From: Ruminococcus sp.
Lineage (GTDB): Bacteria; Bacillota; Clostridia; Oscillospirales; Ruminococcaceae
Assembly (NCBI GenBank): GCA_017516465.1
Contig: JAFXCR010000011.1
Span: 2,553 to 66,552 of the forward strand
Length of the DNA: 64,000 nt
Direction: 5' to 3'
In this document: one piece after another, positions 1 through 64,000 of the stretch
Layout of the letters: every line of letters begins with the position of its first letter
How positions within the stretch are numbered: position 1 is the first letter of the stretch
Made by a program: the position numbers and the translations under genes
The notes under the pieces: generated by a model
Told to the model about the DNA's origin: nothing
The model's database searches: none
Seen by the model: only the letters and a program-made list of their open reading frames with translations

Positions 1-70
1 TTATTGAAGAATCCGATGCCGTTCAGCAGCTATACTGCTCTGGCGTGTGGATATCGGAAAGGAAAAGATA

Positions 71-808
71 ATGTCAAAAGTTATTGCTGTCACATCCGGT
101 AAAGGCGGAACAGGAAAGTCAACAGTCTGTGCTGGTCTTGGATATACCTTATCCAAACAGGGACACAGAACACTTATTATTGAGCTTGATTTTGGTCTCA
201 GATGTCTTGATATCATGTTTGGTATGCAGGATGAAATCAAATATGATCTCGGAGATGTTCTCAGTGGAGAGAAGCAGGTTCTTGAGGCGGTTTCACAGGT
301 TCCGATGTCATCAAACCTGAGTATTTTATGTGCTCCAAAGACTCTTACTACTGTTACTGCAAAACAGATAGTTGATATCTGCCGATCCATAAAGAAGTAT
401 TATGAATACATAATTATAGATACAGGTGCCGGAATTAATTCCCATGTATTTGATATTGTAGAGCAGGCGAATCTTATTCTTGTAGTATCAACTCCTGATC
501 AAGTCTGCATCAGAGATGCAAGTCTAATGTCTGACGAGTTCTATAAGAGAGGAAATAAGAGTCAGCGACTCCTTATTAATAAAATGAGTAAAAGGGTAAT
601 CGGAAATTCACTTATTGAAAACCTTGATGAGATAATTGACAAGGTAGGAGTTCAGCTTATAGGTGTAGTTCCGGATGATTTCCAGATGACTGTGGCAACA
701 GGAAGAGGAAATCCTATTCCTACTGATTCTGAAGCACTGAGAGCTTTTGATGCTATATCAAAGAGACTCGGTGGTGAATTTGTTCCGCTTACAATAAAAA
801 CTTCTTAA
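71..808 (+). CDS. minD: Septum site-determining ATPase MinD
   Basis: Deviant Walker A SGKGGTGKST, DFGLRCLD motif and IIDTGAG; start moved to ATG at 71 after RBS-like GGAAAAG. Confidence 0.9.
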   Translation: MSKVIAVTSGKGGTGKSTVCAGLGYTLSKQGHRTLIIELDFGLRCLDIMFGMQDEIKYDLGDVLSGEKQVLEAVSQVPMSSNLSILCAPKTLTTVTAKQIVDICRSIKKYYEYIIIDTGAGINSHVFDIVEQANLILVVSTPDQVCIRDASLMSDEFYKRGNKSQRLLINKMSKRVIGNSLIENLDEIIDKVGVQLIGVVPDDFQMTVATGRGNPIPTDSEALRAFDAISKRLGGEFVPLTIKTS

Positions 809-859
809 ACCAGAATATGTACCGCACATTTCCGAAAAGTGCGGAGAAAGGAACGATAA

Positions 860-1261
860 ATGAAGATAGCTATTATTGCACATGACTCAAAAAAAGAACT
901 TATGGTTCAGTTCTGCAGTGCTTACTGTGGAATCTTGTCAAAGCATAGCCTTCTCGCAACAAACACAACAGGAAAACAGGTTGGAGAAGCAACCGGACTG
1001 CCAATAAAGAAATATCTTAGCGGGCAGGGCGGAGCAGAGCAGATTATGGCACTTCTTTCCTGTAACGAAGTGGATGTGCTGCTTTTCTTCAGAGATCCTA
1101 TCAATCCCAAATCCTCTGATGTTCAGGGAATGAACCTCTTAAGACTGTGTGATGTTCACAATGTTCCGGTGGCAACAAATATCGCTACTGCTGAGGCACT
1201 TATCCTTGCTCTTGAAAGAGGCGATCTTGACTGGCGTGAGGTCGGAACACCGGGTATCTGA
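860..1261 (+). CDS. mgsA: Methylglyoxal synthase homolog with degenerate active site
   Basis: IAHDSKK, FFRDP and LLRLCDVHNVPVATN match the MgsA family; GGDQQI reads GGAEQI and PHEPD is absent. Confidence 0.85.
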   Translation: MKIAIIAHDSKKELMVQFCSAYCGILSKHSLLATNTTGKQVGEATGLPIKKYLSGQGGAEQIMALLSCNEVDVLLFFRDPINPKSSDVQGMNLLRLCDVHNVPVATNIATAEALILALERGDLDWREVGTPGI

Positions 1262-1266
1262 TGATT

Positions 1267-1291
1267 ATTGTCCCTCAAAAGGGACAATTTT
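1267..1291 (+). terminator. Intrinsic terminator after mgsA
   Basis: attgtccct-caaa-agggacaat followed by a T run. Confidence 0.7.
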
Positions 1292-1355
1292 CATGTAACA
1301 GTTTTTCGTATGGTGTAAAGAAAGATCCAATAAATAACAAGAAAGGCTGAAAAAT

Positions 1356-2696
1356 ATGGCTTTAAATATCAAGCGTCCGAATGGTACAGAGGATATTCTT
1401 CCGAAAAATGTACACAAATGGCATACCGTTGAGAAAATAGCACGGGAAACTGCGGAGGGTTTCGGATTTTCAGAAATAAGGATTCCTACCTTTGAAAATA
1501 CAGATTTGTTTATGCGTTCGGTAGGCGAAACTACGGACGTTGTGCAGAAGGAAATGTATACCGTAATGGCTAAGGAAACAAGATTTACTCTCCGTCCAGA
1601 GGGAACAGCCGGAACTATTCGTGCAATGCTCCAGAACGGACTTCTCAACGAGGCACTTCCTCAGAGAGTTTACTATATACTTTCATGCTTCCGTCACGAA
1701 AGACCTCAAGCAGGCAGACTTCGTGAGTTCCACCAGTTTGGTCTTGAAATGGCAGGAAGCTCATCTCCGGCGGCAGATGCAGAGGTTATTTCTCTTGCAA
1801 AGACAATTCTTGACAGACTTGAAATAAAGAATATAGAGCTTTACATCAATTCTATCGGATGTCCAGAATGCCGTGCGAAGTATCATCAGGCACTGAGAAG
1901 CTATTTTGACGCGAGAAAGGATGAGCTTTGCGATACCTGTTGTGACAGACTTGAAAAGAATCCGATGAGAATCCTTGACTGCAAAAGCCCTATATGTCAG
2001 GAAATAGGCAAGGACGCTCCTATGATTCTCGATTATCTCTGTGACGAATGCAGCGATCATTTTGAAAAGCTGAAAAAGTATCTCACAAATCTGGGAATAG
2101 AATACAAGGTTAATCCGAAGATTGTAAGAGGTCTTGATTACTATACGAAGACGGTTTTTGAATTTGTAACAACTGAAATCGGTGCTCAGGGAACGGTCTG
2201 CGGCGGAGGACGCTATGACGGACTTATCGAACAGCTTGGCGGGCAGCATATTCCGGCACTCGGCTTCGCAATGGGTATCGAAAGACTTCTGCTTGTGATG
2301 GATAAGCAGAACTGTCGATTCCTTACACCAAAAAAGTGCGATATTTATTTTGCAACAATGGGAGAAGCTGCTGTTGAAAAGGCAATGGAGCTTTCAAAGC
2401 AGCTCCGGGAATACGGATTCTTTGCAGAGTATGATCTCATGAACAGGGGAATAAAGGCTCAGATGAAGTATGCAAACAAAACGGGAGCTATATTTACAGT
2501 AGTTCTTGGTGACAATGAGCTTGCCGAAGGAAAAGCAAAGCTTAAGGATATGGAAACAGGCGAAGAAAAGGAAATCCTTCTTAACGATAAGTTTTCAGGT
2601 AATTTTGACGCCGTTTATTTTGATAAGATGATGGACAGCATTGAGGACGCTGAAACTGTAAATGCTTTCCAAAATTTAGTTGAGGAGAAAAAGTGA
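1356..2696 (+). CDS. hisS: Histidyl-tRNA synthetase
   Basis: LRPEGTA, FRHERPQAGRLREFHQFG, RGLDYY and GGGRYDGL motifs. Confidence 0.97.
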   Translation: MALNIKRPNGTEDILPKNVHKWHTVEKIARETAEGFGFSEIRIPTFENTDLFMRSVGETTDVVQKEMYTVMAKETRFTLRPEGTAGTIRAMLQNGLLNEALPQRVYYILSCFRHERPQAGRLREFHQFGLEMAGSSSPAADAEVISLAKTILDRLEIKNIELYINSIGCPECRAKYHQALRSYFDARKDELCDTCCDRLEKNPMRILDCKSPICQEIGKDAPMILDYLCDECSDHFEKLKKYLTNLGIEYKVNPKIVRGLDYYTKTVFEFVTTEIGAQGTVCGGGRYDGLIEQLGGQHIPALGFAMGIERLLLVMDKQNCRFLTPKKCDIYFATMGEAAVEKAMELSKQLREYGFFAEYDLMNRGIKAQMKYANKTGAIFTVVLGDNELAEGKAKLKDMETGEEKEILLNDKFSGNFDAVYFDKMMDSIEDAETVNAFQNLVEEKK

Positions 2697-2697
2697 T

Positions 2698-4482
2698 ATG
2701 GCTGATACAATGAAAGGCTTGAAACGTACAGATTACTGCGGCGACGTAACAGAAATTGGAAAAGAAGTCGTTGTCGGTGGTTTTGTAGACAGAATCAGAA
2801 ACAAGGGCGGAGTTATATTTATTGTTCTCAGAGACAGAACAGGTGTAGTTCAGCTTCTTTTCAATGATGAGTCAGATAAGGAAATTTTTGATAAAGCAGC
2901 ATCATGTCATAGTGAATACGTTCTTATGGCGAAGGGCATTGTTCGTGAGCGTGAAAGCAAGAATGACAAGCTTAAAACCGGTCATGCAGAGATTTTTGTT
3001 ACTGATCTCAGAATTCTTTCAAAGGCACAGACAACTCCCTTTGAGATTACAAGCGAAACAAAGGTAAACGAGGAGCTTCGTCTGAAATATCGTTACCTTG
3101 ATCTGAGAAGAGGTCCGCTTCAGCAGAATATCATCATGCGTCATGAGCTTGCAAAGGTGACAAGAGAGTATTTCTATGAGAACGGATTTTTAGAGATCGA
3201 AACTCCTATGATGATGAAATCAACTCCGGAGGGAGCAAGAGACTACCTTATTCCTTCAAGAGTTCATCAGGGAAAGTTCTATGCACTTCCGCAGTCACCA
3301 CAGATCTATAAGCAGCTTCTTATGATTGCCGGATATGACAGATATATCCAGCTTGCAAGATGCTTCCGTGACGAGGATCTCCGTGCAGACAGACAGCCGG
3401 AGTTCACACAGATCGACCTTGAAATGTCCTTTGTAGATGCTGAGGATATCCAGCAGTGTGTTGAAGGCTTTGTTCAACGTGTGTTTAAGGAGCTTATGAA
3501 TGTTGATATTCCGACACCGCTGCCGCGTTTTACATTTGCTGATGTGATGAACCGTTACGGTACTGATAAGCCGGATACACGTTTCGGATTTGAAATTCAG
3601 GATATTACCGATACTGTAAAGGATATAGATTTTGTAGTATTCAGAAATGCAATCGAAGAGGGTGGTTCTGTTCGTGCGATCAATGTAAAGAACGGTGCTT
3701 CTACATATACAAGAAAAGAAATTGATAAGCTTATCGACCATGCAAAGGGCATCGGTGCAAAGGGACTTGCCTACATCCGCTGGGCAGACGAACCCAATTG
3801 CTCTTTCAAGAAGTTCCTGAAAGATGGCGAGCTTGAAGCTGTATGCAGTGCAGTTGGTGCTGAAAACGGCGACCTTGTTCTTATCTGTGCTGACAAGACA
3901 AAGACAGTTCTGTCAACTCTTGGAGCAATCCGTCTTATCTGCGGAAAGCGTCTTGAGGTTATTCCTGAGGATAAGTATAACTTCCTGTGGATAACAGAAA
4001 TGCCATTCTTTGAGTACGATGAAGAAAATGATACATGGGTTGCAGCACATCATCCGTTTACAATGCCGATGGATGAATGTATTGAATATCTTGACACCGA
4101 TCCCGGAAATGTCCGTGCAAAGGCATGGGATCTTGTTCTCAACGGAGTCGAGCTTTCAAGCGGATCAATCCGAATCACCGATTTTGAGCTTCAGCAGAGG
4201 ATGTTCGAGGCTCTGGGAATGACAGAAGAAGAAATACAGGCTAAATTTGGATTCCTTGTAGACGCTTACCGCTATGCTTCACCGCCTCACGGAGGAATGG
4301 GTATCGGACTTGATCGTCTTGCCATGATTCTGTGCAAGGCAGACAGCCTTAAGGATGTTACAGCGTTCCCGAAGGTGCAGAATGCAAGTGAGCTTATGTC
4401 AGAGTGTCCGTCGCCAGTTGACGCTGAGAATCTTGAAGTTCTCGGAATAAGAGTTGTAAAATCGGAGAACGATACGGAATAA
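2698..4482 (+). CDS. aspS: Aspartyl-tRNA synthetase
   Basis: LKYRYLDLRR, STPEGARDY, LPQSPQ, FRDEDLRADRQPEFTQIDLE and PPHGGMGIGLDR; start MADTM at 2698. Confidence 0.97.
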   Translation: MADTMKGLKRTDYCGDVTEIGKEVVVGGFVDRIRNKGGVIFIVLRDRTGVVQLLFNDESDKEIFDKAASCHSEYVLMAKGIVRERESKNDKLKTGHAEIFVTDLRILSKAQTTPFEITSETKVNEELRLKYRYLDLRRGPLQQNIIMRHELAKVTREYFYENGFLEIETPMMMKSTPEGARDYLIPSRVHQGKFYALPQSPQIYKQLLMIAGYDRYIQLARCFRDEDLRADRQPEFTQIDLEMSFVDAEDIQQCVEGFVQRVFKELMNVDIPTPLPRFTFADVMNRYGTDKPDTRFGFEIQDITDTVKDIDFVVFRNAIEEGGSVRAINVKNGASTYTRKEIDKLIDHAKGIGAKGLAYIRWADEPNCSFKKFLKDGELEAVCSAVGAENGDLVLICADKTKTVLSTLGAIRLICGKRLEVIPEDKYNFLWITEMPFFEYDEENDTWVAAHHPFTMPMDECIEYLDTDPGNVRAKAWDLVLNGVELSSGSIRITDFELQQRMFEALGMTEEEIQAKFGFLVDAYRYASPPHGGMGIGLDRLAMILCKADSLKDVTAFPKVQNASELMSECPSPVDAENLEVLGIRVVKSENDTE

Positions 4483-4516
4483 TATCACGATTTGATTATC
4501 TGATCAGAATTATTCA

Positions 4517-4546
4517 GGGGAACTGTCAGCATGATGGTTCCCTTTA
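4517..4546 (+). terminator. Intrinsic terminator after aspS
   Basis: gggaac...gttccc stem followed by ttt. Confidence 0.6.
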
Positions 4547-4664
4547 TGATTTATCTGTAAAATCGGGAAATATTTGCTGTGAAATTATGTTGTATCGCTA
4601 TTGACATAACTATATATTTATGGTAAAATATTAATAATTGATATAAAAACGGAGGTCTGCTTAA

Positions 4665-5318
4665 ATGGCAAAAAATAAAAACAGCGGAAATAAAAAGGAT
4701 GCAGTTAACGTTAATACGGCTGCCGATAATAAATCAGTATCAACTGAAGCAGTGGAATCTTCGGGTGTGAAGAAGGTTCTGAAAAGTGACAGTTTTATAG
4801 AATGGCTTGCTGTGATTCTGCTTATACTCATTCTTGCACTGATTACAGTTTTAGCTATTGGTTCACCAAAGCGCAGTGTAAAAAAGTTTGCCAAGGCTCT
4901 TACTAAGGAAAATGGCGCAAAGTCATATTTTGCAATGGTTTATCCGGATGAATTCATTGATAATATCAAGAGCAAGGAATATACTGATAAGCACGCGAGT
5001 GTGACAAGCTGGGATGATGAGCTGTCCAATTACAAGGCTGCAAAGAAGGAAGAATTCAACAGCGGTAAGCTTAAGGTTAAAAAGATCGAAAAGGTCTCAC
5101 GACTCAGCACCGACGGAGTAAATGCGGCTTCAAATTATTTTAAAACGAAATTCACAGTAAATAACTATCATTGTACAAGAGGCTATGAGTATAAAATTAC
5201 CTTTGATAAAGAGGGAAACGATTCTACGCAAGCATATAATGTGTGTGTCGTAAAGCTGAAAACTGATGGCTGGAAGATCATTGAAATGGATGAAGAACGT
5301 CTCATTGATGAGTATTGA
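4665..5318 (+). CDS. Hypothetical membrane-anchored protein (one TM helix, Lys-rich extracellular domain)
   Basis: GGAGG RBS, 217-aa ORF, hydrophobic segment WLAVILLILILALITVLAIG, own terminator. Confidence 0.8.
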   Translation: MAKNKNSGNKKDAVNVNTAADNKSVSTEAVESSGVKKVLKSDSFIEWLAVILLILILALITVLAIGSPKRSVKKFAKALTKENGAKSYFAMVYPDEFIDNIKSKEYTDKHASVTSWDDELSNYKAAKKEEFNSGKLKVKKIEKVSRLSTDGVNAASNYFKTKFTVNNYHCTRGYEYKITFDKEGNDSTQAYNVCVVKLKTDGWKIIEMDEERLIDEY

Positions 5319-5326
5319 TTTATTTG

Positions 5327-5357
5327 AAATCCGGAGAAAAAATCTCCGGATTTTTTA
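5327..5357 (+). terminator. Intrinsic terminator
   Basis: aaatccggaga-aaaaa-tctccggattt plus T tract. Confidence 0.8.
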
Positions 5358-5650
5358 TTATATACAAAGAGTTTATTTTGTTTGAAATATAAATAAGAAT
5401 GTACGGAAATTTTAACAAACAAGGTACCGCTGCTTTGTTAAAAACGCTGATTTTTAATAAATGTATCTATAAATGTTTGAAATTTAATAAATATGTGTTA
5501 TAATATATTTGTAAGAAATCTAATAGATTTACAATTGAAGACGGGGTTATTATTAAGGATTTACTACGTGGGGATTGCTTAGAAAACGTGAATTAATGAT
5601 AAGGGATTTGTGTGGTGCCGCCTTAAGTATAAAAAGGAGTTGTATAAAAA

Positions 5651-6871
5651 ATGGAAAAAAGAGGTATCAGCAAGCTTGACCTGAAAAGAAGAAACAGAAT
5701 GCAGATTCTTCGCGTAATAAGAGAATCAGGTCCTATTTCAAGAGTGGATGTAGCAAGTGCCCTTGAAATTACGAGAGCTGCAGTAACAATCATTACCAAT
5801 GAGATGATTGAGGAAGGTGTTCTCGTGGAGATCGGTGAGGCTCCGGTCAATACTGAGAAGCTTCAGAAGGGCAGAAGAAAGATTCTTATTGATATCAACG
5901 TAAACAGCCGCTTTGCACTGGGTGCAACAGTTGATGAAAAGGAAGTAAGCGTTGGACTTACAAATCTTAATTCTGAGATACTTGACAAGTCAAGCATGAT
6001 AATTGATGAAAGAACCACAAGCAAGGATATTATAAATTACATAATCAAAACGAGCAATGAAATGGTTGAAAACAGCTGTCTTACCAAGGAGAATGTTCTT
6101 GGTCTGGGCGTCGGAGTTGTTCCTTCAATGTGGGGCAAGCTCAAAATCTTTTATAAGGACGGTGTTCTTGATTTCACTAATTTCATCGATAAGCTTTCAG
6201 GCGGTCTTGATTTTGATATCCATTGCGGAAATGCAATCGGACTTATGGCACTGGCAAGCAACGATTACCGTATCCATAACGGCTATCAGACCAATACTGC
6301 CTTTGTTCATAACGGAAATCAGGTGAATCTCGCTATTGTCAATAAAAACGAGCTTTCAAGCGATTATTATTCATATACATCAATGATTGAAAAATACATC
6401 GTATGTCCGAACGGAAGACAGTATGAGGGTTATCCTAATGGTTCGGTAAAGGCAGAGCTTTCAAGAACAGCGATGCTCAATGCGATTTATGAGGTTTATT
6501 CAAAGGATAAGACACCTGTTCTTTATGAGCTGACCGAAGGCGACAGATGCAATATCACAACAGATAATGTTTTCATGTCTGTCATGAGAGGCGAGGAGCC
6601 TATCAAATCTCTTGTTGACGATATTATTGCGAAGTATACTGTTCTGCTGAATAACCTTGCAATCAGCCACTTTGCAAAGAAAATTGTTCTCCACAATTTC
6701 AAGCTCAATGAAAAGCAGTTTGATTATATCAAGAGAGAAATGATAAGACTGGTGAGCGAGGATATTGCAGACAGAATAGTACTCAGCAAGCTGGATGGAA
6801 AGAATAACTTCCTTGGTGGATGTTCTCTTATTATTCAAGATAATTTCTTCACCAAGGGTGGAATGCACTAA
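5651..6871 (+). CDS. ROK-family (XylR/NagC-like) transcriptional regulator with divergent ROK domain
   Basis: N-terminal HTH NRMQILRVIRESGPISRVDVASALEITRAAVT, GRRKILI linker, ROK-like fold; Zn-binding Cys motif absent. Confidence 0.85.
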   Translation: MEKRGISKLDLKRRNRMQILRVIRESGPISRVDVASALEITRAAVTIITNEMIEEGVLVEIGEAPVNTEKLQKGRRKILIDINVNSRFALGATVDEKEVSVGLTNLNSEILDKSSMIIDERTTSKDIINYIIKTSNEMVENSCLTKENVLGLGVGVVPSMWGKLKIFYKDGVLDFTNFIDKLSGGLDFDIHCGNAIGLMALASNDYRIHNGYQTNTAFVHNGNQVNLAIVNKNELSSDYYSYTSMIEKYIVCPNGRQYEGYPNGSVKAELSRTAMLNAIYEVYSKDKTPVLYELTEGDRCNITTDNVFMSVMRGEEPIKSLVDDIIAKYTVLLNNLAISHFAKKIVLHNFKLNEKQFDYIKREMIRLVSEDIADRIVLSKLDGKNNFLGGCSLIIQDNFFTKGGMH

Positions 6872-6922
6872 ACTCTGTTTACATTGAAATCTGATATGCT
6901 TATTTCTGAATAGAATATGCAG

Positions 6923-6960
6923 AACGTCCCCGAACCTCAGGATCGGGGACGTTGATTTTT
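6923..6960. terminator. Terminator between convergent genes
   Basis: aacgtccccga...tcggggacgtt stem followed by gattttt. Confidence 0.75.
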
Positions 6961-7380
6961 TCAGCAAAGCTTTATAGGTGACTTGGGTTCAAAATTTGTT
7001 GCCATGGTCCATGTTACAGCGGAGCAGTTTTTCATAACGAATACCTGTAAAAGTCCGTCAATTCCATGTTCCTTCCATGCCTGAAGAAACTTTCTTGTCG
7101 GATGTGCAAATATTTCCTCACGGAGTGAAGAATTCTCATTAAGCTCAAGTATACCGGTTATTCTGATCTGTACCTCACCGCAGGAAAAACACATTTCTGC
7201 TTTGGGATTAGCCATAATCTGACGATATAAATCTTTTGTTGAGGCAGTATGGAATACGATACCGTTTTCGTCAGCACGGAATAGCAGCATCCCCCTTACA
7301 CGAGGCTGATCGCCGTCCGTAGTAGCAAGGTGGAAAGCGGGATTCTGGCTGATAAGTTCAAAAATTTCATTGGCTGTCAT
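6961..7380 (-). CDS. Pyridoxamine 5'-phosphate oxidase-like FMN-binding protein
   Basis: LATTDGDQPRVRGM and KDLYRQIMANPKAEMCF; start chosen from AAAGGA spacing. Confidence 0.8.
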   Translation of the reverse strand: MTANEIFELISQNPAFHLATTDGDQPRVRGMLLFRADENGIVFHTASTKDLYRQIMANPKAEMCFSCGEVQIRITGILELNENSSLREEIFAHPTRKFLQAWKEHGIDGLLQVFVMKNCSAVTWTMATNFEPKSPIKLC

Positions 7381-7471
7381 TATTATCATCCTTTCTGATA
7401 TGATAATAATATTATAATCTTTTTATGATGAAAATAATATAAAAATACCGTCACTGTTTTTCATTATACTG

Positions 7472-8317
7472 TCATTCCATGTAAAGACTGCGGTATTCTC
7501 TGGGAGTATGTCCTGTTCTCTGCTGAAAGCAGGAAGCAAAATGTGCACTGCTGTTGAAACCGCAGCGGAGTGCTATCTCTGTGATGGGGAGATTTTTTCT
7601 GCGGAGCATGATTTTAGCATGATTGATCCGGACTTCAATGAGGTATTCTATCGGAGTTTTTCCGGTTTCCTTCTTAAAACGCCGGTTGAAGGTAGATTCG
7701 GACATACTTCCGAGCCTTGCGAGTACAGAAACAGTAATGTTGCTTCCGTAATGTAGTTCCATATAATGCTGAGCTTTTGCAACGGAGTAATCATCCGAGA
7801 TGGCACGCATATCCATTGTTTCGCCGAGAACACTTCGTATTATCCAGTGAGTAATTATTTCAGACTGTGCATTGAGTGTAATATCAGAATTCATCATTGA
7901 TTTTCCCGACTCAAATGCGAAAGTATTGAGAGCCTTCAGAATATCGCTGCATATTTCAAAACGAAAGGCTCTGAACACAGGCACTTCAGAGGAATAGAGG
8001 GTGTAACGTTTTTCAAAGAAGTCAGCAGCAATCGTAAGACAGTAATAATGATATTTTCCTTCAGCTTTTCCGGCGATATAGGGGGACATGATTTCTGCAT
8101 TGTAGTGAAATTCATCAGATGCAGAGCCTGAAAAGCTGATAAGTATCATATATGACGGACGTTTTCCTGCAATTATAAGAGGATATCCGCAAGCTGATTC
8201 GGCGGGGATGAATAATCCCATTTGCGGTCTGAGATAGCAGTCGATATGCTCAAGCTCCTTGTCGGAAATGCTTCTGTCAATGAGATCGGTCAAGGTATCA
8301 TGGGATTTATTTTTCAT
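7472..8317 (-). CDS. AraC-family transcriptional regulator
   Basis: C-terminal double HTH (STFNRRFKKETGKTPIEYL, IALRCGFNSSAHFASCF); GGAGG RBS before MKNKS. Confidence 0.9.
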   Translation of the reverse strand: MKNKSHDTLTDLIDRSISDKELEHIDCYLRPQMGLFIPAESACGYPLIIAGKRPSYMILISFSGSASDEFHYNAEIMSPYIAGKAEGKYHYYCLTIAADFFEKRYTLYSSEVPVFRAFRFEICSDILKALNTFAFESGKSMMNSDITLNAQSEIITHWIIRSVLGETMDMRAISDDYSVAKAQHYMELHYGSNITVSVLARLGSMSESTFNRRFKKETGKTPIEYLIEVRINHAKIMLRRKNLPITEIALRCGFNSSAHFASCFQQRTGHTPREYRSLYME

Positions 8318-8840
8318 GAGTTTTTCCTCCTGACAGGGAGATATGGTCATTCTTTCTATTTTCAGTAATTTTTCTATGGATAAATATTATCGCAACGGAA
8401 GCAAGCATTCCTGCCAGAGCACCTGATGTATCAATCATCATATCACGAAATTCGCAGGAGCGTCCGGGAACGAATGACTGATGAATTTCATCGGAGACTG
8501 CATAAAGAAAGCAGAAAAGCATAACGCCTGCGGATGCTGTACTGAAAAGTCTGCGGCGTCCGACCGACATTGAAATGAGGAATCCCAGCATGGCGAACAA
8601 TGAAAAATGAGCAGATTTGCGTATAATGAAGGATGCTTTATCCAATATTGATAATTGCTTTTTCTCTGGCAGATCATCGAAATCATCAACAGCTATGTTA
8701 ACGGCAGTTTTAGTAAATTTCATGCTGGTTTCTGATGATTCATCTGAATTTTCAAGTGAAAAGCAGAATATTGCAGCCATACATATTACTGAAAGAAGTG
8801 AGAAAATAATTCTTGATGGATATAAAAAACGGGATTTCAT
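8307..8840 (-). CDS. VanZ-family membrane protein
   Basis: IRKSAHFSLFAMLG and YAVSDEIHQSFVPGRSCEFRDMMIDTSG. Confidence 0.88.
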   Translation of the reverse strand: MKSRFLYPSRIIFSLLSVICMAAIFCFSLENSDESSETSMKFTKTAVNIAVDDFDDLPEKKQLSILDKASFIIRKSAHFSLFAMLGFLISMSVGRRRLFSTASAGVMLFCFLYAVSDEIHQSFVPGRSCEFRDMMIDTSGALAGMLASVAIIFIHRKITENRKNDHISLSGGKTHEK

Positions 8841-9047
8841 GTAAAAATATCCTTTCATTTTAATTGAATACTGATATAATTATACTCTATGTACTCTGAT
8901 TTGTAAAGCGGATAAAATAAAAGTTCGAGAATTTTTATAAAATTTTCCATAAATACTTGTATACTAAATAAAAAAATGGTATAATAGAAATGTTAAGGTG
9001 TTGCCTTAAGTATTAATAGCCAAATCTGATTTCAATCGGAGGTAAAA

Positions 9048-10277
9048 ATGAAGAATTTTTTTGATAATATCTGGACTAAAAGAGTGGTTTCTCTTTTAAG
9101 TCTGCTATATGCGTTCTGCGTCTGTCATTTATGCTATTTGTCGTTGTTTTATGATATACATATTCACGCCAGAGTTTCATTATGTCTTATAACAATAGCG
9201 ATATCAATTGTTGCCATTGTAATAATGTTGTATACGCGTAAACAGATTGTAACGAAGATAACGAGTTTTATAATCCTTCCCGCTATGCTGCCGGTAGTTC
9301 TTTTGTATTTCGGAGAATGGGGACTTATTCTTCCGATAATCCTGACCGGAGTAGCGATATTGCTTTTGTCGGGGGCAGGCGAGGGACTTAAAACTGCTCT
9401 CGGAACAGTTACACTTCTTCTCTATATATTCGGTGCTCTCGGATATTTTATCTTCACATCTTTTTTCATTACTCCCGTAGAGGAAAATGTAGTGTTAAAG
9501 GGTGTTTCTCCATCGGGAAAATACCGATATCGTGTAGTTAATACAACAGACAGCTCCAATGGAAGCACAGCAGTATATATTGAGCCGAACTATGCAGATA
9601 TCAAGACCTCGTACATGACATTTACACTTAAGAATATGGAACGTCAGATCCATGTTGAACGACCGGTAAACAAAAATATAACAATGGACTGGATAACTCA
9701 GAGCAGAGCTGAAACAACAGATCAGCTTAATCAGATATCTGATAATATTCTTATCAGTCTGAGCGAGGAAAACCTTAGAAAATTTGGTTACACATATGAT
9801 GAAAAGCTTGTTCTTGGTGAATGTGTTGTATCATACAGAAAGAAGATTGGTCAGACGGCTTCTGACGTTGATCCGGTGAAGCTTGATACGCTTACTGACG
9901 AACAGCTTGAGATATTCGGAATAGGCAGAGAATCTGGGAACAGATATTATGTACTCAGACCATCAGAAAAGCTTCTTGATGAACTTGATATTAAAAAAGC
10001 AAAAAGAGCATATTTCAGTGATTTCACTGCTAAGGCGTATGAGATATTCAACGACGAGCATTTTGATAATTACGGAAATAAGCTTTTTACCGTTGAAAAA
10101 GAAACAACGATACCGCTGAATTCATTGACAGACGAGCAGCTGAAAGCTGTTGGTGTTCCGGATGAAGGCGATGTCATGCTGTTCAACGGAAAAATCTGTT
10201 TCCGTGAATATGTAGCTATCGTGGAAAATTATTTCGATGTAGAATCAAGAAAAATTTCACTTGACATATTGAATTAA
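9048..10277 (+). CDS. Hypothetical membrane protein (about 5 TM helices plus a soluble domain with internal repeats)
   Basis: GGAGG RBS, 409-aa ORF, hydrophobic N-terminal third. Confidence 0.8.
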   Translation: MKNFFDNIWTKRVVSLLSLLYAFCVCHLCYLSLFYDIHIHARVSLCLITIAISIVAIVIMLYTRKQIVTKITSFIILPAMLPVVLLYFGEWGLILPIILTGVAILLLSGAGEGLKTALGTVTLLLYIFGALGYFIFTSFFITPVEENVVLKGVSPSGKYRYRVVNTTDSSNGSTAVYIEPNYADIKTSYMTFTLKNMERQIHVERPVNKNITMDWITQSRAETTDQLNQISDNILISLSEENLRKFGYTYDEKLVLGECVVSYRKKIGQTASDVDPVKLDTLTDEQLEIFGIGRESGNRYYVLRPSEKLLDELDIKKAKRAYFSDFTAKAYEIFNDEHFDNYGNKLFTVEKETTIPLNSLTDEQLKAVGVPDEGDVMLFNGKICFREYVAIVENYFDVESRKISLDILN

Positions 10278-10278
10278 A

Positions 10279-10357
10279 GCAAAACATCACGAAGTTTGTA
10301 CAAAAGATGCCAGCAGATTTTGTACAAAGCCGTCAGGTGTGCTTTGTGCGGTGTTGC
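10279..10357. repeat. Palindromic REP/MITE-like intergenic element
   Basis: Inner inverted repeat tttgtacaaaa/ttttgtacaaa; right part 10325-10356 matches 26525-26556 at 29 of 32 positions. Confidence 0.55.
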
Positions 10358-10371
10358 CTTAATAAAAGCAT

Positions 10372-10399
10372 GGGCGTTCTTGAAAAAAGAACGCCCTTT
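10372..10399. terminator. Terminator between convergent genes
   Basis: gggcgttctt-gaaaa-aagaacgccc followed by ttt. Confidence 0.75.
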
Positions 10400-10408
10400 A
10401 TATTGATA

Positions 10409-11209
10409 TTATTCAGGAAATACAGAGGCAGGATCAATGAATTTTCCGTTGTGACGAAGTTCTATGTGAAGATGTGGAGAAACAGCACTTTCGATATCAG
10501 CTGTCTGTCCCACAACTCCTATAACTGTACCGCCTGATATTGTATCTCCTGGTTGAACGGAAAGCTCAGTTCCGAGACCGCAGTATTTTGATATATATCC
10601 ATTGTGGTGGTCAACGGTAACAGTAACGCCCCAGAGGGGATCGGTCTTGATTTCAGTGACTTCTCCGGATGAAATTGCAAAGACGTCTGCACCGACTTCT
10701 GAAGCAAAATCTGTGCCGTTGTGTGTCTGCCACGAGCCGGTAGTTTCATTTTTTACAAGCTCATTTCCGCTGAATGGTGCAAGAACATTTTCCGTGCTGG
10801 CAAGCGGAAGCTTTACATTTTCAAGTCTGATATTGTCAACAGGAGTAGCCTCATTTTTTTTGCTTGATTCCGTTTTGACATCCTGAACAGGTGGATCTGA
10901 AATAATAATTTCAGCAGCAGGAATAGTCACTCTTGGTACAGTAGTTGTAACAGCGGCACTTGTTGTGACTGGATAGGTCGTATAGACAGGCAGAGCCGTA
11001 GTGATTGCAGCCGTTGTTATTTTGGGGATTCCCGTAGATTTGTGGTCAACAGCAGCTTCAGGAACAGAAATTATATCATTTGCCGGTTTTTCCTTAAGCT
11101 TTTCTCCCTGATCGTAGGCGAAAAAGCAGGCAGAACCTATCATTACTGCACTTATTCCCAGAGCTGCATAAAAGCCCTTTGAGCCTTTTTTAATGTTATT
11201 GTCTTTCAC
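10409..11209 (-). CDS. M23 peptidase, SpoIIQ-like
   Basis: N-terminal TM helix, Thr-rich linker, intact HNGTD and HLH motifs; GTG start with GGAGG RBS. Confidence 0.8.
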   Translation of the reverse strand: MKDNNIKKGSKGFYAALGISAVMIGSACFFAYDQGEKLKEKPANDIISVPEAAVDHKSTGIPKITTAAITTALPVYTTYPVTTSAAVTTTVPRVTIPAAEIIISDPPVQDVKTESSKKNEATPVDNIRLENVKLPLASTENVLAPFSGNELVKNETTGSWQTHNGTDFASEVGADVFAISSGEVTEIKTDPLWGVTVTVDHHNGYISKYCGLGTELSVQPGDTISGGTVIGVVGQTADIESAVSPHLHIELRHNGKFIDPASVFPE

Positions 11210-11226
11210 ATTAACACCTCCAAGCT

Positions 11227-11255
11227 TATTATTGACAGCGAAGGTAAAATTATAC
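11227..11255 (-). promoter_or_regulatory. Possible forespore (sigma-F/G-type) promoter
   Basis: GTATA-N16-CAATAATA upstream of the SpoIIQ-like gene; compared with recalled B. subtilis consensus. Confidence 0.3.
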
Positions 11256-11264
11256 GACTTAATT

Positions 11265-11300
11265 AAAAAACACCGTACAATTCAATTAAATGTACGGTGT
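11265..11300 (-). terminator. Terminator after pbp2
   Basis: acaccgtaca...tgtacggtgt stem plus T tract on the minus strand. Confidence 0.75.
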
Positions 11301-11305
11301 TGTCT

Positions 11306-13588
11306 TTATTCTGTCTGAGTATTCTGTGGAATGTCAGGTTCTGTGGGAGTTTCCGGAGGTGGAGCTGTTGTTGTAATTTGTGCCGTAGAATTTGTAGGAG
11401 CTTCAGTCTGAGGAACTGTTGTCGGAGGAGCTGTAACAACCGGAACAGTTTGTGAAGGTGCGGAAGCTGTCGGAGCTACCGTAGTAGTTGTCAAAGTACT
11501 TCCGGATGTGGTAGTTGTTTCTGAACCGGATGTAGTTGTTGTACCTGACTGCAGCGGACGTTCTTCTTCGGGGAGCTTCTGATTTTTAGGAGCAACACCG
11601 TTAAGACCGTAGCATTCCTGATAAGCAAGGAGGATATCACGGATCATATATTTTGAATATTCACCGTGTTCAATAACGCCTGCAAAAGCAACCTCCGGAT
11701 TATCAGCGGGAGCGAATCCGATAAAGAACGAATTCTGATCATTTAGATCAACTCCGACCTGAGGAGTACCAGTCTTGATAGCGACATCAAAACCGAGATT
11801 TGAGAGTGAATACTGTGCCGGCATATTTTTTGAAGCGTCAATCATGCCTTCGATGATATATTTGTAGCCGTGTTCATAGCTCAGGTTTATTGTTTCAGCA
11901 ATTGTAGGCTGAGTCTTTGATATAAGTTCACCGGAGCCGTATTTGTAAAGACTATCCACGAGATATGGCTGATATCTAACGCCGTGATTAGCTATCGTAG
12001 CAGCAACGACAGCCATCTGTAAGGGCGTCATACCGCTGTCCTGATTTCCGATACCAGCCTGAATTACATAACCGATATACCACGGAATACCGTTTTCAGC
12101 AAAAGTTTCCGGGTTACAGAGATATCCGCCGGCGTCGCCTGTTTCGATACCGGTAGAGGAACCGAGTCCATATAATTCTGCGTATTCAGTTATTTTGTCG
12201 ATACCAAGCTGACGTGAAAGCTCGTAGAAGAATATATTGCAAGATACTTCGATTGCGTGTTTAACGGAAATATGATTATGATAACCGGTACAGCTGTACT
12301 TTGAGCCATAGAATTCAAATGAATCTTTGCCATGACAAACGAATTCTGATTCACTGTTGATAAGACCTTCTGCAAGACCAGCAGTAGCTGTAATTGTCTT
12401 GAACGTAGAGCCGGGACGGTAGAGTCCGTAGGTGCAGCGGTTCACAAGAGGGGAGTTCTCAGCAGTGAGGAAGTAATCGTAATTTTCAATATAGTCCTTG
12501 AGGTTGTACGTCGGAGCGTTCGCAAATCCTTTTACAGCTCCGGTTTTAACATCTATAACGGCGATAGCACCACATTTTCCGTCAAGTATATGTGGTTTCG
12601 GGTTGATAGAAGGAAAGTTCTCAACGAATTTGTCAAGAATCCCCTGAAGCTTAAGCTGGAAATTTCCGTCAACAGTAAGCTTTACGGAGGCACCAGATTC
12701 GGTGTGTGTTATTGTCTGGATATCGATAACGTTATCATCCTGAAAGATAACCTTTTCTTCACCGTTGACGCCACGAAGTTCCTTTTCCATAGCCTTTTCA
12801 ATGCCGTTTTTCCCGAGTGTATCATTGAGCGAGTAGCCATGATTCTGGAGCGTTTCGTATTCTTCGGCGTAGATGGGGCCGACAGTACCTATTTCGTGAG
12901 GAAGGATATCTCCTCGTTCTATGCGTCGTTCAGAAACCTCAACAGCATCTATGCCTTTATAGAAGTTGCTGAGTTCCTTCATCTGTATTACTGTATCAGG
13001 ATCAACATCCTCTGCGAGAGTAATATCGAATTCATATGAAAAATCCTTGACAATCATTTCGTATCGCATACCAGCGATAATTCTTTTTTCCTCATCGGAA
13101 TAATCGTCGCTGATGCTGTAATCTGAAATTAGCTTGTCGATGCAGTTTTCAGCAGAGGCATATACATTCAAATTCAGACTTGAAATAAGTTCTTCTGTTT
13201 CGTCGGAAGTAAACATATACGGAGCAGTTTTGGATATCGGAATACTTTCCTTGAACTCGTAATTGTGTTCTTTAAGACCGTTGTATATACCGAGAAGTGC
13301 CTTGTTTCCTTCCTGAATATCTTCCGGAAAGAAAGCTTTTCTCAGTACAAGGTCAACACGGGAATCATTTGTAACGAGAATATTTCCGTTGTAATCCATG
13401 ATATTTCCACGGGTTGCTTTGACACTTCTTATATAAGAGCGTGTATTATCTGATTCTATCACTGGTGTCTTGATTGATTCATCGCCTACCACCTGAATTT
13501 CCATCAGTCTGAGTCCGCTGAAAAGAGTCAGTGAAACAACCAGAAGAACGATCAGTGCAGATTTCAGATTTTCAGTTAGTCCTTTCAT
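11306..13588 (-). CDS. mrdA: Class B penicillin-binding protein (PBP2/MrdA-like) with Thr/Pro-rich C-terminal tail
   Basis: PGSTFK, SCN and KTGT transpeptidase motifs; dimerization domain; directly downstream of mreBCD. Confidence 0.85.
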   Translation of the reverse strand: MKGLTENLKSALIVLLVVSLTLFSGLRLMEIQVVGDESIKTPVIESDNTRSYIRSVKATRGNIMDYNGNILVTNDSRVDLVLRKAFFPEDIQEGNKALLGIYNGLKEHNYEFKESIPISKTAPYMFTSDETEELISSLNLNVYASAENCIDKLISDYSISDDYSDEEKRIIAGMRYEMIVKDFSYEFDITLAEDVDPDTVIQMKELSNFYKGIDAVEVSERRIERGDILPHEIGTVGPIYAEEYETLQNHGYSLNDTLGKNGIEKAMEKELRGVNGEEKVIFQDDNVIDIQTITHTESGASVKLTVDGNFQLKLQGILDKFVENFPSINPKPHILDGKCGAIAVIDVKTGAVKGFANAPTYNLKDYIENYDYFLTAENSPLVNRCTYGLYRPGSTFKTITATAGLAEGLINSESEFVCHGKDSFEFYGSKYSCTGYHNHISVKHAIEVSCNIFFYELSRQLGIDKITEYAELYGLGSSTGIETGDAGGYLCNPETFAENGIPWYIGYVIQAGIGNQDSGMTPLQMAVVAATIANHGVRYQPYLVDSLYKYGSGELISKTQPTIAETINLSYEHGYKYIIEGMIDASKNMPAQYSLSNLGFDVAIKTGTPQVGVDLNDQNSFFIGFAPADNPEVAFAGVIEHGEYSKYMIRDILLAYQECYGLNGVAPKNQKLPEEERPLQSGTTTTSGSETTTTSGSTLTTTTVAPTASAPSQTVPVVTAPPTTVPQTEAPTNSTAQITTTAPPPETPTEPDIPQNTQTE

Positions 13589-13610
13589 AAATTCTCCTTT
13601 TAAGACATAT

Positions 13611-13651
13611 TAAGGCAATTCCGTACAGGAGAGCCATACGATATTGCCTTA
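13611..13651. other. Intergenic stem-loop between mreD and pbp2 (attenuating or RNA-processing hairpin)
   Basis: taaggcaat...attgcctta outer stem with inner cgta/tacg pairing. Confidence 0.4.
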
Positions 13652-13657
13652 GTTGTT

Positions 13658-14221
13658 CTACTGTGATTTTGTTGTAATAACTTCTTCGATGCTTAAGTGA
13701 TTCTTAGGCATAAAGAAGCGGTTTACCAGACGTATAAGAAGATATACAATAACTGATGAAATTACTGTATACAACCATATTTTCAGTGTATAACGAGTAA
13801 ATATACGCTGAACATTATCATAATTCCACATCTGATAATAGAATTTGTAATCAAGCCAGCACTGTAAGAAGGATGATGCAGCAGTGATTAAAATATAGTT
13901 GGCGAATTTATTTCTCAGATAAAGCTCGTGGAGCAGAGAAATTACAATGCAGAAGAAGGCGATAATGACTGCATTGTAGCCAAAGAGCTTTTCGCAGGCG
14001 ATATCGACAAGAAATCCGCAGATTGCTCCTGTAAAGACGGAACCGTACTGATTGTTATCGACAGCAATAGCCAGTGCGATTGGAAGAAGGATAACGGGCT
14101 TAAGCCATGTACCCGTAGTCATGTAGATGTATCCGATAAAGATCAGCAGATAGTATATAAACCATCGTAAAACCGTCTTGATGTAAAGGATACGCTGTTC
14201 ACGGGTGGTACGCAGCCTCAT
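13658..14221 (-). CDS. mreD: Rod shape-determining protein MreD
   Basis: Multi-TM ORF with GAICGFLVDI motif, overlapping the mreC stop. Confidence 0.85.
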   Translation of the reverse strand: MRLRTTREQRILYIKTVLRWFIYYLLIFIGYIYMTTGTWLKPVILLPIALAIAVDNNQYGSVFTGAICGFLVDIACEKLFGYNAVIIAFFCIVISLLHELYLRNKFANYILITAASSFLQCWLDYKFYYQMWNYDNVQRIFTRYTLKIWLYTVISSVIVYLLIRLVNRFFMPKNHLSIEEVITTKSQ

Positions 14222-15075
14222 TCAGACTCCTCCTTTTTGCCGGTGAAATCTGTAATGACGATAACTGAGGTCAAACGTGTAATATCTGCACAAGGCTCAA
14301 TCACAGAGCACATAGATAGTCCGCTGACGTCATATTCCATTTCTCTTACTATGCCGATAGGATAATCCTTTGGGAAAAGACCGCTGTTGCCGGCGGTAAT
14401 CATCATAGAGCCAGGTTTGATCTTGTTTTCTGTGGTAACATGGGAAATCTTGGTGCAGCCTTCTTCTGCCGCAATGATATCACCCTCGATTATTCCTGAA
14501 TCCGCCAGCGAAGCAGAGCAGACAGCAGCTACTGAGAGGTCAGGGGAAAGTATCGTTCTTACGGTGGTGACATTCTCTGAGACTTCAACAGTAATTCCGA
14601 CAAGTCCCTCAGCCGTTGCCACGGGACAGTTAGGCTTGATACCGTCAGCCTTGCCTTTGTCTATTGTAAATGATCTGAAGGGATCATTCGTGGTATATCC
14701 TATAACGCTGCAAGGAACACTGAGAACATAATCCTCATGTTCTTCCTTGATGCTTACGAATTTTCTGAGTTCTTCGACTTCTGCCTTAAGGGCATCGTAT
14801 TCAGTGAGCTGCTTGTTGAGTTCACCGATCTGAACCTTAAGACGCTTGTTTTCCTCGTAGTATTCATCAGCTTTGGTAACTTTATCAAGATTACCTTCAA
14901 TTTTCATGCCGATGCTATTGGACGCTGAACGGAACGGTTTAGTAATAGTCTGTATAAAAGACGCTCCGGATAATGAATAGCCGCCCTTCGTAACAGCATA
15001 AATCATTATGCCTATAAGAAAGGCAAGAAAAGCGAGGAGAACCTTGAATCTGGTGCTTTTTATAAAGTCACGCAT
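14218..15075 (-). CDS. mreC: Rod shape-determining protein MreC
   Basis: TM helix plus coiled coil, TIDKGKADGI, GLVG, SGLFPKDYPIG. Confidence 0.92.
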   Translation of the reverse strand: MRDFIKSTRFKVLLAFLAFLIGIMIYAVTKGGYSLSGASFIQTITKPFRSASNSIGMKIEGNLDKVTKADEYYEENKRLKVQIGELNKQLTEYDALKAEVEELRKFVSIKEEHEDYVLSVPCSVIGYTTNDPFRSFTIDKGKADGIKPNCPVATAEGLVGITVEVSENVTTVRTILSPDLSVAAVCSASLADSGIIEGDIIAAEEGCTKISHVTTENKIKPGSMMITAGNSGLFPKDYPIGIVREMEYDVSGLSMCSVIEPCADITRLTSVIVITDFTGKKEESE

Positions 15076-15087
15076 GGAGTCTCCTCC

Positions 15088-16104
15088 TTAATAGTATTTG
15101 ACATTTTCGGTGAGAGCATCCTGATAAACATTGATATTCTCAAGAATCTTTCCCGTACCCTCAGCCACGCAGTCGAGAGGGTATTCGGCTATATAGACTG
15201 GCATACCAGTTTCCCTGTTGATGAGCTTGTCAAGTCCACGGAGAAGCGCACCGCCTCCGGCGAGGGTAATTCCGTGATCTATGATATCAGAGGAGAGCTC
15301 AGGAGGAGTTTCCTCCAATGTAGACTTTATAGCGTCGATAACACGATACAGGGGTTCTACAAGTGCGTCACGAATTTCAGATGAGCTAACAGTAATATTT
15401 TCCGGCAGACCGTTGAGAAGATTTCTTCCCTTGATTTCCATAGTATCTTCTTTTTCGCTCGGAAAAGCGGAGCCTATTTCAAGCTTGATATTTTCCGCAG
15501 ATCTTTCGCCGATAAGGAGATTATATTTCTTTTTGATATAATTTATAATAGCGTTATCGAATTCGTCACCGGCACATCTTACAGAACGTGCTGCAACTAT
15601 ACCGCCAAGAGATATGACAGCAACTTCGCTTGTGCCGCCGCCTATATCAACGATCATGCTGCCGGCAGGTTCGTTGGTAGGAAGACCTGCACCGATAGCG
15701 GCTGCCATAGGTTCTTCGATAATAAGGACGTTGTTTGCTCCGGCTTTTTTGCAGGCTTCACGGACAGCACGTCTTTCAACGGCGGTAACTCCCGAGGGAA
15801 TACAGATAATAACATTAGCCTTTGTAAAGATTGTTCCCCTTAGAGCCTTTTTTATGAATTCCTGAAGCATTGTAGTAGCGATGTCAAAATCTGCAATAAC
15901 GCCGTCCTTAAGAGGTCTTACTGCGACAATAGAGCCGGGGGTTCTTCCGATTACATCCTTTGCTTCTTTGCCGACATAGCGGCACTTGTCAGTTCTTGTG
16001 TTTACAGCCACAACAGAAGGCTCTCTGAGGATAATGCCTTTTCCGCGGACATAAACGAGGGTATTTGCGGTACCCAGATCAATACCAATATCTTTTGTAA
16101 ACAT
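15088..16104 (-). CDS. mreB: Rod shape-determining actin homolog MreB
   Basis: [54 protein letters not shown]. Confidence 0.97.
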
Positions 16105-16183
16105 TCTGGTGCTCCTTAACGTTGTGTATTACCGCAGTATGAAAACAGCGGTATCATGTCTGTGAAATATGATAATTCAATTT

Positions 16184-16447
16184 TTATTTACCTGTAAAAA
16201 GCTTAGGTGCAGACTTATAGTAAACAAAGATAGCAATAAGGATACAGAATACCTGTGCAACATTAGCTTTTATGTAGAAACCGAAGTTCATTTTAAAGAC
16301 GCTTGTATCAACAACATCTCCGTTCCGCATAAACTGAAAGATCTTTTCATAGCCGAGGAAGGACAGCGGACCGGTAACAGCATTACCGATAAGACCACCG
16401 AAGATAATAGCTGCAATAATAAGCAGAAGCATATAGATTTTTTTCAT
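16184..16447 (-). CDS. Small membrane protein (DUF4321-like)
   Basis: 87 aa with two hydrophobic segments and a GGAGA RBS. Confidence 0.7.
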   Translation of the reverse strand: MKKIYMLLLIIAAIIFGGLIGNAVTGPLSFLGYEKIFQFMRNGDVVDTSVFKMNFGFYIKANVAQVFCILIAIFVYYKSAPKLFTGK

Positions 16448-16468
16448 TTTTAGTCTCCGTTCTTTTAA

Positions 16469-16909
16469 TTATTTTATTCCAGATGAGCCGAATCCGTTTT
16501 CACCTCGCTGTGTATCTGAGAGTGATTCGCTTATCTGTATTTCGGGTATAATAATTCGTGTAGGAATCAGCTGTGCGATTCTCATGCCGTGTTCTATGGT
16601 GAAGGGTTCAGTTCCGTGATTGATAAGCGGAATAAACCATGCACCACGATAATCGCTGTCAACGACGCCGACACAGTTAGCGAGTGAGATTCCGAATTTT
16701 GTTGAAAGTCCGGAACGGGGATAGATAAGGAGTGCAATGTCGTCCTCATCCGGTTCAGCTGTAATTCCTGCAGGGACAGGCTTTATTTCTCCGGGAGCGA
16801 GCGTTACAGGCTCGTCAAGGCAGGCGAATATATCAAGACCTGCACTTCCGACAGTAGCTCTGCAAGGAATAATAGCTTTTTCGTCAAGTTTTTTAAAAGT
16901 AAGCTTCAT
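16469..16909 (-). CDS. dut: dUTP diphosphatase
   Basis: SAGLDI, PRSGL, GVVDSDYRG, RIAQL and RGENGFGSSG; start at MKLTF. Confidence 0.95.
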   Translation of the reverse strand: MKLTFKKLDEKAIIPCRATVGSAGLDIFACLDEPVTLAPGEIKPVPAGITAEPDEDDIALLIYPRSGLSTKFGISLANCVGVVDSDYRGAWFIPLINHGTEPFTIEHGMRIAQLIPTRIIIPEIQISESLSDTQRGENGFGSSGIK

Positions 16910-16910
16910 A

Positions 16911-18941
16911 TCAGATACCTCTGTAATACAGACCGTGTGTAAGTTTACCATCCGGACGACCACCGGAAAGTATACTGCGTGTCTGTTCTTCATTTTCGTT
17001 GGCGAGCATCACGATACCGAAGCTGACTCCTTCCGGAAGCTGCTTGTCAGTCATGCACAGTACATCAGGATTCAGAATTTCAGTGTAATCCTTTGAGCAT
17101 ATCACAGGGAAGCTTTTTCCCATGCGGTCAGTAAGCTTACGAGTACAGTTTTTGCATCCAATCTCGTTTTTTATGGGACAATTCCGTGTGAGCATCAGTG
17201 GAAGATGTCCGTATACAGCCGTACCGAGTGGAAGTGATGTTCTTATATTGTCAAGGCGTGAGAGCTTTGTTTCAAAGGAGAATACGCAGTCCTCAAGCCC
17301 AAGGTTTCTCAGATTTTCCGCCGCATATGAATTGCATACATTAAGCGTACTGCTTCCATGCAGCCTGAATCCGATTTTTTTTCCGATAGCTATGGAATCA
17401 GGGGTATGGCAGAAAATGCGGTCAAATCCAGCGGTTTTAAGTTCCATGAGATCGGAAATAAGTTTTTCTTCACTGGAAATAAATCTCGGCGGCGATATTA
17501 TAAGCCTGTCAGGAGCTACCATTGAGGTGATACTATCATTTATCAGTTCCATTGGAACAATAATGTATTCAGAAAAATCCGTTGCTGCCTTTACCTGTTC
17601 CTCAGTGCGGCACAATGTACGCAGAGGAAGAGGATTTATCATAGATTGAGTTGATGTTTCAGGCAGTTCTGGTAAATTATGGGTTATAGTGTAAGCAGGA
17701 GTAAATTTCTCTGTTACAAGCTGAGTAAGCTTTTCAGTAAGATTTCTTCGCAGTTCGTTCAGTTTTCCGGCACGAACCATAAGCTTCGGACCGATGTTAG
17801 ATGAAATTTTACCTGCAAAGAAAACAGTATCACCCAACTTTGACAGCTGTTTTTTTACAGCTTCATGATCAGTAGGACGAGTCAGAGCCTTTTCAGGGAC
17901 ATCTCCACTGACTGATGCAGTGATGCCGAGACAATCAGCAGTAATCGTGACAGGCTTGTTTTCGTGGATTTCCACATGGAAATCGACCTTATGAACGTGC
18001 CTTTCCGAGCGGTAAAGCTCATGAAGTGCAGGAATAACAGTTCGTGCAGAAATAACATCATCTTTCTCACGCTTACCGAACATATCAGTTCTGTTTCCGG
18101 TGAAGTAGCCGTCTGTAAAACCGTCTCTTGAGAAGATATCCCTCAGGAGCTTCATATCCGGTTGATCTCCGCCAATAGCTTTTTTCAGTTCATAAACAGC
18201 AGCAGCGACGTATTCCGGACGTTTCATTCTGCCTTCTATCTTTAAAGAATCAACGCCGGATTCAGCCAGTTCAGCGGCATTCTTAAGCAGAGAGAGATCT
18301 TTCAGAGAAAGCACGCAGGAATTTTTATTGCCGGCTGACGAAAAGGGGAGACGACACGCCTGACCGCAGCACCCACGGTTTGCAGAGCGACCGCCCATCA
18401 TTGCTGACATATAGCACTGACCTGATACTGACATACATAATGCTCCATGAACGAAAATTTCCGTTTCAGTAGTACCGGAGCAAATTTTTTTAATTGTATG
18501 ACGATCAAGCTCACGGGCAGGTACGACTCTTGAAAAGCCGAGTTCTCCGAGCATCTGAGTACCGATAGCGGTGTGAACTGACATCTGTGTTGAAGCATGG
18601 ATAACAGCGTCAGGAACAGCTGTTTTTATAAGGTCGAAGCAGCCCCAGTCCTGAACGATAAATGCGTCGATACCGATAGAGGCTGTAAATTTTACAAAAT
18701 CACAGAAATCCGCTGCTTCGTCATCGGTAATTATTGTATTTACAGCAATGTACAGCTTTGCACCGTATTTGTGGCATAATAGTGCAGCTTCTTTCAGTTC
18801 TTCGTCAGTTAGACCGGCAGCCTGACTGTTGCGGGCAGAAAAACGCTTTCCTCCTACATAGACTGCGTCAGCTCCAGAACGCAGAGCAGCTGTCAGAGCG
18901 TCCATGCTTCCGGCAGGAGCGAGGATCTCAGGAATTTTCAT
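16911..18941 (-). CDS. U32-family protein with C-terminal extension (RlhA-like rRNA hydroxylase)
   Basis: EILAPAGS, EIFVHGALC, SGQCYMS, NRGCCGQACR, LKIEGRMK. Confidence 0.88.
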   Translation of the reverse strand: MKIPEILAPAGSMDALTAALRSGADAVYVGGKRFSARNSQAAGLTDEELKEAALLCHKYGAKLYIAVNTIITDDEAADFCDFVKFTASIGIDAFIVQDWGCFDLIKTAVPDAVIHASTQMSVHTAIGTQMLGELGFSRVVPARELDRHTIKKICSGTTETEIFVHGALCMSVSGQCYMSAMMGGRSANRGCCGQACRLPFSSAGNKNSCVLSLKDLSLLKNAAELAESGVDSLKIEGRMKRPEYVAAAVYELKKAIGGDQPDMKLLRDIFSRDGFTDGYFTGNRTDMFGKREKDDVISARTVIPALHELYRSERHVHKVDFHVEIHENKPVTITADCLGITASVSGDVPEKALTRPTDHEAVKKQLSKLGDTVFFAGKISSNIGPKLMVRAGKLNELRRNLTEKLTQLVTEKFTPAYTITHNLPELPETSTQSMINPLPLRTLCRTEEQVKAATDFSEYIIVPMELINDSITSMVAPDRLIISPPRFISSEEKLISDLMELKTAGFDRIFCHTPDSIAIGKKIGFRLHGSSTLNVCNSYAAENLRNLGLEDCVFSFETKLSRLDNIRTSLPLGTAVYGHLPLMLTRNCPIKNEIGCKNCTRKLTDRMGKSFPVICSKDYTEILNPDVLCMTDKQLPEGVSFGIVMLANENEEQTRSILSGGRPDGKLTHGLYYRGI

Positions 18942-19306
18942 CAGATACTGTCCTTAAGTTGTTTGAGTTTGACCATATTTTCAAGCTGTTCGATTTTTGA
19001 TTTCAGAACTTCAATTTCCTTCTGAGCCGCATCACGTTCTACGCGATTTTTTCCAGCTTCATCCACATATTGCTTTGTCTGCTCACGGATGCCGTCAAGC
19101 TTCTGATTTGCCTTGTTGAGGTCATCAAGAAGACTGAGGGCGACCATTATGGAAGCTCCGTAGGGAGAAGAACCGCTTCCGGAGTTGATTATTTCGTTAA
19201 TTTTTGCTTCAAGTACTCTACCGAGAGAGAAAACGTAATTAGGTGATTCAGAGGTTTTCAGTCTGTATTCCTTGCCGCAGATATTGACTTTAACATCATT
19301 AAGCAT
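18941..19306 (-). CDS. zapA: Cell division protein ZapA
   Basis: VKVNICGKEYRL N-terminus and C-terminal coiled coil. Confidence 0.85.
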   Translation of the reverse strand: MLNDVKVNICGKEYRLKTSESPNYVFSLGRVLEAKINEIINSGSGSSPYGASIMVALSLLDDLNKANQKLDGIREQTKQYVDEAGKNRVERDAAQKEIEVLKSKIEQLENMVKLKQLKDSI

Positions 19307-19420
19307 TTTTTATTTTCCTTTCTGGGCATAATTGCTCCAACTTATATTATACAACATTTTACAGGAATATGGAATAGTTTTTTTGAAATTTCTTGAGTTT
19401 TAAATTTTCAGAGTTTTTTA

Positions 19421-20002
19421 TCAGTAATATCTCTTAAGACCTATCACTTTGCCGAGGATTTCAACCTCATCAACGATAATTGGCTCCATAGTATCATTTT
19501 CAGGCTGAAGTCTGAAATGACCATCCTCCTTGTAGAAACGCTTTACCGTAGCGTCACTTCTATCGATGAAGGCAACAACGATATCTCCGTTTTCAGCGTA
19601 TGCACAACGCTGAACGATAACGATATCACCGTCAAGAATACCAGCGTTTATCATGCTTTCTCCTCTGATAGTGAGTGCAAAAAGCTCATTTGGATCACAG
19701 TGAGATGCTTCAAAGCCTATATATCCTGTAACATCCTCGATAGCTGTGATCGGCTGACCGGCTGTAACAGTTCCGATAATCGGAACTGACACTGAACCGC
19801 TGTTCGGCAGACGAAGGGCACGGTTGAGATTATCCTTTTTTTCGATAAGTCCTTCGTTGCGGAGTATTTCAATATATCTGTGAGCAGTTGAGGTGGACTT
19901 GAAGCCCATGTGATCCATAATTTCTCTTACTGATGGTGAATAGCCCTCACTGAGACGTTTTTTTATAAAATTAAAAACTTCAATTTTCTTATCGCTGATC
20001 AT
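19421..20002 (-). CDS. lexA: SOS repressor LexA
   Basis: PSVREI winged helix, TAG cleavage site, GESM (catalytic Ser) and TVKRF (catalytic Lys). Confidence 0.93.
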   Translation of the reverse strand: MISDKKIEVFNFIKKRLSEGYSPSVREIMDHMGFKSTSTAHRYIEILRNEGLIEKKDNLNRALRLPNSGSVSVPIIGTVTAGQPITAIEDVTGYIGFEASHCDPNELFALTIRGESMINAGILDGDIVIVQRCAYAENGDIVVAFIDRSDATVKRFYKEDGHFRLQPENDTMEPIIVDEVEILGKVIGLKRYY

Positions 20003-20013
20003 AATAATACTCC

Positions 20014-21420
20014 TTAATTCAGTTTATTCATTATCATTTTTGCGATTTTATATGCGTCACCGCAGCCGAGAGTGATAACAAGATCACCTTCCTCAGCGTT
20101 TTTACAGATGTAGTCACAAATTTGCTGGAAGTTATCATATTTGCGTTCATCAGTCCATTCCATGGATTCATCCTGAGGGAACCATATACATCCGGGAATT
20201 TTTTCAGCCAGATGACGTGTGAAGATTCCATAGGTGTTTTTCTCACGGCTTCCCATGATATCGGTTAGAACTGCTTGATCGGGAATCTGCAATACCCTTG
20301 CAAAATCATCAAGGAGCAGCTTAGTTCTGGAGAAGGTAAACGGTTGGAAAACAGCCCATACCTTTCTGAATCCCATTTCCATTGCGGCATTGAGAGCTGC
20401 CTCAAGCTCTGTCGGATGATGAGCGTAATCGTCAACAAAGGTGATGCCATTTTCATATCCGAGCTTTTCAAAACGGCGTTTTGCACCTCTGAATTCTTCA
20501 AGTCCCTTCTGAATGGAATTAAAGTCTATTCCGAGGAAATCAGCGGCAGCGGCGGCGGCAACAGCGTTGAGGACGTTGTGTAATCCTGCAACATGGAGCG
20601 TAATTGTTCCGAGCTTCACGCCTTTTTTCATAAGATCGAAGGTAGTAAGCAGACCATTTTCATGCCTGATATTTTCAGGGAAATAATCGCAGTAATCATC
20701 TTTTCCGTAGGTGATTATTTCCTTGCTGATACCGCTTACAGCGTCAACAGTATTTGCGTCGGAGCCGTTGATTATAAGAACCTTTGATGTTGTTTCAGCG
20801 AATTTCCGGAAGGATTTCTTTATGTTGTCAAGTGTTCCGAAGTAGTCAAGATGATCTGCGTCAATGTTGAGGATAACCGAGATATCGGGAGAAAGCTTGA
20901 GGAAATGATCCTCAAATTCGCATGATTCACAAACAAGAACATCACTTTTTCCTGCAAGACCGCTTCCGCCGATGCATGGGAGCTTTCCGCCGATATATGC
21001 AGAGAGATCAACACCGGCTGTAAAGAGAATCTGAGTTATCATAGAAGTTACTGTTGTTTTTCCGTGAGTTCCGGTAACGCAGACAGCGTTGTCATACCAT
21101 GATGTTATGATTCCGAGAAGATCAGCTCTTTCAAGTACAGGAATACCACTTTGACGAGCTGCCATAAGCTCAGGATTATCCTCCATGATAGCGGCGGTGT
21201 GGACGATAAGATCAGCATTTTCTATATTTTCAGCTCTCTGACCGATGTAAACCGGAATCCCCATTTTGCGTACAGCGTCCAGAGTTTCGGTTTCATTGTT
21301 GTCTGAGCCTGTGAGATAGTATCCCTGAGAATGAAGAATCTGTGCAAGGGGGTACATTCCTGAACCGCCTATACCTATGAAGTGAATATGTTTTTTTCCA
21401 TTTAAAATATTTTTATTCAA
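20014..21420 (-). CDS. murC: UDP-N-acetylmuramate--L-alanine ligase
   Basis: HFIGIGGSGM, GTHGKTT, DDYAHHPTE, VFQP. Confidence 0.96.
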   Translation of the reverse strand: MNKNILNGKKHIHFIGIGGSGMYPLAQILHSQGYYLTGSDNNETETLDAVRKMGIPVYIGQRAENIENADLIVHTAAIMEDNPELMAARQSGIPVLERADLLGIITSWYDNAVCVTGTHGKTTVTSMITQILFTAGVDLSAYIGGKLPCIGGSGLAGKSDVLVCESCEFEDHFLKLSPDISVILNIDADHLDYFGTLDNIKKSFRKFAETTSKVLIINGSDANTVDAVSGISKEIITYGKDDYCDYFPENIRHENGLLTTFDLMKKGVKLGTITLHVAGLHNVLNAVAAAAAADFLGIDFNSIQKGLEEFRGAKRRFEKLGYENGITFVDDYAHHPTELEAALNAAMEMGFRKVWAVFQPFTFSRTKLLLDDFARVLQIPDQAVLTDIMGSREKNTYGIFTRHLAEKIPGCIWFPQDESMEWTDERKYDNFQQICDYICKNAEEGDLVITLGCGDAYKIAKMIMNKLN

Positions 21421-21496
21421 GTTATCCCAACCTTTCTGTTTGCCGGAGGATATCTCCGCAGGATTTTATAGTATCTGTAAAGATTATAGGTGTTGC

Positions 21497-22045
21497 CTAT
21501 ATGCCAAGAATTCGTGCAGCTTTAAGAATAATAAGCTGAGTCTTACTGTCCTTTATTTCGCTGTTCATGACCATTTTTACAGCGTCGCTGAGAGGGATTT
21601 TATCTACTTCAAGGAATTCGCCTTCATCGAGACATTGTTTCTTATATTCAAGTCCCCGTGCCAGATACATATGAACTATTTCACTGTTGTAGGCAGGAGT
21701 GGGATATGTTTCGCCAAGATATACGAATTCACTGCAAACGAAACCTGTTTCCTCAAGAAGCTCACGACGTCCGCATACAGAGTGATCCTCACCGGCTTCA
21801 AGCTTGCCGGCAGGAACTTCAAGCGTTACTGTCCTGAACGGATAGCGGAACTGACGCACCATGTATATTTCATTGTTGTCTGTTACCGGAATAACGCAGA
21901 CTCCACCGTTATGGAGGAGAACATCTCTTGTTGATCTGCTTCCGTCTCTGAGTTGTACAATATCATGAGTAATTGTAAATATAGGACCTTCATAAACAGT
22001 CTGACTGTCAAGAGTTTTTTCAGTAAAATTTAGAGTTATGTCCAT
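21497..22045 (-). CDS. nudF: NUDIX hydrolase, ADP-ribose pyrophosphatase-like
   Basis: VRQFRYP and complete Nudix box GKLEAGEDHSVCGRRELLEETG; IKDSKT. Confidence 0.85.
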   Translation of the reverse strand: MDITLNFTEKTLDSQTVYEGPIFTITHDIVQLRDGSRSTRDVLLHNGGVCVIPVTDNNEIYMVRQFRYPFRTVTLEVPAGKLEAGEDHSVCGRRELLEETGFVCSEFVYLGETYPTPAYNSEIVHMYLARGLEYKKQCLDEGEFLEVDKIPLSDAVKMVMNSEIKDSKTQLIILKAARILGI

Positions 22046-22049
22046 GTAG

Positions 22050-24545
22050 TCAGTCCTTTCTGAGAAGATTTCTGCAATATTTCTGCGAAGCCTGAGGTTT
22101 TGAGTATGAATCGTAGTCATAGAAGTGAGTGTGTCCGCAGTAATTATTTTTTCTGAAGAAGATGAGGTTGATAATCAGGTATCCTGCAAGTAAGGCGATA
22201 CCGACAATTGTAATTATAATTCCTGCTGTCAGACCGGGAGTTCTGTACCGGAACACAATACTGTTCTCTCCGGCGTCTGCCCGAACTGCCATAAATCCGT
22301 AGGAAACCTTTTCAACATCAGCGGATTTTCCATTTACTTCAGCTGTCCAGCCGTCGCTGTACGGTACGCTGAAAAATACAAGCTGAGGTGTGTTAAGAGT
22401 AATTTCAGATCGGAAGCTGTGGTGATCAAAGCAGAATTCCGATGATGAATTCTGCTGTTTTTCACGGCATATTCGGATGTAATCATCTTCTGTAAGTTCC
22501 TTGCTGTAATCATATTCAGTGAGGATATCAGAGTATTTTTTTATCTGCTTATCAGAGAGAACCAGCGAATCAATGAGGAGCTTTTCACGGGCAGAATTGG
22601 ATTTTTTTTCTGCATCCTTAATGGAAATATAGCTGTCATAGCCGAATCCCATAGGAATGTAGAGCGTATTCTCATATATTTCAAAGTGTTTGTTTTTACT
22701 TTTGTATTCAAAGCCCGGAAGAAGTTTTGTAATATCTGCATTTCTGTATTTGTTCTCATCGGATGAAGAACTTTCTGAGGATAATACATCAAGCTTGTTA
22801 AAAGGTTCGGCATTGCGGATATCTCTGTAATAATATTTTACGGAGAAAAGACCTCTGAGTGTATAGTGATCCGGTTCTGCACGGGATGCAACATTTCTGC
22901 TGATACCGATGTTATGGTAAAAGTCCATTATGGAAGTGTTTACCACACTCTGGAATGCCCTCATATTTGGGAGTCCCCAGAGCATTGAGTAGTTGTCGCA
23001 GTTTTCAGATATATCTATGCGAAAAAAGTTTTCTTCACTTATTTCCTCGCATACAGCATCTTTGCCCTTTATTGCGGAATCAACATAAAGCCTGGCTGAT
23101 CCGACGGTATTTGCACAGTAATAAACGGCAGTGCATACACAGAGAACTGAAGCACCTGCTGTCATCCATACTCCGAGCTTCATGAATGAGGTGCCTTTTT
23201 TGCGGAGCGTGAATAGTATTGCAGATCCGACAAGACAGCACAGAGCGACTGCGATTACAAGCCAGAAGTAGAGCGGATCATCCGGCATCCGGAAGAAGCG
23301 CGTTTTTTCGTTTTCTCCGCCGGTAGGGAGACATCCGATAACTGCAAATGCAGCGAGTACAACGGCACAGAATTTCCAGCCGAAGCGGAGATCAGATTCA
23401 GTATCATCCAGAGCTTCTGAAGTCATCATAGCGAAGATAAGTATCGGCATATAGAACCAGCGTGCATAATAGTAGGAATTGACAGCCTGAAAAAGACTGT
23501 TAAGGAAAGGAATAAACGCACAGATAATACAGAAGAATGAAAGTCTTGTTGCCCAGTGCTTTTTGCGTGTGCGGATAAAGGCGATAACTCCAACCATAGA
23601 GAAAAGGGGAAGGTATCCGCCGATAGAAGCCCATTTTTCGTATTCAGATACGAAAAGGTTCGGACTTGCCGGTGTATCCGGAGGCATAAAGAATGATTGT
23701 ATAATTCTGGGAATAAGTGTATTGTCGTTATAAAGAACCATGTCAGCTCCGTAGGCAAATTCGCTTACACGATGATTGCTGATTATAGCCATAGCCGACG
23801 GAACAAGAATAAATCCTGCGATCATTGTACCAATTACGGCTTCAAAGGCAAGACTGAAGAATTTTTTCCATGAAGTTCTGAAATCCGGAGACATCATTCT
23901 GAACAGGTAGTATATTACAAGAAATACTGCCTGACCTGCAAAGAAATAGTAATTAAGTATTGCCATAAAGGCAACGGTAACAGCGAAAACACCTTTTCTG
24001 TGGTTATTTATGTTTTCCTCCATAGCAATGAGCATAAGAGGGAAGAAAGCAGTTACATCCTGAAAGTGATTAAAGAATATATTGTAAACCTGAAATCCTG
24101 AGCATGAGTAGAGTATACCACCTATGAGTGCAGCGTTCTTTGTGCGTACAAATCGTCTGATGAAGGCATACGCTGTAAGTGAAGCAATACCATGCTTGAT
24201 TGCCAGAAGAAGCGGCATTGAAAATGTTACAAGATTTCTTGGAAGTGCGGCAGTCAGCCAGAAGAAGGGGCTTCCCCACAGATAGAAGGAGTAGGATGTC
24301 ATGAAATCAGAGCCAAGATCTGTAAGCCAGTTCCAGCCGAAGGTGCCTCCGCTGCGGACAGTATCGTTAGCCATATTGTAGAACGGTATCTGTTGAGCGT
24401 TAAAGTCACCACAATAGATAAAATATCCGTGATTTGATATCATTATTGGAAGAATTGGCAGAAGCAGACAGAGAGCTCCGAGAAGAAAAGCTGCAAGATA
24501 TTTTTCTTTTGTATTGTATTCAAGGACACAATTTTTTTTTGACAT
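22050..24545 (-). CDS. YfhO-family polytopic membrane protein (GT-C glycosyltransferase)
   Basis: GDFNAQQIPFY, YLWGSPFFW, many TM helices, C-terminal PYSDGWTAEVNG...GFMAV...FRYRTPGL. Confidence 0.88.
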   Translation of the reverse strand: MSKKNCVLEYNTKEKYLAAFLLGALCLLLPILPIMISNHGYFIYCGDFNAQQIPFYNMANDTVRSGGTFGWNWLTDLGSDFMTSYSFYLWGSPFFWLTAALPRNLVTFSMPLLLAIKHGIASLTAYAFIRRFVRTKNAALIGGILYSCSGFQVYNIFFNHFQDVTAFFPLMLIAMEENINNHRKGVFAVTVAFMAILNYYFFAGQAVFLVIYYLFRMMSPDFRTSWKKFFSLAFEAVIGTMIAGFILVPSAMAIISNHRVSEFAYGADMVLYNDNTLIPRIIQSFFMPPDTPASPNLFVSEYEKWASIGGYLPLFSMVGVIAFIRTRKKHWATRLSFFCIICAFIPFLNSLFQAVNSYYYARWFYMPILIFAMMTSEALDDTESDLRFGWKFCAVVLAAFAVIGCLPTGGENEKTRFFRMPDDPLYFWLVIAVALCCLVGSAILFTLRKKGTSFMKLGVWMTAGASVLCVCTAVYYCANTVGSARLYVDSAIKGKDAVCEEISEENFFRIDISENCDNYSMLWGLPNMRAFQSVVNTSIMDFYHNIGISRNVASRAEPDHYTLRGLFSVKYYYRDIRNAEPFNKLDVLSSESSSSDENKYRNADITKLLPGFEYKSKNKHFEIYENTLYIPMGFGYDSYISIKDAEKKSNSAREKLLIDSLVLSDKQIKKYSDILTEYDYSKELTEDDYIRICREKQQNSSSEFCFDHHSFRSEITLNTPQLVFFSVPYSDGWTAEVNGKSADVEKVSYGFMAVRADAGENSIVFRYRTPGLTAGIIITIVGIALLAGYLIINLIFFRKNNYCGHTHFYDYDSYSKPQASQKYCRNLLRKD

Positions 24546-24749
24546 TTCAGCCTCCGTAATCAAATGCTGTTCCAGTCATGTGTTTTCAGAAACTGACCGG
24601 TATATTATACTTATAAATTTACTTACATATTATAACACATTTTTTTAGGAAATAAAAGGGGTTTTCAAAAAAAATAGAATAAATTTTCCTCAATTTATTT
24701 TAATAATTCAGGGATATTTTGGTAAAAAAATAAAATATCTTTATGGATG

Positions 24750-24778
24750 TTGCATTTCTAATAGTAATGTGATATAAT
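24750..24778 (+). promoter_or_regulatory. sigma-A promoter of tRNA-Arg
   Basis: TTGCAT-17bp-TATAAT with extended TG. Confidence 0.7.
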
Positions 24779-24787
24779 TATTATATT

Positions 24788-24864
24788 GTCCCAATAGCTC
24801 AGTAGGATAGAGCGGCTGCCTCCTAAGCAGCAGGCCGGAGGTTCGACTCCTCTTTGGGACGCCA
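24788..24864 (+). tRNA. tRNA-Arg (anticodon CCT)
   Basis: 77 nt; acceptor stem gtcccaa/ttgggac, anticodon arm gctgc-ctCCTaa-gcagc, GGTTCGACTCC T-loop, encoded CCA. Confidence 0.97.
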
Positions 24865-24933
24865 AAAAGACGCTTTGGATAAGCTGGATAGTTATATATA
24901 AACTTAAAAATCAGCTTTATTTCAAAGTATATG

Positions 24934-24972
24934 AAAACACCACCGTACTAAGTTGAAGCGGTGGTGTTTTTT
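24934..24972. terminator. Bidirectional terminator between tRNA and lipoprotein gene
   Basis: aaaacaccaccg...cggtggtgtttt. Confidence 0.8.
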
Positions 24973-24993
24973 AAGGTTTATTTTAACTGAAAT

Positions 24994-26016
24994 TTATGGA
25001 TTTAATGTAATTGATTCATTTGCGAATTCATCGCTCATAAAATCATCAGCATTATATGCGTGTAATTTGAATTCGATTTCTTCTATTGTTTCAATACCAT
25101 TTTTCTCTAATGTTGTATCAGAGAATGACATGGAGCTGAATGAACATTTTCCAGCTGAAACAGTTTCGGCAAAGAAGGGATCACACATAATATTATTTAC
25201 AGATGCTTCATCAACGCTGAACATTACATCATTGTTTGTTTTATTGATTAAGAAAAGATTAACAGTATAGCCCCATAAATCATCTTCTTCATATCCTGTT
25301 GCAATAGCGGTGATATAATCGTTGTCGATTAATATATTATCAGATGCCTGTGCTTCTCTTACAAATGTTGAAGCTTTTTCTTCGCCGTAAGGATAGACAT
25401 GAACAGTTTCTTCCGCAACCGGATCAGCTAACCAGTCATCATTGTCATAGACGCGGAAGCTGAGTTCAATATCCGTATAATCGCCTATGCCATTTTCATC
25501 AAGTGTATCAGTTGTGAATGAAATTTCTTCATTGCTTTTCTTTCCCGATGCAACTTCTGATGCGAAAAAAGGATCACATTGAACGCCGTTGATTGAAGCA
25601 CTGTCAACGGAAAACATATATGTTTTATCAGAGGATTTGTTTTCAAGCGTAGTCTTGAGACTATATCCCCACAAATTATCAGGGTCAATATCAGTAATTT
25701 TTATTGTACATTCAGCATTGTCGACTGCTATAACTTCTGAAAAAGATATCTTATTGTTTTCTTTTTTGCTTGAGTTGTCTTTTTCCTTGTCCTTTTCTTC
25801 TTTTGAGTCTTCCGAAACGTTGCCATCTTCAGATGAGGTATTTGCATCTGTGCTGTCTTTTTTTTCATCATCTTTCTTTTTGTTGTCCTGAGAATCCTCA
25901 CTTTCTTCATGCGAAGCTTTGGTATCCTTGCTGCTTTTTTCCTTTGATTGTTCAGCACTGCAACCAGTAAGGGATAAAAGCATAAGAGCAAAGAGCAGGG
26001 CAGAGATTTTTTTCAT
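24994..26016 (-). CDS. Lipoprotein 1: lipobox, charged linker and two tandem homologous beta-rich domains
   Basis: MKKISALLFALMLLSLTGC lipobox, GGAGGT RBS; repeated motif LWGY...MFSVD.AS.N...CDPFFA. Confidence 0.88.
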   Translation of the reverse strand: MKKISALLFALMLLSLTGCSAEQSKEKSSKDTKASHEESEDSQDNKKKDDEKKDSTDANTSSEDGNVSEDSKEEKDKEKDNSSKKENNKISFSEVIAVDNAECTIKITDIDPDNLWGYSLKTTLENKSSDKTYMFSVDSASINGVQCDPFFASEVASGKKSNEEISFTTDTLDENGIGDYTDIELSFRVYDNDDWLADPVAEETVHVYPYGEEKASTFVREAQASDNILIDNDYITAIATGYEEDDLWGYTVNLFLINKTNNDVMFSVDEASVNNIMCDPFFAETVSAGKCSFSSMSFSDTTLEKNGIETIEEIEFKLHAYNADDFMSDEFANESITLNP

Positions 26017-26244
26017 TTTTATACCTCCTGTAAATAAAAAAGTGTGTGCAACCGAAGTTACACACACCTAAAACGTAACTCCGATTGTCGCCAAACAAAT
26101 CTTAAATACAAAAGGAATACCTAATTGCAATTCAAGTGGAATTACGTTTTTAACGTATACAAAAGAATTGCAATTATACATGGGTATACCATCCATGTAT
26201 ATCTGAATGACTTACCTCTGCATTAATATTAAGATTTGTTTGAC
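26017..26244 (-). promoter_or_regulatory. Structured ~228-nt 5' leader with terminator before the RBS (attenuator candidate), copy A
   Basis: Hairpin gtgtgtgtaac-TTCG-gttgcacacac followed by TTTTTTATTT, 4 nt before the RBS; several long-range inverted repeats. Confidence 0.65.
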
Positions 26245-26250
26245 AAATCT

Positions 26251-26279
26251 ATTATATCATATTTATAAATGAATTGCAA
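26251..26279 (-). promoter_or_regulatory. sigma-A promoter, copy A
   Basis: TTGCAA-17bp-TATAAT with extended TG. Confidence 0.7.
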
Positions 26280-26438
26280 TTATTTTATGAAAAAATCAGT
26301 TTCAGGTAAATATAATATTGATATAAAAACAGGCGTATTCAATCAAGAGATTATACACGCCTGTCGCTCATTTTTATTAATTACTTATTACTGTCTGAAA
26401 AAAGTGTATGTATGTCGCCGGTATATATGGCGGTTTTG

Positions 26439-26475
26439 TTATATCTGATTGTCTGGGGAGCTTATTGCTTCGACG
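26439..26475 (-). pseudogene. Duplicated 3' end of rmuC (VEAISSPDNQI-stop)
   Basis: Matches 27759-27795 with two substitutions, both synonymous. Confidence 0.85.
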
Positions 26476-26524
26476 ATTCTTTGATTTTATCAGCTTTATG
26501 TTTTTAAGGTGATTTTTTCGTCTG

Positions 26525-26556
26525 CAAAGCCGTCAGGCGGGCTTTGTGGGGTGTTG
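26525..26556. repeat. REP/MITE-like half element
   Basis: caaagccgtcaggcgggctttgtggggtgttg; 29/32 identical to 10325-10356. Confidence 0.6.
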
Positions 26557-26559
26557 ACT

Positions 26560-27339
26560 CTACCAGCCGTACTGCGGATCATCCGGAGGATCCGTTACAG
26601 GTACAGGCGGGATATACTCCTCCGTAGGAAGAGGTGCAGGCGGATCAGTCGCTGGCGGGATAGGAGGAAGAGTTGCAGGCGGATCAGTCGCTGGCGGCAG
26701 GGTAGGAGCCTCTGTCGGAGGAACTGTAACAACAGGAACTGCTGTGGTAGTTTCAACAGGAACGGTAGTAGTAGCCGATGTTGAAACGGGTTCAGTAGTA
26801 GCAACAGCCGAAGTTGTCTGTGAAACAGCCGAAGTTGATGGCATTTCACCGTCCTCAGGAATGTAGTATACAGTCAGCTTTTTGCCTTCCTTGTTGCTGA
26901 AAATGTCACCGGGATAGATTTTCTTGCCCTGAACCTGAAGCTCAATGATAGAATTAGGCTTTCCGTAGTAGCCGTTTGAAGCAATGAACTGGTAGTTAAA
27001 GTCAGAGATTCCGGCTTTTTCAAGACGATTCTTGTATTCAGAAACAGTGCAGTCTGCGAAATCAGGAATCTGTGCTTCTTCCTTACCCTTGCTCTTAACC
27101 TTGATAACAGTCCCCTTTGAGATCATAGTTCCTGCCTCGATGTAATTTTCTTCAGATGAGGTAGCTGAATCTGTACTGTCTTTTTCTTCATCATCTTTCT
27201 TTTTGTTGTCCTGAGAGTCCCCACTTTCTTCATGTGAAACTTTGGTATCCTTGCTGCTTTTTTCCTTTGATTGTTCAGCGCTGCAGCCAGTAAGGAATAA
27301 AAGCGTAAGAGCAAAGAGCAGGGCAGAGATTTTTTTCAT
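26560..27339 (-). CDS. Lipoprotein 2: same N-terminus as lipoprotein 1 fused to a PASTA-like domain and Thr/Pro-rich tail
   Basis: First ~63 aa nearly identical to 24994-26016; KSKGKEEAQIPDFADCTVSEYKNRLEKAGI is PASTA-like; PATDPP repeats. Confidence 0.82.
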   Translation of the reverse strand: MKKISALLFALTLLFLTGCSAEQSKEKSSKDTKVSHEESGDSQDNKKKDDEEKDSTDSATSSEENYIEAGTMISKGTVIKVKSKGKEEAQIPDFADCTVSEYKNRLEKAGISDFNYQFIASNGYYGKPNSIIELQVQGKKIYPGDIFSNKEGKKLTVYYIPEDGEMPSTSAVSQTTSAVATTEPVSTSATTTVPVETTTAVPVVTVPPTEAPTLPPATDPPATLPPIPPATDPPAPLPTEEYIPPVPVTDPPDDPQYGW

Positions 27340-27567
27340 TTTTATACCTCCTGTAAATAAAAAAGTGTGTGGAACCGAAGTTACACACACCTAAAACGTA
27401 ACTCCGATTGTCGCCAAACAAATCATAAATACAAAAGGAATACCTAATTGCAATTCAAGTGGAATTACGTTTTTAACGTATACAAAAGAATTGCAATTAT
27501 ACATGGGTATACCATCCATGTGAATCCGAATGAATACCTCTGTATTAATAATAAAGATTTGTTTGGC
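27340..27567 (-). promoter_or_regulatory. Structured 5' leader with terminator, copy B
   Basis: Only 2 differences from copy A over the ~180 nt nearest the start codon. Confidence 0.65.
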
Positions 27568-27573
27568 AAATTT

Positions 27574-27602
27574 ATTATATCATGCTTATAAATGAAATGC
27601 AA
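27574..27602 (-). promoter_or_regulatory. sigma-A promoter, copy B
   Basis: TTGCAT-17bp-TATAAT with extended TG. Confidence 0.65.
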
Positions 27603-27647
27603 GTATTTTTTCGAAAAATAAGTATCAGGTAAATATAATATTGATAT

Positions 27648-27686
27648 AAAAACAGGCGTATTCAATCAAAAAATTTCATACGCCTG
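27648..27686 (-). terminator. Terminator after rmuC (also present in copy A at about 26326-26364)
   Basis: caggcgta...tacgcctg stem plus T tract on the minus strand. Confidence 0.65.
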
Positions 27687-27758
27687 CTGTTTATTTTTAT
27701 TAATTGCTTTTTATTGTCTGAAAAATATATGTCTGCTGCCGGTATATTGTTGTTTTTA

Positions 27759-28982
27759 TTATATCTGATTGTCGGGGGAGCTTATCGCTTCGACGGAGCT
27801 GAGTTTTCTGTTAATCTGTCTTGTTCGGACTCCCACTAATTTTTCCAGATCATCCTCAGCTTTTTTGAGATGCTTTTGTGTATCTTCAAGTGCTTTCTGA
27901 AAGGTAAGGAATTCTGATTTTACGGCACCGAGTATTTCCCATACCTGACTGCTTTTCTTCTGTATTGCAAGCGTCTGGAATCCCATTTGCAGGGAGTTTA
28001 GCATAGCCGCCATTGTTGAAGGTCCGCAGACGTTGATGTTGTAGTCACGCTGTAAAACTTCTATCATTCCGCTGTTTACGACCTCAGCGTAAAGTCCCTC
28101 GAATGGAAGGAACATAATACCGAAATTCGTGGTATATGGCGGTTCAACGTATTTTTCGTGAATATCCTTTGCACATTTTTTCAGAACTGTGTGGAGATTC
28201 TTTTTTGCTGCTGTTACATCTTCGCTGCTGCCTGATTCATAAGCGTTCTGAAGAGCAGCGTATGTATCTCCGGGGAATTTTGAATCTATGGGCAGATAGA
28301 CGCAGTTTTCACCGTTTCCCGGAAGTCTTACTGCAAATTCTACACGATTCGCACTTTGAGGAATTGTAGCAATATCGCAGTCGTATTGTTCCGGTGCAAG
28401 AATTTCTCTCAGAATAGCACCAAGCTGGATTTCACCGAGAATACCACGATTCTTGACATTTGAAAGTACTTTTTTCAGATCACCGACGCCCGAAGCGATA
28501 TTCTGCATTTCGCCAAGTCCTTTATAGACCTGTTCAAGACGTTCGCCGACAAGTTTGAAGGATTCGTTCATTTTGTTTTCGAGCTTTTCATTTACCGTAG
28601 CCTGTATGGATTCAAGCTTTCTGCTGTTTTCCTCCTGAAGTCCGGTAAGATGTCTTGTCAGGGAGGAACGTATTGCTTCGAGCTTCATTTCGTTGTTGGC
28701 TTCAAGAGTTTTGAAACGGTTTTCGAGAACACTCAGCTGATTTCCGACCGACTCGCCGGAAATTTTCTGTGCCGATGTCAGCATATCACTCATTGCTTTT
28801 ATGCTGTTGTTTATACTTGATGAAACTTCTTCACGAAGCTGTCTGCCGGAATTCTCAGTATCTTTTTTCAGAGCTTCAAGCTGAGGTCTGATATCAGTGG
28901 TGTTTGTTCTTCTGAGTGCAGCGAGGATAAGCAGCATCAGGAAAATAAGAATAATTTCGATAATGAGTAAAACGATATCCAT
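27759..28982 (-). CDS. rmuC: DNA recombination protein RmuC
   Basis: N-terminal TM helix and coiled coil, KNRGILGEIQL, LPIDSKFP, FGIMFLPFEGLY, GPST. Confidence 0.93.
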   Translation of the reverse strand: MDIVLLIIEIILIFLMLLILAALRRTNTTDIRPQLEALKKDTENSGRQLREEVSSSINNSIKAMSDMLTSAQKISGESVGNQLSVLENRFKTLEANNEMKLEAIRSSLTRHLTGLQEENSRKLESIQATVNEKLENKMNESFKLVGERLEQVYKGLGEMQNIASGVGDLKKVLSNVKNRGILGEIQLGAILREILAPEQYDCDIATIPQSANRVEFAVRLPGNGENCVYLPIDSKFPGDTYAALQNAYESGSSEDVTAAKKNLHTVLKKCAKDIHEKYVEPPYTTNFGIMFLPFEGLYAEVVNSGMIEVLQRDYNINVCGPSTMAAMLNSLQMGFQTLAIQKKSSQVWEILGAVKSEFLTFQKALEDTQKHLKKAEDDLEKLVGVRTRQINRKLSSVEAISSPDNQI

Positions 28983-28990
28983 ATTTTCAC

Positions 28991-30103
28991 CTAAAAGTAC
29001 ATATAGAGCTGGCACTTTATCATACCGTTATAGAGTTTTCTACGCTTGGAGGCAGGAGTACCGAAGAATTTTTCAAATTCCTCATGCGGCGAAATTACGT
29101 AGCTTTGTCTGTCTCCGCCCTTGCCGAGGACACGTCCCATTTTTTTGTAGATATCCTCTGCTTCTCTGAGTTCAAGAAGTCTTTCACCGTAAGGAGGATT
29201 GCATATCACGATAGAATTTTCCGGCTGACGGAAAGTAACGATATCAGCTTGTCTTATGTCAAGACGTGATTTGATTCCGGCTTTGTGTGCGTTGTCGAGA
29301 GTAAGAGCTGCTGCCGTATCGTCTATATCGGCACCTATTCCCTGAAATTTAGCTGATCTGTCAACGTTGTCGATAGCACGGCTTCTTTCTTCACGCCAGA
29401 TCATCGGATCAATACTGCTCCATTTTTCGGCAGCGAAACGTCTGTTGATTCCGGGAGCGATTCTCAGTGCCTTGAAAGCAGCTTCAATGAGGATGGTACC
29501 GCTTCCGCAGAACGGATCGCATACAATTGTATCGGGGCGAACTCTTGCAAGATCGACAATTCCGGCAGCAAGAGTTTCCTTGATAGGAGCGGCATTTGAA
29601 TTGCGTCTGTAGCCTCTTTTGTGGAGACCAACGCCGCTTGTGTCAAGATAGAGAGAAACAACATCCTTCAGGATGCTGAATCTTATCTGCACCGGAGCTT
29701 CTGTTTCATCAAACCAGTTTACTCCGTATTTTGATTTAAGACGCTCTACTGCTGCTTTTTTTACAATTGACTGGCAGTCAGGAACGCTGTGCAGTGTTGA
29801 GTTGAGGGAATATCCCTTAACCGGAAAAGCATTTTTTTCGCCGATATATCTCTCAAGCTCTGCCGATTTTACACCCTGAAAGAGTTCTTCAAAGGTAGAA
29901 GCTTTGAATTCTATCAGTTCGATAAGAACTCTTTCTGCTGTTGAAAGGCAGAGGTTAGCTCTTGCGAGGATGTTTTCATCCCCGCTGAAGCTTATTTTTC
30001 CATCGGAGACACGAAGTTCAGTGCCTCCGATTTTTTGTATTTCGTATTTTAGTACGCTTTCCAGACCGAAATGGCACGGACAGCAAAGTCTTATTTTACT
30101 CAA
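28991..30103 (-). CDS. THUMP-domain class I SAM rRNA methyltransferase (RlmL/YpsC-like)
   Basis: LDTSGVGLHKRGYR, APIKETLAAG, DPFCGSGT, NPPYGERL; TTG start. Confidence 0.9.
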   Translation of the reverse strand: MSKIRLCCPCHFGLESVLKYEIQKIGGTELRVSDGKISFSGDENILARANLCLSTAERVLIELIEFKASTFEELFQGVKSAELERYIGEKNAFPVKGYSLNSTLHSVPDCQSIVKKAAVERLKSKYGVNWFDETEAPVQIRFSILKDVVSLYLDTSGVGLHKRGYRRNSNAAPIKETLAAGIVDLARVRPDTIVCDPFCGSGTILIEAAFKALRIAPGINRRFAAEKWSSIDPMIWREERSRAIDNVDRSAKFQGIGADIDDTAAALTLDNAHKAGIKSRLDIRQADIVTFRQPENSIVICNPPYGERLLELREAEDIYKKMGRVLGKGGDRQSYVISPHEEFEKFFGTPASKRRKLYNGMIKCQLYMYF

Positions 30104-30115
30104 AAAATCACCTTC

Positions 30116-32707
30116 TTACCAACCTTGGTCACCGCCGCCGGTATCACCACCGCCGGCTGGAACATCGCCACCGCCGGCTGGAACATCGCCGCCGCCTACT
30201 GGAACATCGCCGCCGCCTGCTGGAACATCGCCGCCGCCGGCTGGAACATCGCCACCGCCGGCTGGAACATCGCCACCGCCGGCTGGAACATCACCGCCGC
30301 CGCTCGGTACGTCGCCGCCGGAAACATCGCCTTCGCCGGTCTGTGTGTTATAGCTTGGTTCTGTGGGTTCCGGAGCCACATAATGACCGCCGTTGCAGTA
30401 CGGAGCATTTGATTCCTTCCAGTAGCCCATCTGCGAACTCTTCGGACATCCCTGTCCTGCGATAAGTCCGGAAGTTGTACACCAAGGCGATTCGATAACA
30501 CCTCTTACAGGATCAAAGTCCGGTTCTGTGTTGAGAAAGTTGTTGTCTGCGTATTCTCCGATGATACTCTTCCATACAGCCGCTGAATGGATGTAAGTAG
30601 GAAGTCCCATACCCTCTCTGTATTCCTTGTAACCGATAGTAACACCGCTTACAAAGTCTCTTGTAAGACCTACGAATGTAAGATCCCACCAGTTTTCGTT
30701 TGTACCTGTCTTACCGCAAACGACCTTGTTATTGAGTTTTGCGTCTGTACCGGTACCCTGATCAACAACGTTTTTGAGAAGTCGGTTCATAACCCATGCG
30801 GTCTGAGCGCTGACAGCCTCACGGGGATTGCCGTTGTTCTCATAAATAACGTCGCCGTTGCTGTTTTCAATTTTTGTGATAATGTGGGCGTCGTTGAAGA
30901 TACCCTCGTTTCCGTACGGCAGATATGCGTTTACCATATCCTGAAGTGTGATACCGTATGTGAGCGAACCTACTGACAGAGGAGGAAGAACCTCACCGTC
31001 CATCGGATCGAGCTCAAGTCCGAGCTGTTCCGTACAGAACTTGTATACAGCCTGCGGAGTAAGCTCCTGACAGAGCTGAGCCGGAACTGTGTTGTATGAT
31101 TTCTGGAGGAAGTAGTAGATAAAGTTTGGCCGACCGGAAATACTGATATCATCACCGGTTGAGTAGTTTGTAGGCCAAGGGATTCCATTTACATCCATGA
31201 CCTTTTTGTCGGTATATACGGAGCTCCAGTGGATGTGATCCTTTTGAAGAGCAAGGCCGTAGGTGGAGATAGGCTTGATAGTAGAACCGATAGAACGCTT
31301 GTCTCTTACAGCGTAGTTAGTTACGAGAGAGTCCTTCTTTTCGCCCCAGTTTCCGACAGTTGCCTTGATTGAGCCGTCGTAATTGAGAGCAACGAAAGCA
31401 ACGTGTGGAAGTGATTCATCGTCAGTTACTGTGCCGTCGCCGTTAAGGTCAACCCATTTTCTTACGCCGTCAGAGGAAAGGAAGTTATCGAGGCTAAGGA
31501 ACTTTTCTTCTACATATTTCTGCATATTATTGTCAATGTAGGAGTAAATTTTGTAGCCGCCAGTGTTGATACGCTTGAGAGCTGTATCGAAGTCGATGTT
31601 CATTTCCTTCATGAAGAAATCTGCTGCTTCAAAGTAGATAGCGTCAAGTGCCCATGAATATGCTTTCTGCTCCTGTTCAAGAGCTTCAGCGGCATCTTCG
31701 GGGTGAGCCTTGAGATATTCTTCGGAGTCTGTATAGATTATCGGAGTATTTAGATATTCCTGATAATCATCATAGCTGATAGCACCGTTTTCGTAGAGCT
31801 TGTACAGAACATATTTCTGACGTGTTTTGTTATTTGCACGGCCATCGCTAATCAGAGGACTTTTCAGATTAAGATCATCCTCGTGATAGTACTGCATAGG
31901 TCCGTATTTTTCAGGATCTTTAGGTATAGCCGCAAGAACAGCCGCTTCTGGAGTACTTATCTGATCAACGGTCTTTCCGAAATATCGGATACAGGCGAGT
32001 TCAATACCGTTGACAGCACCACCGAAGCCGATGTAGTTCAGGTATTCTTCGAGAATTTCGTCCTTGGAATACGTTTTTTCCAGCTGCATAGCGGCGAAGA
32101 TTTCACGTATCTTACGCTGAGGAGACTGCTCATTGTCACCGGTAAGGTTTTTGATAAGCTGCTGGGTAATTGTAGATCCGCCCTGATTTGTATCATAGAA
32201 GTGCATGAACATATTCAGGAAGGCAGAGAATGTTCGTTTGTAGTCAACACCGTCGTGAACGTAGAAACGTTCGTCCTCAGTGTAAACGAAAGCGTCCCTG
32301 ACGTGCTGCGGTATTTTGTCGATAGAAACGGGGATACGCTGTACAGAAGATTTGACTCTGTGCAGCTGTACGATTTTTTCTTCACCGTTTTCATCGAATT
32401 CAGTACCGTAGAAGTAGGTATCACTTCCTGATTCGAGAGCCTGAAATGTAATGCTGCTGCTTTCGTCCATGAAGTCAAGAACATAGACGGTAAGTGCCGT
32501 TGCAACGATAGTTCCCGTAATAATCATAACAAGGAACAGTGAAAGCAGGGTTGTTGCGATAACAGCAATAATCTTCTTGAAGATTCTGAAGGGAAGACTG
32601 TGTTTTTTCTTCTTCTTTTTCTTATTTGGCGGCGGTGATTGTCTTGCCGGCATTGGTTCAGCGAATCCTGTCTTAGGCTGCTGAGGTGTGAAATTATTAT
32701 CGTTCAT
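30116..32707 (-). CDS. Class A penicillin-binding protein (PBP1A) with Gly-rich repeat tail; start uncertain (open frame extends to 32800)
   Basis: GT51 motifs EDERF and GGSTITQQLIKN; transpeptidase motifs STIK, SYN, KTGT. Confidence 0.9.
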   Translation of the reverse strand: MNDNNFTPQQPKTGFAEPMPARQSPPPNKKKKKKKHSLPFRIFKKIIAVIATTLLSLFLVMIITGTIVATALTVYVLDFMDESSSITFQALESGSDTYFYGTEFDENGEEKIVQLHRVKSSVQRIPVSIDKIPQHVRDAFVYTEDERFYVHDGVDYKRTFSAFLNMFMHFYDTNQGGSTITQQLIKNLTGDNEQSPQRKIREIFAAMQLEKTYSKDEILEEYLNYIGFGGAVNGIELACIRYFGKTVDQISTPEAAVLAAIPKDPEKYGPMQYYHEDDLNLKSPLISDGRANNKTRQKYVLYKLYENGAISYDDYQEYLNTPIIYTDSEEYLKAHPEDAAEALEQEQKAYSWALDAIYFEAADFFMKEMNIDFDTALKRINTGGYKIYSYIDNNMQKYVEEKFLSLDNFLSSDGVRKWVDLNGDGTVTDDESLPHVAFVALNYDGSIKATVGNWGEKKDSLVTNYAVRDKRSIGSTIKPISTYGLALQKDHIHWSSVYTDKKVMDVNGIPWPTNYSTGDDISISGRPNFIYYFLQKSYNTVPAQLCQELTPQAVYKFCTEQLGLELDPMDGEVLPPLSVGSLTYGITLQDMVNAYLPYGNEGIFNDAHIITKIENSNGDVIYENNGNPREAVSAQTAWVMNRLLKNVVDQGTGTDAKLNNKVVCGKTGTNENWWDLTFVGLTRDFVSGVTIGYKEYREGMGLPTYIHSAAVWKSIIGEYADNNFLNTEPDFDPVRGVIESPWCTTSGLIAGQGCPKSSQMGYWKESNAPYCNGGHYVAPEPTEPSYNTQTGEGDVSGGDVPSGGGDVPAGGGDVPAGGGDVPAGGGDVPAGGGDVPVGGGDVPAGGGDVPAGGGDTGGGDQGW
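30130..30325. repeat. 21-bp coding tandem repeat (GGGDVPA, about 8 copies) in the PBP1A tail
   Basis: Unit ccgccggctggaacatcgcca repeated head to tail with no spacers. Confidence 0.95.
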
Positions 32708-32882
32708 TCTGAAATTTGTCTTCGCATGGCGAATAATTTCCGGACAAAAATGAAAAACAATCTGTCCGTTATGCTCAGATGCGTTGACAGCTCCTTTCAT
32801 AGAATTACATATAACTATACATCATAAATTATAGCACATCTGTCCGAATTTGTTAAGAGCTTTTTTGAAAAAACGTCATTTT

Positions 32883-32912
32883 GTATAATTATAGAAAAAT
32901 AAACCCATAATA
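32883..32912 (+). promoter_or_regulatory. sigma-G-type forespore promoter
   Basis: GTATA-N18-CATAATA upstream of the BofC-like gene. Confidence 0.5.
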
Positions 32913-32943
32913 TTTATAACTCATTTTAAAAAGGAGAAAAATT

Positions 32944-33282
32944 ATGGGCAGGATTATTGATAAAAGGATTTATTTCACATTGCTTACCGCTATAACGGTA
33001 TCAGGATTTCTGGTTATCTGTACACTCGGACAGACTGTAAGAAAAGAACGAATAGAGTCCAGACTGGAAGCCGCAGCACTTGATGATCCGGAGCCGCTGT
33101 ATATAGTCAGAGAGTACAACGGCAGGATTGCAATTTTCTGCCGTGGAAGTTCCGAGCCGTTCCGGTATCTCGAATTCAATATATCGCTTCTGCCGGATTT
33201 TGACCGTGAGCAGCTGCGTGAGGGAATCGGACTTTACACTGACGAAGAACTGTGGACGTATATTCAGGATGTGGAAGGATAA
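32944..33282 (+). CDS. BofC C-terminal-domain protein
   Basis: TM helix, then YIVREYNGRIAIF...LLPDFDREQLREGI...EEL. Confidence 0.7.
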   Translation: MGRIIDKRIYFTLLTAITVSGFLVICTLGQTVRKERIESRLEAAALDDPEPLYIVREYNGRIAIFCRGSSEPFRYLEFNISLLPDFDREQLREGIGLYTDEELWTYIQDVEG

Positions 33283-33285
33283 TTA

Positions 33286-33315
33286 AAAGGGCGTTCATTT
33301 TTTTGAACGCCCTTT
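33286..33315. terminator. Bidirectional terminator
   Basis: aaagggcgttca...tgaacgcccttt. Confidence 0.8.
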
Positions 33316-33322
33316 CTGCTTA

Positions 33323-35107
33323 TTATATAATTAAAAACATAAATCCGGTATATGGCGGAATATCCATTGTCAGAAGTCCGTTACCATATCTGAAAGAAGT
33401 TTTTCCGTCCGGAGTTCTTCCGCTGTAAAGCTCGGAATCCGAATCGAGCAGAAGTTTGATTTCCGATATACTGCCGATTTTCAGAGAGTATTCCGGCTGA
33501 TACCAGTCAGAAAGATTAAGTACTGTCAGGATGTCGCCGGTTTTGCTTTTCCTTATGAAAGCATAAATGCATTTTGTCGGAGAATTACAATCTGCCCAGA
33601 TAAAATTATCAGGTTCATAATCGAGGTGCAGAGCCTCATATTCAAGATAAATTCTGTTCAGAGCACAGATGTACCTGTAAAACGAATCATGAACAGGATA
33701 TTTCAGCATATCCCAGTCCTGCTGACGTTTTTCATCCCATTCACGCAGCTGTGCAAATTCATTTCCCATAAAATTGAGTTTTTTCCCTGGATGAGCTATC
33801 ATATACATATATAACCCCCTTGCCTGCGGAAATTTCTCATTGTACTGCCCGTTCATTTTCTGAGTTATTGAAGCTTTTCCATGAACTACCTCATCGTGAG
33901 AAAGCGGCATTATATATCGTTCCTTGTGGAAGTAGAGCATTGAAAAGGTGAGTTTGTGATATATTCCACTGCGGAAAATCGGAGAACTGCGGAAGAAATC
34001 AAGGGTATCGTGCATCCAGCCGAGATCCCATTTGTAGTCGAAGCCAAGACCTCCTTCTGACACAGGAGAGGTTACTCCGGAATAAGCAGAGGAATCCTCA
34101 GCCATAAGTATTGCAGACGGATGACGTGCTTTTAATCCTGTATTCATTGTTTTCAGGAAATCTATTGCACATTTGTTTTCACCACGTTTTTCATCGCCGT
34201 TCCAGTAGATCAGATTACGCACGGCGTCCATTCTCAGACCGTCAAAGTGAAATATCGTAAGCCAGTAATCAGCGGCTGACTGCAAAAATGAGCGTACTTC
34301 ACCTCTCGAATGCATGAAATTCCGGCTGCCCCATTCATTATAGCCTACATCGTTGTTTGGATATTCATATAGACATGTTCCGTCATATTTTGTCAGACCA
34401 TAATCATCAACGGCAAAGTGTACAGGGATGAAATCCAGAATCACGCCGATTCCGTTCTGATGGCACTTATCAACGAGTTCCATGAGCTGAGCCGGAGTGC
34501 CATAGCGTGATGTCGGTGCAAAAAAACCTGTGCTCTGATATCCCCATGATTCATCGCAGGGGTGCTCATTCAGCGGCATTATTTCGATGAAGTTATAACC
34601 GGATTCTTTGACATAGGGGATAAGAAGTTCAGCAAGCTGTGTGTAATCCAGCCATTTTTCAGGATCGCTGATGTCTCTTTTCCATGAACCGGGATGAATC
34701 TCATAGATGTTCATAGGTTTGCTTATGCAGTCAGTACGGGTAGTCATCCATTCATTATCATTGAAACGGTAAGCGTCTGTTCTGCGAATAATGGAGCAAG
34801 TTCCGGGACGAAGTTCCATACCAAAGCCGTAAGGATCGCAGTGATCGGTGAAACTGCCGTTTTTGTCGTAGATTCTGTATTTGTAGCGCATACCTTCAAG
34901 TGCTTCCGGAACGACAGCTTCATAGAAATTTCCGTCAGAGATCTTATTCATCGGAATTTCCTTCCAGCCGCTGAAATCACCTGTTACAGAGATTTTGGAA
35001 GCATCCGGCGCAAAGGTGCGGAAAACTGTGCCTTCATCCGACAGATGTGCCCCGAAATATTCGTATGCATTGAAGATTTTTCCCTGATAGAAGTTTTGTA
35101 TATTCAT
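33323..35107 (-). CDS. glgB: 1,4-alpha-glucan branching enzyme, second stand-alone copy (GH13_9)
   Basis: SWGYQ, DGLRMDAV, AEDSS, LSHDEVVHGK, HPGKKLNFMG. Confidence 0.9.
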   Translation of the reverse strand: MNIQNFYQGKIFNAYEYFGAHLSDEGTVFRTFAPDASKISVTGDFSGWKEIPMNKISDGNFYEAVVPEALEGMRYKYRIYDKNGSFTDHCDPYGFGMELRPGTCSIIRRTDAYRFNDNEWMTTRTDCISKPMNIYEIHPGSWKRDISDPEKWLDYTQLAELLIPYVKESGYNFIEIMPLNEHPCDESWGYQSTGFFAPTSRYGTPAQLMELVDKCHQNGIGVILDFIPVHFAVDDYGLTKYDGTCLYEYPNNDVGYNEWGSRNFMHSRGEVRSFLQSAADYWLTIFHFDGLRMDAVRNLIYWNGDEKRGENKCAIDFLKTMNTGLKARHPSAILMAEDSSAYSGVTSPVSEGGLGFDYKWDLGWMHDTLDFFRSSPIFRSGIYHKLTFSMLYFHKERYIMPLSHDEVVHGKASITQKMNGQYNEKFPQARGLYMYMIAHPGKKLNFMGNEFAQLREWDEKRQQDWDMLKYPVHDSFYRYICALNRIYLEYEALHLDYEPDNFIWADCNSPTKCIYAFIRKSKTGDILTVLNLSDWYQPEYSLKIGSISEIKLLLDSDSELYSGRTPDGKTSFRYGNGLLTMDIPPYTGFMFLII

Positions 35108-35244
35108 TGTGTATCATCCTGTCCTGTAAGTTGTGATTCCGGTTGACAACCGCCGGCTTTTTCTGTATAATATTATAATGTAAAAAAGGAATTTTTTCAA
35201 TACTGATTTTGAAACAGAAAATCAGAAATTACGGAGATGATAAA

Positions 35245-36186
35245 ATGAACGGAACAACAACGACTTCCATAGCAACACTAACGGATACGGTATCAGAGAT
35301 CATCGGAACAGATGCTGTTTCCGCAGAGGTCACTGAAACAACAGGAGCTTCTATTCAGGAGAAGATGACGGATAAAGCGTCGTTTTTTGAACGTGCCCTT
35401 GAGCATCTGAAAGATGCCGCTCCATCGCTGATTATTGCACTTATAGTGCTGATTGTCGGAATTATAGTATCACGCCTTATAACAGGAGTTGTAAAGCGTG
35501 CAATGAAACGCTCCAATATTGACGGTGCGGCAAGAAGCTTTCTTTTATCGCTGATTCGAATCATACTTTACATGGTAGTAATCATCATGGCTCTTTCAGT
35601 GCTGAACGTTCCCATGTCCTCGGTAATAACCATATTCGGTGCCGCCGGACTTGCAATCAGTCTTGCACTCCAGAACTGCCTTTCTAATCTCTGCGGAGGA
35701 TTTATAATACTCTTTTCAAAGCCGTTTGCTGCCGGAGATACGATTGAACTTGATAATTCTGTCGGAAACGTTGAATCAATTAACATTCTCTATACAAAGA
35801 TACAGACCTTTGACGGAAAGACTATATATATCCCGAACGGAAAGGTTTCAGATGCAAAGATTATCAACTATACTGCAAGTCCTACAAGACGTATTGATCT
35901 GCGGTTTGATATTGGTTACGGCGATGACTTCAAGAAGGCACGGGAACTGATACTCGGAATTATCAAAGGAAACAAGAATTTTCTTACTGATCCAGAGCCG
36001 GTTGTACGAATGACTTCACATGAGGAAAGTTCCATTGCAATTGCGGTAAAAGTACACGTTACAAATGAAAATTACGAATCTATGAGATATTACCTTCTTG
36101 AATCGGTAAAGGAGCAGTTCGACAAAAACGGAATTGAAATTCCATATAAGCAGATCGATGTACATATTAAGGATGTGATTTCATGA
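35245..36186 (+). CDS. Small-conductance mechanosensitive channel (MscS family)
   Basis: GAAGLAISLALQ...SN..GG...KPFAAGD, TFDGKTIYIPN, IEIPY. Confidence 0.92.
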   Translation: MNGTTTTSIATLTDTVSEIIGTDAVSAEVTETTGASIQEKMTDKASFFERALEHLKDAAPSLIIALIVLIVGIIVSRLITGVVKRAMKRSNIDGAARSFLLSLIRIILYMVVIIMALSVLNVPMSSVITIFGAAGLAISLALQNCLSNLCGGFIILFSKPFAAGDTIELDNSVGNVESINILYTKIQTFDGKTIYIPNGKVSDAKIINYTASPTRRIDLRFDIGYGDDFKKARELILGIIKGNKNFLTDPEPVVRMTSHEESSIAIAVKVHVTNENYESMRYYLLESVKEQFDKNGIEIPYKQIDVHIKDVIS

Positions 36187-37052
36187 ATGAAGGGGAAAAG
36201 CCTGCTGCATCTGAAAAAAAGACTCCGGAATCAAAATACAGATTCAGAAGAATGAGTTTTCTAATTATAATTATATTGCTGATATGGTGGTTCAATAATT
36301 TTACGTTAAAGGTAACAAAGGTCGAAATTACGTCTGATAAAATTAGTTCTCCGGTAAGGATAGCTATGATAAGTGATCTTCATGTTTCTGACTTTTCAAT
36401 CGTGAACAAAAAGATTATAAAGAAAATATGCGGTCAGGAGCCTGATATTGTAGTTGTTGCAGGTGATATGTATTCAACCGGAAGTGACATGGAAACAATA
36501 GATATTGCTGTTGATCTGATAGAAGGCATTGTAGATGAAGGATATCCGGTTTATGTGGTTACAGGCGAACACGATACGGATCAGGAATATATTGACGCAG
36601 TATCTGAAACAGGTGCCTGTGTCATGAACTACGAAGAGAAAATAACAGATCTGAACGGAAACAAATTCCAGATTATCGGAATTGACAATGTTTATTATTC
36701 CGATACCTTTGATCTCAGGAAGGAATTTACTATCCGTGATGACTGCTTCAGCCTGCTGCTTGCGCATATTCCGAATTACGACAAGCTGTCGCTGTTTGGT
36801 GCTGATCTGACGCTTTGTGCTGATACTCACGGGGAAATGGTACAGTTGCCGTTTGATCTCGGACCTGTATATTCGTCAGATTATGGCAGTTGGTTTCCTC
36901 AGCTGACAAAAGATCAGGAAATCTACGATAAAGGATTGTTTTCGTATAAAGGCGGAAATATGTTTATAACATCTGGTGCCGGAGTATCTCCTGCACCTAT
37001 CAGATTCAATAACAGACCGGAAATAGCCATTATCGACTTGATACCGGAGTGA
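36183..37052 (+). CDS. Metallophosphoesterase (YkuE-like) with variant metal ligands
   Basis: SDLH, GD, GEHD, LLAH and ADTHG motifs. Confidence 0.82.
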   Translation: MNEGEKPAASEKKTPESKYRFRRMSFLIIIILLIWWFNNFTLKVTKVEITSDKISSPVRIAMISDLHVSDFSIVNKKIIKKICGQEPDIVVVAGDMYSTGSDMETIDIAVDLIEGIVDEGYPVYVVTGEHDTDQEYIDAVSETGACVMNYEEKITDLNGNKFQIIGIDNVYYSDTFDLRKEFTIRDDCFSLLLAHIPNYDKLSLFGADLTLCADTHGEMVQLPFDLGPVYSSDYGSWFPQLTKDQEIYDKGLFSYKGGNMFITSGAGVSPAPIRFNNRPEIAIIDLIPE

Positions 37053-37067
37053 TCGGAGGAAATAAAA

Positions 37068-38303
37068 ATGTATACGGATATAGCTGTGATAGGCGGAGGA
37101 GCCTCTGGTCTTGCCGCAGCCATAGGAGCGAAATCAGAGAATCCGGAATTATATGTAACTGTTTTCGAAAAGCTCGACAGAGTAGGAAAAAAGTTGTTGT
37201 CTACCGGAAATGGAAAATGTAATCTCAGCAGCAGAAACCTCGTTCCTGAGCATTATCATGGTACAGTAAGAAATCTCATGGAAATTATACAGAATACTCC
37301 GTCGGCAGATGAGTTTTTCATGACAATGGGAGTTCCTGTTGTTGCTGACGAACAGGGAAGGATGTATCCACGAAGCGGAAGTGCAGCGGCTGTTCTGAGA
37401 TCACTGAGAATGAGGACTTCGGAGCTTGGAATTGCTGAGGAATGCAGTTTTGAACTGGCTGAGATACGCAGAAGCAAACGAGGATTTATTATTATTTCAA
37501 AATCTGGAATCACTGCGGAATGCCGCTGTATTATTGTTGCTGCCGGAGGATATGCAGCCCCGAAGCTTGGTACAGACGGTGCTGTAATGCGGATATTCCG
37601 TGATATGGGATATAAGACAGCAAAGATATGTCCGGCAGTTGCTCCGCTGAAGGCTTCTCCTGATAAGCTGAAAGGACTTAAAGGAATCCGTGTTAAGGGG
37701 GCAGTTTCAGCTGTTTCCGGAGGAAAAATCCTGAAAACAGAGCAGGGAGAGATACAATTCACAGAGAGTGCATTGTCGGGTATATGCGTATTCAATCTTG
37801 CACGATTTTTCAATGAATACGAAGGCAGACTTGCTCTTCGGATCGACCTTGCAGCTGATATTGAAAAAGCAGAGCTTATTGACTACCTTCAACGTGTAAG
37901 TACGCAAAGAGCCGTATATTCGCTGGAGGAGCTTCTTACCGGATGCTTCCCGAAAAATCTTGCAGTCTACCTTGTGAAGAATACATTTAACTGTCCTCTT
38001 ACAGAGAAAATTTCCACGCTCAGAAAAAGAGATATCATTGCACTTGCAGACAGGATAAAGTCGCTGGAATTTGAGATTTCCGGCTGCTCGTCATGGAATA
38101 ACGCACAGGTGACAGCCGGAGGTATTCACGGAAGCTGCGTTGACAATGAGCTTCAATCCGTCCGTGACAGCGGAATATATTTCTGTGGAGAGATACTTGA
38201 TGCAGACGGAGACTGCGGCGGATATAATCTTCAGTGGGCATGGTCGTCGGGATTGTGGGCAGGAAGTAATTGTGCACGTTCTCTGAAAGGAGCAAAACGA
38301 TGA
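37068..38303 (+). CDS. HI0933/YhiN-family flavoprotein
   Basis: GGGASG, GKKLLSTGNGKCN, VTAGG, GEILD..GDCGGYNLQWAWSSG. Confidence 0.9.
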   Translation: MYTDIAVIGGGASGLAAAIGAKSENPELYVTVFEKLDRVGKKLLSTGNGKCNLSSRNLVPEHYHGTVRNLMEIIQNTPSADEFFMTMGVPVVADEQGRMYPRSGSAAAVLRSLRMRTSELGIAEECSFELAEIRRSKRGFIIISKSGITAECRCIIVAAGGYAAPKLGTDGAVMRIFRDMGYKTAKICPAVAPLKASPDKLKGLKGIRVKGAVSAVSGGKILKTEQGEIQFTESALSGICVFNLARFFNEYEGRLALRIDLAADIEKAELIDYLQRVSTQRAVYSLEELLTGCFPKNLAVYLVKNTFNCPLTEKISTLRKRDIIALADRIKSLEFEISGCSSWNNAQVTAGGIHGSCVDNELQSVRDSGIYFCGEILDADGDCGGYNLQWAWSSGLWAGSNCARSLKGAKR

Positions 38304-39889
38304 TAAGAGTCGGAAATATAAAGGTTCCTCTTGATTTTGATTTCAATGATCTTGAGGGATTCTGTTCCCGAAAGTTCGGAATATACGGGAATAATCTGAT
38401 AAAAGTGCGGCTTGCGAAAAAGTCGGTAGATGCACGAAAAAAATCGGATGTGCATTTTATCATTTCTCTTGATATTGAGGCACAGGAAGAAAAAAGACTT
38501 CAGAAATCGCTGAAAAACGCAGTTCTTGTAAATGAATTCCATTATAAGATCGATCATGTTCCGCCAGTGAGTACACGTCCGGTGATTGTAGGTTTCGGAC
38601 CGGCAGGAATGTATGCTGCCCTTGTTCTTGCTATGGCCGGAGCACGTCCTGTCGTGCTGGAGCGTGGTGCGGATGTTGATTCACGGGTGAAAGCTGTTGA
38701 AGAATTCCGTACAACAGGCAGACTTGATACAGAATGTAATATTCAGTTCGGCGAAGGCGGTGCCGGAACTTTCTCTGACGGAAAGCTTACAACAGGCATC
38801 AAGGATAAGCGCATAGGCTGGATAATGGAACGTCTTGTGGAATTCGGTGCACCTGATGAAATTTTGTATCTTGCAAAGCCTCATATCGGCACGGATAAGC
38901 TTCGTGATGTAGTAAAGAAACTGAGGGAGCGTGTTATTTCTCTTGGCGGCGAGGTGATATTCGGAGCGAGATTCTGCGGATATAAAGCGGAAAACGGCTG
39001 TATTTCGTCTGTTTCCTATGAAAAGGAAGGACGTCTTCATACAATTGAAGCAGCTGATCTTATTCTTGCCTCAGGTCATAGTGCAAGGGATGTCTTTGAA
39101 CTTCTTTACGATAATAAAGTTAGTCTCTCGCAGAAGAATTTTGCAGTAGGAGTAAGAATCGAACATAAAAAGGAATTAATTGACAAGGCGATGTACGGAG
39201 ATTTTGCCGGACATCCGGCACTGAAAGCCGCTGATTATAAGCTTGCGGTACATCTTCCTAACGGACGCACATTGTATACATTTTGTATGTGTCCCGGCGG
39301 CGAGGTTGTAGCCGCATCTTCGGAGGAAAAAAGTCTTGCGGTCAACGGAATGAGCTGTTTTGCCCGTAACGCTGAGAATTCCAACAGTGCACTGCTTGTC
39401 AATGTTGATACAGGTGATTATGGAAGTGATCATCCGCTTGCTGGAATGTATTTCCAGCGTGAGCTTGAGGAAAAAGCATTTATTGCCGGAGGTTCGGATT
39501 ATTGTGCTCCTGTGATTACGGTAGGAGAATTTCTCGGAAATACTGCCGGAGAAGATGTTGTTCCGTCGTATCGTCCGGGAGTGAAAAAAGTTCATCCGTC
39601 GGAGTATCTTCCGGATTTTGTGTGTGAGTCACTGAAACTCGGAATACCGGAAATGGGCAGAAAAATAAAGGGATTTGATGCTTCCGGAGCAGTGCTTACA
39701 GGAATTGAAAGCCGCAGCAGTTCTCCCGTGCGGATAAACAGGGGAGAGGATATGCAGTCAATTTCGCTGAAAGGACTGTACCCTTGCGGTGAAGGCGCTG
39801 GATATGCAGGCGGTATAGTTTCGGCAGCGGCTGACGGAATGAAATGCGCAGAGGCAGTTATTGACAGGATAAACGGGAAAATGTTCTGA
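38300..39889 (+). CDS. FAD-dependent oxidoreductase
   Basis: GFGPAG, QFGEGGAGTFSDGKL, TFCMCPGG, GEGAGYAGGIVSAAADG. Confidence 0.88.
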   Translation: MIRVGNIKVPLDFDFNDLEGFCSRKFGIYGNNLIKVRLAKKSVDARKKSDVHFIISLDIEAQEEKRLQKSLKNAVLVNEFHYKIDHVPPVSTRPVIVGFGPAGMYAALVLAMAGARPVVLERGADVDSRVKAVEEFRTTGRLDTECNIQFGEGGAGTFSDGKLTTGIKDKRIGWIMERLVEFGAPDEILYLAKPHIGTDKLRDVVKKLRERVISLGGEVIFGARFCGYKAENGCISSVSYEKEGRLHTIEAADLILASGHSARDVFELLYDNKVSLSQKNFAVGVRIEHKKELIDKAMYGDFAGHPALKAADYKLAVHLPNGRTLYTFCMCPGGEVVAASSEEKSLAVNGMSCFARNAENSNSALLVNVDTGDYGSDHPLAGMYFQRELEEKAFIAGGSDYCAPVITVGEFLGNTAGEDVVPSYRPGVKKVHPSEYLPDFVCESLKLGIPEMGRKIKGFDASGAVLTGIESRSSSPVRINRGEDMQSISLKGLYPCGEGAGYAGGIVSAAADGMKCAEAVIDRINGKMF

Positions 39890-39915
39890 TAGATCAGGCA
39901 ATATCGGAGGTAATT

Positions 39916-40188
39916 ATGAAAATTAATATTATCGGCGGAGAAATGGAACGCAGCGAGATAGATGAGTATATAAAGTATGCCGGCAAGAAGCATCCCGGAC
40001 GGCAGATAAGACAAATTGATATAATCATCGACGGTGAATATGTTGATCTGAAATTCTATTTCGGAGATCTCGATTTTCAGCATGCTTACAGATCGGCGGA
40101 CTATCTTGTCAACAGCATGGAGAAGCTCAACGACGCAAAGCAGTCTGAATTTTCCCAGAAGGAACGACACGGAATACAGGAGAAGTAA
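39916..40188 (+). CDS. Small stand-alone protein resembling the NrdD C-terminal glycyl-radical domain, Gly replaced by Asp
   Basis: GGAGG RBS; C-terminal half FQHAYRSADYLVNSMEKLNDAK aligns without gaps to recalled motif F.RIRRITGYLVG..D..N.AK. Confidence 0.7.
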   Translation: MKINIIGGEMERSEIDEYIKYAGKKHPGRQIRQIDIIIDGEYVDLKFYFGDLDFQHAYRSADYLVNSMEKLNDAKQSEFSQKERHGIQEK

Positions 40189-40190
40189 AA

Positions 40191-41051
40191 ATGATTCTTA
40201 CAAATATAGGAACGATAAAGGAAATACTTTCACGTCATGGTTTCAGTTTTTCAAAGGGACTCGGACAGAATTTTATCACAAATCCCGATATATGTCCAAG
40301 AATAGCTGAAAACGGAAATGCACGGGAAGGATTCGGAGTTATAGAAATCGGTACTGGCATCGGAGTTCTGACTGCTGAGCTTGCAAGACGTGCAGATAAG
40401 GTGTGTGCAGTTGAGATCGACAGCAGACTTCTTCCGATACTGGATGAAACGCTTGCGGATTTCAACAATATAAGGATATTCAATGAGGATGTAATGAAAT
40501 GCGATCTTCATAAGATAATACAGGAGGAATTTACGGGTCTGAAGGCGGCTGTATGTGCCAATCTTCCTTATTATATTACATCGCCGGTTCTTATGCTTCT
40601 GCTTGAAAGCCGTCTGCCTGTTGAATCAATTACTGTTATGGTGCAGAAGGAAGCAGCACAGCGGCTTTGTGCCAGAGTTGGCAGCAGAGAATCAGGGGCA
40701 ATTACTGTTGCCGTAAATTACTATGGTACTGCAAAGCAGCTTTTCGGTGTTTCAAGAGGAAGTTTCATGCCTTCCCCGAATGTCGATTCTGCTGTTATAA
40801 AGATCGAGCCACGCAGTATGCCGCTTCTTGACGAAGAAGATGAGAAGTTTTTCTTCAGGGTTGTCAAGAGTGGGTTTTCCCAGCGGAGAAAGACGGCAGC
40901 AAATGCACTGTCGTCAATGATGGGGATACCGAAGGAAAAAATATATGAAGCTCTCAGGGAACTTAATCTAAGCGAAACTGCCCGACTTGAGGGACTTGAA
41001 ATGGAACAGCTTATAGAATTTTCAAAAATTCTGAAAAAATCACTGAATTGA
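40191..41051 (+). CDS. rsmA: 16S rRNA adenine dimethyltransferase
   Basis: KGLGQNF, EIGTGIG, ANLPYYITSP, MVQKE, PSPNVDSAV. Confidence 0.96.
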   Translation: MILTNIGTIKEILSRHGFSFSKGLGQNFITNPDICPRIAENGNAREGFGVIEIGTGIGVLTAELARRADKVCAVEIDSRLLPILDETLADFNNIRIFNEDVMKCDLHKIIQEEFTGLKAAVCANLPYYITSPVLMLLLESRLPVESITVMVQKEAAQRLCARVGSRESGAITVAVNYYGTAKQLFGVSRGSFMPSPNVDSAVIKIEPRSMPLLDEEDEKFFFRVVKSGFSQRRKTAANALSSMMGIPKEKIYEALRELNLSETARLEGLEMEQLIEFSKILKKSLN

Positions 41052-41069
41052 TCTGATTACGTTTGCGAA

Positions 41070-41103
41070 TACGACAGACTTCGCCAAAGGATAATGGTAT
41101 AAT
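41070..41103 (+). promoter_or_regulatory. Putative Spo0A boxes and extended -10 for spoIIE
   Basis: TACGACA and TTCGCCA (near TTCGACA) 10 bp apart, then TGGTATAAT. Confidence 0.4.
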
Positions 41104-41126
41104 GTGTATGTACTTTTATCTCTGAG

Positions 41127-43382
41127 GTGGTCTGGATGTTTAAAAAGAATAATCTGAAAAAACTCACAGAAAGCCCGACAGCTGCAAAAGCAGGGGCTTT
41201 TCTTCTTTGTCTGGGGGCAGGTGTGCTCCTTTCGGGAACTGATATCGCAGGAGCTGCAATATTTGCCGATGTTTCTCTTGCCGGCGGACTGAATCTTCCG
41301 TATTCTGCTGCCGTATTTACAGGAAGTCTTGTGAGAAGTGTTATTCAGGGAACTGTCGGACATAATATCGTAAAGATCACTGCTGTGCTTATCGTTGTAA
41401 TTTTCAAGATGTTCACCGAGCCGGTAAATGATCCAAAGGTCAATGGTATATCCACATTCTGTACTGTATTTGCGTCAGGTGCCGCAATATCTGCTGTAAT
41501 GGGGAAGCTTATTTACAGAATGGTGTATTATCTGCTTTACGCTGCTCTTGCCGGATATACAGCCTATTCGGTGTGCCTTATAATTTCAGGATTCAGAAAT
41601 AAGCGGGCGGCCGATTTTTCTTCTGTTTCCGGATGTGCCTATGCGGTAGTATATACATTGCTCATTACAACACTTTGTTATGTTGATATGCCTCTCATTA
41701 ATGCTGGAATTGTTATAGGTTCTGCGGTAACTCTTGCAGGAGCGTATTTTTACCGTTATACAGGTGGAGTACTGTGCGGAGCTTTGACAACCTGCGGAGC
41801 TTTCCTTTCTTCATCGTCATCCGGAATGACAGTTGTTCTTCTTCCGGCAGCTGGACTTCTTACTGGATATCTTTACCGGCAGAAAATCAATATCGCAGCT
41901 GGATTTTTCACTGGACTCAATTTCATGCTGATGATACTGGCGGGTGTGAATCCTGAGAATATGAATAATATGTTCAATATTATCTGCGGAACAGCTCTGT
42001 TCCGGTTTTGTGCACCATTTTATTCGGATAAATGGATAATCACCGGTGATGGTTCAGCAGCGGCATTGCCGACGATTCTTGGAACAAGGATGGGATTTCT
42101 GTCTGATTCAATAGGGAGTCTCAGGATGGAATCAGAGAAAATAGCCGGAATTATAGCTGAAAACACGCGAAACAAGGAAGAACTTCCCGATAGCTCGAAT
42201 ACTGTATGCAGCCGATGCTTCAGACGTCTCAATTGTTGGAAAAGTGATTATGACAATACTGTAAGAGGATTTCGGCGTCTGTCGAAGATGAGTGAATTCT
42301 CCAAGGAAGCCTTTCCGTATGAGCTTGATGATTGTCTCCATAAAGGAGAACTCAGAGAAGCATTCGAGAAAAGAGCAAGAGAAAGGGTAACAGCAAGGCT
42401 TCTGGAAATGAGGTTTTCAGAAAGCAGGAGGCTTCTTTCGGAGCAGATAAAGATAATTGAGGAGATTGTAGAATCGGTTGGTGAACGTATGGATGTACGG
42501 TATTCTGAGCCGATAAGCCGGAGTATAAGAGAAAAGCTTGTAAAGTACGGAATGAAGCCTGACAGCGTGATTGCATATTATAATTCACGGAACAGACTTC
42601 TGGCAGAGATATATTTCAGTTATGCTGATGCACCAGAAGATAGCAGGAGAATATGCGATCTTGTTTCCGATGAACTCAGGATTCCGCTTGACAGTGCCGG
42701 AGTTGTCAGATCAGGACGTGAGGTGAGAATACGGCTTTTTGAGAAACCAGAGTATTCCATTGAGGTTTACGGTGCTTCTATATGTGCTGATAATTCGAAG
42801 GAAAACGGAGATACATCCATGATATTCAGCGATGGTACAGGGGTAAGCTATGTCATACTGTCTGACGGTATGGGATGTGGCAAAAAAGCAGCTGTTGAAT
42901 CTCGCATGGTAGTGAGAATGTTTCGTCGTCTTATTAGCAGTGGAGTGAAATATACATCTGCAATAAAGCTTATAAATTCTATAATGTTGACGAAATCACG
43001 GGATGAAGCATTTGCAACACTTGACGCTGTAAGAATCGACCTTGACAGCTGTGGATTGACTGTTATAAAATCAGGAGCAACAGCTACACTTATCCGTCAT
43101 CGTGGAAGTGTTATGAAGATAACCTCACCGACTTTTCCGATCGGGATATATGAGCAGTCTGAGACCTTTTCAAAGGACTATGATTTCGAGGACGGAGATA
43201 TTATAATAATGTTTTCTGACGGTATCAGTGAAAATGCTTACAGCTTCATCAAGGAACTGCTGCTTGGCGGAGGGGATCTGAAAAGTATTGTTGATGAAAT
43301 TTGTGTAAAATCAGAGGTGTTTAATCCAGCGGTGCGTAGTGATGATGTAACAGTTATCGGAATCCGTGTAATGCGTTCATGA
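41127..43382 (+). CDS. spoIIE: Stage II sporulation protein E (PP2C phosphatase)
   Basis: Multi-TM N-terminus, Cys motif C..C...C, PP2C motifs GD, LSDGMG, SDGI, DDVTV. Confidence 0.88.
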   Translation: MVWMFKKNNLKKLTESPTAAKAGAFLLCLGAGVLLSGTDIAGAAIFADVSLAGGLNLPYSAAVFTGSLVRSVIQGTVGHNIVKITAVLIVVIFKMFTEPVNDPKVNGISTFCTVFASGAAISAVMGKLIYRMVYYLLYAALAGYTAYSVCLIISGFRNKRAADFSSVSGCAYAVVYTLLITTLCYVDMPLINAGIVIGSAVTLAGAYFYRYTGGVLCGALTTCGAFLSSSSSGMTVVLLPAAGLLTGYLYRQKINIAAGFFTGLNFMLMILAGVNPENMNNMFNIICGTALFRFCAPFYSDKWIITGDGSAAALPTILGTRMGFLSDSIGSLRMESEKIAGIIAENTRNKEELPDSSNTVCSRCFRRLNCWKSDYDNTVRGFRRLSKMSEFSKEAFPYELDDCLHKGELREAFEKRARERVTARLLEMRFSESRRLLSEQIKIIEEIVESVGERMDVRYSEPISRSIREKLVKYGMKPDSVIAYYNSRNRLLAEIYFSYADAPEDSRRICDLVSDELRIPLDSAGVVRSGREVRIRLFEKPEYSIEVYGASICADNSKENGDTSMIFSDGTGVSYVILSDGMGCGKKAAVESRMVVRMFRRLISSGVKYTSAIKLINSIMLTKSRDEAFATLDAVRIDLDSCGLTVIKSGATATLIRHRGSVMKITSPTFPIGIYEQSETFSKDYDFEDGDIIIMFSDGISENAYSFIKELLLGGGDLKSIVDEICVKSEVFNPAVRSDDVTVIGIRVMRS

Positions 43383-43580
43383 GTGAGTAAACTCATAATT
43401 TATTTGTATTTGTGTTATGTGTGCATTTTAACGATTTTTGCGAAGGCAAAATATGTCAAATTGCACTAATGTACATTAGCTTTATTAGTATATTGTCTGA
43501 AATTTTGTATGAGTTTTAAAAAATAACTTGAATAATTCTTCGTTTTCTGTTAAAATGTAAATAACAAAGGAGGCTGAATT

Positions 43581-45566
43581 ATGTCAGTTAACAAAAAAAA
43601 TAACCAGAATGATTTTCCGCTGTATCTGTTTTATCAGGGGAAAAATTATGAAGCTTATAAATTTTTCGGAGTACATTCTAAGAAAAAAGGAAGAGGACAA
43701 ACATTCAACTTTAGAGTTTGGGCTCCTAATGCAAAGAGAGTATCTGTTGTAGGTGATTTTAATGAATGGGATCGTACGAAGAATCCCATGCAGCTTATAG
43801 CTGACGGAGTGTGGGAGACTGATATATCCGGACTAAAACAGTTTGATGCTTATAAATACAGCATTGAAACCGGAGACGGCAGAACTATATTAAAATCTGA
43901 TCCATACGGTACTCATTTTGAAACACGTCCCGGAACAGCTTCAAAGATCTATGAAAGTACCTATGAATGGTCAGACCAGAAATGGTTTGAAGCTAAGAAA
44001 AGTAAGATCGTATATAAAAGTCCGGTAAATGTCTACGAGGTTCACCTTGGTTCATGGAAAAAAGAAGAAAACCGTGAGTTTATCGACTACATCACATTTG
44101 CCCAAAATATTATTCCGTATCTCAGGAAGATGTCTTATACTCATGTTGAATTCATGCCGCTTACAGAGTATCCCTTTGACGGCTCGTGGGGATATCAGGT
44201 GACAGGATATTTTGCACCCACTTCACGCTATGGAACACCGGACGATTTCAGGAAAATGGTAGATATGTTCCATGAAGCCGGAATAGGTGTGATACTGGAT
44301 TGGGTACCGGCACACTTCCCGAAAGACGAAGCTGGACTATATGAGTTTGACGGCACCTGTTGTTATGAATATACCGATGAGAGAAAAAGAGAGCATAAGT
44401 CGTGGGGAACGAGAGTTTTCGACTATGGCAAGGCAGAGGTATGCTCATTCCTTATCTCGAGTGCAAATTACTGGTTTGATGAATTTCATATAGACGGTCT
44501 GCGAGTTGATGCAGTGGCATCTATGCTTTATCTTGATTATGACAGACGTGACGGTGAATGGTGTGCCAACGTATATGGTGGAAATGAGAATCTTGAGGCT
44601 GTTGAGTTTTTCAAGCGTCTGAACGAAGCTGTTTTCTCCAAGCATCCTGACGCTCTCATGATTGCAGAGGAATCCACAGCATGGCCTCTTGTTACAAAAC
44701 CAACAGATATAGGTGGTCTTGGTTTCAATTTCAAGTGGAACATGGGGTGGATGAACGATATGCTCAGCTATATGTCGCTTGATCCGATATATCGCTCATT
44801 CAATCACGATAAGCTTACATTTTCATTCTTCTATGCTTTTTCTGAGAATTATATGCTCCCAATTTCTCACGATGAGGTGGTTTACGGAAAATGCTCCATG
44901 ATAAACAAGATGCCCGGAGAGTATGAACAGAAATTTGCATCATACCGTGCTTTTCTTGCATATATGATGGCACATCCCGGAAAGAAGCTTCTCTTTATGG
45001 GGCAGGAATTTGCTCAGATGAATGAATGGAATTACCAGACTCAGCTTGACTGGAATCTTATGGAATTTGATTCACATAAAAATATGCTGAAATTCTCTGA
45101 AAAGCTTAATAAATTCTATGCTGAAAATTCTCCCATGTGGCAGAATGATGATTCATGGGGCGGCTTCAGCTGGATTTCAAATGACGACTACAAGCAGAGC
45201 GTTATTTCTTTCAGACGTATAGATGACAACGGTGATGAGATTATTGCAGTATGCAATTTTGTTCCCGTTGAGCGTAAGGATTATAGGATAGGTGTGCCGT
45301 ATAAGGGCAGATACAAGCTTGTGTTCAATACTGATGCCACAGAGTTCGGTGGATCAGGAATATCCGAGAAATCCTTTAAAACCGAGAACGAAGGAATGCA
45401 CGGTCATGACCAAAGCATTTCAATGACGTTAGCTCCGCTTTCAGTGGTGTATATCAAATATGTGCCAGTGAAAAAGAGAATGCCAAAAACAGACGCAGTG
45501 TCGGAGACTCCGGAAAAACCGAAGAGAACAAGGAAAAAGACTGCGGAAAAGTCATCCGATAAATAA
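43581..45566 (+). CDS. glgB: 1,4-alpha-glucan branching enzyme
   Basis: SWGYQVTGYFAPTSRYG, DGLRVDAV, AEES, SHDEVV; first gene of the glg operon. Confidence 0.95.
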   Translation: MSVNKKNNQNDFPLYLFYQGKNYEAYKFFGVHSKKKGRGQTFNFRVWAPNAKRVSVVGDFNEWDRTKNPMQLIADGVWETDISGLKQFDAYKYSIETGDGRTILKSDPYGTHFETRPGTASKIYESTYEWSDQKWFEAKKSKIVYKSPVNVYEVHLGSWKKEENREFIDYITFAQNIIPYLRKMSYTHVEFMPLTEYPFDGSWGYQVTGYFAPTSRYGTPDDFRKMVDMFHEAGIGVILDWVPAHFPKDEAGLYEFDGTCCYEYTDERKREHKSWGTRVFDYGKAEVCSFLISSANYWFDEFHIDGLRVDAVASMLYLDYDRRDGEWCANVYGGNENLEAVEFFKRLNEAVFSKHPDALMIAEESTAWPLVTKPTDIGGLGFNFKWNMGWMNDMLSYMSLDPIYRSFNHDKLTFSFFYAFSENYMLPISHDEVVYGKCSMINKMPGEYEQKFASYRAFLAYMMAHPGKKLLFMGQEFAQMNEWNYQTQLDWNLMEFDSHKNMLKFSEKLNKFYAENSPMWQNDDSWGGFSWISNDDYKQSVISFRRIDDNGDEIIAVCNFVPVERKDYRIGVPYKGRYKLVFNTDATEFGGSGISEKSFKTENEGMHGHDQSISMTLAPLSVVYIKYVPVKKRMPKTDAVSETPEKPKRTRKKTAEKSSDK

Positions 45567-45602
45567 TCAATCATATATAACACTTTCAGGAGGAATTAAT
45601 AT

Positions 45603-46829
45603 ATGTACACAAAAAAAAGAGTCGTTGCAATGCTTCTTGCCGGCGGTCAGGGAAGCAGACTTTATGCACTGACCAAAAACGTTGCGAAACCCGCAGTTCC
45701 TTATGGCGGAAAGTATCGTCTTATTGATTTTCCGCTTTCAAACTGTACCAATTCCGGTATTGATACCGTAGGCGTTCTAACACAGTATCAGCCTCTTGTG
45801 CTTAACGAATATATCGGCAATGGACAGCCATGGGATCTTGACAAGATGAACGGTGGTGTTCATGTTCTGCCGCCGTACGAAACTCAGGCAGGTGCGTCGT
45901 GGTACGAAGGAACAGCCAATGCAATTTATCAGAATATGCGGTTTATTGAGAGATACGATCCCGAATACGTTGTTGTTCTTGGTGGTGATCATATCTATAA
46001 GATGGATTATTCAAAAATGGTGGATTTCCATGTTGCGAACAATGCGGACTGTACAATATCCGTTATAGATGTACCGAGAGCAGAGGCATCACGCTTCGGA
46101 ATAATGATATGTGATGACCAGAACAAGGTTGTTGATTTCGTTGAAAAACCGAAGGAACCTAAGTCAACTCTTGCTTCAATGGGTATTTACGTTTTCACAT
46201 GGGAGAAGCTTCGCAAGTATCTCATCGAAAACGAAGAAGACGCAAATGCAAAGCGTGAAAGAGGAGAAAGCTGGTCAAAGGATTTTGGCAAGGATATCGT
46301 AACATCCATGCTCCGTGACAGCCAGCGTCTGTTTGCTTATGAATTTGAAGGCTATTGGAAGGACGTAGGAACCCTTGATTCTCTTTGGGAAGCAAATATG
46401 GATCTTCTCAGTCCAAGCGTTCCGCTTGATCTTTACGATCCGAGCTGGAAGATATATTCCAGAAGCAACTATATGCCGCCGCAGTATATCGGAGATAATG
46501 CAAATATAGAAAATTCAATGATATCCGAGGGAAGCGAGGTTGACGGAACAGTTGATTTTTCAATTCTATTCTCAGGTGTAACCATTGAAAAGGGCGCAAC
46601 TGTAAATTACAGTATCGTTATGCCCGGAACAGTTATCAAATCAGGAGCTGTCGTTGAATATGCGATTGTCGGCGAGGACAGCATAATTGAAAGCGGTGCA
46701 AGAGTTGGTACAAGTCCGGAAAATATTGAAAACAGAGATGACTGGGGTATTGCCGTAGTAGGTCATAATGTTACAGTTTCCGAAAATAAGGTCGTTGAAC
46801 CAAAGCAGATCATCGGCGATAATATCTGA
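45603..46829 (+). CDS. glgC: Glucose-1-phosphate adenylyltransferase
   Basis: [37 protein letters not shown]. Confidence 0.96.
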
Positions 46830-46845
46830 TCAGAGGAGTTTTACT

Positions 46846-47967
46846 ATGAGTGTTAATTATAATGTTTTAGGACTTATTTTCGCAAGTATGCACGATGCTT
46901 ATGTCAGCGAGCTTACAAAACAGAGAACGATGGGATCAATTCCTTTCGGTGGACGTTACAGACTTATAGATTTTCCGCTTTCCAATATGGTTAATTCCGG
47001 AGTGTCTGAGGTAGGTGTAATCACAAAGTCAAATTACGGATCGCTGCTTGACCATCTTGGATCAGGACGTGACTGGGATCTCTCTCGTAAAAAAGGTGGT
47101 TTGCATCTGCTTCCGCCTTATAGTCAGACAGGAGGAATTTATAAGGGTCGTCTTGATGCTCTCAACAATGTCTGGAGCTTTGTTGAGCATTCAAAGGCAC
47201 AATATGTGATAATGGCAAACTGCGATGTTGTCACAACGATCAACTTTGATCCGGTACTAAGACAGCACATGAAGTCTGGAGCCGATATTACGCTGATTTA
47301 CAACAAGGGATATTATGACGGCGAAAAAAATATTTCAACAACTGTTCTTGAATTTGATGATGATAAAGGACTAAAGGATGTACTTGTTGCACCCAGAATT
47401 TCAGGCGAGTGCAACATATGGACAGAGATGATGATTGTCAGCAAGGAATTCCTTAAGAAGATAGTAGCAGAGGCTGCAAGCAGAAATCAGTTCAGCTTTA
47501 CACGGGAGATTCTTCAGGCAAAGAGAGATGAATACAAGATTCTTGGATATGAGCATAAGGATTTCTTTACAAGGATTGACAGTGTTCAGAGTTACTACAA
47601 TGCAAGCAAGATGCTCCTTGATAAAGAAAAGAGATCTGCACTTTTCAAGAAATCAATGCCTGTCTATACAAAAATTGGTGATAATGGTCCTGCAAAGTAT
47701 GGTCTTGAATCAGAGATAAAAGATTCGCTCATTGCAGATGGATGTATAATAGAAGGAACTGTTGAGAACTCGATTCTTTTCAGAGGCGTAAAGGTTGGCA
47801 AGGGGGCTGTTGTAAGAAACTGTGTACTTCTTCAGGGAACCCGTGTAGGAAAAAAATGCAACATATCCTCAGTAATAACAGATAAGAATGTTGAAATAAG
47901 CGACGAAAAGGTTCTGACTGGATCAGAATCATATCCACTTTATATAAACAAAAACGGAAGAATATAA
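46846..47967 (+). CDS. glgD: Glucose-1-phosphate adenylyltransferase regulatory subunit
   Basis: [15 protein letters not shown] with degenerate N-terminal Gly motif; follows glgC. Confidence 0.92.
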   Translation: MSVNYNVLGLIFASMHDAYVSELTKQRTMGSIPFGGRYRLIDFPLSNMVNSGVSEVGVITKSNYGSLLDHLGSGRDWDLSRKKGGLHLLPPYSQTGGIYKGRLDALNNVWSFVEHSKAQYVIMANCDVVTTINFDPVLRQHMKSGADITLIYNKGYYDGEKNISTTVLEFDDDKGLKDVLVAPRISGECNIWTEMMIVSKEFLKKIVAEAASRNQFSFTREILQAKRDEYKILGYEHKDFFTRIDSVQSYYNASKMLLDKEKRSALFKKSMPVYTKIGDNGPAKYGLESEIKDSLIADGCIIEGTVENSILFRGVKVGKGAVVRNCVLLQGTRVGKKCNISSVITDKNVEISDEKVLTGSESYPLYINKNGRI

Positions 47968-47983
47968 TGGTGGTGATGGAATA

Positions 47984-49402
47984 ATGAATATTCTTTTTGC
48001 TGCAAGTGAGGCTGTTCCATACGCAGCCTCAGGCGGTCTTGCCGATGTGGCAGGTTCTCTGCCGAAGGCGATATATGATAAAGGCCATGACTGTCGTGTG
48101 GTAATTCCACTGTATAAGGCTATAACTCCTGAACTTCGCATGAAAATGAAATTCATTACCAATATCACGGTAGATGTATCATGGCGTAAGCAGTACTGTG
48201 GGATTTTCAGTGCTGTTCAGGATAATATTACATATTATTTCATAGATAATGAATATTACTACATGAGAGACGGACTTTACGGATTTTATGATGACTGTGA
48301 ACGTTTTGTGTTTTTCAGCAGAGCAGTGCTTGAAATGCTGAAATATATTGATTTCACTCCGGAAGTTATAAACTGCAATGACTGGCAGACAGCTCTGATT
48401 CCTGTTTACTATAATGTCTACTATAAATATCAGCAGGGCTATGACGGAATAAAAACAGTTTTCACTATCCATAACATTGAGTATCAGGGAAAATACGGTA
48501 AAGAGGTTCTAAACGAATTGATGGGAATACCGGCTTATAATGCTAATCTTCTTGATTATGACGGTTATGTGAATATGCTCAAGGGGGCGATTGAAACCGC
48601 CGATAAGATCGTTACAGTAAGTCCATCCTATGCGTGGGAGATACTTGATCCGTGGTATGCTCATGGACTGGATAGAATCCTTGTAACGAAGCAATATAAA
48701 CTCAAGGGAATCCTGAACGGAATTGATACTCAGCGATATGACCCTGAGATGGATCCACAGATAATCAGTTCTTATTCTATAAAAGATATATCTGGCAAGG
48801 CATATTGTAAGCTTTCGCTTCTTAATGAGCTTGGACTTGATGAAGGCGATGAGCCGGTAATCGGAATTGTAACAAGATTTGTAAATCACAAAGGAATTGA
48901 TCTTATTCGCTGTGTATTTGAAGAAATGATTTCAATGGGAATTAAGTTTGCAGTTCTTGGAAGCGGAGAGAAGATGTATGAAGACTTCTTCAAGGAAATG
49001 GCTGCAAGATATCCTAACCGGGTGTCAGTAACGCTTGGATTTGTTCCGGAGCTTTCTCATAAGATATATGCCGGATCAGATATGTTCCTTATGCCGTCGA
49101 AAAGTGAGCCGTGTGGTCTTGCCCAGATGATAGCAATGAGATATGGAACGATTCCGATTGTCCGTGAAACAGGTGGTCTGAGAGACACAGTCAGGGATAA
49201 CGGCGGAATAAACGGCAATGGTTTTACATTTAAAACTATAAATGCACTTGATATGCTTGACGCTGTAAGACGTGCAGTAGGAGACTATGAGAATAAGGAT
49301 ATATGGAATTCACTTGTCAAGCGTGCAATGAGCTGTGATTACAGCTGGCAGACTTCCGCAGATGTGTATATTGATATGTACAGGAATCTTACTGCTTATT
49401 GA
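47984..49402 (+). CDS. glgA: Glycogen synthase
   Basis: SGGLADVAGSLP, CNDWQTAL, FTIHNIEYQG, EPCGLAQM. Confidence 0.95.
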   Translation: MNILFAASEAVPYAASGGLADVAGSLPKAIYDKGHDCRVVIPLYKAITPELRMKMKFITNITVDVSWRKQYCGIFSAVQDNITYYFIDNEYYYMRDGLYGFYDDCERFVFFSRAVLEMLKYIDFTPEVINCNDWQTALIPVYYNVYYKYQQGYDGIKTVFTIHNIEYQGKYGKEVLNELMGIPAYNANLLDYDGYVNMLKGAIETADKIVTVSPSYAWEILDPWYAHGLDRILVTKQYKLKGILNGIDTQRYDPEMDPQIISSYSIKDISGKAYCKLSLLNELGLDEGDEPVIGIVTRFVNHKGIDLIRCVFEEMISMGIKFAVLGSGEKMYEDFFKEMAARYPNRVSVTLGFVPELSHKIYAGSDMFLMPSKSEPCGLAQMIAMRYGTIPIVRETGGLRDTVRDNGGINGNGFTFKTINALDMLDAVRRAVGDYENKDIWNSLVKRAMSCDYSWQTSADVYIDMYRNLTAY

Positions 49403-49413
49403 TGAGAATAATA

Positions 49414-49445
49414 AATAAGGGCGATCGTCTGATCGCCCTTATTTT
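49414..49445. terminator. Bidirectional terminator
   Basis: aataagggcgatc-gtct-gatcgcccttatt. Confidence 0.85.
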
Positions 49446-49465
49446 ATATATGAAGCTGTGTCGTT

Positions 49466-51100
49466 TTAACTGAAATTCTGTGCGAGTCTGTAATCAATTG
49501 ATCCAGTAAATGGATCGTATATAAGTGATTCATTATCATTGGAGGAGACAAGATAGGCGTTCTTGTAAAAAAGGGGAATGAAGCCGTATCCTCCGGTTAT
49601 AGTTTTTTCAGCACTGGTATAGGATTCAACCAGCGAGGATATATCTGCACATCTCAATATATCTTCTGTAAAAGAGGCATTTCCGGCTGCTGATTTAAGG
49701 CAGTCAATTTTTTCAAACTTACCGATAACTGAAATTCCGCTGCCGATATCTCCCTTTAAAGGGTACAGAGCTATTGTATAATTGCCGTCAGCTATTCGTT
49801 TGTTGAATTCCTCGGCAGTAACGTCTTCGATACCGATATATATTCCAAGGGTATCCTGCCAGATTTGCGAGAGGAGATGGAGATCTCCGGAATCAGCAGT
49901 TTCAGCATTAACAAGAATTTTTACCGACTCAACAGAACCGATGTTGAGTTCTTTTTTTGCATCCTGAAGACATTTTCTGGCATTATCAGGATCGTACACA
50001 CTGAACTGACTGTCAGAAGAAAGTTCACGATAGCTTCTTCCGGCAAGCGTTACAGCTGGAGGAATGATACCTGATGCAATTTCAGTATCGTCATTAATTT
50101 GATCGCTGAGGTAATTCCTGTCAATAGAATATGCAAGAGCTTTTCTAAGATTTTTATTTGAGAACGTTTTGCTTTGAGGATTGAATATAAGTCCGAGTGT
50201 TATAGCTGGACTGCTTTTAACGGAATATTTATTTTTGTTGTAGGAATCCTGTAAGGTAGAGAAGCATTCAATTTCTCCATTTCTGAAAAGCTCCTGAACA
50301 TCACTGTCAGAGTTCTGGATAGTAAAGCTTACATAGGCAGGAAGAACCTGAAATTTCTCGTTGGCGTTGATTTCATTACGTCTCATGTAGAGGATATTGT
50401 GTTTTCCGTATGGATCAAAAAACCACTGACGGACATAAAACGGACCATTTGACATAACTGAAGTATCATCGAGACCATATCGTCCTTTTGTTGATTCAAA
50501 GAAGTCACGGTTGCATGGATAAGCAGCCGCAGTAGACAACATTCCAAGAAATTCTGCTGAAGGATATTCAAGATTTATTTCAAGAGTGAAGTCATCGCGA
50601 GCGTAGATTCCTGCTGTTTCAGGAGCTGATTTTCCGTTTATGACAGCACTTCCGTTTTTTATGCAGCTGAAATTTGAAACATACGGAGACTGCATTCTTG
50701 GATCAAGTACACGCTGCAGAGCGAAAACGTAATCATCTGCTGTAACGGGGAAATACTCATTTTCATCTATCTCATCATTGTCGTTCTGATCATAGAACCA
50801 GTAGTTATCCTGACGGAGAGTGAAGGTGTATGTCAGCTGATCGGAACTTACTGTATAGCTTTCGGCGTTGCAGCAGACGATATTTCCGTTTATGTCTGAA
50901 GAAACGAGACCGCTGTACAGATTTTTGATAACTGTATTGGAAGAAGGATCATTAGCAAACTGGGGATCAAGGCTTTTGGGATTTCCTGAAAGCGGAACAT
51001 CATACAAGTGATTTGCACCGCTGCCCTTGTCTTTTTTTTCGCAAGAAGAAAGCGGAAAGACAAGAAGTGCTGTGCAGAGAAGAGCTGCTGTTTTTTTCAA
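49466..51100 (-). CDS. Peptide ABC transporter substrate-binding lipoprotein (OppA-like, family 5)
   Basis: Lipobox LSSC, PKSLDPQ, YTFTLR, SNGPF, LRKALAYSIDR; TTG start. Confidence 0.85.
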   Translation of the reverse strand: MKKTAALLCTALLVFPLSSCEKKDKGSGANHLYDVPLSGNPKSLDPQFANDPSSNTVIKNLYSGLVSSDINGNIVCCNAESYTVSSDQLTYTFTLRQDNYWFYDQNDNDEIDENEYFPVTADDYVFALQRVLDPRMQSPYVSNFSCIKNGSAVINGKSAPETAGIYARDDFTLEINLEYPSAEFLGMLSTAAAYPCNRDFFESTKGRYGLDDTSVMSNGPFYVRQWFFDPYGKHNILYMRRNEINANEKFQVLPAYVSFTIQNSDSDVQELFRNGEIECFSTLQDSYNKNKYSVKSSPAITLGLIFNPQSKTFSNKNLRKALAYSIDRNYLSDQINDDTEIASGIIPPAVTLAGRSYRELSSDSQFSVYDPDNARKCLQDAKKELNIGSVESVKILVNAETADSGDLHLLSQIWQDTLGIYIGIEDVTAEEFNKRIADGNYTIALYPLKGDIGSGISVIGKFEKIDCLKSAAGNASFTEDILRCADISSLVESYTSAEKTITGGYGFIPLFYKNAYLVSSNDNESLIYDPFTGSIDYRLAQNFS

Positions 51101-51179
51101 TTTTATCTCCTTTTTATCAAAATAAGCAAGAGACAGAGGGTGTATTTCTGAATCTTGCTTATAAGTGTTCTATTTGAAA

Positions 51180-52253
51180 TTAAATGACGCTTACGGTTAC
51201 GATAAAACCGTCAGAATTATTTCCGGAAACAGTATACGTTTTACTTACCGGAACAGGAACCTCAGTACTGCCGCCAGCACTTGCAGGAGTATAATATACA
51301 TGGTAAAGCTTGGAATCTACCTGAATTTCAAGAGGATTGCTGTTATTATACGCCTTAATGTTGAGGATATACTCTTCAAGACATAGGTTATTATCTCTTA
51401 TGTATTTTGCGTGCGGAACACCGACATATCTGTATGTCTGGGATCGCGGAATATCGCCCGTAAAATATTCTTTTCCTTCGGGATATCTCACAACAAAGCC
51501 GTAATCAGCAGCGTGTTCATCTATCCACGCATAAATTCCGGTAGGGGAATAGAAGCCATGACTTGATCCGTCCTTAGGGAAGATACCCATATCAAAGCTT
51601 CTTGCAGAGTGGTAGTCGGAATAACCGCCCTTGTATTTTGAATTACCTGAGTTATATTTATCTTTCTGATCCTCAAGTGTTCTGAAACCACCTATAATCA
51701 TAATGTCTGTATTTCCGGATACATTATAGAAAGCTTCCATCATGCTGTTAAGCTGATTAACAACATCTGAATCAAGACGCATGACATAATCGCTTACGCT
51801 GTAATAATCTGTTTTGATGTTATCATAAAGAGTAACAGGGGTTGTGTCCGCTTCGGGGAAGGTATATTGGTTGGACTGATTTACAAGAATAAGGCTTCCG
51901 CAGCTGAGATCAGTAGAGGAATAGGTCTCTGTTCTGAATGCGTAGTCAGAAGCAGCTGTAAGATCGGACGACGAGAGTAATGAATTTGTATCATCGCTTA
52001 TAACGAGATTATCTATGATAGTTGAACCGGATCCATTATTGGTTGTATTTGAATTATCTGAATCAGATGCTGAATCTGAGGATTTTTTCTTGCTGTTTTT
52101 TTTGCCTTCCTTGCAGCTTTTCATGCAGGAGGCGGGGATAACAATCAGAACAATAAGAACGAGAACGGCAGCTGCGATACGGTCATATCTGACTCTGTAT
52201 CTTTTCGAGGTACCGTTTCTGCGGTGATCTCTGCGCTCATATTCTTTATTCAT
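51180..52253 (-). CDS. M15B/VanY-like D,D-carboxypeptidase homolog, probably inactive
   Basis: GGFR..EDQ, YGFVVRYPEGKE, YRYVG..HA and LCLEEY match the family; SEH and EPWH motifs are replaced. Confidence 0.82.
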   Translation of the reverse strand: MNKEYERRDHRRNGTSKRYRVRYDRIAAAVLVLIVLIVIPASCMKSCKEGKKNSKKKSSDSASDSDNSNTTNNGSGSTIIDNLVISDDTNSLLSSSDLTAASDYAFRTETYSSTDLSCGSLILVNQSNQYTFPEADTTPVTLYDNIKTDYYSVSDYVMRLDSDVVNQLNSMMEAFYNVSGNTDIMIIGGFRTLEDQKDKYNSGNSKYKGGYSDYHSARSFDMGIFPKDGSSHGFYSPTGIYAWIDEHAADYGFVVRYPEGKEYFTGDIPRSQTYRYVGVPHAKYIRDNNLCLEEYILNIKAYNNSNPLEIQVDSKLYHVYYTPASAGGSTEVPVPVSKTYTVSGNNSDGFIVTVSVI

Positions 52254-52430
52254 ATAAAAGAATCTCTCCTTAAGTCAATTCCTTAATTTAAATTTTGAAA
52301 TGTAAATAATATATCACTAATTGTGATATATTATATCACAAAAAATCCGGATTGTAAAGCTTTTTTTGAAAATTTTACAAGAAATTTGAAATTTAGTTAC
52401 AATACGGTTAAGAAAACTGATTTGAGGTGC

Positions 52431-53711
52431 TTAAATCTTTTCTATTATAATCGGTACTGCATAGCAGACACTGGCGATGAAGGCGAGTTTGACAAGAACA
52501 GAAAGTGAAAGAAATCTGCGTTTACGGATACATTTTTTCAGGAGTGCAGGACTATTCTTGTATTCTTCAAGAGATTTCAGAATATCGCAGGCGGTGTCGT
52601 AATCGCTGTGGAATTCAGCAGAAGCAATGAGAGATACTGCTTTTCTGTAAGCGTTTTCACTGTCGTAATTGTTTGTGAGCATTAATTCACCACATTCCTG
52701 AACTCTGACTGGAGAATCTTTGTAATTTTCAAGTTCAATAAAAATATTCATAGCCGTTTTAGTTTCTTCAAGTGAAGTACTTTCTTCTGCGAGCCGACAG
52801 GCTTTCTGATAATATTCTTCCTTGAGCTCATCCATTTTGACAGTACATTCGTTAAGCAGGGAATCTGTATCCTGACACTGAGAAAGAAGTTCCCGTGCCA
52901 TTGAAAGCTCAGCCAGACTCTTAGCGGATTTCAGAAGCCTTGTACCTCTGTTAAGCATTGATTTTCGGGTGAGCTCTTCAAGTTCCTTATTTCCGAGCCG
53001 CAGAGCAGTTCTGTAATTGCTGCTGAACGATAGATCGTAGTCGATATCGGGTATTTTATCAGGACTATCAAGCTCACATTCCACAAGAAGCTTTCCGAAA
53101 TATGCTTCGGAGGACTGAGGAGATATATTGCTTGCACGAGAAAAATAAGCGTCAGCTGCCGCCCATTTTTTATTTGAAAGACAGAGCCTTCCTTGCACAA
53201 TGAGTTCGTCAGGAGATAACTCAGCTTCCTCAGGTTTCATGTTGTCTGTATATTGTTGAGCGACGTGACCGAGAAGTTTTTTCTGCATGACATCAATGTA
53301 TTCAGCTTCTTTACGATAAGCACTGCTGCGTGATGAATCTTCAGTATTCATAGCCATTAGAAAGAACGGGTCGCAAAGAATAGAGCGATATCTTGCTCTG
53401 CGGCAGTCCGGAACCATGATATTTATCTGACTTTCGTTTATATATTTTATACCATAGCGACAGAGAGTAAGCTGCCAATAAATTTCAGGATCATTGTCGG
53501 TATGTTTAAGAAGCTCCTCGTAGAGAGAAGTTGCTTTGTTGAATTCACATTGTTGTCTGAGATGATTGGCACGATTAAAAACGGATATAATTTTGTCACT
53601 GATTGAAGCAGGGAGTGTCTGTGATGTACCGCAGAAACGGCATACGCAAAGGCTCTGTCCCTCTGAATCTTCAATTTCGTTTTCGCACATTCTGCATTTG
53701 TATATGGGCAT
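52431..53711 (-). CDS. Zinc-ribbon/TPR-repeat protein with C-terminal TM anchor
   Basis: CRMC...CVCRFCG, TPR-like helices, hydrophobic C-terminus. Confidence 0.78.
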   Translation of the reverse strand: MPIYKCRMCENEIEDSEGQSLCVCRFCGTSQTLPASISDKIISVFNRANHLRQQCEFNKATSLYEELLKHTDNDPEIYWQLTLCRYGIKYINESQINIMVPDCRRARYRSILCDPFFLMAMNTEDSSRSSAYRKEAEYIDVMQKKLLGHVAQQYTDNMKPEEAELSPDELIVQGRLCLSNKKWAAADAYFSRASNISPQSSEAYFGKLLVECELDSPDKIPDIDYDLSFSSNYRTALRLGNKELEELTRKSMLNRGTRLLKSAKSLAELSMARELLSQCQDTDSLLNECTVKMDELKEEYYQKACRLAEESTSLEETKTAMNIFIELENYKDSPVRVQECGELMLTNNYDSENAYRKAVSLIASAEFHSDYDTACDILKSLEEYKNSPALLKKCIRKRRFLSLSVLVKLAFIASVCYAVPIIIEKI

Positions 53712-53713
53712 AG

Positions 53714-54526
53714 TCAGGTCTCCTTGATATTTTTATAATTTGTACGGTTAGCGGCTTGTTTTCTGTATTCCGAAGGCGTACAAGCTCTGTATTTTTTGAA
53801 CTGTCTCATAAAGAAGGAATCATTTTCGTATCCGGCTTTTTCAGCAATTTCGGATATAGACAGGTCAGTAGATTTGAGCAGTTCACATCCGAGTGTAAGT
53901 CTGCTTTCTATAACATCACGCAGAAAAGTAGTTCCGAAGGCTTCCTGATAAAGACGATGGAAATAAGTACGGCTTATTCCGATTTTCCGGCACATAGAAT
54001 CTGCATTCCATTCAGCGGATGGATTTTCATAAATCGAGTCTCGTAGGATTTTAAGTTCATAGTAATGCAGGGGGACAGCATCAATTTTTTCAGATGCGGC
54101 TGTATATGATTCGCTTATCAGTATAAAAATGATTTTCATGTACAGCTCCATAAGCTCGTTTACAGCTTGTCCCTGTCGGATAAAATTTGTGTTCATTGTT
54201 CTGACGGAGCTTATAACTGCGATGTCATCCAATATCTTGATCGGAGTATTTACAGGAAGTCTGAGAGATGATATGTATTGTTTGTCTGAGGACGAGGGAC
54301 GAAAAGTAATGCAGTCGAATCTGAGATTTCGTTTAGACGGAGAACGGAAGCTTTTTTTACAGTCAGAAGTGAGAATTAAAGCAGTGCTTCCGGAAACAGC
54401 GTGCTGATTTCCGTTGATTGTAAGAATGGCGGGAGATTTTATTATATAAAGACTGAGAGCTGTTTCAGGTAAATTTTTCTCTTGAGTATCACGGTTACAG
54501 TTAAGACTGATCTGTAAAATTTTCAT
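53714..54526 (-). CDS. AraC-family transcriptional regulator
   Basis: ISRTYFHRLY...FGTT and IAEKAGYENDSFFMRQFKK. Confidence 0.9.
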   Translation of the reverse strand: MKILQISLNCNRDTQEKNLPETALSLYIIKSPAILTINGNQHAVSGSTALILTSDCKKSFRSPSKRNLRFDCITFRPSSSDKQYISSLRLPVNTPIKILDDIAVISSVRTMNTNFIRQGQAVNELMELYMKIIFILISESYTAASEKIDAVPLHYYELKILRDSIYENPSAEWNADSMCRKIGISRTYFHRLYQEAFGTTFLRDVIESRLTLGCELLKSTDLSISEIAEKAGYENDSFFMRQFKKYRACTPSEYRKQAANRTNYKNIKET

Positions 54527-54673
54527 GTCATTTCTCCTTATTCATGATTAATGATATTATATCATAAAAAAAGAATTATTTCAATGAAAAAATTTAAAAA
54601 ATGGTGAGAGTTTATATGATATCAAAACGATTAATATATATAGAGTATTTTTATCAGAGGAGGAGAAGTGTAA

Positions 54674-57049
54674 ATGATCTCAATTATTTCCGGAATAATT
54701 CTTCCGGCAATATTTCACAGTATATTCTGCATGATATGCAGAAGGAAAAAGGTGCCGGAAATTGCAGCCGAGAAGAAGCTGTCAAAGGATGAAAAGAAGC
54801 AGCTCAGGAAGGAAGAACGCGAAAAAAGGAAGAAATCCGAAAAAATTTTACTGATGATAATGATAACAGAAATTGTTCTGTTTATAATATTGAATTTGAT
54901 TTCAATGTATGCAATGAATTTCAACGGCTTATATATCTCGCCTGTTGCCGTTGCTGTATCAGGAATATTACCGTTTGCGGCAGTCACGGTAAGGTATTTT
55001 AAAGGCGATGGGAAGCTTTTTATTTTTCTGAAAAGAATATCAGTTGCAGCGATTGTCCTTATTTCAGCGGAAGTAGTTCTTTTTAACGGAAAAAGCTTTG
55101 ATAAAGAGAAAAATAAAAATATAATACCTGCGAATATGATACAGATGAGTGATGGGGCAGTCGTTGAAAACGATAGGATAGTAGTTAATGCTTCGTCATC
55201 GCTTACATTGAATTATGTTCCGGACGGAACAAATGCACTTATAATCGACTTTGACAGAAAGATAGACGAAAACAGTAATACAATAAGCGTCGGACTATTT
55301 CTCAAAGATGAAAATCTGAGCCGAAGCTTTGAATTGATACAGAATAAAATTACAATGGCGTGTGACAGGGATACTACACTGTCATTCCAGCCCTATGGCA
55401 AGGTGAAGGCACTGAGACTGGATATCGGGGAGGTACATTCTCCGGTTACGATAAACAGCATTACAGCTGTAAGTGCGATTCCATTTCATTTTTCAATGAT
55501 ACGATTTCTGATACTTCTTGGAGTGTGTGCCGCAGTATTTGCTGTCTTATCATTTGAATTGTGGAGAGTCAGCTATCAGAGTCGTAAGCCGCTTCATATA
55601 CTGATTACAGAGCTGATGGCAATTGTGTGTACCTTGTCAGTTTTTATAATGACTGATCCTTTTAAAAAACCAGAAGAGTATGACAGTGAAAATGCGGGAA
55701 ATCTGAATCCTTATAATCAGACGCTGGACGCTTTTCTGAAAAAGCAGGTCAGCCTTGATATTGATGTACAGCCTGAGCTTGAAACGCTGGATAATGTCTA
55801 TGATACCAGCGAAAGAAACGAAAAAGAAATACATGGACGATGGGATTACGCTTATTATAAGGGAAAGTATTATTGTTATTTTGGCTGTGCTCCCGTACTT
55901 ACATATAATCTTCCTTATTATCTGATAACAGGAAAGCTTCCGTCAACTGATATGACGCTTGGATTTTTCAGTGTACTTGCAGCATATTTCTTGTGCAGGA
56001 TGCTTCTTGCGGCTGTAAGGCTGTTTGCTCCGAAAGCAAATCTTCTTATAATACTGAGTTTTATGGCTGTTACACCAGGATTATCAGGACTATATTACTG
56101 TGTAAATGTCGGAAGTACATATAACATTCCGATAGCATGCGGATTGTGCTGGCTGTTTCTATGTTTATGGACAGGCTTTGAAGCGTGTCTGACTTCAAAA
56201 AAGCCGCTCAAGCTTGTTCTGTTGTCTGTTTCGGGTATTTCCCTTGCATTTTGTACTGCGTCACGTCCCGGAATAGCACTTTGCAGTGTGATACTTATTC
56301 CTCTGTTCATAGGAATTCTCCGCAACAAGGAGCAGAAGCCTGTGTTCCGTGGAGCGCAGGCGGTCTGCTTCTGCGTACCGCTGCTGATAGGTGGAATTCT
56401 TCTGATGATGTATAATAATGCACGCTTTGGATCTCCATTTGATTTCGGATATAAATATCAGCTTACTGTAAGCAATGTTTCTGCAAATAGCCTCAGTTTT
56501 GCCGGCTTACCACCGATGCTGTACCATTACTTCTTCCAGCTTCCGAGAGCAGCGGCAGTATTCCCGTTCTTTGAGCCTACATATTGTATACTGTATAATT
56601 ATCAGAAATACACATTCCTTGCTGACTGTATAGGGGTATTTACATATCCTGTAATTGCAGCGGGATTTCTGATGATACCGTCTGCACTCAAAAAGAACAG
56701 ATTCAGTAATAATTGCGGTGTAACAGCAATTCAGCAGAAGTCGGTTATTATTCTTTGTTTTGCAATGGCATTGTTTATAGCATGGCAGGACTTCTGTCTC
56801 GGCGGAGCGGTTACACGATATGTAATTGACTTTATGCCGCTTCTGATGATTGGTGTTCTGCTGTGTATACTTCGCGGAAGCAGCAATCCCGAAAAGCACA
56901 CAATGAGATACGGTCTGATAATTGCTTCATGTGCGGCAACGTTTGTTATAAGCTGTCTTTTGACAATTCAGGTAAAAGATGGTAGTCTTATGAGACGTTT
57001 TCCGAACCTTTATGATACAGTTGAAGATCTGATGATATTCTGGCAATAA
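54674..57049 (+). CDS. Large polytopic membrane protein, probable GT-C-fold glycosyltransferase
   Basis: More than 12 TM helices, extracellular beta-rich loop, DYAYYKGKYYCYFG, ASRP, YNNARFGSPFDFG, RYVIDF. Confidence 0.65.
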   Translation: MISIISGIILPAIFHSIFCMICRRKKVPEIAAEKKLSKDEKKQLRKEEREKRKKSEKILLMIMITEIVLFIILNLISMYAMNFNGLYISPVAVAVSGILPFAAVTVRYFKGDGKLFIFLKRISVAAIVLISAEVVLFNGKSFDKEKNKNIIPANMIQMSDGAVVENDRIVVNASSSLTLNYVPDGTNALIIDFDRKIDENSNTISVGLFLKDENLSRSFELIQNKITMACDRDTTLSFQPYGKVKALRLDIGEVHSPVTINSITAVSAIPFHFSMIRFLILLGVCAAVFAVLSFELWRVSYQSRKPLHILITELMAIVCTLSVFIMTDPFKKPEEYDSENAGNLNPYNQTLDAFLKKQVSLDIDVQPELETLDNVYDTSERNEKEIHGRWDYAYYKGKYYCYFGCAPVLTYNLPYYLITGKLPSTDMTLGFFSVLAAYFLCRMLLAAVRLFAPKANLLIILSFMAVTPGLSGLYYCVNVGSTYNIPIACGLCWLFLCLWTGFEACLTSKKPLKLVLLSVSGISLAFCTASRPGIALCSVILIPLFIGILRNKEQKPVFRGAQAVCFCVPLLIGGILLMMYNNARFGSPFDFGYKYQLTVSNVSANSLSFAGLPPMLYHYFFQLPRAAAVFPFFEPTYCILYNYQKYTFLADCIGVFTYPVIAAGFLMIPSALKKNRFSNNCGVTAIQQKSVIILCFAMALFIAWQDFCLGGAVTRYVIDFMPLLMIGVLLCILRGSSNPEKHTMRYGLIIASCAATFVISCLLTIQVKDGSLMRRFPNLYDTVEDLMIFWQ

Positions 57050-57053
57050 AAAT

Positions 57054-57095
57054 AAAGACAGTACTGTATTTTGAAGATACCGTACTGTCTTTTTT
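57054..57095. terminator. Bidirectional terminator
   Basis: aaagacagtac...gtactgtcttt plus T tract. Confidence 0.8.
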
Positions 57096-57109
57096 GATTA
57101 AGTATATAA

Positions 57110-57805
57110 TTACTTGTTGTCAGCATCGAGCCACTTATATGCAAGTGCAGCAAGACCAGCACCGATAAACGGAGCAATGATAAAAATCCATACCTGAATA
57201 AGAGCGTCGCCGAGTGCAAAGATTGCAGGGAAAAGACTTCTTGCAGGATTTACAGATGTTCCTGTAAGACCGATTCCGAGGATGTGAACGAGTGTGAGCG
57301 TCAGACCGATTACAAGTCCGCCGAAAGAACCATGGTTAGCCTTCTTGGATGTTACGCCGAGAATAGCAATTACAAAAATGAATGTAAGAACTATTTCAAC
57401 GATAAATCCGGCAATGATGCTGTCGTTTACTCCGGCAAGAGTGTTGGCACCCATACCCCAGTCCTTGTCTTCCGGTGCAGTATAATCCTTGATATCGCTA
57501 AGCTTGAATATGAGTCTGAGGAGAAGTGTTCCGATAAAGGAACCTGCACACTGGGAGACTACATAGCCGAGGAATTCTCTGGTGTTGAGACCGCCGTTCA
57601 TGTAAACTGCGAAAGAAACGGCAGGATTAACGTGACATCCTGAGATATTTCCGATGCTGTAAGCCATAGCTACGATAGAAAGACCGAAAGCAAGAGCAAT
57701 AGTAAGAGTTCCTAATCCTGACATAGCTGCACCGCAACCGATGAGCACCAATACGCAGGTACCGATACATTCAGCTGCATACCTTTTGATCATTGATTTT
57801 TCCAT
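57110..57805 (-). CDS. aqpZ: Aquaporin (MIP family, AqpZ-like)
   Basis: Two NPA motifs (HVNPAVS and SVNPARS); LVHI filter His. Confidence 0.9.
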   Translation of the reverse strand: MEKSMIKRYAAECIGTCVLVLIGCGAAMSGLGTLTIALAFGLSIVAMAYSIGNISGCHVNPAVSFAVYMNGGLNTREFLGYVVSQCAGSFIGTLLLRLIFKLSDIKDYTAPEDKDWGMGANTLAGVNDSIIAGFIVEIVLTFIFVIAILGVTSKKANHGSFGGLVIGLTLTLVHILGIGLTGTSVNPARSLFPAIFALGDALIQVWIFIIAPFIGAGLAALAYKWLDADNK

Positions 57806-57903
57806 TTGGTTGTCCTCCTTTTCTGAATTTTTCCGATTAATCCGGATGTATATATTATACCATTTTAAGGTGATATAGTCAAGATATCAGGATTGTTAAA
57901 AGA

Positions 57904-57941
57904 AAAAGATATTCCCATGCCGGAGCAGGGGAATATCTTTT
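57904..57941 (-). terminator. Terminator after the dockerin genes
   Basis: aaaagatattccc...gggaatatctttt. Confidence 0.8.
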
Positions 57942-57945
57942 AATG

Positions 57946-59316
57946 TCAGTTTGTTTCAGGAAGCTCAGGGATAAGCTTAAGGAGATATTTCTGAATTGCG
58001 AGGGCGTCAAGATTTGTAAGGCCGTCTCCGGGATTGCAGCAGTCTGCATTATTAAAGCCATTTTCAGTGATAGCAGAAGGATCAGAGCCACCCATGCCAT
58101 AGCTGTCGGGATTTCCAATTACCTGCATAATCATGATAGCGTCGGATAGTGCGATATTTCCGTCAGCGTTTGCGTCGCCGTATTTTACGTCAGGAGTATC
58201 CGTCGGCGGTTCGCCTTTCACCCATACAGCGGTGAGTGAGATACCAAGACCGGGCTTTGCTCCTTTGATCAGGAATTCATCGCCGGCTTTGTAAATTGTG
58301 GTAACAGTCTTGCCGTCAATTTTTTCACTAAATTTCCAGCCATCGAAATAATAACCGGATTTTGAAGCCTTCATTTCAGGACAGATTATAGTTGTATCAG
58401 TTTTTCCTTCAATCTTGTAGTTATCCTCAGAGTTTCCGGTACTGCTGTTGAATACCACAACATAATTGATCGGTTCCCATACTGCCGTGAAGGTTACATC
58501 CTGACTGGGCATCATGTAGGCTGAAAGGGGAGCGTATATTTTATCGTCTGCATCGCATTTCCAGCCAGTGTTTCTGAAACCGATTCGTGAAAATCTTCCT
58601 GCTTCCGCGAGATCTGTCTGCTGTTTTTCGATTCGGTCAAATATGCTTGATGTTGTACCCACGATACGGTCAACATCTCCGGGGGTATATGTGAGCTTGT
58701 AGAATTTTAGCCAGTTTGGAGTCAGAACGATATCGTGATCAGGCATGATAATATATTGCTGACCGAGATAAGTTGTTCCGTCATAGTTCCACCCGAGCTG
58801 AATATGCGTATTTTCAGGATGATCGAATGAGAACAGTGAAACCTCAACAAATGAGCCTTTTCGTTCGTCGACAGGCTGAATGGCAACTGGGAGATCATCA
58901 GGATCTTCAATGTGTTCGACTTCGTATTTAACGAGGTGATAATTCTTGTCGGTAGGATCAGTCCATACAGGACTCAGAGTAACATCTTCTTCACCGACCT
59001 GCATAATTGTGTTTGAAGGATAGCCTCTTACACCGTCAACAGTCCAGCCGGAAAAAACAAAGCCATCTTTTAAAAGGGTGCATTCCGGGATTTGAACTGA
59101 GTTGTTCGGATTGGAAACAATATCTGTAAGCTCAACGGTATTACCATCCTCATCTTTACTGATTGTGACACCTTCTTCACTTATGTCAAAGTGAACGGTT
59201 ATCTGTTTTACTTCAGCTTCACCGGATTCTGCAAAAGACAGAAATGCGGTTGCAGAAGATAATGAAATCATTGCAGAAAGGATTGATGCGGTAAATCGAT
59301 TGTATATTTTTTTCAT
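57946..59316 (-). CDS. Secreted protein: four InlB B-repeat (Flg_new-like) domains plus type I dockerin
   Basis: Signal peptide; repeats with F.GW and T(L/F)T(A/P)VW; YGDANADG...DA...ADC..PGDG.T.LDALAIQ dockerin. Confidence 0.88.
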   Translation of the reverse strand: MKKIYNRFTASILSAMISLSSATAFLSFAESGEAEVKQITVHFDISEEGVTISKDEDGNTVELTDIVSNPNNSVQIPECTLLKDGFVFSGWTVDGVRGYPSNTIMQVGEEDVTLSPVWTDPTDKNYHLVKYEVEHIEDPDDLPVAIQPVDERKGSFVEVSLFSFDHPENTHIQLGWNYDGTTYLGQQYIIMPDHDIVLTPNWLKFYKLTYTPGDVDRIVGTTSSIFDRIEKQQTDLAEAGRFSRIGFRNTGWKCDADDKIYAPLSAYMMPSQDVTFTAVWEPINYVVVFNSSTGNSEDNYKIEGKTDTTIICPEMKASKSGYYFDGWKFSEKIDGKTVTTIYKAGDEFLIKGAKPGLGISLTAVWVKGEPPTDTPDVKYGDANADGNIALSDAIMIMQVIGNPDSYGMGGSDPSAITENGFNNADCCNPGDGLTNLDALAIQKYLLKLIPELPETN

Positions 59317-59356
59317 AGTGGAACCTCCTTAAAAATAATTGTTGTTCATAAGTATT

Positions 59357-60700
59357 TTATTCATTGATTTCTGTTACGGGGAGTTTCTGGATAAGGTTCA
59401 GGCAGAGATTCTGAACTGCAAGAGCGTCAAGATTTGTAACTCCGTCTCCGGGGGAATAACAGTCAGCGTTTATCATTCCCTGTTTAGTAAGGGCAGAAGC
59501 GTCAGAACCGCCTTCTGCGTAAGCGTCCGGATTTCCTATGGACTGCATAATGAGAATAGCGTCGGAAAGAGTAACCTTACCGTCACAGTTTGCGTCACCG
59601 TAAACGGGGACAGAAGGAGTGGGTTCGTTGTCAGCGATCCATACGCCTTCAAGAGGAATTCCAAGGCCAGTAATTTCTCCGTAGACGAGGAATTCATCAC
59701 CGGGCTGGTATATTGTACCCTTGTAGTCCCAACCGCCGAACTTATAACCGGGCTTTTGCATATTGATATCGGGGCATATTACAGTGGTATCAGTTTTAGC
59801 GTCAATTTTTATGAAATAATCTTCAGCATGGAGCTCAGGACGGAAAACAAGAGTATATGTTTTAGGCTCCCAGACAGCTGTGAATACTACATCTTCATCG
59901 GGCATAAGGTAGGAATATTCTGGTAAATAAACCTTATCATCAACACTGCAATGCCATCCAGAGAGATAGAAGCCTATGCGAGATAATCTTGAAGATTCAG
60001 CAAGTTCAGTCTTTAAACCGGCAATCCTTTCGAGTACCTGACCTGTTACACCGACAATACGATCAACGTCGCCGGCACTGTATTCAAATTTGCAGTATTT
60101 ATGCCAGCTCGGTGTAAGCTCGATATCGTGTTCCGGCATAATTATTTTTTGTTGTCCGAGATAGGTTTTTCCATCGTATACCCAACCGATCTGAGTATAG
60201 CTGTGAGTAGGATGATAGAAAACATCAAGCGGAATTTCAACAAGTTCGCCGGGTTTTAATTCATAATCCGGAAGACGGCCTTCTTTGTCAAAGATTCCGA
60301 GCTCACATACAGCCTCGTAGTGGATATTGAATTTTCTTGAATCCGATTTTTTGCTCCATACTGGAGTAAGAGTTGCGTCAGTATCAGGGAACTGGATAAC
60401 AGATCCTGGAGAATATGCCTGTATGCCATCGAAGGTCCAGCCCATGAAAGTGTATCCTGATCTTTCAAGACCGACATCAGAAAGGTATCTTGATGTACCC
60501 GGAACACCGCTGAAATCCACGATATACTGAGGATTTCCGTACTGGTTATCCTCGACCTTAACGCCGTCTCCGCTGAGATCGAAATGGATAGTTACTTCTT
60601 CTGTTTCAGTTTTGGCAGAGACAGGCATACTGCCGAGTACACCGACAGCAAGAAGAGCGGAAGTGAAGGTTGCTGTTAATCTGTTGAATAGTTTTTTCAT
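59357..60700 (-). CDS. Paralogous secreted protein: four B-repeat domains plus type I dockerin
   Basis: Same architecture; shares DVDRIVG and YGDANCDG...DALAVQ with the neighbour. Confidence 0.88.
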   Translation of the reverse strand: MKKLFNRLTATFTSALLAVGVLGSMPVSAKTETEEVTIHFDLSGDGVKVEDNQYGNPQYIVDFSGVPGTSRYLSDVGLERSGYTFMGWTFDGIQAYSPGSVIQFPDTDATLTPVWSKKSDSRKFNIHYEAVCELGIFDKEGRLPDYELKPGELVEIPLDVFYHPTHSYTQIGWVYDGKTYLGQQKIIMPEHDIELTPSWHKYCKFEYSAGDVDRIVGVTGQVLERIAGLKTELAESSRLSRIGFYLSGWHCSVDDKVYLPEYSYLMPDEDVVFTAVWEPKTYTLVFRPELHAEDYFIKIDAKTDTTVICPDINMQKPGYKFGGWDYKGTIYQPGDEFLVYGEITGLGIPLEGVWIADNEPTPSVPVYGDANCDGKVTLSDAILIMQSIGNPDAYAEGGSDASALTKQGMINADCYSPGDGVTNLDALAVQNLCLNLIQKLPVTEINE

Positions 60701-60734
60701 TTTTTCCTCCGTAATTTTTCATGTTTTCTATTTT

Positions 60735-60765
60735 GCAATACCGCACAGAATCTGTGCGGTATTGC
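60735..60765. other. 31-bp perfect palindrome 35 bp upstream of the dockerin gene pair
   Basis: gcaataccgcacaga-a-tctgtgcggtattgc. Confidence 0.7.
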
Positions 60766-60791
60766 TTTAAAAAATCAGTCCCCCCACTGAT

Positions 60792-60968
60792 TTATTTAAA
60801 GCGTTTTAATTCTGGATCGTAGACATACCCGATTGACGAAAGCTTATCTGATATCTTATTTTTTTCTACACATAAGCTTTTGCAAAGATCGTCAAGATCC
60901 TGACCGGTATCTCTGAGCTGAGTATTGATAAAGCTAAGAAGAATAGCCGGATCGTTGGGAATATTCAT
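60792..60968 (-). CDS. DUF4250-family small protein
   Basis: IPNDPAILLSFINTQLRD...LDDLC...GYVYDPELKRFK; GGAGG RBS. Confidence 0.85.
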   Translation of the reverse strand: MNIPNDPAILLSFINTQLRDTGQDLDDLCKSLCVEKNKISDKLSSIGYVYDPELKRFK

Positions 60969-61220
60969 ATATAATGCAGTACCTCCTGACTGTTTATATA
61001 AACGAAGTAGTAAAGTTAATTCTATAAGATAAATATACAATAATTAACTGGCTTTGTCAATGAATTTTAAACAATATGAAATGTGACTTTTTTGTAAATA
61101 AAATAATTGGGTTATTAATGATATAAAATGTTAAAAAATGATTTTTTTGCTGGATTTCTGCGTGAATTCAGCCTTATGCAGGTCTTGTTTTGGGTAAGCT
61201 GCGGGGAGTATTTTATGGTG

Positions 61221-61268
61221 AAAAAAACAAGCGTATCTGTCTGGAATTTATTACAGATACGCTTGTTT
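61221..61268 (-). terminator. Intrinsic terminator
   Basis: 16-bp stem aaacaagcgtatctgt/acagatacgcttgttt plus T tract. Confidence 0.8.
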
Positions 61269-61279
61269 CAATGATTAAT

Positions 61280-61891
61280 TTATAAGTCAGTAATTTCTAA
61301 TGCTTCTGGAAATTCTATGCCTGACATTTCAGATGTCGATGTTCTCATTCTTCTTTCAAATTCTTTCTGGAAGGGATCTTTGATTTCATGTCTGATTTTA
61401 TTTACGCGCTGTTCCTCGTATCGAACATTAAAATATGGGAATCCGACCTGTTTTTCGAGAAAACGGAACTTATTGTTTGCGTTTAAATTAATGTACGCTA
61501 AGACGGCAGATATAATAAAAATAACTATACAAAACTTATACATAAGTTCGGTGACATTTGTTGATGGAGATCCATGATCATATGTCATATCAAGTGATGC
61601 ACCGTATTTCAAAACAAAAACGTTAAATATTGAAATTGCTGGTACAGCAATTGCGGCGAGATCGTGCTTGTGATATGCTCCTCTTAATCCGAGATAGCAG
61701 GTCAGAGGTGCAAAGATCAAGGCATCAATAAGGGAATAAATTGCAGAGTAGTTTACGCAAATTAGGAAAAGTCCTGATACGAGAAAATAAACCGCAAACA
61801 ATGCAATGTAGATTATAGGGATTATGTTAAAAATTTTATTGCACTTTCTGAGGGCTTCTGCATTTTTTGTAAAATTAGATGTATCTGACAT
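61280..61891 (-). CDS. Hypothetical membrane protein (about 4 TM helices)
   Basis: 203-aa ORF directly downstream of the symporter. Confidence 0.75.
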   Translation of the reverse strand: MSDTSNFTKNAEALRKCNKIFNIIPIIYIALFAVYFLVSGLFLICVNYSAIYSLIDALIFAPLTCYLGLRGAYHKHDLAAIAVPAISIFNVFVLKYGASLDMTYDHGSPSTNVTELMYKFCIVIFIISAVLAYINLNANNKFRFLEKQVGFPYFNVRYEEQRVNKIRHEIKDPFQKEFERRMRTSTSEMSGIEFPEALEITDL

Positions 61892-61893
61892 TT

Positions 61894-63315
61894 TTAATTA
61901 ACTCCTTTTTGTGATTTTATCTTGTTACAGTATTTTTTTGTTTCGGATGATATAACGCCTGAAAGTGCGAGAAGTGCAATTACGTTCGGAAGAGCCATGA
62001 GACCATTGAAGATATCAGCAATGTTCCATACAGCAGAAACTGCAAGGTATGGTCCGATGAACACTGCTGCGATGTACAGCCATTTGAATATTGCAGAGGC
62101 GGTCTTGTTTGAACCTGTGAGGTATGAGAGACAGCGTTCCGAGTAATAATTCCAGCCGAGAATGGTAGTGAATGCGAAGAACATCAGACATATCATAAGG
62201 AGAAAAGAGGAGAGTTTTTCCGGGAAGGGGAGACCATAACGGAATGCTGCATCAGTGATTTCAACACCTTCAAAGTCAGGGTTTGAGTCAACGCATCCGG
62301 AAATAACGATTGTCAGACCTGTCATTGTGCAGACAATAATCGTGTCAATAAAAGTTCCTGTCATTGTTACAAGTCCCTGACGTACAGGTTCTTTAGTTTT
62401 TGCGGCTGCAGCTGCGATAGGAGCAGAGCCGAGACCGGCTTCATTTGAGAAAATTCCTCTTGCAACGCCTTTCTGCATCGAAACCATCATTGCACCTAAT
62501 GCACCGCCTGCTGCGGCTTTTAAGCCGAATGCACTCTTGAAAATTTCTGCAAAAGCGGCGGGAACATCATTGATGTGTGTGAAAATAATTATCAGACAGC
62601 AAGAAACGTAGATCACGACCATAACCGGTATTACTACTTCTGAAACAGAAGCGATTCGTTTGATTCCGCCGATAATGATAAGACCGGCAAGTACGGTGAT
62701 GATAAGTCCTGATATGATCTGAGCATATGTATAGTTTGTACCGAAAAGCTCTATGGTATGCGTTTTCTCGGGATCAAAAAACTGATTTGTGGCAGATGTT
62801 ATACTGTTTACCTGAGCGAATGTTCCGATTCCGAGCAGACCAACGACGACGCCGAAGGCTGCAAAAACAGCAGCGAGCCATTTCCATTTTTGGCCCAGGC
62901 CGTTCTCTATATAATAGAAAGGACCGCCGAGAATTTTTCCGTCAGCCGATTTTACACGGTACTTTACAGCAAGAAGGCCTTCGGCGTATTTTGTAGCCAT
63001 ACCGAACAGAGCTGCGATTTCCATCCAGAACAGAGCTCCTGGACCTCCGGCAGCTATGGCCGTTGCTACACCTACGATATTTCCGGTTCCTATGGTTGCG
63101 GAGAGTGCGGTACAAAGAGCAGCAAAGCTTGATATTTCGCCGGTGCAGTCTTTTTCATCCTTGAACATATATTTTAGAGCGAGACCGAGCTTACGGAATT
63201 GTATTCCTCCAACTCGTATTGTGAGGAAGATTCCACAGCCGAGAATGAGTAATATCAGAGGGACGCCCCAGACAATATTATCAATTTTTTCCGTTATTTT
63301 GTTGAACGTTTCCAT
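61894..63315 (-). CDS. Alanine/glycine:cation symporter (AGCS family)
   Basis: IGTGNIVGVATAI..GGPGALFWM, GGPFYY, RGIFSNEAGLGSAPIA. Confidence 0.95.
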   Translation of the reverse strand: METFNKITEKIDNIVWGVPLILLILGCGIFLTIRVGGIQFRKLGLALKYMFKDEKDCTGEISSFAALCTALSATIGTGNIVGVATAIAAGGPGALFWMEIAALFGMATKYAEGLLAVKYRVKSADGKILGGPFYYIENGLGQKWKWLAAVFAAFGVVVGLLGIGTFAQVNSITSATNQFFDPEKTHTIELFGTNYTYAQIISGLIITVLAGLIIIGGIKRIASVSEVVIPVMVVIYVSCCLIIIFTHINDVPAAFAEIFKSAFGLKAAAGGALGAMMVSMQKGVARGIFSNEAGLGSAPIAAAAAKTKEPVRQGLVTMTGTFIDTIIVCTMTGLTIVISGCVDSNPDFEGVEITDAAFRYGLPFPEKLSSFLLMICLMFFAFTTILGWNYYSERCLSYLTGSNKTASAIFKWLYIAAVFIGPYLAVSAVWNIADIFNGLMALPNVIALLALSGVISSETKKYCNKIKSQKGVN

Positions 63316-63607
63316 AATTTTCAACTCCGTTATATTTTTGTCAATTTAGTATTATATCACATTTTGGATAGAAATGCAAGAATTTTTTTATAATAAACGA
63401 ATCAAAATATCAACAATTTGATGATAATTGATAAAGTGATACCTGTGACGATCAGTGGTGCAGTCCGAAAATGACGAAAAAAGTTATATTCAGGCGATTA
63501 ATAAGCTTGATTTTTATTCAAATTGCAAAAATGTTAGTATTATATAACAGTTGAAATGTACAAATTCGATATAAAAATATATCGAAATTAGTTAGAAATG
63601 ATAATAG

Positions 63608-64000
<393 letters not shown>

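Follow-up and report, generated by a model that had tools for sequence, protein, structure and literature searches.

A polymorphic lipoprotein islet, probably shaped by recombination, between rmuC and a tRNA-Arg gene in Ruminococcus

The spacer between rmuC and tRNA-Arg(CCT) in a Ruminococcus genome carries two lipoprotein genes, A and B, that share one export and regulatory module and encode unrelated mature parts. The locus is probably a polymorphic islet shaped by recombination and not a programmed cassette system, because no recombinase is encoded nearby and, in a set of 5.8 billion proteins, the constant N-terminus occurs with two payloads only. We think it likely that a small lipoprotein islet was acquired horizontally in the spacer and then remodelled by ordinary homologous and illegitimate recombination among sibling species. 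Gene B is a one-off chimera, born once through illegitimate recombination with a kinase gene, and its origin reads as gene birth through ordinary recombination. The locus is a clean example, dated in context, of bacteria making a new exported protein, here from a reused promoter, leader, signal peptide and linker together with the domain of a housekeeping sensor kinase. The stump of the replaced gene and the ancestral junction are both still legible, and the intermediate alleles are all present in sibling genomes.

A shared module in front of two payloads

Within the window (the whole 64,000-nucleotide stretch that was analysed), two direct repeats of ~650 nt, R_A (650 bp) and R_B (647 bp), are 91% identical, have a spacing of 1323 bp and are the sole two copies in the 1.99-Mb assembly. 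Each contains, on the minus strand, the last 11 codons of rmuC, then a terminator and a promoter, and finally a leader of 216 nt ahead of 63 codons of a lipoprotein gene. The layout of the locus is as follows.

24788–24864, plus strand: tRNA-Arg(CCT), identified by ARAGORN (Rfam, 68 bits), convergent with rmuC
24865–24993, minus strand: 3′ UTR of A, including a terminator (24934–24966) of its own, common to L024 and L025
24994–26016, minus strand: lipoprotein A, 340 aa, with signal peptide, lipobox, a disordered acidic linker of ~85 residues and two beta-sandwich domains
25826–26475, minus strand: R_A, with rmuC-end copy e′, hairpin remnant, terminator, promoter, leader, SD and ATG, and 63 codons of A
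26014–26029 (A) and 27337–27352 (B), minus strand: SD and ATG
26034–26249 (A) and 27357–27572 (B), minus strand: structured leader RNA, 216 nt (fold z-score −8.0)
26251–26279 (R_A) and 27574–27602 (R_B), minus strand: promoter, TTGCAt/TTGCAA-17-TGnTATAAT
26325–26364 (R_A) and 27648–27689 (R_B), minus strand: terminator (that of rmuC in R_B), a stem-loop followed by a T-run
26414–26433 (remnant, R_A) and 27733–27754 (R_B), minus strand: decayed hairpin after the rmuC end
26439–26474, minus strand: e′, a further copy of the rmuC stop and the 11 codons before it
27149–27795, minus strand: R_B, with rmuC end e, hairpin, terminator, promoter, leader, SD and ATG, and 63 codons of B
27759–27794, minus strand: rmuC end e, the last 11 codons and stop, at which R_B starts
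27759–28982, minus strand: rmuC, 407 aa (Pfam RmuC, PF02646; E = 3.2 × 10−66, 224 bits)

Homology between the repeats ends directly after the residues TSSE, and the payloads beyond are unrelated. GC content is 35% in payload A, 47.5% in the B segment, 33% in the repeats and 41% in the window. The original prediction had described the paired repeats with these contents and the break at TSSE between an AT-rich and a GC-richer payload, and the coordinates and base composition agree with it. The shared 63 codons carry an LTGC lipobox (Cys codon of B at 27283–27285); MKKISALLFAL.LL.LTGC, which conforms to L-[AST]-[GA]-C, can be read straight from the sequence, and Pfam LPAM_1 gave weak matches only to the lipoprotein N-termini (E = 0.06 and 0.5).

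The beta-sandwich domains of A span residues ~90–210 and ~225–340 (AF2 pLDDT > 90), and a Foldseek search with the model retrieved WxLIP and RbmA (E ~ 1 × 10−5). The homologues of A (n = 939) fall in no Pfam family; searches of Pfam and NCBIfam returned lipoprotein-signal noise only. No member of the A family turned up in the five nearest species, and 60 relatives gave remote matches only. A may be a surface protein with tandem Ig-like domains.

Alleles of the spacer in related genomes

The rmuC-to-tRNA-Arg interval varies among relatives, as had been predicted. Sister species (G013, G129 and G133) have rmuC, a shared hairpin and tRNA-Arg without a lipoprotein gene, which identifies the AT-rich A unit as an acquired insertion. 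Among closer relatives, L024 has A alone, L028 has B alone, and B and A occur together in the window, in L026, and in L097 with L027. The history of the locus rests on five loci; the contig of L023 ends inside the leader, and that locus was read downstream of there. In L023 and L028, which we call type II alleles, the unit is flanked downstream by the 48-nt e′ segment and an intact hairpin, whereas the A-only type I allele has no second repeat.

The copy e′ lies at the joint between units B and A, which upholds the proposal that a copy of the rmuC 3′ end served as a recombination joint. It differs from the true rmuC end solely by GCG/GCA and CCC/CCA, both synonymous; the 10 nt that follow it extend the direct repeat of that end to 48 nt. 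The 48-nt segment is identical in L028 and matches at 47/48 positions in L023, where it adjoins the intact hairpin and tRNA-Arg, and this entire region aligns as the orthologue of the rmuC-end/hairpin/tRNA region of G013. From these alignments, e′ is better read as the old rmuC-end/hairpin/tRNA junction kept in place than as an import from the functional rmuC of a relative, the origin first suggested, for which two synonymous changes are too few. A decayed third copy, e″, was considered for the 3′ UTR behind gene A and rejected after local alignments proved no better than shuffles (P = 0.23 and 0.56). The last ~20 nt of that UTR (24862–24882) are similar to the right arm of the ancestral hairpin beside the tRNA gene.

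L028 keeps the intact hairpin that the window has lost and therefore cannot be derived from the window by deletion. The rmuC tail of L024 is different and resembles that of G013, so that at least one further recombination must be assumed. For the rmuC-proximal segment of the repeat, two haplotypes exist, which occupy one and the same position in separate strains.

Could the order B then A be an assembly artefact, with the B-strain and A-strain haplotypes of a mixed sample chained through the shared repeat? The assembly is a MAG, alleles with B alone and with A alone are found in nature, and L029 looks like just such a chimera. We had considered L029 as a fourth arrangement (rmuC, B, other genes) and discarded it; its 3′ half is the end of the kinase gene itself with the downstream region, at 3.5× coverage, and it is most likely an assembly chimera of B and the kinase locus. 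The B-to-A joint of the window, however, has sequence specific to it (a remnant of an A′-type gene, 19 nt, e′ and then R_A), and the repeats to be chained are just 91% identical. The same joint is present in the separately assembled L026 (99.83% identical over 13 kb, same B and A order) and in a third sample, in which contigs L097 and L027 overlap over it. L026 and this overlap make an artefact highly improbable. Exact look-ups of the RmuC and YfhO proteins of the window found L026 and, apart from it, just short Logan contigs with their breaks inside the repeats.

In a dedicated cassette system, the 48-nt rmuC-end repeat would be the att-like target of a site-specific recombinase, encoded elsewhere, that varies the cell surface through insertion, excision and exchange of 1.3-kb lipoprotein units. 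Such a system would account for units bounded by direct repeats of a gene 3′ end beside a tRNA gene, as in integrative elements, for the 47/48 identity of e′ between lineages whose flanks differ by 10%, and for contigs of two samples that break ≤8 nt from the point at which B-only and B-plus-A alleles diverge, a hint of coexisting variants. We nevertheless regard it as very unlikely. No integrase or invertase was found within ~10 kb on either side and no att-like array nearby, and the neighbouring genes (GlgB, class A PBP, RlmL, RmuC, YfhO, NUDIX, Mur ligase, LexA and ZapA) include 0 recombinases. The constant N-terminus defines five protein clusters with just two payloads anywhere in the 5.8 billion proteins searched. 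The joints of B are illegitimate, lie inside coding sequence and leave a remnant of the replaced gene, and the type I allele lacks a second repeat. Pattern searches with the rmuC-end motif in GTDB species genomes and JGI metagenomes gave 11 matches, all attributable to chance, and no further copies of the site. The features of a shufflon or inversion-type switch were likewise missing, as only direct repeats, and no inverted repeats of significant length, were found. One fixed module does front two unrelated payloads, as had been proposed; the further claims of exchangeable cassettes and of an antigen-diversification hotspot find no support, given the two payloads, the single origin of B and the lack of a recombinase or att-like array nearby. 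The excision or amplification that had been suggested for the 650-bp repeats is plausible.

The kinase-derived payload and the order of events

The following features, read together with the kinase gene, document the origin of B.

26476–26559, minus strand: 3′ flank of B, matching the A′ gene end in L023 and the flank in L028
26477–26495, minus strand: 3′ UTR of A′ type, 19 nt
26496–26519, minus strand: remnant of an A′-type gene downstream of B, its last 8 codons and stop
26525–26546, minus strand: hairpin without a T-run in the 3′ flank of B
26560–27339, minus strand: lipoprotein B, 259 aa, a chimera, with codons 1–63 of the A-type N-terminus

The payload of B corresponds to a 3′-terminal stretch of ~196 codons in the gene for the PASTA Ser/Thr kinase of the same genome (G000:C50), with 83% amino acid identity to kinase residues ~495–675; the nucleotide alignment to the 3′ end of the kinase gene starts at 27143 and runs downwards. 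It opens with what is left of a PASTA repeat, the C-terminal portion, and continues through another PASTA-like domain into a tail rich in Pro and Thr. The parent kinase has a Pkinase domain at residues 105–269 and a PASTA domain at 453–513 (E = 8.5 × 10−8), and it is within the latter, around residue 495, that the fusion took place, at a short stretch of microhomology, ATCT(T)TGAA. The PASTA profile (PF03793) gave no match to B at E ≤ 5; the fusion truncates that repeat, and the homologue P0125 has two PASTA stretches. B therefore resembles kinases such as PrkC, StkP and PknB in their extracellular C-terminal ~196 residues, but unlike them it has neither a kinase domain nor a transmembrane helix and is predicted to be lipid-anchored by a foreign signal peptide.

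B payloads cluster with the kinase of their own species (92–94% nucleotide identity) and not with that of G013 (83%). Divergence from the own kinase is dS = 0.40, which could mean either an old capture or a sibling-species donor, and dN/dS between the two is 0.01 (102 codons), a value to be read with the caveat that the donor allele may already have been diverged.

In the history that we favour, the ancestor had the rmuC stop, a bidirectional terminator hairpin and tRNA-Arg, as the genomes without a lipoprotein gene have. A self-contained AT-rich unit (33–35% GC), with promoter, pseudoknotted leader and its terminator, SD and the A lipoprotein gene, would then have been inserted in the spacer; the inserted state is seen in living alleles, and its mechanism we infer. 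In type II alleles (L023 and L028), e′ and the intact hairpin lie downstream, and direct repeats thereby flank the unit. In one such allele, the kinase tail, from the same species group, replaced the body of the A′-type gene from codon 64 to 8 codons before the stop, yielding an exported, lipid-anchored extracellular tail of the kinase under the promoter, leader and signal peptide of A. An A unit would finally have been joined behind B by recombination at two places, e′/e to the left and tRNA/yfhO to the right, with the 3′ third of A and the UTR contributed by an L024-like allele. Sliding-window identity shows gene A to be a mosaic of two sibling-species alleles, L023-like at 25988–25270 and L024-like at 25150–24850. 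A 48-nt duplicated gene end would suffice to stack alleles in tandem.

An alternative, which differs solely in the order of events, places duplication first, and we consider it possible although the less probable course. A type II allele would have gained two tandem A′ units when e and e′ crossed over unequally, and the kinase fragment would have replaced the redundant upstream body; L028 would have lost its second unit through e′ and e″, and an L024-like allele would later have supplied the 3′ end and UTR of A in the window. The pattern expected from this order is seen in A of the window, where the first three quarters are L023-like and the resemblance to L024 is confined to the 3′ end and UTR. 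The 48-nt direct repeat around a single unit exists in L028 and L023, and a classic duplication needs no stage without A. However, R_A and R_B have just 86% identity over their 5′ 250 nt, far below the 97–99.8% identity among strains of the window's species, so that the copies look like alleles of different lineages and not like recent duplicates made in place. Nor did any genome show two A units or e″ (P = 0.23 in the search for the latter).

A and B would each be transcribed from their own promoter copy and gated by the leader terminator. B may bind, or compete for, the ligand of the outer domain of the kinase.

Known systems and the leader RNA

The Mycoplasma vlp, vsp and vsa clusters consist of tandem lipoprotein genes with a conserved 5′ block and divergent mature parts, and recombination within a cluster yields chimeras. 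The present locus is similar in its common promoter, 5′ UTR, signal peptide and lipobox ahead of divergent mature parts. Unlike those clusters, it has two genes only, each with a complete promoter and leader. It shows no phase-variation device, neither a homopolymer tract in the promoter nor vis or vrs sites and their recombinase, and in place of a repeat-variable antigen one of its payloads is a kinase domain that was captured.

Integrative islets offer another parallel, as an AT-rich foreign unit lies beside a tRNA gene and the 48-nt repeat rebuilds the 3′ end of the target in the manner of attL and attR, flanking the unit in L028 and present as e and e′ in the window. In contrast to such islets, the unit is only ~1.4 kb, no integrase is encoded in it or within ~10 kb, and the type I A-only allele has no second repeat; the 48-nt repeat may equally stem from one-sided homologous and illegitimate recombination. 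As with integron cassettes, unrelated small genes are stacked promoter-proximally at one site, but intI, attI and attC are absent from the locus, each unit has a promoter of its own and lies between directly repeated copies of the rmuC end, and the constant part reaches into the coding sequence.

The leader in front of both genes folds around the following elements, numbered in the copy upstream of A.

26036–26068, minus strand: leader terminator, cUUCGg; the leader ends 4 nt before GGAGG
26070–26082 with 26138–26150, minus strand: pseudoknot helix B–B′, with covariation at 9/15 pairs (33 sequences)
26090–26101 with 26233–26247, minus strand: P1 closing helix, with covariation at 9/12 pairs (33 sequences)

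The Rfam 15 covariance models gave no match at E ≤ 1 to the window or to ten homologous loci, and a literature search for the leader core sequences returned one unrelated primer only. The covarying helices point to a pseudoknotted RNA that is absent from Rfam. With its length of ~215 nt, P1, covarying long-range helix, conservation across many genera and a terminator that ends ~10 nt (7–12) before the SD, it is like riboswitch and attenuator leaders; it is unlike them in having no Rfam match, extremely diverse downstream genes and no obvious competing antiterminator. A broader proposal, which we hold only tentatively as a whole, is that the leader is a new ligand- or protein-sensing cis-regulatory RNA that, with its promoter and SD, forms a portable platform for accessory and surface genes across the clostridial order, that the window shows the platform recruiting a new payload, and that B is a secreted decoy or modulator of the sensor domain of the PASTA kinase. 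The leader was present in 19 of the 49 genera sampled, ahead of very diverse genes; its regulon of lipoproteins and other accessory genes is a good target for work on riboswitches and antitermination in not-yet-culturable gut Clostridia.

The islet between rmuC and tRNA-Arg(CCT)

The interval between rmuC and tRNA-Arg(CCT) is a real, polymorphic islet that has been shaped by recombination and that carries a newly made chimeric lipoprotein. In the window, rmuC and the two lipoprotein genes, A and B, all lie on the minus strand.

27759–28982, minus strand, rmuC
27357–27572 and 26034–26249, minus strand, two copies of a structured leader RNA (homologues in loci L098 and L110–L138)
26560–27339, minus strand, lipoprotein B (259 amino acids)
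24994–26016, minus strand, lipoprotein A (340 amino acids)
24788–24864, plus strand, tRNA-Arg(CCT), with a YfhO-family gene next

Repeat search and BLAST confirm the direct repeats of the original prediction, 27149–27795 in front of B and 25826–26475 in front of A (91% identity, 1,323 bp apart); a third copy was not found in the whole 1.99-Mb assembly. In each repeat, the last 11 rmuC codons and stop are followed by a decayed hairpin, a stem-loop and T-run, and a promoter of the extended −10 kind; next comes the leader, which spans 216 nt and closes with a terminator (loop cUUCGg) 4 nt ahead of GGAGG, and then 63 codons including the LTGC lipobox. As predicted, the two differences between the rmuC ends are both synonymous and homology stops after TSSE. 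Identity varies along the repeats, from 86% promoter-proximally to only 2 differences over the final ~180 nt of the leader.

In the nearest lipoprotein-free species (G013, G129 and G133; RmuC identity of 93, 86 and 84%, respectively), a single hairpin comes within 60–90 nt after the rmuC stop, and beyond it lie the convergent tRNA-Arg(CCT) and then yfhO. Together with a GC content of 33–35% for the unit versus 41% for the window, this indicates that the unit between rmuC and tRNA-Arg is an acquired insertion. The A payload was absent from the five nearest species searched and had only remote matches among 60 relatives (at most 38% identity); its 939 homologues in public data occur in other genomic contexts. 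Spacer content varies across the genus, because in a more distant species (G067) a ComF-like gene occupies the site (L064, 1199–1942); its product combines a double zinc ribbon with a phosphoribosyltransferase.

Other features around the locus also differ between relatives. The last ~12 residues of RmuC are wholly unlike between sibling species (ISSPDNQI, IETSIDDEQ, MNIPLCNESEE; 27759–27800, L024 and L061–L063), the window-type end being the product of a ~27-nt deletion and now reading into the former 3′ UTR. Among the species compared, only G133 has an extra ~150-nt segment in the yfhO leader, between promoter and SD (L063); it is MITE-like in look and bounded by a ~19-nt terminal inverted repeat. 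Repeated GGGDVPA/GGGDVS units make up the C-terminal end of the class A PBP (30116–30420, minus strand); the repeat DNA matches itself at 81–85%, and the protein ranges from 818 to 894 amino acids among relatives.

Allelic arrangements and the extra rmuC end

The expectation that the arrangement between rmuC and the tRNA would vary across genomes was borne out by A-only, B-only and B+A alleles, with payloads limited to the B type and to A or its variant A′.

Arrangements at the locus in related genomes and samples
L024, GCA_045587105.1: A only; flanks ~91–93% identical to the window
L028, GCA_045592205.1: B only; flanks 97.2% and 99.5% identical
L026, a separate assembly: B+A; 99.83% identical over 13 kb
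L023, Logan SRR24653634: A′ (downstream side covered); flanks ~90% identical

In two further samples, contigs that run from rmuC into B end 38–46 nt inside the repeat in front of A (window positions 26437 and 26429), and in one of these a second contig begins 8 nt ahead of that repeat and continues into A. The contig ends coincide with the points at which B-only and B+A haplotypes differ, a hint that both haplotypes coexist in these samples. Another contig, L029 (ENA ERZ1767513 NODE_1416, 3.5× coverage), was rejected as a genuine locus and is most likely an assembly chimera formed via the ~95% identical payload; its path runs from rmuC through the B N terminus to the kinase gene's own 3′ end and terminator, and on to downstream genes (Spo0A_C-like, ABC ATPase).

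The extra rmuC end is best understood from the B-only and A′ alleles, in both of which 16 nt separate the lipoprotein gene from a 48-nt rmuC-end copy, after which come an intact hairpin and the tRNA. Because this block aligns with the rmuC-end/hairpin/tRNA region of G013 (score 68), the extra end appears to be the old junction, kept in place downstream of the insert, with a second copy now closing rmuC. The 48-nt copy is identical at 47 of 48 positions between lineages with 10% flank divergence. Its first duplication could reflect integration by a recombinase that has since disappeared, or homologous recombination on one side combined with illegitimate recombination on the other, into an empty site. 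Instead, the A-only allele shares with the 3′ side of A in the window a UTR of 125 nt that carries a terminator of its own, and alignment found no significant second rmuC-end repeat there. In the window, the extra end is followed by the repeat in front of A and not by the hairpin. The B-only allele retains this hairpin intact, so deletion from the window arrangement cannot have produced it; the window arrangement may derive from the B-only allele.

A kinase-derived chimera and the order of events

The payload of B matches a 675-amino-acid protein of the same genome (contig C50, 9347–10036; L082, 25–2052) with 83% identity over residues 2–195. This PASTA Ser/Thr kinase, the source of the payload, has a kinase domain at 105–269 and PASTA at 453–513, with a Stk1-family PASTA kinase as its top NCBIfam match. 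Its N terminus carries a zinc-ribbon-like CxxC...C, and the kinase domain scores weakly; a single clear PASTA repeat is accompanied by a second domain that is PASTA-like, and the Pro/Thr tail ends in GEW. DNA homology to the kinase runs from 27143, directly past TSSE, through to the stop codon, and the 5′ joint sits on an ATCT(T)TGAA microhomology within the PASTA repeat. Downstream of the B stop are a hairpin, the last 8 codons and stop of an A′-type gene (matching the end of the L023 gene at 22 of 24 nt), a 16–19-nt UTR and the extra rmuC end. These A′-type remnants show that the kinase fragment replaced the body of an A′-type gene in situ.

The B payloads cluster with the kinase of their own species (92–94% nucleotide identity), not with that of G013 (83%). 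Over 102 domain codons, payload and kinase differ by 19 synonymous changes and 1 non-synonymous change (dS 0.40, dN 0.004), a pattern indicative of constraint in at least one of the two lineages; the divergence could stem from an old capture or from a donor in a sibling species. B would display the outer domain and Pro/Thr tail of the kinase on a lipid anchor, and we can only guess that it acts as a decoy or modulator. In A, a signal peptide with lipobox and a disordered, acidic linker of ~85 residues precede two β-sandwich domains (pLDDT above 90). Fold comparison places A nearest to Enterococcus WxLIP and to Vibrio RbmA (E ~ 1e-5, with a low TM-score); together these features point to a surface protein.

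Recombination is busy at this locus despite the few payloads. A in the window is a mosaic: its identity is 90–98% to L023 from 25988 to 25270, and 93–98% to L024 from 25150 onwards, UTR included. At one and the same position, different strains have one or the other of two haplotypes of the repeat's rmuC-proximal 250 nt: next to rmuC, L028 has the type found in front of A, and L029 and the window have the type found in front of B. Two orders of events fit the data. B may have arisen within a single-unit allele that ended in the extra rmuC end and intact hairpin, the A unit being joined behind it later by crossovers at the two rmuC ends and in tRNA/yfhO. Alternatively, unequal crossover between the rmuC ends may have duplicated the unit, after which the kinase fragment replaced one copy and B-only strains lost the other; the mosaic A agrees well with this order. 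We slightly favour the origin of B before the addition of A, because the 5′ parts of the repeats differ by 14%, far more than strains of the species do.

The predicted hotspot with exchangeable cassettes thus holds in part, in that the locus is polymorphic and recombination-shaped. The search for further payloads behind the constant N terminus gave a different picture: among 5.8 billion proteins, residues 1–66 of A matched no more than five clusters, namely A, A′ and B in three alleles. Given this, and as no recombinase was found among the neighbouring genes, the locus is not a many-cassette system.

A widespread structured leader RNA

Twelve copies of the leader served to build a covariance model, which matched 27 of 141 genomes and 19 of 49 genera sampled from the order; single genomes have as many as 6 copies, and the leader had no match in Rfam 15. 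Copies lie mostly ~12–35 nt (maximum 88 nt) upstream of a start codon. Every copy has a terminator and SD after it, and the open reading frames beyond are highly diverse: they encode lipoproteins and secreted, membrane and cytoplasmic proteins, one of them another member of the A family. In 33 sequences, 9 of the 12 pairs of helix P1 show compensatory changes, as do 9 of the 15 pairs of a long-range helix, B–B′, which crosses P1, is 93.5% paired and was not included in the model. Both helices exceed 500 of 500 shuffles and all slid controls, and the fold has a z-score of −8.0. The leader is thus a widespread structured RNA in which both the closing helix and a helix of pseudoknot type covary. 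In general the constant module consists of promoter, leader and SD; it reaches 63 codons into the gene at this locus alone, as a result of the making of B from A′. One genome (G048, contig C8, 61296–61671; L138) has tandem leader copies ~216 nt apart, the downstream copy preceding a 54-amino-acid open reading frame.

Follow-up and report, generated by a model that had tools for sequence, protein, structure and literature searches.

The window, a stretch of 64,000 nucleotides from Ruminococcus sp. (GenBank assembly GCA_017516465.1, contig JAFXCR010000011.1, positions 2,553 to 66,552 of the forward strand), carries on its minus strand two copies of a structured leader RNA from an undescribed Clostridial family. 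Each copy probably acts in cis as a transcription-attenuation leader and would work as a three-layer switch of terminator, antiterminator and anti-antiterminator. A cis-regulatory leader with alternative helices and a terminator had been proposed in an earlier note on this DNA, and that proposal holds in its central points. An antiterminator (AT) was found in addition; it shares bases with the terminator (T), and both covary across the family.

Architecture of the window leader

All elements listed in the earlier note were found on the minus strand, where it had placed them; all window features given below are on this strand. The promoter of copy A (26251..26279) comprises a TTGCAA -35 element, a 17-nt spacer and an extended -10 element, TGaTATAAT, and gave 10 of 12 matches plus the TG in a promoter scan. 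G26244 is the predicted +1 and also the first base matched by R1, a covariance model built from 69 full-length members of the family, whose full match to copy A (26031..26244) runs from the +1 to the end of the terminator U-tract with 133.3 bits and E = 2.8e-30. The minimum free energy (MFE) of the 228-nt fold is -71.4 kcal/mol versus -41.8 ± 4.0 kcal/mol for shuffled sequences (z = -7.35), and none of 200 shuffles equalled the MFE of the leader; the fold is not due to chance.

Helix P1, formed by the strands that had been called A and A', pairs a 5' strand at 26229..26244 over 16 bp with a 3' strand at 26090..26105, the latter assigned from the fold and from family covariation. At the P2 position lies a local hairpin, atacatgg/ccatgtat (26176..26200), with 8 pairs in copy A and 6 in copy B. 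The P3 stem (26123..26175), taken from the MFE fold, consists of strands C (26165-26175) and C' (26123-26133) paired over 11 bp, and encloses an apical region bearing segment B, AAAAACGUAAUUCC (26138..26151). Segment B', GGAGUUACGUUUU (26070..26082), is the complement and partner of B and is separated from P1 in copy A by the linker GACAAUCGG. The linker and the 5' part of B' together make up the antiterminator 5' strand, CAAUCGGAGUUACG (26074..26087), whose 14-bp partner is the antiterminator 3' strand, UGUAACUUCGGUUG (26049..26062), comprising the distal 5' arm of T, its loop and the first bases of its 3' arm.

The intrinsic terminator T (26036..26068, hairpin 26068-26041), located by a terminator scan, has a 12-13-bp stem, a UUCG loop and a U6 run, the stem-loop being followed directly by the U tract. 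A Shine-Dalgarno (SD) sequence, GGAGG (26028-26024), and an ATG (26016) stand 3' of the copy A terminator. The U tract had been placed 4 nt before GGAGGT; the U6 run in fact ends 7 nt before GGAGG. Duplex energies in copy A are -18.1 kcal/mol for T, -17.3 kcal/mol for B:B' and -14.7 kcal/mol for AT. Strand specificity, claimed in the earlier note from G-U pairs that work only on the minus strand, was borne out by the model, with scores of 50.7-197 bits for sense family members versus 25-43 bits for antisense.

Covariation across family members

Pairs were counted in a model-based alignment of 90 members (A6), using column shuffling and slid partner columns as controls. With the reservation that shuffle controls overstate significance because related sequences are not independent, P1 was 97.7% paired versus 76.9% after shuffling (maximum 78.9%), with double-sided change at 12 of 13 pairs (cells, 203 versus 42); T was 96.1% paired versus 85.7% (maximum 87.5%), with double-sided change at all 11 of its 11 pairs (cells, 100 versus 10.7); B:B' was 94.8% paired versus 92.0% (maximum 92.9%), with double-sided change at 9 of 15 pairs (cells, 35 versus 11.9); and AT was 89.8% paired versus 86.6% (maximum 87.5%), with double-sided change at 10 of 15 pairs (cells, 46 versus 7.9). 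Sliding the partner column lowered P1, T, B:B' and AT alike to at most 58% paired. Many distinct types of compensatory pair are present, and the qualitative picture is clear despite the kinship of the sequences.

P3 and an extension of P1 (P1b) are too variable in length for column counts and were therefore assessed by a swap test of strands between members. Cognate P3 strands paired at -17.7 kcal/mol versus -7.3 kcal/mol for swapped strands, with 68 distinct strands among 69 sequences, and P1b was partner-specific in the same way (-12.5 versus -6.8 kcal/mol). The homolog covariation that had been named as a check on the leader is thus found for P1, P3, B:B' and T, and additionally for AT. It was not found in the 90 members for the P2 hairpin (60% paired versus 57% shuffled), which is also missing from the shorter size class, or for P3b, a local apical hairpin that would sequester B (74.9% versus 73.5%). 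P2 and P3b were rejected as conserved helices, their pairing being near shuffle level.

Predicted switch of terminator, antiterminator and anti-antiterminator

The earlier note had A-A' and C-C' crossing B-B', so that they would be either mutually exclusive or pseudoknotted. The pseudoknot stands and the mutual exclusion does not: B is apical in P3 and B' lies 3' of P1, so the B:B' pairing is a loop-to-tail pseudoknot compatible with both P1 and P3. The actual competitor of T is the antiterminator, absent from that note, in which CAAUCGGAGUUACG pairs with UGUAACUUCGGUUG (14 bp, -14.7 kcal/mol in copy A). Since B' overlaps the AT 5' strand, B:B' is assigned the part of anti-antiterminator. The AT pairing also explains why the loop CUUCGGUUG is conserved far above what a terminator needs.

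In 8 of 13 divergent members, the 3' tail has the AT hairpin as its MFE or near-MFE structure, and compensatory AT variants occur, among them CAAAUGGGG/UUCCGUUUG and AGAGCUA/UAGCUUU. Family means are -15.6 kcal/mol for AT and -16.0 kcal/mol for T, which are nearly isoenergetic, and -17.7 kcal/mol for B:B'; T is the more stable of the first two in 46 of the 90 members. The leader thus has the features by which an attenuation leader is recognised, namely an antiterminator that shares bases with the terminator, conservation of both, and an upstream segment (B) that can sequester the AT 5' strand. In folds of the short size class, as read by eye, an upstream UUUUUACC offers a local partner for the GGUAAAAA part of B, and in folds of the long class a GAAUUUG strand is available for pairing with B, so that local sequestration of B appears possible in both classes.

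The elements suggest the following sequence of events. A strong sigma-A-type promoter would start the RNA at the first base of P1, and P1 and P3 would together make a rod with segment B exposed in its apical region. T, just before the ribosome-binding site (RBS) of the cargo gene, would stop transcription, and the AT pairing would prevent T from forming. The B:B' pseudoknot, of 13-15 bp, would sequester the AT 5' strand and favour T. On thermodynamic grounds, the default state would be B:B' with T, and hence termination; read-through would presumably require B and B' to stay apart for the short interval before the AT 3' strand has been made, either through a factor bound to the conserved apical region or because a local hairpin traps B kinetically. 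Given the stability of B:B', termination might also be constitutive, with the element only damping expression. The transcription start site, premature termination and read-through at the leader are predictions.

The two copies and their lipoprotein genes

The observation that the leader is present twice was confirmed: copy B (27354..27567; 131 bits with R1; 95% identity to copy A across the 244-nt query) lies 1323 nt upstream of copy A, and a search with R1 found no further copies in the window's genome. The two copies sit in a tandem segmental duplication. A recount of their differences agreed exactly with the numbers previously given: 2 of the proximal 179 leader positions differ, as do 13 of the 191 shared coding positions; elsewhere, the copies differ at 34 positions in the 201 nt upstream of the -35 element and at 9 in the 5' 49 nt of the leader. 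Divergence is thus 1.1% in the leader core versus 6.8% in the adjacent coding DNA, the core being about 6 times more conserved than the shared coding stretch. That stretch carries 5 synonymous and 7 nonsynonymous codon changes and therefore seems to be evolving almost neutrally. The copy difference T26243C does turn a P1 U-G pair into C-G, as had been pointed out, and a G-to-C change in the terminator 3' arm of copy B leaves both AT (-12.7 kcal/mol) and T (-13.4 kcal/mol) less stable there.

The copy A cargo ORF (24994..26028 including the SD, ATG at 26016) encodes a 340-aa lipoprotein with no Pfam match, and the copy B cargo ORF (26560..27339) a 259-aa lipoprotein with no Pfam match in its mature part. 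Only the first ~63 codons are common to both, and the mature parts are unrelated. Homologs of the mature domain of the copy A lipoprotein (69-74% aa identity) were found in four other genomes, all of them behind this leader. In those four genomes the leader has 78-88% nt identity versus 70-74% for the coding DNA, and so is at least as conserved. As judged from these sequences, the association of leader and lipoprotein is not random.

Distribution of the family

BLAST matches of the leader in other families of the same order were limited to its 3' third. The flanks of every match show the whole architecture, with the promoter, both P1 strands, an apical GGUAAAAACGCAAAUUCC-like segment between them, the linker, B' and a terminator with a CUUCGG loop. 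Of 401 genomes sampled from the order, 112 have the 3' core, and these span 23 of 30 families. A degenerate pattern gave at least 120 matching stretches in named genomes, and its carriers among the matches listed were Oscillospiraceae, Acutalibacteraceae, Ruminococcaceae, Faecousia and other 'Eubacteriales/Clostridia' MAGs. Those MAGs, again among the matches listed, came from human, ruminant and rabbit gut. Model R1 matched 40 of 150 genomes drawn evenly across the class, including many families outside the order, with at least 14 copies in a genome at the upper end (15 candidates per genome were scored, which makes this number a floor).

Scanning the 64-kb window against Rfam 15 gave only a tRNA above its gathering threshold. 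Nothing sensible was found for the 501-nt region of the leader at E <= 10 (best score 21.7 bits, threshold 60), and the element was unmatched at E <= 0.1 in 11 homolog loci. The earlier statement that no known riboswitch was recognised therefore agrees with the covariance-model scan of Rfam 15, which gives no family for the window copy or for its homologs. The family was not found by literature searches or by term look-up in two large surveys, whose thousands of unnamed candidates may include it. The leader is a member of a large Clostridia RNA family outside Rfam 15.

Recent gene conversion, which the earlier note had raised as another source of the similarity between copies A and B, is unnecessary as a sole cause, because the same core is kept across many Clostridia families. 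This bears also on the wider view that the unit is a repeated mobile or duplicated DNA element without RNA-level function, in which P1 would be terminal inverted repeats or the similarity a gene-conversion tract. Such an element would account for the multiple copies, their patchy spread, their frequent position at contig ends and the tandem duplication around the window copies, but it is very improbable, because the core is conserved across families far past any conversion tract, both G-U pairing and model scores depend on the strand, five different helices show compensatory changes, and the inverted repeat includes neither the promoter nor the terminator, which stand at fixed distances from it. 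A link to phages was tested and ruled out by a single match in 2.9 million viral contigs, a count that likewise argues against a mobile element.

Transcription units and downstream genes

Among the 90 members, 83 have a -10 element with at least 5 of 6 matches, and the gap from its end to the first model position is 6 nt in 68 members and 7 nt in 14; the TG extension is present in 76, a recognisable -35 element in 60 and a terminal U-run of at least 5 in all 90. The gene counted as next was the first ORF on the same strand that has an SD and encodes at least 40 aa, and 109 instances could be scored. In about 70 of these, 9-25 nt separate the U-tract from the start of the next ORF, and in about 98 the start lies within 90 nt; about 11 units have no ORF until more than 100 nt away, and a few have none at all. 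This fixed spacing of promoter, leader, terminator and ORF is the arrangement of a 5' leader.

Complete promoter-leader-terminator units with their own promoters also occur in tandem with no ORF between them (loci L200 and L006), and one locus (L223) has a triple leader array followed by one small ORF. Tandem units are compatible with a riboswitch-like sharpening of the response, or with a decoy or trans role for an abundant terminated RNA, and orphan and tandem units together fit an additional or alternative trans role.

Taken to its limit, a trans role would make the element primarily a stand-alone multicopy RNA of about 215 nt, a trans-acting sRNA or factor decoy, whose downstream genes are incidental or weakly co-transcribed. 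Each unit does have its own strong promoter and terminator, the tandem units are complete, the remote and orphan units have no close cargo, and a 5'-terminal helix would stabilise the RNA. A covarying antiterminator, on the other hand, makes no sense in a pure sRNA, most units have the RBS of a co-oriented ORF within 9-25 nt after the U-tract, and one lipoprotein family keeps its association with the leader across genomes. The leader units do not show the lack of a consistent co-oriented downstream ORF that would mark a stand-alone sRNA. No extended complement to B or B' was found elsewhere in the window's genome, where near matches were at chance level only, and Hfq is missing from 3 of 5 leader-rich genomes. 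This explanation is accordingly considered quite unlikely, and the cis-acting attenuation leader is retained as the preferred reading.

The cargo is very diverse. Matches to 61 Pfam families were obtained for 92 cargo ORFs, and many ORFs had no match. The counts include zinc-ribbon (8), DUF6809 (4) and BspA-type LRR (3) proteins, and further types are LiaF-like, XRE HTH, SHOCT, DUF4234, SLH and DUF4352. About one third of the cargo ORFs are of 100 aa or less, and an N-terminal signal, lipobox, zinc-ribbon or TM pattern was seen in 45 of 99. There is no metabolic theme among the 61 families.

Comparison with known systems

The order of three mutually exclusive helices proposed for the leader is that of the S-box (SAM-I) and similar Firmicute platforms, in which a sensing domain likewise holds the strand that otherwise forms the antiterminator and the terminator stands just before the RBS. 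The leader differs from the S-box in its anti-antiterminator, which is a 13-15-bp pseudoknot between a loop and the 3' tail instead of the short aptamer helix P1, and in having no SAM-I aptamer, no Rfam match and cargo tied to no pathway. With the ZTP/pfl and fluoride/crcB riboswitches it shares a long-range pseudoknot whose 3' strand overlaps the expression platform and decides the fate of the terminator. In those riboswitches the pseudoknot competes with the terminator itself and ligand gives ON, whereas here it would compete with the antiterminator, which is the opposite wiring; the RNA is also much larger and rod-shaped, and matches neither family.

The c-di-GMP-I and c-di-GMP-II riboswitches of Clostridia are similarly multicopy and at times tandem, and precede a wide variety of surface, adhesin and hypothetical genes, but the leader has no sequence or structure match to RF01051 or RF01786. 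T-box leaders, whose effector is a macromolecule (tRNA) and not a metabolite, are alike in being multicopy RNAs of about 200 nt with a long stem that presents a recognition element, followed by a competing antiterminator and terminator; the leader, however, has no T-box sequence, specifier-loop features or RF00230 match, and its cargo does not consist of aminoacyl-tRNA synthetase or amino-acid genes. In protein-dependent attenuators (trp/TRAP, pyr/PyrR, BglG/LicT RAT and EutV-ANTAR) a trans binder decides between antiterminator and terminator. None of the binding motifs of the TRAP, PyrR, LicT RAT and EutV-ANTAR systems is present in the leader, and ANTAR proteins are missing from 3 of 5 leader-rich genomes. 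By these comparisons the leader belongs to no family catalogued in Rfam 15, and its platform is of a kind already known from Firmicute riboswitches.

Candidate triggers

Of the ways in which such a leader could be controlled, a trans-acting binder that chooses between antiterminator and terminator is judged most likely. One specific form of this, which is offered tentatively and may well be wrong, is a regulon of 2 to at least 14 genes per genome for surface, membrane and small regulatory proteins across gut and rumen Clostridia, which would be turned on when an undiscovered trans factor or a new signal recognises the conserved apical segment B and blocks B:B', and in which orphan and tandem units would be decoys that titrate the factor.

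A small-molecule OFF riboswitch would depart from the attenuation-leader reading solely in trigger and sign: the rod and B:B' would form an aptamer, and a ubiquitous metabolite or ion would stabilise B:B', so that AT is blocked and T forms. The three-layer logic is that of S-box-type riboswitches, the B:B' pseudoknot covaries, the family is multicopy with a global-looking regulon, and some riboswitches also have tandem leaders. Complementarity among B, B', AT and T, however, covers nearly all conserved nucleotides and leaves no obvious pocket, the P2 element is missing in the short class, B:B' at about -17.7 kcal/mol should need no ligand, and the cargo has no metabolic theme. The OFF riboswitch is rated as unlikely, although by a smaller degree than the stand-alone sRNA or the DNA element.

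The cargo resembles that of c-di-GMP riboswitches, and c-di-GMP was tested on that account. GGDEF (PF00990) is missing in 8 of the 40 leader-positive genomes (G104, G486, G519, G531, G536, G548, G549 and G569), a rate of 20% versus 19% for the whole 150-genome sample. Most of these carriers are 94-100% complete with at most 7 copies, and several are 96-99% complete with 5-7 copies. Canonical c-di-GMP-I elements were found in 4 of 5 copy-rich genomes checked. As a trigger, and equally as the ligand of an OFF riboswitch, c-di-GMP was rejected on the carriers without GGDEF and on the coexistence of canonical c-di-GMP-I riboswitches.

Among the five leader-rich genomes, CsrA was absent from all five and Hfq and ANTAR proteins from three each, and none of these proteins was retained as a general effector, since they are missing from leader-rich genomes. 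The possibility that another RNA of the window's genome pairs with B or B' in trans was also rejected, the near matches being at chance level.

Significance

The finding accounts for the near-identical 5' module of two adjacent lipoprotein genes with unrelated mature domains. About one quarter of the sampled genomes across the class carry the leader. Should the switch prove real, one shared RNA device would govern many accessory genes, including those for cell-surface proteins, membrane proteins and small regulators, in a sizeable share of gut and rumen Clostridia. The family would also offer a compact, modular promoter-leader-terminator cassette for engineering bacteria that are hard to manipulate. 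The trigger, once found, would reveal a new global regulatory input in dominant organisms of the mammalian gut, such as a novel RNA-binding regulator or riboswitch ligand, or a kinetic sensor.

Tandem units and size classes of the leader

Complete promoter-leader-terminator units were found head to tail, two or three in succession and with no intervening ORF, at three homologous leader loci in other genomes, namely L223 (positions 169-838, corresponding to G518:C6:111018-111687), L200 (1312-1678) and L006 (1514-1887). Each tandem unit carries its own promoter, composed of a TTGACA-like -35 element and a TGnTAnAAT -10 element.

Leaders of a short size class, including those at L073, L074, L076 and L010, measure about 160-190 nt and lack the small local hairpin P2. 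Within this class, the GGUAAAAA portion of B, the segment in the apical region of P3 that is complementary to B', can pair locally with a UUUUUACC-like run upstream; this putative local sequestor of B is different from that of the long class.

Matches to other RNA elements occur in leader-carrying genomes. In a leader-rich genome, three tandem matches to the c-di-GMP-I riboswitch (57-69 bits) lie within 460 nt (G493:C29:21489-21944, minus strand). At L007, a weak match to Gut-1 RNA (RF01706; 2742-2823, plus strand; 30.7 bits versus a gathering score of 50, E = 0.026) is located approximately 1 kb from the leader copy.

Cargo genes and duplication in the window

Among the 109 scorable leaders with an assessed downstream ORF, at least 7 precede a protein with the conserved motif ...ELTPG.P..CLGNG..GFEC.CDECDY.... 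These cargo ORFs lie downstream of the leaders at L086, L107, L108, L109, L115, L143 and L148, and encode 52-76 aa in six cases and 140 aa at L148.

In the window, the copy A lipoprotein P0001 (24994-26016, minus strand) gave no match in a Pfam search. Its mature part consists of two internal repeats of ~115-120 aa each (residues ~96-211 and ~221-340), which cross-match homologs at 37-41% identity (tblastn). Its gene is adjoined on the downstream side by a convergent tRNA gene (24788-24861, plus strand; RF00005, 68.2 bits). The copy B lipoprotein P0002 (26560-27339, minus strand) has a Pro/Thr-rich, low-complexity C-terminal third with repeats of the PPATDPPA type, and this composition suggests an extended cell-surface linker.

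The two genes share a tandem segmental duplication (25826-26475 and 27149-27795) that spans a terminator, the promoter, the leader and ~63 lipoprotein codons. Past its end the ORFs are unrelated, with 81 differences counted over the following 126 nt. The duplicated segment looks like a constant 5' module joined to differing mature domains.

Follow-up and report, generated by a model that had tools for sequence, protein, structure and literature searches.

Glycyl-radical enzymes have a central place in anaerobic metabolism, and oxygen destroys them at the glycine that carries the radical. Small free-standing copies of the radical-bearing C-terminal piece are represented by GrcA/YfiD of E. coli and by Y06I of phage T4, spare parts of pyruvate formate-lyase (PFL) that belong to PF01228/IPR011140, and in this respect they are like the protein described here. 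PFL is also the one glycyl-radical enzyme for which such repair is established. A review of June 2026 names the formate lyases as the only glycyl-radical enzymes with known spare-part proteins (PMC13450708), and a paper from 2021 speculates on further spare-part proteins (PMC8683613). Our own literature search returned no description of spare parts for NrdD (class III ribonucleotide reductase, RNR), of Gly-less glycyl-radical modules or of a split NrdD; one match to the term 'split' concerned the class II NrdJa+b and was set aside.

The subject of this work is a 90-residue protein encoded in a 64,000-nucleotide stretch of a Ruminococcus genome (the whole stretch is called the window hereafter). 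The source genome measures 1.99 Mb and is 95% complete. The initial annotation had described the protein as a stand-alone mimic of the NrdD C-terminus in which the radical glycine is replaced by aspartate, and had proposed that it regulates a glycyl-radical enzyme or the activase of one, or acts on them as a radical-dead decoy, or that the domain has been reused in RNA or ribosome metabolism. We refer to it as the Asp protein, to its orthologues as the Asp type, and to the relatives that retain the glycine as the Gly type.

The gene and its surroundings

The open reading frame, read directly from the sequence, starts with an ATG at 39916 and runs for 90 codons to a TAA. Only 2 nt separate this stop from the ATG of rsmA at 40191, and two flavoprotein genes lie upstream in what appears to be the same operon. 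The features are as follows, all on the forward strand:

37068..38303, + strand: HI0933-like / aminoacetone-oxidase-family flavoprotein, first gene of the apparent operon, context (Pfam PF03486; NCBIfam TIGR00275, 303 bits)
38270..39889, + strand: FAD-dependent protein PF21688, upstream in the apparent same operon, context (Pfam, E 4e-72)
39906..39910, + strand: ribosome-binding site GGAGG, 5 nt ahead of the ATG (sequence)
39916..40188, + strand: gene for the 90-residue Asp-type NrdD-tail protein, stop included (ORF listing and sequence)
39916..40071, + strand: codons 1-52, family-specific beta-alpha-beta-beta N-domain (AlphaFold2)
40072..40185, + strand: codons 53-90, tail homologous to the glycyl-radical loop and C-terminal segment of NrdD (BLASTP to the Gly paralogue; hhalign of an Asp-only profile against NrdD C-termini)
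40099..40101, + strand: codon 62, GAC, Asp at the radical-glycine position (sequence)
40191..41051, + strand: rsmA, 16S rRNA adenine dimethyltransferase, context (Pfam RrnaAD, E 4e-57)

Reading frame, ribosome-binding site, length, GAC codon and position between two flavoproteins and rsmA were all found as the initial annotation had given them, the former from the sequence and the neighbours from Pfam. The PF21688 gene is syntenic in most loci of the genus. Downstream of rsmA lies spoIIE (41127-43382), and the rsmA-spoIIE order is kept in other genera too. Two divergent glycogen-branching-enzyme-like genes stand on either side of the region (33323-35107 on the minus strand and 43581-45566 on the plus strand).

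What the gene encodes is a small cytoplasmic protein in two parts, residues 1-52 and residues 53-90. Used as a single query it gave no meaningful match in Pfam, NCBIfam or the PDB sequences.

A tail homologous to NrdD behind a separate domain

BLASTP aligned the Asp protein with an 87-residue paralogue from the same genome over 87 residues, with no gap, at 38% identity and with an E-value of 2e-24, placing Asp62 opposite the radical glycine of the paralogue, a match well outside what chance would give. The NrdD-tail pattern that the initial annotation had written down is therefore real. To this we can add a profile built from 62 Asp-type sequences, Gly paralogues left out, which matched 15 NrdD C-termini in the same register over 38 gapless columns (hhalign probability 84%, E 7e-6) and full-length NrdD with a probability of 63% (E 7e-5); the link to NrdD is thus independent of the Gly paralogue. 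A combined profile matches the solved NrdD of Prevotella copri (8p23_A) at residues 707-738. Profile similarity to the NrdD C-terminus, on which the initial annotation had staked its reading, is hence present by BLASTP as well as by hhalign.

Family assignments by curated models gave no such signal. None of the 62 Asp-type members matched Pfam NRDD (PF13597), and the window protein itself matched neither PF13597 nor the NCBIfam NrdD models, its score being under the curated cut-off. A search of the PDB sequences with the Asp-only HMM did not reach NrdD, and the window protein had no match to PF01228 Gly_radical at E-values up to 1. Membership of NrdD fails on size as well, given that 90 residues cannot contain the catalytic alpha/beta barrel.

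The resemblance to NrdD is limited to the last ~38 residues, and to that extent the description of the protein as an NrdD-tail mimic stands. In NrdD this stretch comprises the radical-bearing loop within the barrel and a segment passing across the top of the barrel. The resemblance does not extend to residues 1-52, which form a separate domain. AlphaFold2 predicts this N-domain with a pLDDT of about 85 (strand 2-6, helix 12-25, strands 31-39 and 42-49), and the model of the Gly paralogue has the same fold. An origin of the N-domain in NrdD or NrdG was not detected by hhalign against full-length alignments of either (probability <2%). Seven of its residues, N4, G7, E14, Y18, K25, G40 and D44, are conserved in the Asp and Gly clades alike. 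In the tail the pLDDT falls below 55; the tail model is unreliable, and structural mimicry of the NrdD loop is putative. The N-domain occupies the place that the Zn ribbon has in NrdD, whose Zn site, according to one proposal, keeps the radical loop oriented (PMC5704485).

Within the tail, the two clades have nine conserved positions in common (F54, R59, Y63, L64, V65, N72, K75, E78 and H85), and all of them except F54 are also conserved in the NrdD tails of Ruminococcaceae and P. copri. Another twelve are fixed differently in the Asp clade: P->D53, I->S60, T->A61, G->D62, G->N66, L->M68, R->K70, F->L71, G->A74, R->Q76, E->F79 and R->K82. Beyond these twelve, R58 has become Y or F. Taken together, the conserved and the newly fixed positions mark a functional binding peptide that has been re-tuned and is not decaying. 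The RIRRITG motif has lost several of its basic residues, through R56->H in most members and R58->Y, and R76 has changed to Q as well; with them, recognition by the activase could be gone.

Why aspartate? A change from GGY to GAY requires one base only, and aspartate, like glycine and asparagine, readily takes unusual backbone angles. Together, this ease of access and this tolerance of the backbone may explain why aspartate is the sole replacement seen. The NrdD of phage T4 is said to have been crystallised, in work by Logan and colleagues in 1999, as a Gly-to-Ala mutant, which suggests that the radical loop tolerates a side chain at the glycine position. The side chain of an L-residue occupies the position of the pro-S hydrogen of glycine. 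Since it is the pro-S hydrogen that PFL activase takes, going by a title cited in PMC8683613, Asp62 should be non-activatable by NrdG.

The glycine-bearing paralogue and its family

The initial annotation had suggested looking in the genome for a glycine-containing paralogue, and the 87-residue protein is one (G000:C26; L002:1495-1755, minus strand), found with the Pfam NRDD search. It matches PF13597 at positions 533-562 of 562 with 31.7 bits, above the 26.2-bit cut-off. Its sequence ends ...FERVRRITGYLVGTLDRFNNGKRAEEKDRVKHSV, with the glycyl-radical motif of NrdD, RRITGYLVG, and the segment FERVRRITGYLVGTLDRFNNGKRAEEKDRVKH at this end is nearly identical to the C-terminus of the NrdD of the same genome.

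The paralogue lies between a divergent gene for a Crp/Fnr-family regulator and a rubrerythrin gene (L002:872-2534), an order kept in 11 of 12 loci of the genus. The intergenic region here contains a perfect 16-bp palindrome, TGTTGCAATTGCAACA, and the palindrome (TGTTGCAnnTGCAACA) is conserved in all eight loci that were checked. This is an oxygen-stress setting, and the locus looks like an oxygen-stress-regulated operon in which a spare radical module is paired with rubrerythrin. Across 26 genera, antisense shadow ORFs aside, Gly-type genes had no recurrent neighbours.

The Gly-bearing family is large, with at least 7994 clusters at 90% identity. Its members are labelled 'anaerobic ribonucleoside-triphosphate reductase' or 'hypothetical' in the source records, and those of the Asp type 'hypothetical'. 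IMG/VR has at least 121 viral contigs with full-length Gly-type genes, which encode both the N-domain and the NrdD tail; among the 80 viral loci that were read, 77 have the glycine and none has aspartate. Three family members of 200-236 residues (P0132, P0167 and P0237) carry a long unrelated N-terminal extension ahead of the N-domain and Gly tail. By analogy with GrcA, which serves pyruvate formate-lyase, the Gly-bearing free-standing NrdD-tail proteins in all likelihood supply NrdD in trans with a replaceable radical module. The parent family is a spare-part candidate for class III RNR.

Conservation and origin of the Asp clade

Homologues of the 90-residue protein fall into 256 clusters at 90% identity, and aspartate is present in each of the 119 close homologue clusters that have the motif. 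In a representative library at 50% identity the residue at the radical position is glycine in 103 cases, aspartate in 5 and anything else in none. All 20 species genomes of the genus have aspartate, encoded by GAT in 13 and by GAC in 7. Pairwise comparison of the Asp orthologues gave a pN of 0.157 against a pS of 0.83, with synonymous sites saturated, and constraint was tightest in the tail (pN 0.106, compared with 0.192 in the N-domain). Purifying selection on the gene is thus strong.

The 26 Asp rows group together, with support of 100/98, in a maximum-likelihood tree of 144 family members; this clade takes in the Ruminococcus champanellensis type as well as a divergent member from a metagenome. 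The Asp clade thus has a single origin and is nested in the Gly-bearing family. The Gly-less clade that the initial annotation had asked about does exist, then, with aspartate fixed, monophyly and purifying selection; it is neither unique to one strain nor pseudogene-like. A lone 77-residue sequence of the representative library (P0202) is Gly-type-like and has aspartate together with a degenerate tail (KITDYLVG ... DCVKY). This sequence may represent an independent loss or a copy in decay; on account of its length it was kept out of the tree.

The Asp type was found in 62 of the 81 sampled genomes of the genus and in 42 of its 46 high-quality genomes, and the Gly type in about 59 genomes of the 81-genome sample; these samples are draws, and absence means not found in the genomes searched. 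Most genomes of the genus have both small genes. One of them (G062) has three small paralogues, an Asp-type gene by rsmA and two of the Gly type (C40, C36 and C10). A survey of 200 genomes covering 166 genera of the family turned up the Asp type in this genus and in an R. champanellensis-like genome only, so that the clade extends over at least two genera. The latter genome (99% complete) has NrdD and the Asp type, without a Gly-type small protein.

NrdD, NrdG and tails that work in trans

The genome that carries the window has a full-length NrdD of 772 residues (G000:C46), with NrdG directly after it and scoring above the TIGR02491 cut-off. A search of this 95%-complete genome for PF01228 Gly_radical proteins came back empty, which makes NrdD the sole glycyl-radical enzyme detected in it and NrdG its activase. 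A PflX-like radical-SAM protein of about 300 residues (G000:C6:87287-88198) shows weak, below-cut-off similarity to NrdG2; no PFL-type enzyme was found in the genome. Across the genus, NrdD is present in all 46 high-quality genomes. The Asp gene is never beside nrdD or nrdG.

Five sister genera (L070-L074) have a split NrdD, in which a large ORF that stops after the Zn ribbon is followed by a tail ORF of 45-60 residues with the canonical RRITGYLVG tail, and then by nrdG. This arrangement shows that NrdD tails acting in trans occur naturally. In many genomes of the family, short tail ORFs of this kind were the only ones seen in the profile search. Cryo-EM of the P. copri NrdD found its radical domain dynamic and ordered in one protomer only (PMC11226230), so that a vacant tail socket is plausible even without oxygen damage.

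Proposed function and alternative readings

The reading we favour, to which we give a probability of roughly 0.45, is that the Asp protein would be a non-activatable plug or competitor docking on NrdD or on its activase NrdG. The Asp tail would dock where the NrdD tail docks; we propose this site because the deep NrdD-tail invariants are kept and the tail is the part under the tightest constraint. Docking might take place on NrdG, or else in an NrdD protomer, at the tail socket, once the protomer's own radical domain has been displaced or cleaved by oxygen. At either site the protein would tune the share of radical-loaded NrdD, and it would be expressed from a housekeeping operon, as against the oxygen-stress locus of the Gly paralogue. 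A point against such a role is that there is no obvious use for an essential enzyme's constitutive inhibitor. The Asp gene is dispensable, as four high-quality genomes of the genus are without it.

One can go further and suppose that Ruminococcus has two NrdD radical tails acting in trans, an oxygen-stress Gly version that re-arms class III RNR and a constitutive Asp version that is a radical-dead plug or anti-activation factor. This combined picture is tentative and, on balance, doubtful. If true, it would describe a glycyl-radical enzyme regulated by a mimic of its own cofactor-bearing loop, the first pseudo-cofactor regulator of any such enzyme, and it would give a natural means of studying how radical domains move into and out of the barrel.

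The Asp clade might instead have been recruited to a job unrelated to RNR, for instance in maturation or hibernation of the small ribosomal subunit together with RsmA, in which case the tail would be a binding peptide for a new partner. The small gene is translationally coupled to rsmA, with a 2-nt gap, in each of the 20 loci of the genus that were examined, the twelve clade-specific substitutions and the lost basic residues fit a change of partner, and the top Foldseek matches, weak as they are, are all HPF/YfiA ribosome hibernation factors. Nonetheless, we consider such a recruitment unlikely. The synteny with rsmA that the initial annotation had proposed to survey is complete in the genus loci examined and was not found in other genera: the R. 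champanellensis-type gene follows a MerR/TipAS regulator, the member of another lineage is beside spo0A, and in other genera rsmA has no such gene upstream, a divergent dCMP deaminase gene preceding it. On these gene orders rsmA was rejected as a conserved partner beyond the genus. As to the structural matches, they are not significant (best E 0.049, TM 0.32-0.42; against the PDB, neither the Asp nor the Gly model gave a match below E 0.04), no Pfam S30AE (PF02482) signal was present in 94 members, and the model of the Gly paralogue, which has no link to rsmA, gives the same HPF/YfiA matches, for which reason we rejected them as evidence of a ribosomal role. Moreover, the deep NrdD-tail invariants are still fixed. 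Reuse of the domain in RNA or ribosome metabolism, the second of the roles offered by the initial annotation, has therefore little in its favour.

Another thought is that the Asp protein acts on the Gly paralogue, for example by pairing through the common N-domain to hold or release the spare module. Surface residues of the N-domain are conserved across both clades and most genomes of the genus have both genes, as such pairing would lead one to expect; but the R. champanellensis-like genome manages with NrdD and the Asp type only, and selection is strongest on the tail instead of the N-domain, so that we regard pairing as quite improbable. As for a functionless duplicate in decay, its radical site killed by a chance G-to-A mutation, the single-base step from GGY to GAY and the lone P0202, with its aspartate and degenerate positions in a Gly-type-like sequence, are what one would cite for it. 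Against it stand the ratio of pN to pS at saturated synonymous sites, the retention of aspartate through turnover between GAT and GAC, a frame intact in 62 of 81 genomes and a monophyletic clade spanning at least two genera; the selection data effectively refute it. The probability that remains is left to explanations outside all of these readings.

The Asp clade represents a radical module that was converted once, and stably, to a non-radical form, with a putative docking tail under strong selection. If the protein does bind NrdD or NrdG, it would be a natural competitive probe of the exchange of radical domains and of recognition by the activase, and it could also regulate the supply of DNA precursors in important fibre degraders of the rumen and gut.

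Comparison with known systems

GrcA offers the nearest precedent for a free-standing radical tail, and the Asp protein departs from it in three ways. Its copied tail is that of NrdD and not that of PFL; it has an ordered beta-alpha-beta-beta N-domain, whereas the N-terminus of GrcA is disordered (PMC13450708); and, having aspartate for the radical glycine, it cannot be a radical cofactor. The likeness to Y06I of phage T4 goes a step further in that the Gly-bearing relatives of the Asp protein are also phage-borne. With HPF/YfiA the topology is loosely shared (beta-alpha-beta-beta ... alpha), the match lying partly on a low-confidence helix and coming with no sequence signal.

When set against the C-terminal domain of NrdD (P. 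copri 8P23, residues 676-739), the Asp protein aligns over its last ~38 residues without gaps to the buried glycine loop and the C-terminal segment, keeping the R, the Y-L-V, the N, the K, the E and the H. The Asp protein has neither the catalytic barrel nor the Zn-ribbon cysteines of NrdD, and it reads Ser-Ala-Asp where NrdD reads Ile-Thr-Gly.

The Gly-bearing tail proteins share the architecture and length of the Asp type, with 36-41% identity, no gaps and a common N-domain fold. The Asp type differs from them in the replacement of Gly62 by Asp and in eleven further fixed switches of the tail. It was absent from the viral contigs read and is limited to genomes of the Ruminococcus group, where it sits in the rsmA operon and not in the Crp/Fnr-rubrerythrin locus.

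Finally, the mini-ORFs of split NrdD share with the Asp protein the condition of a free NrdD tail, one that in their case needs to work in trans. Unlike the Asp protein they have the canonical glycine, are without the N-domain and sit in the nrd operon: what they encode is the tail of the enzyme itself and no additional copy.
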